From Nitrospirota bacterium (GTDB taxonomy: Bacteria; Nitrospirota; Thermodesulfovibrionia; Thermodesulfovibrionales; Dissulfurispiraceae), in NCBI GenBank assembly GCA_040754455.1, contig JBFMCP010000012.1:1-27167 (forward strand): a DNA stretch of 27,167 bases, written 5' to 3'. Below are positions 1 through 27,167 of the stretch, in pieces. The first letter of the stretch is position 1. Every line of letters starts with the position of its first letter. The position numbers and the translations under genes were made by a program. Below the pieces are notes generated by a model. That model was not told the DNA's origin. It did no database searches and was given only the letters and a program-made list of their open reading frames with translations.

Positions 1-88
1 TGGTAGACCACCACGTTGATAGGCTGGAAGTGTAAGTCCGGTAACGGATTCAGCTCACCAGTACTAATAGACCGTGTGCCTTGACCTC
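1..88 (+). rRNA. rrl: 23S rRNA, 3' end (partial)
   Basis: Typical 23S 3'-terminal sequence: gtagaccaccacgttgataggctggaagtgtaag...gtactaatagaccgtgtgccttgacc; followed by 5S. End coordinate approximate. Confidence 0.95.
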
Positions 89-135
89 TACTTCTTCCTC
101 CTCTCTTGCCTACCCCACATTCGTCAATTTTTTGT

Positions 136-164
136 TTGCAATATTAATTGTTTTATGGTATATT
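136..164 (+). promoter_or_regulatory. sigma70-type promoter in the 23S-5S spacer
   Basis: TTGCAA (136-141), 17 bp, TATATT (159-164), with extended -10 TG at 156-157; predicted +1 about 170-171. Confidence 0.6.
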
Positions 165-170
165 AAAATT

Positions 171-286
<116 letters not shown>

Positions 287-294
287 TTATGGAG

Positions 295-324
295 AGGCCT
301 GGTTTAAACGCCAGGCCTTTTTTT
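295..324 (+). terminator. intrinsic terminator of the rRNA operon
   Basis: aggcctgg-tttaaacg-ccaggcct stem followed by a T run. Confidence 0.85.
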
Positions 325-331
325 ATCCTTT

Positions 332-374
332 TGTGACCTCTCTCACATCCACATGCCCCCTCGTGCAGTAAAGT
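332..374 (+). promoter_or_regulatory. CRP/FNR-family box plus -10 element (class II activated promoter) for the DUF3568 gene
   Basis: Perfect TGTGA-N6-TCACA at 332-347; TAAAGT at 369-374 places the box centre at -41.5. Confidence 0.6.
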
Positions 375-413
375 ACAGGCAGATTAGGTAAGGAAAGGGC
401 GAGGAGGTGCACA

Positions 414-815
414 ATGCTGAGAAAAGCCGGCATTTTTTACCTGATGCTCTGCATGGTGTGCTTGTCTTCAGGGTGTGCGAGCCTTTTAATTACAGGAGCG
501 AGCGGAGGGGTTGCCTATACCTATACCAATATCGCTTATAAAACTGTGTGTTATCCTGTAGACAAGGTCGTTTCCGCTATGAACAGGGCGCTGAAAAAAA
601 TGGGCATACGTGAGGTCGAGCATACGAAAGAGAACAATGAAATTGCCATTAAAGCAGCAACGACCAGTTTAACCATCTATATCGATCTCGAAAAGATTAC
701 CGCTAAGTCCACCAAGATCGTTGTTGATGCGAGAAAAAAGGTCGTTTTAAAAGACAAGGCGACGGCAATGGAGATCATAGAGCAGACCATAAGGATACTG
801 GAAGGCAGATCCTAG
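414..815 (+). CDS. DUF3568-family lipoprotein
   Basis: SD gaggagg; signal peptide with lipobox-like LSSGC, Gly-rich segment GASGGVAY, C-terminal KDKATAMEII typical of DUF3568. Confidence 0.7.
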   Translation: MLRKAGIFYLMLCMVCLSSGCASLLITGASGGVAYTYTNIAYKTVCYPVDKVVSAMNRALKKMGIREVEHTKENNEIAIKAATTSLTIYIDLEKITAKSTKIVVDARKKVVLKDKATAMEIIEQTIRILEGRS

Positions 816-1852
816 GGAGGAGAAGCATCCTGGAAGGACGCATGAGCATGCCAGACTCGCAGCCGGTAATTGGTGCGGTCCTGCGGGCTCCAGGCGTATT
901 TGTAGTCCTCCCTTCCACGCAGAAAATCAAATTCATTTATTCCTTCAGTGATCGCGTCCTCGATAGCACGCCAGAGGATGAACTTGCCGGGGCTGCAGTG
1001 CGCAGCTTCCGGATCGAACCCGCTTAGATAGCAGTAAAGTCGCCCCTTGGCAGCAAAAGAGTAGAGTGCGGCAATGGGGGGGCCTCCAAGGCGCAGGATG
1101 CGGAGTCTGAGCCAGCCGCGTTCGAGGAATCCCTTGCAGACGTAACCATGAAATGCGCGCAGCCGTGGATCGGTCAACACGCCGCTCATGTTCCGCTCTT
1201 TCCATACTGTGCGATGGAGATGAAAGAGAACATCAAGGTATTCCTCTACGGTCTCTTCTGACGCCATCTCCGAGAGCATCTCTCCTTTGCGATTGATGGT
1301 ATTTCGCGTGTATCGCAGGCGCTTTCTGAACCGCGCAGTAAGACCTGCTCTGAATGACGCAACCGTGTCCGGCAAAGAGAGGACGGGACAGACCTCCATC
1401 TCCTCGACCGTGCTGTGCATTCCGGCTGTATCAGCACGCAACAACGGTGACTCCCGGCGAAGCTCCTGGAAATCGCATACGTCCCATCGCGATTTTTTCG
1501 AGAGCAGATACTCGAAGATCCTCTCTGCCCCTTCGATTGCGGTGTCGGGCTCTATGATGACGTCGAGGTAATCCGAAATCCCGGTCCCTATCAGGGATAT
1601 CTGGAGAAGACGGTCCTCCTGTCGTCTGAAAACAAAGAAAGGTGCGAGGCCTATCAAGCGCTTGTTGCGGCGGAGCGCCAGAACCAAAAGCTTGCTGTTC
1701 CCGAAATGCTTCCACCAGGGCAACAGCCACTCGGGCGACTGAAACGGGGTGGCAGAAGGACAGCGCTCCCACAACTCGGACCACTCCTGCCTGAGCGATG
1801 CAAAGACGGTACTATCATTTACTTCCTCGATGCTGATCAATGGGGCATTCAT
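812..1852 (-). CDS. GNAT-family acetyltransferase (CelD/BcsL-like, Acetyltransf_6)
   Basis: TPFQSPEWLLPWW, SDYLD, YLSGFDP..SPG, FDFLRGREDYK motifs; start taken at MNAPL (1852) rather than 1927. Confidence 0.85.
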   Translation of the reverse strand: MNAPLISIEEVNDSTVFASLRQEWSELWERCPSATPFQSPEWLLPWWKHFGNSKLLVLALRRNKRLIGLAPFFVFRRQEDRLLQISLIGTGISDYLDVIIEPDTAIEGAERIFEYLLSKKSRWDVCDFQELRRESPLLRADTAGMHSTVEEMEVCPVLSLPDTVASFRAGLTARFRKRLRYTRNTINRKGEMLSEMASEETVEEYLDVLFHLHRTVWKERNMSGVLTDPRLRAFHGYVCKGFLERGWLRLRILRLGGPPIAALYSFAAKGRLYCYLSGFDPEAAHCSPGKFILWRAIEDAITEGINEFDFLRGREDYKYAWSPQDRTNYRLRVWHAHASFQDASPP

Positions 1853-1996
1853 GATCTGAAGATATTTGCGTTGCTGCACGACGAAGAGGACGCAGGCTTT
1901 CTGAAGAGCCTTATATTTATATATCAATTATACGAGCGGCATAGATGTAGTGCAATGATTTTTGAATGTAAGAGACAGGTGGTGGGAGGTAATAGA

Positions 1997-2024
1997 TGTC
2001 TCCCGCGGCGCGCCGCGGGAGACA
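1997..2024. repeat. perfect 28-bp palindrome (possible terminator or REP-like hairpin)
   Basis: tgtctcccgcggcg|cgccgcgggagaca, 13 nt past the stop of the micro-ORF 2038-2196. Confidence 0.8.
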
Positions 2025-2037
2025 CGAAAGGTACTAC

Positions 2038-2196
2038 TTATTCTCCACAGCACAGCCGTTTCATTTTTTTCTTCCCTGACGGGGAAACGGCCATGACGAC
2101 ATCGACTTTTTTCCCGCAATTACGGCAGAGCTGTGCTCTGCTCTTGTTTTCCGCTCTTGCAGCAACGTCGGTCTTTGATTTTCCTTTCTCAGCCAT
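2038..2196 (-). CDS. 52-aa basic Cys-rich micro-protein (CxxC...CC), putative Zn-binding
   Basis: Hand translation MAEKGKSKTDVAARAENKSRAQLCRNCGKKVDVVMAVSPSGKKKMKRLCCGE*; SD AAGGAGG 7 nt upstream; promoters upstream and hairpin downstream. Not in the ORF track (under 60 aa). Confidence 0.8.
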   Translation of the reverse strand: MAEKGKSKTDVAARAENKSRAQLCRNCGKKVDVVMAVSPSGKKKMKRLCCGE

Positions 2197-2295
2197 GATA
2201 CATCCTCCTTTCGCTATCTCTCATTCGAGCGATCGTATTCATAGTTATCGGGGTGTTCTGCTTTTTCTTGCAGCCTATTCAAGTGCTCAGAATAA

Positions 2296-2311
2296 GGCAG
2301 TGAAAGTGCCA
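2296..2311 (-). promoter_or_regulatory. sigma54 (-24/-12) promoter candidate
   Basis: Minus strand TGGCAC-TTTCA-CTGCC (GG-N10-GC). Confidence 0.5.
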
Positions 2312-2337
2312 GTTGAGAAAACACCCGCAAACTTTAC

Positions 2338-2367
2338 ACTATACTCCAAAAAACCAAATATTGTCAA
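2338..2367 (-). promoter_or_regulatory. sigma70 promoter for the micro-ORF
   Basis: Minus strand TTGACA, 18 bp, TATAGT. Confidence 0.7.
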
Positions 2368-2532
2368 TGAGAACCCCGGAGAAAGGAGGCCTTTCGGAGG
2401 AGGGAGAAACTGAGGGATGGTCGAAGTTTCTGAAAATAAAGCAAAGAAACAAACTATCCCGCCGCTCTTTCGCATTTTTTATCTACCTATGGTAACGTAA
2501 AAAATCAAAAGTTTTAATAAACAGTACGCATC

Positions 2533-3837
2533 ATGAACAAGATAGTGTATCCAAACAAAATGCCGCGTATGGTTTACGCCAACGCTGCGGGCGAAATCAT
2601 CGATATTCCCGACCTGGAAATGGCAGGCAGAAGCGGTACTGCGTTTTTTCGTCCGCAGCTCTCGGAACTCATCCCGCTACCGGAGGGGAGCGAGCTCTTT
2701 GTGCTTCCGGATCGTTTCCCCGTTGGCATTGATCCTGTCAACGGCGCGCCGATGAGCGTTGTGGAGGACCCGTATCATCCCGGGACTCCCGCCCGTGCGG
2801 TTGCTGCATTCATTGCACCTGCCCATACCGCCATTTATACTGCTGCCTACGAAAAAATGAAAAGAGATGCAGCGATATTGCCCCTCTTTGCCTATACGGC
2901 GGTAGGGTGGCACGACGGCCGTTTCTGGGTGACTGCCTTTCGCAGTGATCCTGATCCCCGTCAAGATGCCGACCAGTTTAATGCGCGAACGATTAAAACT
3001 AAAACCAACCGGCAATTAAGGAAATTCCCTCACAACCGCCTCATCCAGCACCTCGGGAAGTGCTGTCTCACCTACGGCTGTCCTGCTGCACGAAACTACT
3101 TTCTCGGGCGATGGGAAGCGCCGCTTCCTACTTCTCCGCACTGTAATGCCGATTGTGTGGGCTGTATATCACTGCAGGTATCGGGCTGCTGTCCCGCAAC
3201 ACAGGACAGAATCACGTTTATCCCTACTTCCGATGAGATTGTGGAGACCGCACTGCCACACCTCGCCGGGGCGCCGCGGCCGATCGTGAGCTTCGGGCAA
3301 GGCTGCGAGGGCGAGCCGCTGCTCCAGGCAAAAGTGATCGAGCAGGCGATCAGGACAATCAGAAGGCAGACCACACAGGGCACTATCAACCTCAACACTA
3401 ATGCAAGTCTGCCGGGTCGTGTAGAGCGTCTCGCCCGGGCAGGGCTTGATTCCATGCGCGTGAGCTTGAATAGTGCCCGTCCGGAAACATACCGGCGCTA
3501 CTACCGGCCGAAGGGATTTTCTTTTAATGAAGTGAAAGAGTCAATCCTCGTCATGAAGCGGCATAAGAAATTCGTCTCACTTAATTATTTCATTCTCCCC
3601 GGATTCACTGATGATCCCAGGGAGACCACCGCGTTTTTCGATCTTGTGGAAGACTGCCGGCCTGATCTCGTCCAGCTGCGCAATCTCAATATGGATCCCG
3701 ACTGGTATCTGGAGGCGGTAAGGCACAAAGCACGAAGAGCGCCGTTAGGAGTACTGAGCTGGCTTGAGAGAGTGAAGAAGAACTTTCCCTTCCTGAAATT
3801 CGGCTACTTCAATCCTTATCTCGGAGCAACGACGTGA
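2533..3837 (+). CDS. radical SAM protein of unknown function
   Basis: CxxxCxxC (CNADCVGC), GGE-like motif SFGQGCEGEP, NLNTNAS, RVSLNS; extra Cys clusters KCCLTYGC and GCC. Confidence 0.9.
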   Translation: MNKIVYPNKMPRMVYANAAGEIIDIPDLEMAGRSGTAFFRPQLSELIPLPEGSELFVLPDRFPVGIDPVNGAPMSVVEDPYHPGTPARAVAAFIAPAHTAIYTAAYEKMKRDAAILPLFAYTAVGWHDGRFWVTAFRSDPDPRQDADQFNARTIKTKTNRQLRKFPHNRLIQHLGKCCLTYGCPAARNYFLGRWEAPLPTSPHCNADCVGCISLQVSGCCPATQDRITFIPTSDEIVETALPHLAGAPRPIVSFGQGCEGEPLLQAKVIEQAIRTIRRQTTQGTINLNTNASLPGRVERLARAGLDSMRVSLNSARPETYRRYYRPKGFSFNEVKESILVMKRHKKFVSLNYFILPGFTDDPRETTAFFDLVEDCRPDLVQLRNLNMDPDWYLEAVRHKARRAPLGVLSWLERVKKNFPFLKFGYFNPYLGATT

Positions 3838-3871
3838 GGCAGGAGCACGCAGAAGAGCAGGCGGATGGAGG

Positions 3872-5122
3872 TTAGGAGACCCAGGAGATTCTGTCCTTGC
3901 CGGTCTGTTTTGCCTTGTAGAGACCTTCGTCCGCTCTTTTTATGATCGACTCCACTGAGCTATCGCGCTCGTGCATCGAAGCGATCCCGAGACTTATCGT
4001 GACTGGTATCTTGACGGTATTGAGGACGCTGCCAGCCAGCCGCTCTTTTACTAGAAGGCGTATACGTTCGGCATAATGGATGGTCTCGTTAAAATCCGTA
4101 TCAGGGAGTATGATAAGGAACTCCTCACCGCCATAACGGCCAACGAAGTCGTAGGAGCGCATGGAGCTTCTGATAGTCACAGCGACTTCCTTCAGGACCT
4201 CATCACCAAAGAGATGGCCGAATTCATCATTAAGCCGCTTGAAATTATCGATATCGATAAGAAGACAACAGAGGTCTTTTCCGAGCCGTTTGCTGCGCTC
4301 GAATTCCTCCCTGAAACGGGAGAGGATGTATCTTCTGTTGAAGAGGCCGGTCAGATCATCGGTGATTGCCAGTTCCTCTATCCTCTTCCTGCACTCGGCG
4401 CTCTTATTGCTCAGTCTATTGGTGAAAAACTGGATAATCCCCAGAGTAATTAAGAAGCTCACCAGCGCAAAGGAAATGATGATCATGGTGTTCTTTTTTT
4501 GCAGTTTCAGCAAGTCTTGAATCTCGAACATCACGCTGATACCGCCCCGCACGTCACCGAGTTTATACCCGTCAGGGTGGCATTGCAGGCAGGGCTTTTC
4601 GATGTAGAGCGGCGCCATGTATCTGAAGTAGGTCTTATTGTTGACGGTAACATTTTGATATACCTCTTTTTCACCATGCTCAAAGAGCGCGAGCGCTCGT
4701 CTTTCGAACGCATCAGGCATATTTGCCTTGTTATCGGGGTTGAGGAGTCGCAGGCTTGTAATATGGAATTTGAAGAGGCCCTCTTTTTCAGCAAGCACCG
4801 AGAGCTCACGGGTCATCGGGGTGGGCTTTTTCACCGTAAAAATCCGCCCGTCCACGGCTGTAATATCGGGGTTTTTCAGATAGGGGTTTGATGCAACCCC
4901 CTCTTTTTTTTCCACATAAACCCCATTGTAGCTGAAATTCCATTTTCTCATAATGACAATGCTCTTGAAGATCGTTCGCGCTTCTGATAAGGCCTGCTCA
5001 TGAATGAGCCTCTCATTGCCGTAGTTCATAATGGCAAAAATAATGGTGAGGATCAGCACAAAAGCGAAACTGACGGTAATGATGAAATTTCTATAGATGT
5101 GCTTTTCACCAAATAAATCCAT
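3872..5122 (-). CDS. membrane diguanylate cyclase with periplasmic DUF3365 (Tll0287-like) c-type heme domain
   Basis: Two TM helices flanking a periplasmic region with CLQCH and GDVRGGIS; DDLTGLFNRR, RxxD I-site (RSYD), GGEEF. Start could be 5122, 5134 or 5158. Confidence 0.92.
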   Translation of the reverse strand: MDLFGEKHIYRNFIITVSFAFVLILTIIFAIMNYGNERLIHEQALSEARTIFKSIVIMRKWNFSYNGVYVEKKEGVASNPYLKNPDITAVDGRIFTVKKPTPMTRELSVLAEKEGLFKFHITSLRLLNPDNKANMPDAFERRALALFEHGEKEVYQNVTVNNKTYFRYMAPLYIEKPCLQCHPDGYKLGDVRGGISVMFEIQDLLKLQKKNTMIIISFALVSFLITLGIIQFFTNRLSNKSAECRKRIEELAITDDLTGLFNRRYILSRFREEFERSKRLGKDLCCLLIDIDNFKRLNDEFGHLFGDEVLKEVAVTIRSSMRSYDFVGRYGGEEFLIILPDTDFNETIHYAERIRLLVKERLAGSVLNTVKIPVTISLGIASMHERDSSVESIIKRADEGLYKAKQTGKDRISWVS

Positions 5123-5250
5123 ATTACGCCTCATAAAAGTGCCGCCTGAAAGCAGCATAAACCACGCTCTCCCCTCACGAGGGCAATTAATTGTTTTTTA
5201 AAAGATTACAAAGAGAAACCACAATTTCGAGGCCCGTGCAGCCTGTTATT

Positions 5251-5277
5251 TTATCGGAATAAACGGGAAAGAGTTGA
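5251..5277 (-). promoter_or_regulatory. sigma28 (FliA)-type promoter for the diguanylate cyclase
   Basis: Minus strand TCAA-N15-TCCGATAA against consensus TAAA-N15-GCCGATAA. Confidence 0.55.
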
Positions 5278-5361
5278 ATGGCGGGATTGAAAGAAGTTTG
5301 GGGAGTTACTGCATTATGGGATAAGGTTGCATGCACTTGAGACAGCGCACCCGGCTCTGCC

Positions 5362-6039
5362 CTATTTCCTCTCCCAGAATACGATTGCGATATCGGTGCT
5401 GTCGCACTGGACCGGCCGGCCGTCCCTCATTGCCGTGCATATCATCTCAACTCCCAGAGCATCTTTAAGCTCAAGCACCTCTTCCGGAGACTCGAAGTAG
5501 AAGCTGCTGTCCACGTGATATTTCCTGATGAAGAGATGATTATAGGTGTTTTGAAGAGCATTGATATGCTTGAAATCGATGAAGATGTTTTGATTGATCT
5601 CGGTGACAAGGGCAACATAGAATGCCCCTAAAGAGAAGACCTTTTTCATGCCTTCAGCAATCCCGCCGCTGGTGAGGTGAAGGCTGTTGCAGGCGACGAC
5701 GAGATCAAATTCATCTTCCTGATGAATTGTGAAATCTTCCCAGCGCTCGGGAACTATCTTTATGTTTTCGATGCCGAAGGACAGGAGTTTCGCACTGAGA
5801 AAATCCCTCATACCCGATGAGGGCTCGAGTGCCCTGACTATGCATCCCAGCGATGCCAGGGGAATTGCAATCGGTCCCGTGCCTGCACCGATATCGAGGA
5901 TCCGGCAGCCAGGATCGATCATCTGGCTGATTTCCCTGACGATCGGCATGTGGTATGTTCCGCGGCTGATCCATTTCTCGTACCAGGGAGCGAAATAATC
6001 CCAGAATGCGATTGTTCCCCGTAATCTCGTAAGGTTCAT
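5362..6039 (-). CDS. class I SAM-dependent methyltransferase
   Basis: ILDIGAGTG motif I, ALEPSSGM, FDLVVACNSLH; start taken at MNLTRL. Confidence 0.88.
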   Translation of the reverse strand: MNLTRLRGTIAFWDYFAPWYEKWISRGTYHMPIVREISQMIDPGCRILDIGAGTGPIAIPLASLGCIVRALEPSSGMRDFLSAKLLSFGIENIKIVPERWEDFTIHQEDEFDLVVACNSLHLTSGGIAEGMKKVFSLGAFYVALVTEINQNIFIDFKHINALQNTYNHLFIRKYHVDSSFYFESPEEVLELKDALGVEMICTAMRDGRPVQCDSTDIAIVFWERK

Positions 6040-6102
6040 AACTAAATTATAGCGCTTTAATGAAAAGAAAGGCTCACCGCAGTAATGATACAATAAAAGG
6101 GC

Positions 6103-8646
6103 ATGGCTCGTTTATTACCAAGGTACCCAATCGACAATATACTTCCCACGTTGAAGAAAGCGGTGCTCGTGCATTCTTCAGTTGTGCTGCATGCGCCGCC
6201 CGGCGCGGGAAAAACGACGCGTGTGCCCCTCGCCCTGCTTGAAGTGCTCCCTCCTGACAAGGGTCGCATCATCATGCTCGAGCCGCGCAGGATTGCAGCA
6301 GTATCCGCTGCGCGCTGGATGGCGCAGACCATCGGCGAGCAGGCGGGCGGGACTATCGGCTATTCGATACGCTTTGACAGCAAGGTCTCGGAGAGGACGC
6401 GCATTGAAGTCGTTACCGAAGGTATTCTCACCCGTCGCCTTCAGGCCGACCCATCGCTTGAGGGAGTGGCGATGGTCATTTTTGATGAGTTCCATGAGCG
6501 GAGCCTCCACGCCGACCTGGCGCTTGCCCTCTGTCTTGATGCACGACGGGGGATGAGGGAGGATTTAAAGATTCTCGTTATGTCGGCAACGCTCGAGACC
6601 GGTCCCATCGCTGCGCTGCTCGGTGGCGCACGGGTCATCTCGTCTGAAGGCAATGCCTATCCTGTCGAAGAGCGCTATCTGTCAGAACGGCAGGAGAAAT
6701 CACTCCCGGAACGGATCACTGCTGCTGTTCGTACTGCTCTCTCCGCGACTTCCGGCGATATCCTCGTCTTTCTGCCGGGGGCCGGCGAGATACGTGCCTG
6801 TGCCGGTATGCTGCGCGCCGTGGCAGAGAGCAGGGATGCAGGGCTGGCGGTTCATCCCCTTTACGGCGATCTGCCTTTCGAGGAGCAGGAGCGCGCCATT
6901 CTCCCTTCGGAGAAACGCAAAATCGTGCTCGCGACGAATATAGCAGAAACATCGCTTACGATCGACGGAGTGCGTGTTGTCATCGACAGCGGTTTGACCC
7001 GCAGGCTCCGGTATGATCCTTCTACAGGGATGAACCGCCTGGTCACCATTTCGGTCTCGAAGGCGTCTGCCGAGCAGCGCAAGGGCCGGGCAGGACGTCT
7101 CGCCCCCGGCGTCTGCTACCGTCTCTACAGCCGGCAAGCTTTTCAAGCAATGGCCCCCTTTACACCACCTGAAATACTTGTGTCTGATCTCTCTTCACTC
7201 GTCCTCGAGCTCGCTGCGTGGGGCGTAAACACTCCTTTGGCGCTCTCCTGGCCCGATACACCACCTGCCGCAGCATGGGAATCGGCACGCCGCCTGCTCA
7301 CGGCATTAGACGCCCTTGATGCGGCAGGCTCGATCACTCCTACCGGCAGTGCAATGGTCCGCCTTCCCCTTCATCCCCGACTTGCCCGCATGATGGTGCG
7401 GGCAGGAGAGCTCGGCTGTCTTCGGCTCGGCGCCGATCTTGCCGCACTCCTTTCTGAGCGTGATATCATCCGCCTGAACACCGTAGATCGCATGGTGCGC
7501 GGACATGGGCCTGATATTGCCGAACGGCTCGATATCCTGCGTGCATGGAGAGAGGGCAGAGAAACAGCCGGTGCTGACGACTGGGCTCTCCGCGTGGTAG
7601 ACAGGACAGCACAACAGCTCTTGCGTTTGATGCAGGGCACGGGCCGTACTCCTGGCAAGGAGCTGCAGGTCCCTGATGCGCTCTCCCGTCTGCTGCTGAG
7701 CGCCTTCCCCGAAAGGATCGGCAAACGGCGCGAGGACAGTGACGGGCGTTTTGTCCTGTCGCAGGGCAGAGGGGTACGGCTGCCGCACACCAGTGGACTG
7801 AGCAGAAGCCAGTTCATCATCGCGGTAAACGTTGATGCAGGGGAGGGGGGAGAAGGTATTGTACATAGCGCTGCTGCTCTTACTGAAGAATTGATACGTC
7901 AGGAGTGTGCAGGCCGCATCGAAAAGGTACAAAGGGTCGAATGGGACAAGCGGGAGAACAGCATCATATCGACGCTTGAAGAGCGTCTGGGTGCCGTCCT
8001 CCTTTCATCAAAACCTTTCCCTCCTGCTGATGAGGAAGTCGCTCCTCTTCTGTGCGAGGCGATCCGCTCTAATCCCGGTTTGCTCGACTTTAGCAGAGAG
8101 GCACGCCAGCTACAGGGACGCATTGCATTGATGCGAAGGATCTTTCCTGAAGAACCGTGGCCAGATCTCTCCGATGAGTACCTGTTTGCCTTTCCGGATG
8201 CGTGGCTGATGCCCTGGCTCGGCGGTATCCGTAGCAGTCAGGATATTGCTGCCCTTGATGTTCTTCCTGCGCTCAAGGCATTACTCTCCTGGGAGCAGCA
8301 GCGACTGCTCGAAGATCGTGCACCAACGCACCTCCCTGTTCCCAGCGGTCACCGTGTTGCGCTCGATTACACGCAGGGAGATATCCCGGTGCTTGCAGTG
8401 AAGTTGCAGGAGATGTTCGGTCTCGCGGACACGCCGGCAATAGCCAATGGCCGGATCAGGGTGCTGCTCCATCTCTTATCTCCGGCCCGTCGGCCTGTGC
8501 AGATTACGCAGGATTTGAAGGGATTCTGGAACAGCAGTTATCAGCAGGTAAAAAAGGAGTTGAAAGGGCGCTATCCCAAACACCCCTGGCCGGACGATCC
8601 ATGGAATGCGGTGCCGACGAGGAAAACGAAATCCCACAACAGGTAA
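6103..8646 (+). CDS. hrpB: ATP-dependent RNA helicase HrpB
   Basis: APPGAGKTT, EPRRIAA, DEFHERS, MSAT, ATNIAETSLTI, QRKGRAGR, C-terminal GRYPKHPWPDDP. Confidence 0.97.
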   Translation: MARLLPRYPIDNILPTLKKAVLVHSSVVLHAPPGAGKTTRVPLALLEVLPPDKGRIIMLEPRRIAAVSAARWMAQTIGEQAGGTIGYSIRFDSKVSERTRIEVVTEGILTRRLQADPSLEGVAMVIFDEFHERSLHADLALALCLDARRGMREDLKILVMSATLETGPIAALLGGARVISSEGNAYPVEERYLSERQEKSLPERITAAVRTALSATSGDILVFLPGAGEIRACAGMLRAVAESRDAGLAVHPLYGDLPFEEQERAILPSEKRKIVLATNIAETSLTIDGVRVVIDSGLTRRLRYDPSTGMNRLVTISVSKASAEQRKGRAGRLAPGVCYRLYSRQAFQAMAPFTPPEILVSDLSSLVLELAAWGVNTPLALSWPDTPPAAAWESARRLLTALDALDAAGSITPTGSAMVRLPLHPRLARMMVRAGELGCLRLGADLAALLSERDIIRLNTVDRMVRGHGPDIAERLDILRAWREGRETAGADDWALRVVDRTAQQLLRLMQGTGRTPGKELQVPDALSRLLLSAFPERIGKRREDSDGRFVLSQGRGVRLPHTSGLSRSQFIIAVNVDAGEGGEGIVHSAAALTEELIRQECAGRIEKVQRVEWDKRENSIISTLEERLGAVLLSSKPFPPADEEVAPLLCEAIRSNPGLLDFSREARQLQGRIALMRRIFPEEPWPDLSDEYLFAFPDAWLMPWLGGIRSSQDIAALDVLPALKALLSWEQQRLLEDRAPTHLPVPSGHRVALDYTQGDIPVLAVKLQEMFGLADTPAIANGRIRVLLHLLSPARRPVQITQDLKGFWNSSYQQVKKELKGRYPKHPWPDDPWNAVPTRKTKSHNR

Positions 8647-8673
8647 AAAGCCTTCTGAGTCTGTCCCAATGTG

Positions 8674-9051
8674 TTATTCATATTGCTCCAATTCTTCTTC
8701 CGAAAAGCCGAAATAATGGCCGATCTCGTGAATGAGGGTCGTTCGTATTTCCTCGATAAGCTCACGCTCGGACGAGCAGATCGCTTCGATATTTTTCTGA
8801 AAAAGGATGATCTCATCAGGCAGGGGAGGGGGGATATCGAACATGCCTCCTTTATCCTGGTAAGCGATGCCGCGAAAGAGGCCGAGGAGTTCGTTGCGCG
8901 GTACATCGGTGAACTCTACATCTTCACGGGTCGGGTAGTCCTCAATCATAATGGAAATATTGGTGAAGTACTGTTTGAATTTGTCCGGCAGCGCTTCGAG
9001 TGCCTGCTCGGTAAGATGTTCGAAGTGTCTTCTGTTTGTTCTGAAGGGCAT
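8674..9051 (-). CDS. minimal zincin metallopeptidase (Zincin_1/DUF1025)
   Basis: LLGLFRG, PDEIILFQ, HEIGHYFG (HExxH). Confidence 0.9.
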   Translation of the reverse strand: MPFRTNRRHFEHLTEQALEALPDKFKQYFTNISIMIEDYPTREDVEFTDVPRNELLGLFRGIAYQDKGGMFDIPPPLPDEIILFQKNIEAICSSERELIEEIRTTLIHEIGHYFGFSEEELEQYE

Positions 9052-9073
9052 AGATGATTTTAGCAGCTTTTTG

Positions 9074-9703
9074 TCAGCTCCGGATACGCGTCTTCTGTTT
9101 TAGGAGTACGGAGGGTTCCTCATATCTTTTCGGACAAGATACCTCTTTCCATTCGCCGGGCTTGAGGTCGCCCAATTTCCATGGCCCGATGCCTTCGCGG
9201 ATCAGGCGCAGGGTCGGGTGGCCCACGGCAGCGGTCATACGGCGCACCTGGCGGTTCCTGCCTTCGGTAATAACAAGCCTCAGCCAGGTGGTAGGGATGT
9301 TTTTCCGGTAACGTATCGGCGGAACGCGGGGCCAGAGGCTGGCCGGCTCTTCTATGATATCCACCTTTGCCGGTTTCGTCATGCCGTCTTTGAGCAGCAC
9401 TCCTTTTCTGAGCTTTTTGAGTGTAGATTCATCGGGCGCTCCCTCGACCTGTACGAGGTAGGTCTTTGGGAGCTTGTGCCGCGGGTCGGCAATGCGGTGC
9501 TGGAGGGGGCCGTCATTGGTGAGCACCACCAGCCCCTCGCTGTCGTAATCGAGACGGCCTGCCGCATAGACGTCCGGTATCGGCACATAATCGGCGAGTG
9601 TCGGACGGCCTTCCGTGTCTGTGAACTGACAGAGTACATGAAAAGGCTTATTGAGGAGAATCAATCGGAGACGCTGAGCCCCGCTCACCAATTTTGTGTT
9701 CAT
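9074..9703 (-). CDS. rluE: RsuA-family rRNA pseudouridine synthase, RluE-like
   Basis: NKPFHVLCQFTD, GRLDYDSEGL (catalytic Asp), PPIRYRKNIPT, EGRNRQVRRMTAAVGHPTLRL; no S4 domain. Confidence 0.88.
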   Translation of the reverse strand: MNTKLVSGAQRLRLILLNKPFHVLCQFTDTEGRPTLADYVPIPDVYAAGRLDYDSEGLVVLTNDGPLQHRIADPRHKLPKTYLVQVEGAPDESTLKKLRKGVLLKDGMTKPAKVDIIEEPASLWPRVPPIRYRKNIPTTWLRLVITEGRNRQVRRMTAAVGHPTLRLIREGIGPWKLGDLKPGEWKEVSCPKRYEEPSVLLKQKTRIRS

Positions 9704-9747
9704 TCACTATTATAAAAGGAAAACGCGGCAGATGCACGGAACTATAA

Positions 9748-9774
9748 GGCGGACCGATAAGAGATCGGTCCGCC
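9748..9774 (-). terminator. hairpin downstream of the lipoprotein gene
   Basis: ggcggaccgat-aagag-atcggtccgcc, 11-bp perfect stem; weak U tract. Confidence 0.55.
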
Positions 9775-9786
9775 GTGTACTACAGA

Positions 9787-10401
9787 TTATCTGACGACAA
9801 AACTCGTCTCCCGTGAATCGCTCATGTTCCCTGCCCTGACAGTGGTCACCACCGTATAGGTGCCGTCAGATGCGCTGGGAGGGATCGTGATGGGCATTGA
9901 GGAGGTATAGGTGCCGTCCTCGCGGACGACCTTCATTTCAGGCCTGCCGAAGAGCTCTCCCTTATGCCGTATCTCCCGAGTCTCGGTGACCTCCATCCCC
10001 TGGCTGGTGCCGGCGCCGAGGATTGCATAGGTCATCTTGATGTCCACCTGTTCGCCGCGCCGCACGGTCGTGGGCGTGACGGCGCTGTTCTCAATGCGCA
10101 CCATCGTCCCTCGTGACGGCTGGTAATTATACGCCTGCGCTGTCTGCTGGGCCGTGCGCTGCTTGTCGACGGCATAGTGTCCTATCGCACCGCCGGCGAG
10201 CGCGCCGAGCACACCGCCCAGGACCGCCATCTCGGTCTTCGCTCCTTTCGATCCCAGCAGCGCCCCTGCGATTGCACCTGTTGCCGCACCGATTCCCGCA
10301 CCTGTTGCTGCGCCTTTATGTTCTTCCGGAACCGAGGCACAGCCGAAGAGGGCAACGATAAAGGATACGGTAATGAGTGATGCAGTGATTTTGCGATACA
10401 T
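9787..10401 (-). CDS. glycine-zipper lipoprotein with C-terminal beta-rich domain
   Basis: SD aaggagg, MYRKITAS...LFGC lipobox, GAATGAGIGAATGAIAG / GGVLGALAGGAIG glycine zipper. Confidence 0.85.
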   Translation of the reverse strand: MYRKITASLITVSFIVALFGCASVPEEHKGAATGAGIGAATGAIAGALLGSKGAKTEMAVLGGVLGALAGGAIGHYAVDKQRTAQQTAQAYNYQPSRGTMVRIENSAVTPTTVRRGEQVDIKMTYAILGAGTSQGMEVTETREIRHKGELFGRPEMKVVREDGTYTSSMPITIPPSASDGTYTVVTTVRAGNMSDSRETSFVVR

Positions 10402-10432
10402 GTGTGACCTCCTTTTTAAAGATTCCTTTTTC

Positions 10433-10461
10433 ACTATACAAACTCGTCGGCAACATTTCAA
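10433..10461 (-). promoter_or_regulatory. sigma70 promoter
   Basis: Minus strand TTGAAA, 17 bp, TATAGT upstream of the lipoprotein gene. Confidence 0.65.
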
Positions 10462-10535
10462 GGGAACATTGCGGAGCTCTCTTTATATTTTAGTATTTTC
10501 AACAGGCATGTACATCCCCTTCCTGCCGATAAAAT

Positions 10536-10571
10536 AAAAAAACGGCACTATACGTTTTCCCGTATAGTGCC
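10536..10571 (-). terminator. intrinsic terminator
   Basis: Minus strand ggcactatacg-ggaaaa-cgtatagtgcc-g followed by T7. Confidence 0.85.
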
Positions 10572-10697
10572 TGAAGAAGAGTGTATTTGTTGGGGGAGAA
10601 CAAATACACCAGCAGAGGGCGAAGAGCATGTATCCTTCTGCGGACTACTTTCGGTAAAAATGTGTGCTCGGTGATTGCATACAGCTCGCGGCAATCT

Positions 10698-11153
10698 CTA
10701 CAAGGCGAGGCTTGCCTCTGCCTGACGGTCGGCTTCGCCCGCAGTGCGTTCCTGATTTATCCCGTATGCCTTGTAGCCGAGCATCCGTAAGGCGGCGACG
10801 ACTCTTTCCTGCTCATGCTCTGCAGCACAGCAAATAATAATGTCCTTGCTCATGGGGAGCCTTGCCAGGTTCTCTGGCCGGAGCATATCCTTGAACAGAA
10901 TATTAACGGCTCCCGGGAGGTGGCTCCTCTCGTAGTCACTTTTGTGGCGCATATCGATGATGAGGAAATCCTGACCGCCTGATCTGATGAGATCCATGGC
11001 CTCGTGGGCATGGTGATATCTCTCTTCGTGCGGAGCGGGCAAGGGCCTGTCTTCCAGGAGTGCACTGTTCCGCGCATCTATTGCTCCGCCGATCAGGGAG
11101 AGCATAATAAGCGAGCCGAGTAGTATTGCGATATATGATAGTACGCTCCTCAC
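10698..11153 (-). CDS. rhodanese-like domain protein with N-terminal TM/signal segment
   Basis: IIDMR...YERSHLPGAVNI, DIIICC, ALRMLGY; GTG start at 11153 with SD gggagg (track start 11207). Confidence 0.8.
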   Translation of the reverse strand: MRSVLSYIAILLGSLIMLSLIGGAIDARNSALLEDRPLPAPHEERYHHAHEAMDLIRSGGQDFLIIDMRHKSDYERSHLPGAVNILFKDMLRPENLARLPMSKDIIICCAAEHEQERVVAALRMLGYKAYGINQERTAGEADRQAEASLAL

Positions 11154-11242
11154 CGCATCCTCCCTGATCGGATTGATGTGAGTCGCCTGCATTCGTATTC
11201 GTAGCACCCGGCCTGCTTCCTTGTATCATTACTTCTCATTGT

Positions 11243-11419
11243 TCAGCTCTTCTTTGCGGTTTTTTTTTGAGGCCCCCCTCTTTTGAGCAGGAGCTTTTCG
11301 ATCTGCCGGTAAATCTGCTGAGCTCGCTCCGTATTCCCCGAGAAATATGCAATAGCCGCGTCCTGTGATAGAGCACTGATTACCTCGCTCATCTCTTGAA
11401 CCGTCTCATCATCGTACAT
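11243..11419 (-). CDS. 58-aa hypothetical micro-protein
   Basis: Hand translation MYDDETVQEMSEVISALSQDAAIAYFSGNTERAQQIYRQIEKLLLKRGGPQKKTAKKS*; SD GGGAGG; sigma54 promoter upstream. Not in the ORF track. Confidence 0.65.
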   Translation of the reverse strand: MYDDETVQEMSEVISALSQDAAIAYFSGNTERAQQIYRQIEKLLLKRGGPQKKTAKKS

Positions 11420-11480
11420 AGCTGCCTCCCTGTCGAAGCCGATCGCCGATCCTGTGGCGAACGCTGTTCTCCTTTCTTAA

Positions 11481-11496
11481 AGCAGAAACAATGCCA
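11481..11496 (-). promoter_or_regulatory. sigma54 (-24/-12) promoter
   Basis: Minus strand TGGCAT-TGTTT-CTGCT (GG-N10-GC); IHF-like AATCAAtgagATA at 11526-11538. Confidence 0.6.
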
Positions 11497-11705
11497 GGCG
11501 GGAAAAGCCATCTGGTTGCCTTCTCAATCAATGAGATAAGTAAAGGTGAGCAAAAGGCGGGATAGCGGAAGGGGTGCAACAGATTTCGGTTGAGATTTTT
11601 TATTATCCTTGAATCACAAAGAGTTCATGAAACGCAATTAATGTTGCTGCCGCAAAAAATGTCGCATCTTTCCGATCATGGTACATGGTGCTTGCAGGCA
11701 GCCCG

Positions 11706-12362
11706 CTAAAGGATATCAGGCTTATCGCTGGCGATGCCGTCGACCCCTTTGGCCTTGTATGCATTCGCCTCTCTTTTGGTATTGATCGTCCAAACGATTA
11801 CCTTTAGGTTGTTTTTATGGGCGGTCTCGATATCTTTGGCATGAATGATCTTATAGAGAGGAACGAGGTACTGCGCTTGCAACGTGAGTGCGGCGGCGAT
11901 GGGATTTCTATGTTTCGCATAAATCAGCCCGGTCTCGATCTTCCCGTCCAGTGCCCTGACCGCTGCAAGCGCTGCTTCATGGAAGGAGACCACAATCACA
12001 CGGTCGAGCACCTTCTGTCGTTTAATAATCTCCAGTACCTTCTCCTCACTGCCGACTTCTTTCAGCTCTACGAGGATTTTATCGACAGTTTTGTCGATGA
12101 ATTGCAGGGCCTCCTCGAGCGTCAATATTCTCTCTCCGGTGACCTGCTTTAATTCTTTCAGGGTTGCCAGGTGCACCGGGATATCATCGCCGAATACTCT
12201 TTTCAGGTTATCATCGTGAATGATAATGAGCTCTCCATCCTTTGTTTTCCGCACGTCAAATTCAACGGCATTTGCGCCGAGCTCGATCGCCTTCTGAAAG
12301 CTCTCGAGCGTATTCTCTACTTCGTATGCTTTTGCACCGCGATGTCCGACCTTGAGAAACAT
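11706..12362 (-). CDS. glycerophosphodiester phosphodiesterase (GDPD, UgpQ/GlpQ family)
   Basis: GHRGA, ENTLESF, EFDV..TKDG...IHD, VELK, WTIN, GVDGIASD; SD gagga before MFLKVGH. Confidence 0.93.
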   Translation of the reverse strand: MFLKVGHRGAKAYEVENTLESFQKAIELGANAVEFDVRKTKDGELIIIHDDNLKRVFGDDIPVHLATLKELKQVTGERILTLEEALQFIDKTVDKILVELKEVGSEEKVLEIIKRQKVLDRVIVVSFHEAALAAVRALDGKIETGLIYAKHRNPIAAALTLQAQYLVPLYKIIHAKDIETAHKNNLKVIVWTINTKREANAYKAKGVDGIASDKPDIL

Positions 12363-12520
12363 AGATATTTCCTCTTTTCTATTAAAGAGCATGCATCTTA
12401 ATTACATTTTAGCAACACTTTTCAAAATAAGCACGACACCGGGGCACGATGTGTCAGAAGCCGCGTGAGCGGTATGATGTTGTAAAGGTAGTACATTATG
12501 TGAGCATCAAAGAGGAGATT

Positions 12521-12613
12521 ACGAAAGCTGTTACGGTGAATGGAAGTCCGCGCAAGGGAGGAAATACCGAGCCCCTCCTGCAGAAAGTAATCGAACTGAT
12601 TGCGGCTGCCTGA
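12521..12613 (+). pseudogene. N-terminal remnant of a flavodoxin-fold NADPH-dependent FMN reductase / iron-sulfur flavoprotein
   Basis: SD agaggag, then ACG-AAA-GCT... giving (T)KAVTVNGSPRKGGNTEPLLQKVIELIAAA*; the NGSPRKGGNT FMN-binding loop is diagnostic; start codon is ACG and stop comes at codon 31. Confidence 0.75.
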
Positions 12614-12649
12614 TTCGTGCATGTCCTGTTCACATGAGAACGTACGTGC

Positions 12650-14797
12650 TTATCTCGTGCTGTGTGTTTCCAGCAACGCAATGAACTCTTCTGCGGGCAG
12701 AGGTGCGCTGAAAATGTTTCCCTGGATCTCATCACAGTTGTGCAATCTCAGGAACTCGAGCTGTTCTTCTGACTCCACTCCTTCTGCGAGGACCCTGAGC
12801 TTGAGCGTATGGGCGAGCCCGATCACTGCAGCGACAATGGCCTGGTAGTCGGCGTCACGGGTGAGGTCCTTAATGAAAGACTGGTCGATTTTGATTTTAT
12901 GAAGCGGCAGCTGCTTCAGGTAGCTCAGTGCGGAATAGCCGGTGCCGAAATCATCTATGGCCACATGAATACCCATACCGATCAGTGCCGCGAGGGTACG
13001 GGCGGTGAGCTCGGTATCATGCATAGCAATGGTCTCGGTGATCTCAATGCTCAGCAATTTCGGGTCAGCGCCTGTAGTACTGAGCACGTCGGCGACCAAT
13101 CGGGCAACATTGCCATGCTGGAACTGTCGGGCCGAAAGGTTCACCGAGATGCAGGGCGACGCCAGGCCCTTTCTGCTCCACTCCATTATCTGTGAGCAGA
13201 CCGTGCGCAGCATCCACTCATCGATTTTCGTGATGAGCCCGGTCTCCTCGGCAGTGGGGATGAATTGTTTGGGCTTGAGCAGCCCGAGCTCGGGATGCTG
13301 CCAGCGCACCAGCGCTTCGGCACAGACGATCTGCCGGGTGCTTATATCGATCTGGGGCTGGTAGTGCACGACCAGCTCGCCGCGATCAATGGATTCACGG
13401 AGCCGGTTCTCGAGCAGGAGTCTCTCGATAGTGCGCAGGTTCAGTGCAGCATCAAAGAACTGGAAGTTGTTTCTTCCCTCCTCCTTGGCATGGTACATGG
13501 CAATATCGGCGTTCTTCAGCAGAAGGTCAGGGACGCGGCCATCATGGGGATACATACTGATGCCGATACTGGCAGTGATGTGGAGTGTTTGGTGATCAAT
13601 CGTGAAGGGCTCCTGAAAGAGCGCAAGAATTTTTTCAGCGATATGCACTGTATCATCAGTATGGGCGATAAGCGGCAGGATCATGGTGAATTCATCCGCT
13701 CCGATGCGTGCCAGTGTATCGTTTTCTCGGATACAGGTGCTCAGACGTTCGGCCACCTGCCGTATGAGGCGGTCTCCGGCGGCATGCCCCAGGGAGTCAT
13801 TGATCTGTTTAAAGCGGTCCAGGTCAATAAAGAATACGGCAAGCATTCTCCCCAGACGCTTGGCCTGGGCGGTCTCAAAATCGAGCCGGTCCATGAAGAG
13901 CGCTTTATTGGGAAGTCCGGTAAGCGGATCGTAGTAGGTTTGCTGCCTGATGATCTCCTGTGCCTGCTCCCGCTCAATGATTTCAGCCCGTAACTGCTCG
14001 TTGATCCGCTTCAGATCGGATGTTCTTTCAGCAACGAGCTTTTCGAGCTGATTGCGGTGATTCCTGAGCTCGGCTTCGACCCGCTGTTTTGCATCGATCT
14101 CTGCCAGGAGCTTTCGGTTCAATTCCTCGGTTTCTTCTGTGGTGCATTGCAGGCGGTCGATCATCTGAATATTTTCGAACCTGAGCAGCAGCGATGTCCT
14201 GTTGACCTGGTAATTGTACTGGGAAACTTTCCAGAGAAGGAAGCCGAACAGAAAGATCATCCCCCCCATGGCGTAATGGAATTGATCACCTGCAAGGAGA
14301 AACCGCATGCCGAGCGGCACCAGTGCTGGAATGCTGTAGGCGAGATATCCCTCTTTCCGTGCTGAGAAGGTTGCCGCTGCTCCTGCCGCCATGCCGCCCA
14401 GCACAAAGGCGAGGAATACCCGGTGGGCAAGAGAAACTGCGGAAAAGGGGAGAAGACCGATACTTCCCCATGCTGCACCGGTGAGCGCCAGTCCGGCGAT
14501 GAAACGCTTTCCCCATATGCGTGCATCTGCCGGCGTGACCCTGGTGCTCCGATACTTCAGCACAAGAGCAATTCTGAGCATGGTAATGCTTACGATTGCG
14601 GCAAACCATGCAGCGAGCATGCGATAGGGCATTTCTCCCTGCATGATAAAAAAGACGAGGGTTGCATTAACAAGTGTCGCAATAAACCCCAAAGGCGACA
14701 GAGTATAAAGCTGCCGGACCTGCTCGGTAAGGATCTCCTCATTATGATCCTTCTGATTTTTTGGTGGGCTGATGTCGGCCATATGCTTGTGGAGCAT
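12650..14797 (-). CDS. membrane-bound GGDEF-EAL c-di-GMP turnover protein
   Basis: Several N-terminal TM helices, coiled coil, DPLTGLPN, GADEF, EAL (AEALVRW), DDFGTGYS, AEGVE; start 14797 or 14782. Confidence 0.92.
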   Translation of the reverse strand: MLHKHMADISPPKNQKDHNEEILTEQVRQLYTLSPLGFIATLVNATLVFFIMQGEMPYRMLAAWFAAIVSITMLRIALVLKYRSTRVTPADARIWGKRFIAGLALTGAAWGSIGLLPFSAVSLAHRVFLAFVLGGMAAGAAATFSARKEGYLAYSIPALVPLGMRFLLAGDQFHYAMGGMIFLFGFLLWKVSQYNYQVNRTSLLLRFENIQMIDRLQCTTEETEELNRKLLAEIDAKQRVEAELRNHRNQLEKLVAERTSDLKRINEQLRAEIIEREQAQEIIRQQTYYDPLTGLPNKALFMDRLDFETAQAKRLGRMLAVFFIDLDRFKQINDSLGHAAGDRLIRQVAERLSTCIRENDTLARIGADEFTMILPLIAHTDDTVHIAEKILALFQEPFTIDHQTLHITASIGISMYPHDGRVPDLLLKNADIAMYHAKEEGRNNFQFFDAALNLRTIERLLLENRLRESIDRGELVVHYQPQIDISTRQIVCAEALVRWQHPELGLLKPKQFIPTAEETGLITKIDEWMLRTVCSQIMEWSRKGLASPCISVNLSARQFQHGNVARLVADVLSTTGADPKLLSIEITETIAMHDTELTARTLAALIGMGIHVAIDDFGTGYSALSYLKQLPLHKIKIDQSFIKDLTRDADYQAIVAAVIGLAHTLKLRVLAEGVESEEQLEFLRLHNCDEIQGNIFSAPLPAEEFIALLETHSTR

Positions 14798-14944
14798 CGC
14801 GGTGTGTCTGCCCCCCGCTGTTGTGTCCCTCGGTAAAGAGCGGGCACGCTGGAGGTGATTAGAGCAGATGCTCTCTTTAATTGTACCAGGTCCCAGCAGT
14901 TTTAAAAACAATCACCTGTGGGTCCAAAAAGAGAATACAGGCAA

Positions 14945-15754
14945 CTATCTTCCTGCCAGCGAAAGCGCATCAGCAGGGCATGCCTTCCGGCAGAGACCGC
15001 AGCCGAAGCATTTGAGGGGATCAATGAGCGCGATATCCCTGCCGCTGTCCTGTCTGGCAGTGATCGCGCCGAACTGGCAGCGCTCTGCACAGAGTCCGCA
15101 TCCAGAGCACCGGCCGTGGTCCACCCGCGCGACGTATTCGGCCCGCGCCATGGTCTCGACATTGATGCCGGTCAGCGTCCGTATTGCAAGACAACCGTCA
15201 AAGGAGCAGTTGCAGACCGCACCGATGAAGGGGGTCATCATGGTCCATATGGTATGAATTGCACCATGCTCTTCCATCTCCTCCATCTGCTGCACAGCCG
15301 TCTCGCGTGAGAGCGTCTCGAGTCCCTCGTCGAGCGTTGTGCCGAAGTAGCTCATATCGATGCCGTTAAACCAAGGCTCTGGGCCGAAGCTGATGCCGTA
15401 ACAGCAGCGCTGCTCCTTTTTGGTTGAGGCCCAGCGGCAGGCGCAGGGCATCCGGACCACTGCCGCGGCTTTCAGTATCAGCTCCCTGATCTCCTCTATC
15501 GGGAGCACCTGGCCGAAGTGTTCGATTTTTGCCCTCTCCACCATGGCGGTCTTCAGTGATTCGGGCAGGCGGCCTCTTTTTCTGAAAAGGAGTTCGAGTC
15601 GCCCGAGGGTTGCGAAGCCGTCCTTGATGGTTGTCTCAAAAAAACAATGGATGAATCTGCGCCGGTTCAAATCGGCAAGAAGGTCCTGTGCATAGTTTGC
15701 TGCGTTTTTATACCATATCTTTCCGTCGCCATGCTTTGTACAAAACTCGCACAT
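14945..15754 (-). CDS. multi-Cys protein with C-terminal 2x[4Fe-4S] ferredoxin domain
   Basis: CSGCGLCAERCQ and CFGCGLCRKACP; also MCEFCTKH, CACR, CC and CNC....C. Confidence 0.88.
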   Translation of the reverse strand: MCEFCTKHGDGKIWYKNAANYAQDLLADLNRRRFIHCFFETTIKDGFATLGRLELLFRKRGRLPESLKTAMVERAKIEHFGQVLPIEEIRELILKAAAVVRMPCACRWASTKKEQRCCYGISFGPEPWFNGIDMSYFGTTLDEGLETLSRETAVQQMEEMEEHGAIHTIWTMMTPFIGAVCNCSFDGCLAIRTLTGINVETMARAEYVARVDHGRCSGCGLCAERCQFGAITARQDSGRDIALIDPLKCFGCGLCRKACPADALSLAGR

Positions 15755-15924
15755 AGTACTATTGTAAGCACGCAGGATGTGGTTACGCAAATTGATCCTC
15801 GCTGCCATTACTCTGAAGATGCGCTCAAGATTTGTGATTCGACAGTCAGAGCCGGAAGTGCTAAACTTTTTGTAGAGAGTGGTTGCCTAAGGGCATAAGG
15901 ACAGATGGAAGAAGGGAGGTAATC

Positions 15925-16422
15925 ATGAGAACAGCAAAGCTTACCGCTGTAGCGATGATGGTACTTATGGTAATTATAGCAATTGCAAGCTTTACTGCCA
16001 TTGCTCAGGAGATAATGCAGAACAAATCCATTATGATTACCCCCGCCGAGATCAAATGGACCCCTGGCCCGCCGTCGCTCCCTCCGGGAGCAAAGATGGT
16101 CGTACTGGAAGGCGATCCGAAAAGGTCTGAAATGGTGTCGATGCGTATATTGCTCCCCCGCAACTACAAGCTCATGCCGCACACCCATCCGGGTGCTGAG
16201 CGTGTCACCGTCGTATCGGGCACGCTCTTTTTTGGGCCCGGACAGAAAATGGACAAGAAGAAAGCGAAGAAACTGCCGGCGGGAAGCTTCTTTGTCATGC
16301 CGCCTAATACACCGATGTTCGGCTGGACTGAAGACCAGGAAACAGTAATTCAAATCAATGTCATGGGCCCATGGGATATTACCTATATCAATCCCGCTGA
16401 TGACCCGAGAAAGAAGAAATAG
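15925..16422 (+). CDS. exported cupin-domain protein
   Basis: SD ggagg, signal peptide ending AIA, PHTHPGAERVTVVSG cupin motif 1, LPAGSFFVMP. Confidence 0.88.
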   Translation: MRTAKLTAVAMMVLMVIIAIASFTAIAQEIMQNKSIMITPAEIKWTPGPPSLPPGAKMVVLEGDPKRSEMVSMRILLPRNYKLMPHTHPGAERVTVVSGTLFFGPGQKMDKKKAKKLPAGSFFVMPPNTPMFGWTEDQETVIQINVMGPWDITYINPADDPRKKK

Positions 16423-16439
16423 GAAACACTCCCTCAAAA

Positions 16440-16470
16440 GGCGAGGGGGATGTCATGTGTCCCCTTTGCC
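16440..16470 (+). terminator. hairpin after the cupin gene
   Basis: ggcgaggggga...tcccctttgcc stem with G-U pairs; no clear U tract. Confidence 0.4.
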
Positions 16471-16526
16471 ATCATTCCGATTGCAGCTTTGACTGCCTTG
16501 CTGGTGAACTTTAATGGTTACTAATC

Positions 16527-16556
16527 TTGACAGAAGGTTTGTGCGTTCTCTAAAAT
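16527..16556 (+). promoter_or_regulatory. sigma70 promoter of tetR
   Basis: TTGACA, 18 bp, TAAAAT. Confidence 0.7.
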
Positions 16557-16574
16557 AAAACGAACATTCGTTCT
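16557..16574. promoter_or_regulatory. TetR operator candidate 1
   Basis: Palindrome aaAACGAA-ca-TTCGTTct over the predicted TSS; its reverse complement is 16/18 identical to the site at 17206-17223. Confidence 0.7.
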
Positions 16575-16586
16575 GTTTAGAGGATT

Positions 16587-17183
16587 ATGGCTAGAAAGAG
16601 AAAGACAGGAGCAGGTCCCGAGGATGTCCGTTCGCTGATAATGAAGACGGCCCTGGGGCTGTTTACCAGCAAGGGGTATTTCAACACCTCTATCCACGAT
16701 ATCAGGAAAGAGGCTGATATCAGCATTGGCGCAATCTACCACTATTTCAGCAGCAAGGAAGCCATCGTTAAGGCTATTTACGATGATCTGATCTCGCGCA
16801 TGGCAGGCGCCCTGACCGTCATTATAAGGGAGCTCCCTACTGCCCGCGACCGTAGCCAGGCAGTGCTACAATTCCTCTTCGAGATGGCTGAGGAAAATAC
16901 TGAGATGATGCATTTCATTCTTTATGCCCAGCACAGGGAATTCCTGCCGACAGAGCCGCCGATCTGCTCATCAAAACCTTTTGAATTAATGCAAGATATT
17001 GTGAAAGAAGGGATGGTGTCGGGAGAAATCCGGCAGATGGATCCCCTCGTTGCAGCAGCCAGTCTGTACGGCGGTGCCATACGCATGATCCATCTTTATA
17101 TTGACGGCATCCTTGTTCCACCGCTGACGCGCTATCTGGCCGACGTGTGGAGATGCGGCTGGGAGGGAATATCTCGTAAGTAG
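16587..17183 (+). CDS. TetR/AcrR-family transcriptional regulator
   Basis: ALGLFTSKGYFNTSIHDIRKEADISIGAIYHYFSSKE helix-turn-helix. Confidence 0.95.
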   Translation: MARKRKTGAGPEDVRSLIMKTALGLFTSKGYFNTSIHDIRKEADISIGAIYHYFSSKEAIVKAIYDDLISRMAGALTVIIRELPTARDRSQAVLQFLFEMAEENTEMMHFILYAQHREFLPTEPPICSSKPFELMQDIVKEGMVSGEIRQMDPLVAAASLYGGAIRMIHLYIDGILVPPLTRYLADVWRCGWEGISRK

Positions 17184-17205
17184 TTATTTTTTTAGTTCAT
17201 TTAAA

Positions 17206-17223
17206 AGAACGAATGCTCGTTCT
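17206..17223. promoter_or_regulatory. TetR operator candidate 2
   Basis: AGAACGA-atgc-TCGTTCT palindrome upstream of the DsrE gene. Confidence 0.7.
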
Positions 17224-17258
17224 AATTTTACTGCAACTTTTCAGGAGGCTGGTGTTTT

Positions 17259-17762
17259 ATGGTAATTAAAAGGTATGTAGTGGTGGTTATTGCAACATTG
17301 ATGGTCGCGCTTGGGATTGTTGACGGTGCCCGCGCTGCTCAACACGATGACAGAGATGCACTCAAAGGCATCAGGACCGGCAAGGCGATTTTTGATGTCA
17401 ATACCGGAGAGCCCGATAAACTGGTGCTGTATCTCGATGTGATTAAGGAGACCATCCAGGGGCTCAGAAAACAAAAAGTGCGGCCCGACGTTATTATTGC
17501 GTTCAGGGGCGTATCGGTCAGGCTTATTACAACATCGCAGGAAGATGCGGAGCAAGGAAAGCGGGAGGTCTTCGAGAAGATCAGAAAGCTGATCGCTGAA
17601 TTGAAAGCGCTGGGAGTGAAACTGGAGGCCTGCTCTATAGCGACGCGGCTCTTTGAAGTGGAGAACAACACAGTTCTGCCGGAAATAAAGGTGGTCGGCA
17701 ACACTTTTATTTCCCTCATTGGCTACCAGAGCATGGGGTACGCAGTCATTCCTATTATGTAG
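17259..17762 (+). CDS. exported DsrE/DsrF-like protein
   Basis: SD caggagg, signal peptide, KAIFDV, IAFRG, GVKLEACSIA, VGNTFISLIGYQSMGYA. Confidence 0.8.
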   Translation: MVIKRYVVVVIATLMVALGIVDGARAAQHDDRDALKGIRTGKAIFDVNTGEPDKLVLYLDVIKETIQGLRKQKVRPDVIIAFRGVSVRLITTSQEDAEQGKREVFEKIRKLIAELKALGVKLEACSIATRLFEVENNTVLPEIKVVGNTFISLIGYQSMGYAVIPIM

Positions 17763-17851
17763 GTTTTTAAGGGGATTGCTGCTAGAGGAGCGGCTCTGAT
17801 TTCATCATCACGGCATGGTGCGTGAGCACCTATGGGGGCTCTGCCGCCCCT

Positions 17852-19018
17852 TTATAGATACACAATATCACTTGGGAGATTCGTGAGCTTTTCGGCACCG
17901 CCGGCGGTAATGGCATAGGTGTTCTCTATGCCGACAGTACCCTTGCCGGGAAAGACAAATTTCGGCTCAATGGCGAGGGTCTGCCCGGTCTCGAGCTGAT
18001 CTTTGAACCGAGGAGCAAGGAGAGGGAGCTCATCGAGCTCGAGCCCGACACCGTGGCCTACGAATTTCGACTGCTCTCCCGGGTACCCCATAAAGTGCTC
18101 TCCCAGACCGGCAGCCTCCGCAATCCGGACAGCACCGGCGAAAAGCTCTTCACCAATCGCGCCAGGCTTCAGGTACTCCACGATCCAACGTTCAATTTCA
18201 AGGCTGATACCGAAGGCCCGCTTCAACTCCGGCGCGAGGTCGCCAATAGCAAAGATGCGGGTCATGTCCACGATGTAGCCGTTGAAGACCCCCGCATAAT
18301 CGACAATGACCGGCGTATGCTCTTTGATGATGTCGGTGGATGGTCCAAAAGGTGTGGCAGCGGAGAGCCCTTTGCCCGTGACTGCCCCGTCGAAGCAGCC
18401 GGGAACCGCCGCGTTTTCCCCTGCTACGGCGAGGCAGACGATTTCCTGGTTGAAAGCACGAATCCGCAAATGCCCGTCGCTCCCGGCCCTCTTCAAGCGG
18501 TACTCGAGCTCGGCAGCAAGGTCGAGCTCACGCATTCCGGTAGTAAGAAACGAGGGAATCGTGCTGAAGACTTCCGAGAGCTTACGGCCGCTCGCACGCA
18601 ACTGCTCCAGCTCCCATTCCGACTTCACCGACCGGAGCTCGCGGTTGATGGCTGAGATATCGACGAATTCACGTCCCGGCAGGAGTCCCGCATAGAACCG
18701 GTACTGCTGCACCGGCAACACATCGAAGGTGATGCCGATCTTGTGGATATGTTCGTTGAAAAGGTCCGGCAGCTCTTTGCTCGAAGGCATCGGACGGACG
18801 TCATCAATAACGCTTTCGCTGCGAGCACGGGTGCAGCTTTTTCTGACCAGGAGCACCGGTGCGTCCTCAGCAGGAATCCAGAGCAACGCATTCTGGCGCG
18901 TTCCGGAGAAGTAATACACATCGACGGGATAGATGATAAGGGCGCCGTCGATGTCCGCATCCTTAAGCCTTACCTTAAGACGCTCTATTCTGAATGTACT
19001 TTCATTTTTCGGCAGCAT
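17852..19018 (-). CDS. Xaa-Pro peptidase family (M24B) protein
   Basis: Creatinase-N domain, then metal ligands VD...DMTR, GHGVG, AIEPK, GIENT. Confidence 0.93.
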   Translation of the reverse strand: MLPKNESTFRIERLKVRLKDADIDGALIIYPVDVYYFSGTRQNALLWIPAEDAPVLLVRKSCTRARSESVIDDVRPMPSSKELPDLFNEHIHKIGITFDVLPVQQYRFYAGLLPGREFVDISAINRELRSVKSEWELEQLRASGRKLSEVFSTIPSFLTTGMRELDLAAELEYRLKRAGSDGHLRIRAFNQEIVCLAVAGENAAVPGCFDGAVTGKGLSAATPFGPSTDIIKEHTPVIVDYAGVFNGYIVDMTRIFAIGDLAPELKRAFGISLEIERWIVEYLKPGAIGEELFAGAVRIAEAAGLGEHFMGYPGEQSKFVGHGVGLELDELPLLAPRFKDQLETGQTLAIEPKFVFPGKGTVGIENTYAITAGGAEKLTNLPSDIVYL

Positions 19019-19055
19019 AGGAAGCTCCTCGTTTATTTCGATCAGTTTTTCCTAT

Positions 19056-21086
19056 TTACTCTCCCAACATCGCCTTCATATTCGCGAAGAAGGCCTTTGC
19101 TGCTTCCTCTTCGGAGAGCTCACTGCCGACATCCCCACCATCGACCCTTTTGATTACATGCTCCGGCAGTTCCTCAAGGAACCTTGAGGGGATGCAGCGC
19201 TCGCTTTTATTGTAGCGCATCCGGCTGCCGGCGTGGGTGATGTAGAGCTCCTGCATGGCGCGTGTTATGCCGACATAGAAGAGCCGCCGCTCTTCCTCCA
19301 CACCGTCGACTTCGTAGATCGATTTCTTGTGCGGCAGGATGTCATCTTCCACCCCGACGATGAAGACCACCGGGAATTCAAGTCCCTTTGCCGAGTGGAA
19401 GGAAATGAGCGTCACCCCCTTGCTGCGCCGCTCTTCCTTTTCCTGGAGCAGGTCGGTGAGGGCGAGTGTTTCCAAAAAACCGTGGAGCGACGGCGATTCG
19501 TCACTTTTTTCATAGTGCTCAAGGGATTCGATGAAGCCGTCGATGTTCTGCAGTCGCTGCAGCACTGCATCCTGGGTTTTATAGAGTCCATGGACGTGGT
19601 CGCGGTAGCCGATCTCTTCATTGAGCGCTCTCAGTGTCGCGGCCATATCCGTCGTATGGATAAACAGTGATTTGTATTTTTCGATCAATGCAGCGAGGCC
19701 CTGCGCTGCTTCGGCCGCCTGCCTGCCGAGCCCCGCTTCTCCGGCCCTCACAAAGGCATCGAGGAGCGTGATCTTCTGCTGTTGCGCAAAATTCGAGAGA
19801 CCACCGAGCGCGGTCGGCCCCAGTCCTCGTTTGGGGATGTTGGCAATACGCAAAAGGCTCAATTCGTCGCGCGGGTTTGCGATGATTCTCAGGTATGCGG
19901 CAAGATCCTTTATCTCCCTATGTTCGAAATAGCTCATGCCGCCCACCACTGAGTAGGGGATGCGCAGCTTTCGCAGCGCCTCTTCGAACTGCCGCGAGAA
20001 GACGTTAGCGCGATAGATGATCGCAAAATCCTCAAAAGAAAGGTTTTTTTCATATTTGACCTGCTGAATCCGGTTCGCCACCCACTCAGCCTCGGCGTCG
20101 CTGTCCGGGGCCTTGTACAGCTTCACCTCAGGACCGTCGCCGCGATCGGTCCACAACGCTTTTTCCATACGCCTCTTATTATTCTTGATGACTTCATTGG
20201 CAGCCTTGAGGATATTGCCGAAGGAACGGTAGTTCTGCTCCAGCCGCACGATTGCAGCGCCGGGGAAGTCCTTTTCGAAGTCGAGGATATTGCCCATATT
20301 CGCGCCGCGCCAGGCATAGATGGATTGATCATCGTCGCCCACCACACAGAGATTTTTGCGCTCTCCGGAGAGCAGCCTGATGAATGCATACTGCACGCGG
20401 TTCGTGTCCTGGTACTCATCCACCATGATATAACGGAACCGCTCCTGATATTTCTCCAGCACCTCGGGATGCTCGTTAAAAAGCTTGAGCGTAAGCAGGA
20501 GGAGGTCGTCGAAATCCAGCGCATTGAGCGACTTCAGCGCTTCCAGGTATTTGGGATAGAGCGCCTCCGAGATCATCTCCAGGTCTTCCTCTTTGGAAGA
20601 GTTGCTTCCCTTGACCGGCATGCTGTTCTTTGACCTGCTGATCCGTTCTATAATCTGCTCCACCTTGAAACTCTTGTCCACGAACTTGACCTCGGTGAGG
20701 ATATTCCGCAAGAGCGAAATTTGATCGGATGTGTCGTAGATGGTGAAGTCTTTCCGGTAGCCGAGGCGCTCGATTTCCCGCCGCAGAATATTCAAACAGA
20801 GGGAGTGGAAGGTAGAGACCGTTGGACTTTTGGTGCTGCTGCCGTTAAGGCTTTTGAGGATCGCTGAGACCCGCTCCTTCATCTCGCGGGCAGCCTTATT
20901 CGTAAACGTGACCGCCAGGACATTGCCTGCAGGTATTCCCTTGTGGATGAGATAGGCCGTCCTGATGGTGAGCACTCTCGTTTTGCCTGATCCCGCACCC
21001 GCAAGGATCAGGAGCGGGCCTTCGGTATGAAGCACCGCCTCACGTTGCCGCGGATTCAGGCGGCTCAGTTCCTGTGTTATATCCAT
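19056..21086 (-). CDS. UvrD/PcrA/Rep-family SF1A DNA helicase
   Basis: AGAGSGKT, TFTNKAA, VDEYQDTN, GDDDQSIYAWRGA, LEQNYRS, HSAKGLEF, EERRLFYVGITRA; lacks the C-terminal Tudor tail, so Rep-like. Confidence 0.96.
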   Translation of the reverse strand: MDITQELSRLNPRQREAVLHTEGPLLILAGAGSGKTRVLTIRTAYLIHKGIPAGNVLAVTFTNKAAREMKERVSAILKSLNGSSTKSPTVSTFHSLCLNILRREIERLGYRKDFTIYDTSDQISLLRNILTEVKFVDKSFKVEQIIERISRSKNSMPVKGSNSSKEEDLEMISEALYPKYLEALKSLNALDFDDLLLLTLKLFNEHPEVLEKYQERFRYIMVDEYQDTNRVQYAFIRLLSGERKNLCVVGDDDQSIYAWRGANMGNILDFEKDFPGAAIVRLEQNYRSFGNILKAANEVIKNNKRRMEKALWTDRGDGPEVKLYKAPDSDAEAEWVANRIQQVKYEKNLSFEDFAIIYRANVFSRQFEEALRKLRIPYSVVGGMSYFEHREIKDLAAYLRIIANPRDELSLLRIANIPKRGLGPTALGGLSNFAQQQKITLLDAFVRAGEAGLGRQAAEAAQGLAALIEKYKSLFIHTTDMAATLRALNEEIGYRDHVHGLYKTQDAVLQRLQNIDGFIESLEHYEKSDESPSLHGFLETLALTDLLQEKEERRSKGVTLISFHSAKGLEFPVVFIVGVEDDILPHKKSIYEVDGVEEERRLFYVGITRAMQELYITHAGSRMRYNKSERCIPSRFLEELPEHVIKRVDGGDVGSELSEEEAAKAFFANMKAMLGE

Positions 21087-21407
21087 AATGAGCGAACCTC
21101 GTTTCGACGCACCATCCCTGCGGTAAAAAGATGCGCTTTCATCAGGGAATAGCGTGGATTACATCACGATGATCTACCTGCTGTTGTTCGAAGCATTCCA
21201 GCAACGGGGTATATAGTACATTGTCAGGAAAATAGAGGGCAAGGGGAAAATGGGAGAGGCTTGTATTAAAAGTGAAAGACAGGAGTGTGTCGTCCTGATG
21301 ACAACTGCGGGAGGAACGGGGAGAGCTAATGAACAATAACGCGCAACAATACCCTTTTGTAAATGATGGCGACACTAAAGAATAAGGGAGGAAGAGAGCC
21401 GTAGGCT

Positions 21408-23102
21408 TTATGTGCTCCGTCTGAGCGGAAAATAGAGGGTAAAGGTGGTGCCTTTTTCGGCCGAGCTTTCGGCGGTGATAAAGCCGCCGTGGTCTTCCAT
21501 GATCTTCTTGCTGATAGGGAGCCCGAGCCCGATTCCCCGTTCGGCAACCTTTGTAGTGTAGAAGGGCTCGAATATCTTGTCCAGTTTATCTGCCGGGATG
21601 ATTTCACCGGTGTTGTTGAGGGCTACCGCCACGAAAGGCTCTCCCTTGAATTCCACGTGGGCTGTGCTGACGGTCAGCGTTCCGCCAGCCGGCATGGCGT
21701 CGACGGCATTCGATACAATGTTGAGAACGACCTCTCGCGAACGTCTTTTATCGATAAGGATATCCGCGGTATACCCATACGACCTTCGGACGGCTATCGA
21801 CCGCTGTTGAAACACCTCCTCATATATATCCAGGACGTCATCGATCATTTCGTGGATGCGGTGTTTTCCCAGCTGCAGGGTTGTTGCCCTGGCATAGGAG
21901 ACAATATCCTTGAGGATTTCTTCCAGCCTGCTCACCTCGGTGATGATAAAGTCGGCATACTCCCGCTCCTGTGTCTCCTCAGGCGTCCGCCTTTGCAATC
22001 TCCGTGCAAAGCCCCCCACTACGGTGAGCGGGTTCCTGATCTCGTGCGCGACATTTGCCGAGATTCTGCCGAGGGCCGCGAGCTTTTCCGTCTGGGTAAG
22101 ACGTTCGATGAGCTTCTTCCGCTCGGACTCGATCTGATAGCGCTTGATGATGATCGCGAGGGTATGGGCGACTGCACGGAAAAAGATCTCTTCCTGGGGC
22201 TTTGATCCGGGCCATTCTTTTGCAAAAACACTGATCAGCCCGAGTATCTTCTCCCCCTCATGGATAGGGACGCAGTAGTGCATGAAGGAGTCGCTCTTTT
22301 TGTAGATCATCTCGTAGGGCGCATCAGGATTCCCCGTATGCGTGATCTCACATTGCAAACCGCTTACCCTTTCCTGTCGCTCGCAGGCAGCGTCCGTTGC
22401 CTCAAGAGGCACCCTGGTTTCCTGAACGGAAGAATCCTGAGCTTCCGGTAAGCCGCGCCGTGCTTTAAGAACGTACTTTTTGGAAACGTCATCAAAGAGA
22501 TAAATCAAACCTTTGGGTTCGAGTGAGGGATCAGGAATGGAGATGATTAATTCAAGCGAGCGGTCGAGCTGCTCATCCAGGGAGACCGGCTCGAGCGCGA
22601 TCTTGAGGATGGTGCTAATGATCCGCTGGACGTGGTAATCGAACTCGATCTGTTCTTCGGCGCGGACCCGTTCGGTGATATCACGGATTGCTGCGGTAAC
22701 GAGCACCTCGCTGTCAATAAGCAGAGGGCTCAGGCTTATATCGGCCCTGAATTCGGTGCCGTCTTTTTTCAGGCCGTAGATCTTGAGTCCCGTTCCCATC
22801 GGACGTGTCCGGGGAAGTGCGAAGAACCGGGCGAGGTTCTCTCTATGGCGAGCACGGAACCGCTCCGGGATCAGCATCTGCAGGTCCTTGCCGATCAGCT
22901 CCTCACGCGAGTAGCCGAACAGCTTTTCCATCTGCTTGTTGACCATGGCGATTCTGCCGCCTTTCTCCACAAAAATCATGGCATCAGGCGCCGCTTCGAT
23001 GAGCTTCTGAGACAGCTCCTGGAAATCCTTGCCATACGCTGCGGGCACCTCAATGGTCTCTGTCGTATGGTGTCCTTCGGGCATACCAACGTGATTTCCC
23101 AT
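21408..23102 (-). CDS. cytoplasmic PAS-GAF sensor histidine kinase (NtrB-like)
   Basis: PAS (APDAMI...LFGYSREELIG), GAF-like middle, H-box AHEIRNPL, N-box NAVDA, IFEPFYTTK, GIGLGL; SD aaggag. Confidence 0.92.
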   Translation of the reverse strand: MGNHVGMPEGHHTTETIEVPAAYGKDFQELSQKLIEAAPDAMIFVEKGGRIAMVNKQMEKLFGYSREELIGKDLQMLIPERFRARHRENLARFFALPRTRPMGTGLKIYGLKKDGTEFRADISLSPLLIDSEVLVTAAIRDITERVRAEEQIEFDYHVQRIISTILKIALEPVSLDEQLDRSLELIISIPDPSLEPKGLIYLFDDVSKKYVLKARRGLPEAQDSSVQETRVPLEATDAACERQERVSGLQCEITHTGNPDAPYEMIYKKSDSFMHYCVPIHEGEKILGLISVFAKEWPGSKPQEEIFFRAVAHTLAIIIKRYQIESERKKLIERLTQTEKLAALGRISANVAHEIRNPLTVVGGFARRLQRRTPEETQEREYADFIITEVSRLEEILKDIVSYARATTLQLGKHRIHEMIDDVLDIYEEVFQQRSIAVRRSYGYTADILIDKRRSREVVLNIVSNAVDAMPAGGTLTVSTAHVEFKGEPFVAVALNNTGEIIPADKLDKIFEPFYTTKVAERGIGLGLPISKKIMEDHGGFITAESSAEKGTTFTLYFPLRRST

Positions 23103-23317
23103 GGCTTTTACTCCTTATAAAAATAATATCACGGAAACTTTGTACATTTCCGGCTTTCTTCCTTTTCTGTTTGAGCATTGATAACACTGTTCCAAAACAC
23201 TGCGAGGGGAAAGGACTCTCATTGCGTTATATGCTCTCCTTTTCTTCCACCTTGAACGCAAGTAGATTACCTGCTACATATGAAGTAAAGACCCAGGAGA
23301 AACGAAAGGAGGAGAAT

Positions 23318-23710
23318 ATGGAGTTTTCGAAGTTCATAAATATAGTGAGAGATCGTGCACACATCGCAACGGATACAGAGGCCGAAACAGCCTGTTGCGC
23401 CACGCTCAAAGCCCTTGCAGAGCGTATCTCGGGAGACAAAGCTCAGGCCCTGGCGGATCGGGTGCCCACGGAGTTCGCGGAGTGTCTGAGGGAAGAGCAG
23501 TATGGCCAGCAGTTCGGCCTCAAAGAATTTTACCAGCGTGTGGCAGACCGTGAGGGGGTCAGTCCCGACGTCGCTGCGGAGCACGTCCGCGCGGTTATCG
23601 ACGTGGTGAAGGAAACGCTCTCCGCCAATGAGGTTATGGACATTATGTCGGAGCTGCCGGTTGAGTATGACGAGCTTTTTGCGATATCACGGGTGGAGGC
23701 GGTGAAATAG
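23318..23710 (+). CDS. DUF2267-family protein
   Basis: SD aggagg, MEFSKFINIVRDRA, ATLKALAERI, EFYQRVADREG, HVRAVIDVV, LPVEYDELF. Confidence 0.85.
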   Translation: MEFSKFINIVRDRAHIATDTEAETACCATLKALAERISGDKAQALADRVPTEFAECLREEQYGQQFGLKEFYQRVADREGVSPDVAAEHVRAVIDVVKETLSANEVMDIMSELPVEYDELFAISRVEAVK

Positions 23711-23760
23711 ATAAAAAACAAGGGGATTGATAAACGTTACGCCTGCAGCAAAGAGAGGCG

Positions 23761-23789
23761 TTGACAGCACTGGCCCGAAGCACTATGAT
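23761..23789 (+). promoter_or_regulatory. strong sigma70 promoter
   Basis: TTGACA, 17 bp, TATGAT upstream of the IF2-like gene. Confidence 0.75.
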
Positions 23790-23852
23790 GTGATTAAGAT
23801 TTATTTGTTCGGTTTCGCATAAAAACCTTGGCCTGGATCATAGGGTGCGGCT

Positions 23853-24554
23853 ATGCCCAAGACCATGAAAAAGCCGGCAGTACCCAAGATTTTAGAGCAA
23901 AAGAAAAAGCCGAAGCTCGAGATCGTGCTCAAATGCGATTCCGTGGGAAGCGTGGAGGCGGTCACCAACAGTATCGAAAAGTTGACCACGCCTGATGTGG
24001 ATATAAGTGTTATTCACAGCGGTGTGGGCGATATCAGCACATCCGATGTGCTCTTTGCAGAGACGGCGAGCAGGTTCATTGTCGGATTTCAGGTCGGCGT
24101 AATGCCGAAGATGGATAGAGTGGTGCGGGAACACAGAGTCGAGGTCCGCCTTTATAATGTGATCTACCAACTGTTGGCCGATATCAAGGATATTGCCGGA
24201 AAATTGGTTCCTCAAGAGCCGGAGGAGCAGATCATCGGCTCCGGTAAGATCATCGCCCTTTTCAAAAGTGCCCGGAAGGGAATCATTATCGGATGCCAGG
24301 TTCAGGAGGGCTTTCTTGCAGTGGGCGAACGCTTCCGCATCATCTCCGCAATGGGCCCTGTGTATACCGGCACGATAGAGTCGCTCCATAGAGGGGAATC
24401 GGCGGTACAAAAAGCAACACCGGGTCAGCAGGTCGGTATACGCATAAAGGATTTCAAAAACGTGAAGATAGGAGACCTCGTCGAGAGCTTTCGCCCTCCG
24501 GCCCCGGTGAAGACTCGCGCCTGGGAGCCTTCAGGCCACATTATCAGGAAATGA
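23853..24554 (+). CDS. stand-alone IF2 C-terminal (C1+C2) domain protein with no G domain
   Basis: Collinear with the IF2 C-terminus: IVLKCDSVGSVEA, SGVGDI..SDV, IVGFQV, YNVIY.L, IIG, FKS...IIGCQV.EG, G.IESLHR, GDLVESF. Confidence 0.88.
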   Translation: MPKTMKKPAVPKILEQKKKPKLEIVLKCDSVGSVEAVTNSIEKLTTPDVDISVIHSGVGDISTSDVLFAETASRFIVGFQVGVMPKMDRVVREHRVEVRLYNVIYQLLADIKDIAGKLVPQEPEEQIIGSGKIIALFKSARKGIIIGCQVQEGFLAVGERFRIISAMGPVYTGTIESLHRGESAVQKATPGQQVGIRIKDFKNVKIGDLVESFRPPAPVKTRAWEPSGHIIRK

Positions 24555-24680
24555 TCGTACAAAAATAACGTTATCTACTGTTTTTTTCGCGCCAGGAATG
24601 CTTCAACACGTGCAATATCTTCTTTGAGCTCTCTGAGGTTTTCTTCATCTTTTCTCACCTGGCTGCCGGCGAAGGTCAGC

Positions 24681-25253
24681 TCATTGTGTCTTGTAGTGTG
24701 ATGCCTTGCTTGTCCATTCGTTTTCAGGGAATCGTTTTCGGAGTAACTCATACGCCTCTCTCAGGGCCATCTCGTCTCTGGAATGCTGGTATTTGTAGAA
24801 CCCGCGGCAGTAGATGGCCTCAGGGGTCGAGGTGCCCTCGGGACAGTCTGAAATGATTCTGTCGAGCAAGAGCAATGCGCCTTTGAGCTTGCCTTTGTCG
24901 AAATGGATTTTCACAATCCCGAGTATTAGTGTGGAAATAAGGTCCTCCGGTGAATGAAAGCCACTTGCCTGGTGGTACTGTTTTCTGCTGCTGTCGATGA
25001 TGATGAAGGCAGGTGTGCCCGTTATCTTCAAGTACAGCGAGGGGGGCAGTCTATCGGAGAGCACGCGCAGGGCAACAAAGTTATGATTGATGAAGTCGAT
25101 GACCCGCTCATCGGTATAAGTGGTTGCCTCCATCTGGGCGCAAAATGTGCACTCAGGATCGCAGATCTCGATGACGATCGGCTTTTGTGCCGTCTCAGAC
25201 TCCTGCAGGGCCGTCTCAACGTCGGTGTGCCAGAATATACCTCCGCTCCTCAT
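24681..25253 (-). CDS. thioredoxin-fold protein (CxxC) with C-terminal TPR-like helices
   Basis: SD ggagg, W.TDVETAL...KPIVIE..DPECTFCAQME..TY, cis-Pro GTP, PEAIY..G, FPENEWT. Confidence 0.82.
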   Translation of the reverse strand: MRSGGIFWHTDVETALQESETAQKPIVIEICDPECTFCAQMEATTYTDERVIDFINHNFVALRVLSDRLPPSLYLKITGTPAFIIIDSSRKQYHQASGFHSPEDLISTLILGIVKIHFDKGKLKGALLLLDRIISDCPEGTSTPEAIYCRGFYKYQHSRDEMALREAYELLRKRFPENEWTSKASHYKTQ

Positions 25254-25378
25254 AGCTTTGCCTCCCCCTGAGATAATCGTCGAGAGAACATGTGAAAATC
25301 CTGTTCCCTTTGTGATGACATCTATCTCCCTGCTGTCGTGAGCAGGACGTGCTTCCAAGTATGCAGTCGCTGAAAAAG

Positions 25379-25406
25379 CTGTTTCCGGATGACTGTTTCC
25401 GGATGA
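25379..25406. repeat. 14-bp tandem direct repeat
   Basis: ctgtttccggatga twice, exact. Confidence 0.85.
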
Positions 25407-25410
25407 ATTT

Positions 25411-25439
25411 ATTATAGGGCAACATGTGCAAAATGGGAA
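25411..25439 (-). promoter_or_regulatory. sigma70 promoter for the thioredoxin-like gene
   Basis: Minus strand TTCCCA, 17 bp, TATAAT. Confidence 0.5.
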
Positions 25440-25544
25440 TATGTATATTTAAATAATACATGCTCTCGTTTATAAGAGAAAAACCATGAAATAGTCGGGA
25501 GATATGCAAGAAAGGGAGAATGATCGAACCAGCAGCAGTACTAA

Positions 25545-25570
25545 GGATTCCGGGTCAAGCCCGGAATGAC
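25545..25570. repeat. short palindromic interspersed repeat (RPE/dRS3-like half element)
   Basis: ggATTCCGGG-tcaag-CCCGGAATgac. Confidence 0.6.
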
Positions 25571-25692
25571 GAACGTGCGCAACTCGTGCGAATAAGCTTC
25601 AACAATGAGGGCAGGGCCGGTTTGCTTTTCATGTCTTCTTCATATTCATCAGGTATTATTTAAAGAGAAACCATTGTCAGGAGGAGACGGGC

Positions 25693-26778
25693 ATGATGCA
25701 GCTCATTAAAGTAACAGTAGTGATCGGTGCGATCATAGTGACCTCCTTTCTTGCCGCCGATGCTGCGAAGCTCGAACAAGCTGTTTTTGCAGGCGGCTGC
25801 TTTTGGTGCATGGAGCCCCCCTTTGAGAAGCTCGAAGGGGTAAAGGAGGTGATTTCGGGCTATACCGGCGGCCACAAAAAGAATCCCACCTATGAGGAGG
25901 TATCCGCAGGGAAGACAGGCCATGTCGAAGCGGTACGGGTGCTATACGATCCTTCAAAAGTCACGTATGAGAAGCTCCTCGACGTATTCTGGCGCCAGAT
26001 TGATCCCACCGACGACGGTGGACAATTTGTCGATCGGGGACTGCAGTATCGTTCCGCGATTTTCTATTTCACCCCACTCCAGAAAACACTTGCCGAGAAG
26101 TCGAAGAATGCGCTGCAGCGGTCGGGCCGCTTCAAAAAGCCGATTGTCACCGAGATCCTTCCTGCCGGAGTGTTCTATCCTGCGGAGGAATACCATCAGG
26201 ACTATCACAAGAAGCATTCTATCAAGTACAAATTCTACCGGTTCAACTCAGGACGCGACCGATTCCTGAAAAAAGTCTGGGGCTCCGAAAGGGAATTGCA
26301 AGGACCCGGAGCTCCGGTCTCCGGAGAGAGATGGAGGACATTCGTGAAACCGTCAAAGGAAGAGCTGAAAAGAAGACTGATGCCGCTGCAGTACAAGGTG
26401 ACCCAGGAGGAGGGCACCGAACCGGCCTTTAAGAACGAATATTGGGATAACAAACGGGAGGGTATCTATGTCGATATCGTCTCCGGCGAGCCGCTTTTCA
26501 GTTCGCTCGATAAGTACGATTCGGGAACCGGCTGGCCGAGCTTTACGAAGCCGCTTGAGCCCGGGAACATCGTCGAGCGGGAGGACCGTAAGTTTTTCAT
26601 AAAGAGGACCGAAGTGAGGAGCAAACACGGTGATTCGCATCTCGGGCATGTCTTCAAAGACGGGCCGAAGCCCACAGGACTCCGGTACTGCATGAACTCC
26701 GCAGCCCTGCGGTTTATCCCGAAAGAGGATCTCGAGAAAGAGGGCTACGGAGCATACCTGAAGCTCTTCAAGAAGTAG
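25693..26778 (+). CDS. msrAB: bifunctional methionine sulfoxide reductase MsrA/MsrB with signal peptide
   Basis: Msr[21 protein letters not shown]; Msr[34 protein letters not shown]-terminal hydrophobic signal; SD aggaggag. Confidence 0.95.
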
Positions 26779-26802
26779 ACGCCCGCATTATCCGCGCCAC
26801 TA

Positions 26803-26834
26803 CCTGAGGGGCACGGCTGTTCGTGCCTCTCAGG
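26803..26834. terminator. hairpin between convergent genes (terminator or REP-like)
   Basis: cctgaggggcacg-gctgtt-cgtgcctctcagg, 13-bp stem with one G-U pair. Confidence 0.5.
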
Positions 26835-26872
26835 ACAAAGGCAAATGATTTCTGAATCATGGATGCCTCTTT

Positions 26873-27167
26873 TCATTCGGCCCTGTACACCTTGTCATTA
26901 ACTGTATCGTATGCCGATAACACCCCTGTCATATACGCACCCGTATCGACGCAGATGATCTTCCCCTGGTTGAACGTCGCCACTTCGGATTTCGGCGTAT
27001 GGCCAATGATTAATACTTTTTCGCCCTTATAAGAAAAGCTCCTGTCCCAGAGCAAATCTTCAGGAGTGACGGTAATTAAACTTCGTCCGTACGGAATGCC
27101 GCCGTGTACGAAAATGTGGGTATCGGTTTCGTAAAAGAGTTCCAGTGATTCGATAAAGGGGATGAGA
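26873..27167 (-). CDS. PPP-type Ser/Thr phosphatase-like metallophosphoesterase, C-terminal part (5' end outside the window)
   Basis: Open frame to the window edge: IFVHGGI, LLWDR, IIGHTP, ICVDTGA...GVLSA. Confidence 0.9.
   Translation of the reverse strand, partial: LIPFIESLELFYETDTHIFVHGGIPYGRSLITVTPEDLLWDRSFSYKGEKVLIIGHTPKSEVATFNQGKIICVDTGAYMTGVLSAYDTVNDKVYRAE

Follow-up and report, generated by a model that had tools for sequence, protein, structure and literature searches.

A small gene in the window, the whole 27,167-nucleotide stretch of Nitrospirota DNA analyzed here, encodes a 233-residue protein that matches only the C-terminal half of bacterial initiation factor IF2, and is probably an accessory factor rather than a broken IF2 copy. 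Our preferred interpretation, to which we assign a probability of about 0.4, is that the gene is a functional IF2 paralogue, separately transcribed according to prediction, which contains domains III and IV only and would act as a GTP-independent, RNA-binding accessory factor of translation. On our best reading, the protein does not recognize fMet as IF2 does; the ligand and role proposed below are what we infer from its sequence.

The gene and its upstream region

The coding sequence and the elements that precede it are as follows.

23761..23789, + strand: sigma-70-type promoter-like site, TTGACA-17-TATGAT, 11 of 12 positions matched (predicted function)
23790..23852, + strand: presumed 5' leader, containing a TAA at 23820-23822 and a purine-rich, SD-like AGGGTG at 23842-23847
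23853..24554, + strand: coding sequence of the stand-alone IF2 C1+C2 paralogue, 233 aa, stop codon included

The reading frame is intact from its ATG start, and the in-frame TAA in the presumed leader closes it on the 5' side. The earlier note had described an intact 233-aa ORF lying 142 bp beyond the stop of a DUF2267 gene; measured again, the DUF2267 ORF stops at 23710 and both statements hold. The note had also raised the possibility of an assembly break upstream, but the sequence runs unbroken from the complete DUF2267 gene. No compositional anomaly is seen at the gene, where GC content is uniform (0.48–0.56) and the flanks are continuous.

The promoter match is by itself not significant, because shuffled sequence yields a mean of 1.5 sites of such quality per 1.7 kb, as compared with the single site found here. 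What sustains the suggestion of a near-consensus promoter belonging to the gene itself, as a predicted site, is the 11/12 match together with its position: a TTGnnn-17-TAnnAT element is present at the aligned position in eight of nine related loci and absent from the ninth (L009). An Rfam scan of the presumed leader (23790..23852) gave no family match. In two related genomes, L001 and L002, the same promoter directly abuts the ATG, and judging from the sequence the mRNA looks leaderless.

Domain content and fold

The protein divides into two folded domains flanked by short terminal additions.

23853..23912, + strand: disordered Lys-rich N-terminal tail, residues 1-20 (pLDDT 48-55)
23913..24212, + strand: C1 domain (IF2 domain III), residues 21-120, covered by PF11987 and including Y105, the equivalent of E. 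coli Y772
24222..24494, + strand: C2 beta-barrel (IF2 domain IV), residues 124-214, covered by PF14578 and PF03144; 1d1n_A aligns with residues 124-213
24495..24551, + strand: family-specific segment PPAPVKTRAWEPSGHIIRK, residues 215-233, a basic stretch with WxPxG followed by the final strand

The HMM searches that the earlier note had proposed recover only these two domains. The Pfam IF-2 model (PF11987) matches residues 14-112 (E = 1.1e-29; 103 bits against a cut-off of 27) and GTP_EFTU_D4 (PF14578) matches residues 139-207 (24.5 bits against 23.8), while GTP_EFTU_D2 (PF03144) scores 20.8 bits, under its cut-off of 30.3. The NCBIfam IF-2 equivalog TIGR00487 reaches 160.1 bits against a cut-off of 424.4, with only model positions 379-578 of 587 matched. 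In a sequence search of the PDB, residues 21-214 align without gaps to residues 688-881 of the 890-residue E. coli IF2, in agreement with the original assignment of the ORF to the C-terminal part of that factor. The AF2 model of the 233-aa protein has a mean pLDDT of 89.0 and a pTM of 0.59, and when it was used as a Foldseek query against the PDB the best matches were the IF2 chains 9a4o_A, 7unv_x and 3jcj_f.

Neither the GTP-binding domain (PF00009) nor domain II (PF22042) was found in the ORF with Pfam. When three Nitrospirota IF2 proteins were compared with the 27-kb window by tblastn, only 23913-24491 was matched and no remnant of the G domain or domain II was detected, so the earlier statement that no G-domain remnant is present stands.

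The terminal additions claimed in that note are likewise real. The N-terminal tail of the window protein is rich in Lys, with eight in residues 1-21, and the model leaves it disordered (pLDDT below 55). Across the family described below, N-terminal tails (n = 134) are 19 aa long at the median and contain 29% K/R/H and 7% D/E, and 60 of the 134 carry at least three H/K/R at residues 2-8. At the other end, a median of 19 residues follow the barrel in the family versus 6 in canonical IF2. The WxPxG columns are occupied by W224, P226 and G228 in 97%, 96% and 94% of 156 family members, respectively, and are empty in 117 canonical IF2 proteins; the Trp is present at 21 of 22 loci, the segment being missing from L016. 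Residues 215-233 are modeled with a pLDDT of 75-94 and form a strand at 230-232.

A conserved family apart from canonical IF2

We defined the family as free ORFs of ∼215-290 aa that encode C1 and C2 only and have an upstream stop, a description that the window ORF fits. Same-length relatives are present in the genomes of 22 other species, which belong to Nitrospirota, Syntrophobacteraceae and Desulfobulbaceae, and at all 22 of these loci the gene is a short ORF of the same length class shut by an upstream stop. The best 120 of 1092 length-matched matches have 59-100% identity and lengths of 215-321 aa. In an exhaustive scan, scores at the level of the family (at least 165 bits) were found only among proteins of 167-281 aa, and the first long protein appeared at 153 bits with 38% identity. 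The sequence clusters of the family contain 54, 207 and 74 members, which carry the database names 'IF-2' or 'hypothetical protein'. The name 'IF-2' for such proteins misleads genome annotation and marker-gene counts.

Purifying selection acts on the family: dN/dS is 0.11-0.35 in 11 chosen pairs. The earlier note had proposed to look for same-length homologs and to estimate dN/dS, naming neutral debris as the outcome that would count against it, and both results speak against debris. In a phylogenetic tree, one long branch (SH-aLRT 100) divides 37 family rows from 68 canonical IF2 C-termini. The tree is unrooted, with no archaeal outgroup, and was built by a quick method, and fast evolution may account for part of the branch length. 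The IF2 proteins of Nitrospirota themselves (L068, L076 and L080) fall inside the canonical group. The window protein groups with L001 and L002 (support 98) within a Nitrospirota subclade (96) within the family (100), and has 31-36% identity to 120 Nitrospirota IF2 C-termini. The same-length homologs, the dN/dS values and the separate clade together bear out the proposal of a diverged paralogue rather than a broken infB. From the sequences, this appears to be an old, conserved family of anaerobic Nitrospirota (Thermodesulfovibrio-like lineages), Syntrophobacteraceae and Desulfobulbaceae.

A mobile origin was considered and rejected. Phage and plasmid searches by tblastn gave matches at the canonical level only (at most 37% identity), and many of the records were really chromosomal.

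The fMet pocket of domain IV

The residues that form the fMet-A76 pocket were taken from Sprink et al. 2016 (PMC4783127) and compared in an alignment of 156 family members and 117 canonical IF2 proteins. In the available text of that paper, R847, F848, K849, E860 and C861 (E. coli numbering) are placed around fMet-A76. Two stretches of the window gene correspond to this region.

24387..24398, + strand: codons 179-182 (H-R-G-E), equivalent to E. coli R846-R847-F848-K849, the beta4-beta5 loop cradling fMet
24429..24437, + strand: codons 193-195 (Q-V-G), equivalent to E. coli E860-C861-G862

The R846 position (residue 179) is His in 146 of the 156 family members, whereas 115 of the 117 canonical proteins have Lys or Arg. 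At the R847 position (residue 180), canonical IF2 has Arg in 101 of 117 cases; in the family, 118 members have Ile, 138 have either Ile or Val, and only 8 have Arg. Phe at the F848 position (77/117 canonical) gives way to Gly in 100 or Glu in 32 members (132 of 156 together), and the K849 position, Lys in 102 of 117 canonical proteins, is a mixture of Glu, Asp, Gln and Lys in the family (Lys in 20/156). Gln is found at the E860 position in 112 members and Glu in 18, versus Glu in 111 of 117 canonical sequences. The C861 position is Val (97) or Ala (51) and rarely Cys (3) in the 156, although Cys is present in every canonical protein (117/117). Gly at the G862 position is invariant in both groups (156/156 and 117/117). 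The window protein has R, G, E, Q and V at the R847, F848, K849, E860 and C861 positions, and fits the family signature (K142, S165, H179, I180, Q193, V/A194 and WxPxG) except for R180.

The scaffold of the pocket (F804, I812, C815, S844 and G862) is kept in the family, whereas the recognition residues R846, R847, F848, K849, E860, C861 and F809 have been exchanged for another conserved set. Judged from the alignment, the pocket for the acceptor end is rebuilt in the family. The earlier note had pointed to a changed C2 signature, which we confirm (SLHRGESAVQKATPGQQVG in the window protein versus the canonical ESLRRFKDDV..ECG), but the arginine that it listed as kept in 'SLxR' is a peculiarity of the window protein, since Arg is present there in 8 of 156 members. 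The arginine position matters for IF2 itself: according to the available text of PMC8709274, the single R847G change strongly lowers the affinity of E. coli IF2 for fMet-tRNA.

The charge of the domain differs as well. The median pI of C2 is 9.38 for the 156 family members and 5.58 for the 117 canonical proteins; for whole proteins, the family median is 9.2 and the window protein has a pI of 9.54. That C2 and the tails are basic and that the barrel scaffold has been kept are indirect pointers to a possible tRNA- or ribosome-binding class. In C1, Y105 is kept in 154 of the 156 members; its equivalent Y772 is located near the sarcin-ricin loop in 70S-bound IF2, as described in the available text of PMC4783127.

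Gene neighborhood and canonical infB

The neighbors of the gene in the window are DUF2267, a PAS histidine kinase, a thioredoxin-like gene and MsrAB; no rimP, nusA or rbfA lies near it, which agrees with the earlier placement of the gene outside the rimP-nusA-infB-rbfA context. A Pfam analysis of 127 flanking ORFs from 23 loci revealed no neighbor common to the family. The context therefore names no partner. Several themes recur locally. MsrAB is beside the gene in the window, L004 and L006, and AhpC is found in L021 and L022. DsrE-like genes are present in L005, L006 and L015, with a pyridine-nucleotide disulfide oxidoreductase immediately 3' of the gene in L005 and L006. Rrf2 occurs with NIL-ferredoxin in L019, L021 and L022 and without it in L018. 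Genes that act on RNA are also among the neighbors, namely a DEAD-box helicase (L001-L003), MnmA (L017, L018), RNase R (L008) and an RRM protein (L007). PADLOC anti-phage models gave no match to the gene or its two neighbors at E up to 0.01. Over the window, Rfam identified only a 23S end and 5S rRNA, both at the window start, and no tRNA genes were found there.

Canonical Nitrospirota IF2 is whole, with the GTP-binding domain (PF00009) and domain II (PF22042) present, and its gene lies in the row infB-DUF503-rbfA-DHH in L068 and L080, with truB next in L068. R847, E860 and C861 are kept in all 120 canonical Nitrospirota IF2 proteins. Related Nitrospirota, including Ca. Sulfobium, have a whole IF2 that is 746-829 aa long and includes C1 and C2. 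Ca. Sulfobium is also the genus of L011, which bears the small gene, so that whole IF2 and small gene co-occur here at the genus level only. None of the 58 canonical loci comes from the same assembly as any of the 22 small-gene loci, no contig shared between the small-gene clusters and 120 canonical IF2 clusters was identified, and the main text and three supplement files of the Ca. Sulfobium paper (PMC5812927) do not mention initiation factors. Neither in the window nor within ∼6 kb at the 22 other loci did tblastn detect any similarity to the G domain or to domain II. The earlier note had raised a split IF2 as a different outcome, and no adjoining G-domain gene is present at any of the 23 loci. 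We infer that the window genome should still hold a normal infB elsewhere.

Possible roles of the small protein

In the mechanism that we favor, the protein would bind RNA and assist translation as an accessory factor, independently of GTP. The domain IV barrel would hold a tRNA 3' end, or an aminoacyl end other than fMet-A76, and the basic tails would take over the part that the G domain and domain II play in anchoring IF2 to the ribosome. Since domains I-III act jointly in the binding of IF2 to the 30S subunit (PMC4783127, available text), a protein made of domains III and IV alone may bind ribosomes weakly. The alteration of the pocket could equally be a sign that the protein binds no tRNA end.

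The most probable alternative, although we consider it somewhat unlikely, is that the protein is a competitor at the ribosomal site of IF2, or a silencing factor, which would sit on the large subunit in the place of domains III and IV with no tRNA ligand. It would then occupy the sarcin-ricin loop, H89, H71 and uL16 and damp initiation or subunit joining under stress, like hibernation or anti-association factors. The loss of the fMet-specific residues fits a tRNA-free role, C2 and the two tails carry basic charge, and stress or redox genes (MsrAB, thioredoxin-like, AhpC) are neighbors at some loci. The near-invariant Y772 equivalent also points to the sarcin-ricin loop, but this residue is conserved in canonical IF2 too and may be structural. 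Maintenance of the scaffold together with a new conserved set (H179, Q193 and K142) argues for a ligand and not for an abandoned pocket, and each neighborhood theme is confined to 2-3 of the 23 loci, in related genomes, where shared ancestry may explain it.

It is more doubtful that the C1-C2 module has been co-opted outside translation to bind proteins or small molecules, for example in sulfur, redox or methionine metabolism. This would account for a variable context with no translation operon nearby and for the recurring DsrE-like, disulfide oxidoreductase, Rrf2 plus NIL-ferredoxin and MsrAB genes. No such association is general, however, some other neighbors act on RNA, and the basic charge and the translation-factor barrel scaffold that has been kept point to RNA.

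Binding, sequestration or protection of fMet-tRNA through the canonical C2 site, as suggested in the earlier note, is improbable. The systematic replacement of the fMet-A76 residues across the family (C861 kept in 3 of 156 and E860 in 18) speaks against it, as does the effect of R847G alone on fMet-tRNA binding (PMC8709274), and the canonical IF2 of these lineages has retained R847, E860 and C861. The C2 fold and pocket scaffold are nevertheless present, and the window protein, with few of its relatives, has the arginine equivalent to R847. The isolated C domain of IF2 reportedly binds fMet-tRNA, a result attributed to Spurio et al. in 2000, and this counts in favor of the same reading.

At a similarly low level of likelihood, the rebuilt pocket might read another initiator end, such as unformylated or oxidized methionyl-tRNA, and the protein might serve as a GTP-independent initiation helper or checkpoint in anaerobic sulfate reducers. 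The methionine-sulfoxide reductase, thioredoxin-like and NIL-domain genes nearby in several loci may connect to such a role, as may the leaderless-looking mRNA of the gene itself in the closest relatives, L001 and L002. If this were true, part of the job of IF2 would have been spun off as a free module with a new specificity.

Very unlikely is a split IF2, in which the small protein would be the C-terminal half and would assemble with a G-domain protein encoded elsewhere. The genus-level scope of the infB evidence, which does not come from the window genome, leaves some room for this arrangement, but whole IF2 is present in related Nitrospirota, no G-domain gene accompanies the small gene at the loci searched, the fMet pocket that a working IF2 requires is gone, and the family is a separate clade rather than the C-terminus of the local IF2. 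The idea that the gene is debris of a duplication, a pseudogene or an artefact of assembly, which the truncated architecture and nothing further would favor, is refuted by the intact frame, the same-length homologs in two phyla, the dN/dS values, the conserved family-specific additions and the continuous flanks of uniform GC.

Comparison with known systems

To our knowledge, all bacteria have IF2, and work on the factor has treated it as one multidomain GTPase. A literature search, in which subscription journals were mostly outside coverage, found no paper on a GTPase-less IF2 paralogue family, and a term search of the available text of a 2026 preprint on IF2 extensions gave no passage on a G-less paralogue. 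A conserved natural protein made of only the tRNA-facing half of IF2 would add a new type of factor to bacterial initiation or ribosome control, and offers a natural experiment on what domains III and IV do without the GTPase. With ∼230 aa, a high-confidence fold and hundreds of members, the family suits biochemistry.

The small protein resembles bacterial IF2 (InfB; 3JCJ, 7UNV, 1Z9B and 1D1N) in having the same two folds in the same order at 31-39% identity, and in keeping the pocket scaffold (F804, I812, C815, S844 and G862) and Y772. It differs from IF2 in lacking the N-terminal region, G domain and domain II and in having other residues at the fMet-A76 positions, a basic rather than an acidic C2, and two additions, the WxPxG segment and the His/Lys-rich N-terminal tail; its gene lies outside the infB operon. 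The shorter E. coli forms IF2-beta and IF2-gamma arise from internal infB starts, lose N-terminal parts, keep the G domain and coexist with the full-length protein, whereas the small protein comes from a separate gene and lacks the G domain.

Domains III-IV of aIF5B/eIF5B are homologous folds (NCBIfam aIF-2 E values of 1e-12 to 4e-18; Foldseek matches 1g7s, 7yyp and 4n3g), but these are far more distant (16-24% identity) and always fused to a G domain, with a rigid helix leading to domain IV as described in the available text of PMC4783127. Pbp11 of Thermococcales is a free barrel of the translation-factor type that binds tRNA via its N-terminal part, according to the available text of PMC9540759. 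As a small, free elongation-factor-type barrel it may count, by analogy, as a precedent for the action proposed here. It is not a useful relative, however: the Pbp11 model NF041207 reaches 15.9 bits over residues 125-213, where the cut-off is 100, and Pbp11 itself is an 11-kDa archaeal protein that has no C1 domain and binds the proteasome.

In its domain content as a free polypeptide, the small protein is also similar to the C domain and C-2 fragments of Geobacillus stearothermophilus IF2, laboratory constructs made for mapping fMet-tRNA binding; among these, 1z9b_A matches residues 14-112 and 1d1n_A residues 124-213. These C-terminal fragments are said to bind fMet-tRNA, in work attributed to Guenneugues in 2000 and, likewise, to Spurio in 2000. 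The G. stearothermophilus fragments are engineered and have the canonical pocket, whereas the small gene is natural and its pocket is changed.

A small gene encoding only the C-terminal domains of IF2

The small gene has an intact frame that is closed upstream by an in-frame TAA at 23820–23822 and lies 142 bp beyond its neighbor.

23171..23710, complete DUF2267 gene, upstream of the small gene
23761–23789, promoter-like site TTGACA-17-TATGAT, upstream of the small gene
23853..24554, + strand, small gene, intact ORF of 233 aa with an ATG start

Searches against Pfam, NCBIfam and PDB sequences find C1 and C2 of IF2 as the entire domain content of the protein. PF11987 (the IF-2 domain, C1) matches residues 14–112 (E 1.1e-29), the translation-factor β-barrel GTP_EFTU_D4 matches residues 139–207, barely over its cut-off, and the NCBIfam IF-2 equivalog is matched only in its last third (positions 379–578 of 587; 160 bits versus a cut-off of 424). 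Residues 21–214 align without gaps to residues 688–881 of the 890 in E. coli IF2, and the isolated IF2 fragments C1 (1z9b) and C-2 (1d1n) match too. An AlphaFold2 model based on a family alignment of 57 sequences has a mean pLDDT of 89.0 and a pTM of 0.59, with disorder at residues 7–16; a Foldseek search of the PDB ranks IF2 chains (9a4o_A, 7unv_x and 3jcj_f) and mitochondrial IF2 highest. Frame, Pfam, NCBIfam and PDB alignment thus agree in confirming the intact C1+C2 ORF described in the earlier note. Its statement that no G-domain remnant is present also holds: with three full Nitrospirota IF2 sequences as tblastn queries, only the C-terminal region matches in the window, with no trace of the G domain or domain II.

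The gene had also been credited with its own promoter. One such site in 1.7 kb is no more than shuffled sequence yields, and the single match alone therefore says little, but the aligned −35/−10 pair is present again in eight of nine related loci, a recurrence that supports a predicted dedicated promoter. Among the loci listed, the two genome relatives nearest to the window have the conserved TTGACA-17-TATGAT ending 6 nt 5′ of the ATG (site and ATG at L001:5955–6010 and L002:5945–6000), and the mRNAs of these two genes would therefore be leaderless. The window triplet aligned to that ATG is AAG (23796), and the window start codon lies 57 nt beyond it, past the in-frame TAA.

The short proteins form an old, separate family

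A length-restricted search gave 1092 matches, the best 120 of which are 215–321 aa long, share 59–100% identity, belong to Nitrospirota, Thermodesulfovibrionales and Dissulfurispiraceae and, where named, are called ‘hypothetical protein’ or ‘IF-2’. In an exhaustive profile-free scan over 1.84 billion representatives, matches at 165–259 bits are proteins of 167–281 aa, and the first long protein is a canonical IF2 (853 aa, 153 bits, 38% identity); a clear score gap separates the two kinds, and no family-type C-terminus was seen as part of a fused protein. Scanning one genome per species gave at least 80 loci, at least 22 of them at 46–72% identity with alignments reaching residue 214–233. Among listed family loci, 13 are from Nitrospirota, 8 are Syntrophobacteraceae or Desulfobulbaceae by title, and two more are MAGs loosely named ‘Proteobacteria’ or ‘Deltaproteobacteria’. 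All 22 listed loci have an open frame of just 231–324 codons, and no G-domain similarity was found within about 6 kb in any of them. The other 58 loci are at 32–40% identity, and the 19 examined are canonical infB, with frames of 736–977 aa where uncut by a contig end.

Nei–Gojobori dN/dS is 0.11–0.35 for 11 chosen pairs (closest relatives within subclades, and the window against its three nearest), although dS exceeds 1 in six pairs and those ratios are therefore rough. The same taxa come up in independent clusters based on sequence features (54, 207 and 74 members of about 226–244 aa). The same-length homologues and dN/dS values proposed as a check thus identify a family, not debris.

A quick unrooted tree (IQ-TREE, LG+C20+F+G4) was built from 105 rows: 37 family rows (the window, 22 loci and 14 representatives) and 68 canonical C-termini (19 loci and every second of 98 full-length representatives, the other 49 and all matches below 550 aa being omitted). 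One branch with SH-aLRT 100 splits the family from the canonical group, which contains Nitrospirota's own IF2 (L068, L076 and L080); about 1.9 changes per site lie between the two. Nitrospirota family members form one subclade (support 96), and every Syntrophobacteraceae row belongs to another group, whose support is weak (81). The tree, together with the short frames and dN/dS, bears out the proposed diverged paralogue and indicates a separate, old clade; as it is unrooted, it names neither donor nor date.

Canonical Nitrospirota infB is whole (IF2_N, GTP_EFTU, EF-G_D2, IF-2 and D2); its context in both L068 and L080 is infB-DUF503-rbfA-DHH, which in L068 is followed by truB. Ca. Sulfobium has both a canonical IF2 and the small gene (L011), a co-occurrence seen at genus level only. 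No literature on a stand-alone IF2 C1–C2 family was found, in coverage that mostly excludes subscription journals.

Some short Met-start ‘IF-2’ proteins (P0221, P0240 and P0248, 210–227 aa; likewise an Atlas cluster of 112 members, 212 aa) retain the KRFK/ECG pocket of canonical IF2. These may represent infB pieces truncated by contig ends or gene callers; alternatively, other phyla could have G-less forms of independent origin. Canonical host infB also occurs inside several ‘phage’ or ‘plasmid’ records (e.g. phage record OQ572408.1; the plasmid-labelled ones are 2–5 Mb), which look like chromosomal sequence in the wrong collection.

The fMet pocket is rebuilt

According to Sprink et al. 2016 (PMC4783127), the fMet-A76 pocket of E. 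coli IF2 comprises S844, R846, R847, F848 and K849; F804, F809, I812 and C815; and E860, C861 and G862, with fMet cradled by R847 and F848. We compared these positions in 156 family members and 117 canonical IF2. Query numbers are E. coli numbers minus 667, from the gap-free alignment, verified by the letters at F804, F809, I812, C815 and S844.

Pocket residues (E. coli numbering) in the family and in canonical IF2

Scaffold
F804: family 155/156; canonical 114/117
I812: family 156/156; canonical 62/117 (V in 52)
C815: family 153/156; canonical 104/117
S844: family 150/156; canonical 96/117
G862: family 156/156; canonical 117/117
Y772 (near the sarcin–ricin loop): family 154/156; canonical 113/117
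Recognition
R846: family H 146/156; canonical K or R 115/117
R847: family I 118, V 20, R 8 of 156; canonical R 101/117
F848: family G 100, E 32 of 156; canonical F 77/117
K849: family E, D, Q, N, K mixed (156); canonical K 102/117
E860: family Q 112/156; canonical E 111/117
C861: family V 97, A 51, C 3 of 156; canonical C 117/117
F809: family K 133/156; canonical hydrophobic

The scaffold is kept in both groups, whereas the recognition residues are swapped in the family for another set that is itself conserved. The altered C2 signature in the earlier note is therefore real, but the arginine of the window's ‘SLHR’, which it took as kept, is an exception within the family. In these lineages R847, E860 and C861 are retained by 120/120 canonical IF2 proteins, which rules out the small protein as compensation for a degenerate IF2.

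Other marks accompany the pocket. R832, 99% Arg in canonical IF2, is Ser in the family, and acidic residues become basic at several positions (E854 to K, positions 132 and 203). The C2 barrel has a median pI of 9.38 versus 5.58 in canonical IF2, with C1 unchanged (4.97 versus 4.82); the whole-protein median is 9.2, and the window protein is at 9.54. A segment of ~15 residues, in which W224-x-P226-x-G228 is conserved at 94–97%, is found in 21 of 22 loci, whereas none of the 117 canonical sequences compared has it. It is not universal, as a few divergent members lack it (L016:5908–6600, P0135 and P0156); these members still show the altered pocket (I/M at 180, Q193, V194). The family N-tail (median 19 aa, 29% K/R/H) is His/Lys/Arg-rich, commonly starting MxHKHK, MGHKHSRHKRKK or similar, with at least three H/K/R among residues 2–8 in 60/134 N-termini (e.g. 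L003:1632, L007:5965, L008:424 and L012:2433; proteins P0123, P0126, P0128, P0131 and P0132). Such a run might serve to bind metal or RNA, and in the window it is Lys-rich but has no His.

Gene surroundings

The remaining window genes are ordinary chromosomal ones, including a radical SAM protein, GGDEF and EAL enzymes, HrpB, UvrD, a PAS kinase and MsrAB; infB was not found among them, and GC is uniform. The window starts at an rRNA operon end, as the first two of these features show.

1–88, last 88 nt of a 23S rRNA gene
171–287, complete 5S rRNA gene (97.5 bits)
24575–24751, − strand, 58-aa ORF without a Pfam match

The 58-aa ORF sits opposite in strand between the small gene and a thioredoxin-like gene, whose 3′ end it overlaps in a different frame, and may not be a real gene. 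Signalling genes are dense (3875–5158, 12653–14911 and 21411–23102: a Tll0287-like GGDEF cyclase, a GGDEF-EAL protein and a PAS histidine kinase); 69 bp lie between the end of the kinase gene and the DUF2267 gene, which is transcribed divergently.

No neighbor is common to all 23 loci (127 flanking ORFs scanned), and certain themes recur inside subclades.

MsrAB or MsrB: window, L004, L006
DsrE-like gene, upstream: L005, L006, L015; in the window at 17259
Disulfide oxidoreductase (pyridine-nucleotide), directly downstream, small gene's strand: L005, L006
NIL-domain ferredoxin, same strand, directly upstream, with Rrf2 adjoining just upstream: Syntrophobacteraceae L019:5347–5766, L021:5177–5596, L022:5272–5691; Rrf2 only in L018
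tRNA 2-thiouridylase MnmA, same strand, directly upstream: Syntrophobacteraceae L017:4157–5272, L018:4755–5831 (here overlapping the small gene's longest open frame)
DEAD-box helicase: L001–L003

Nitrospirota loci repeatedly have redox/sulfur genes (fused MsrA-MsrB, thioredoxin-like, DsrE-like) close to the small gene (window 25693–26778, 24681–25358 and 17259–17762; L004:4465–5031; L006:3119–4255; L005:5325–5711; L015:5369–5854). Common descent of related genomes may account for these themes, from which we draw no conclusion.

Discussion

The small gene encodes a selected, separate C1–C2 protein whose pocket is rebuilt and whose surface is basic and RNA-friendly. We infer, tentatively (probability about 0.4), a GTP-independent RNA-binding accessory factor of translation. 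The protein would act on RNA in translation without GTP, and its pocket would hold a tRNA 3′ or aminoacyl end rather than fMet-A76; the kept scaffold and the conserved new pocket residues argue for a ligand broadly similar to that of IF2. IF2 binds the ribosome through domains I–III together, and domain IV contacts uL16, H89 and H71 (PMC4783127); the small protein plausibly makes up for the lost affinity with its basic tails and its basic C2.

The main rival, to which we give perhaps one chance in four, is a ligand-free protein that would compete for the place of IF2 domains III–IV on the large subunit and thereby restrain initiation. A role outside translation is improbable. Canonical fMet-tRNA binding, which the earlier note put first among its proposed functions, is less probable still: the scaffold persists, but the pocket data disfavor it, with recognition residues replaced family-wide and R847G by itself strongly lowering fMet-tRNA binding of E. 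coli IF2 (PMC8709274). A split IF2 is very unlikely given whole canonical infB in related Nitrospirota, and debris can be dismissed on the family's extent and dN/dS.

The small protein is a hitherto unnamed and unstudied member of a very familiar family, with a new architecture and probably a new function. Pbp11 of Thermococcales, a free translation-factor-type barrel whose tRNA binding requires its N-terminal part (PMC9540759), is a precedent for the way of working, not a relative.
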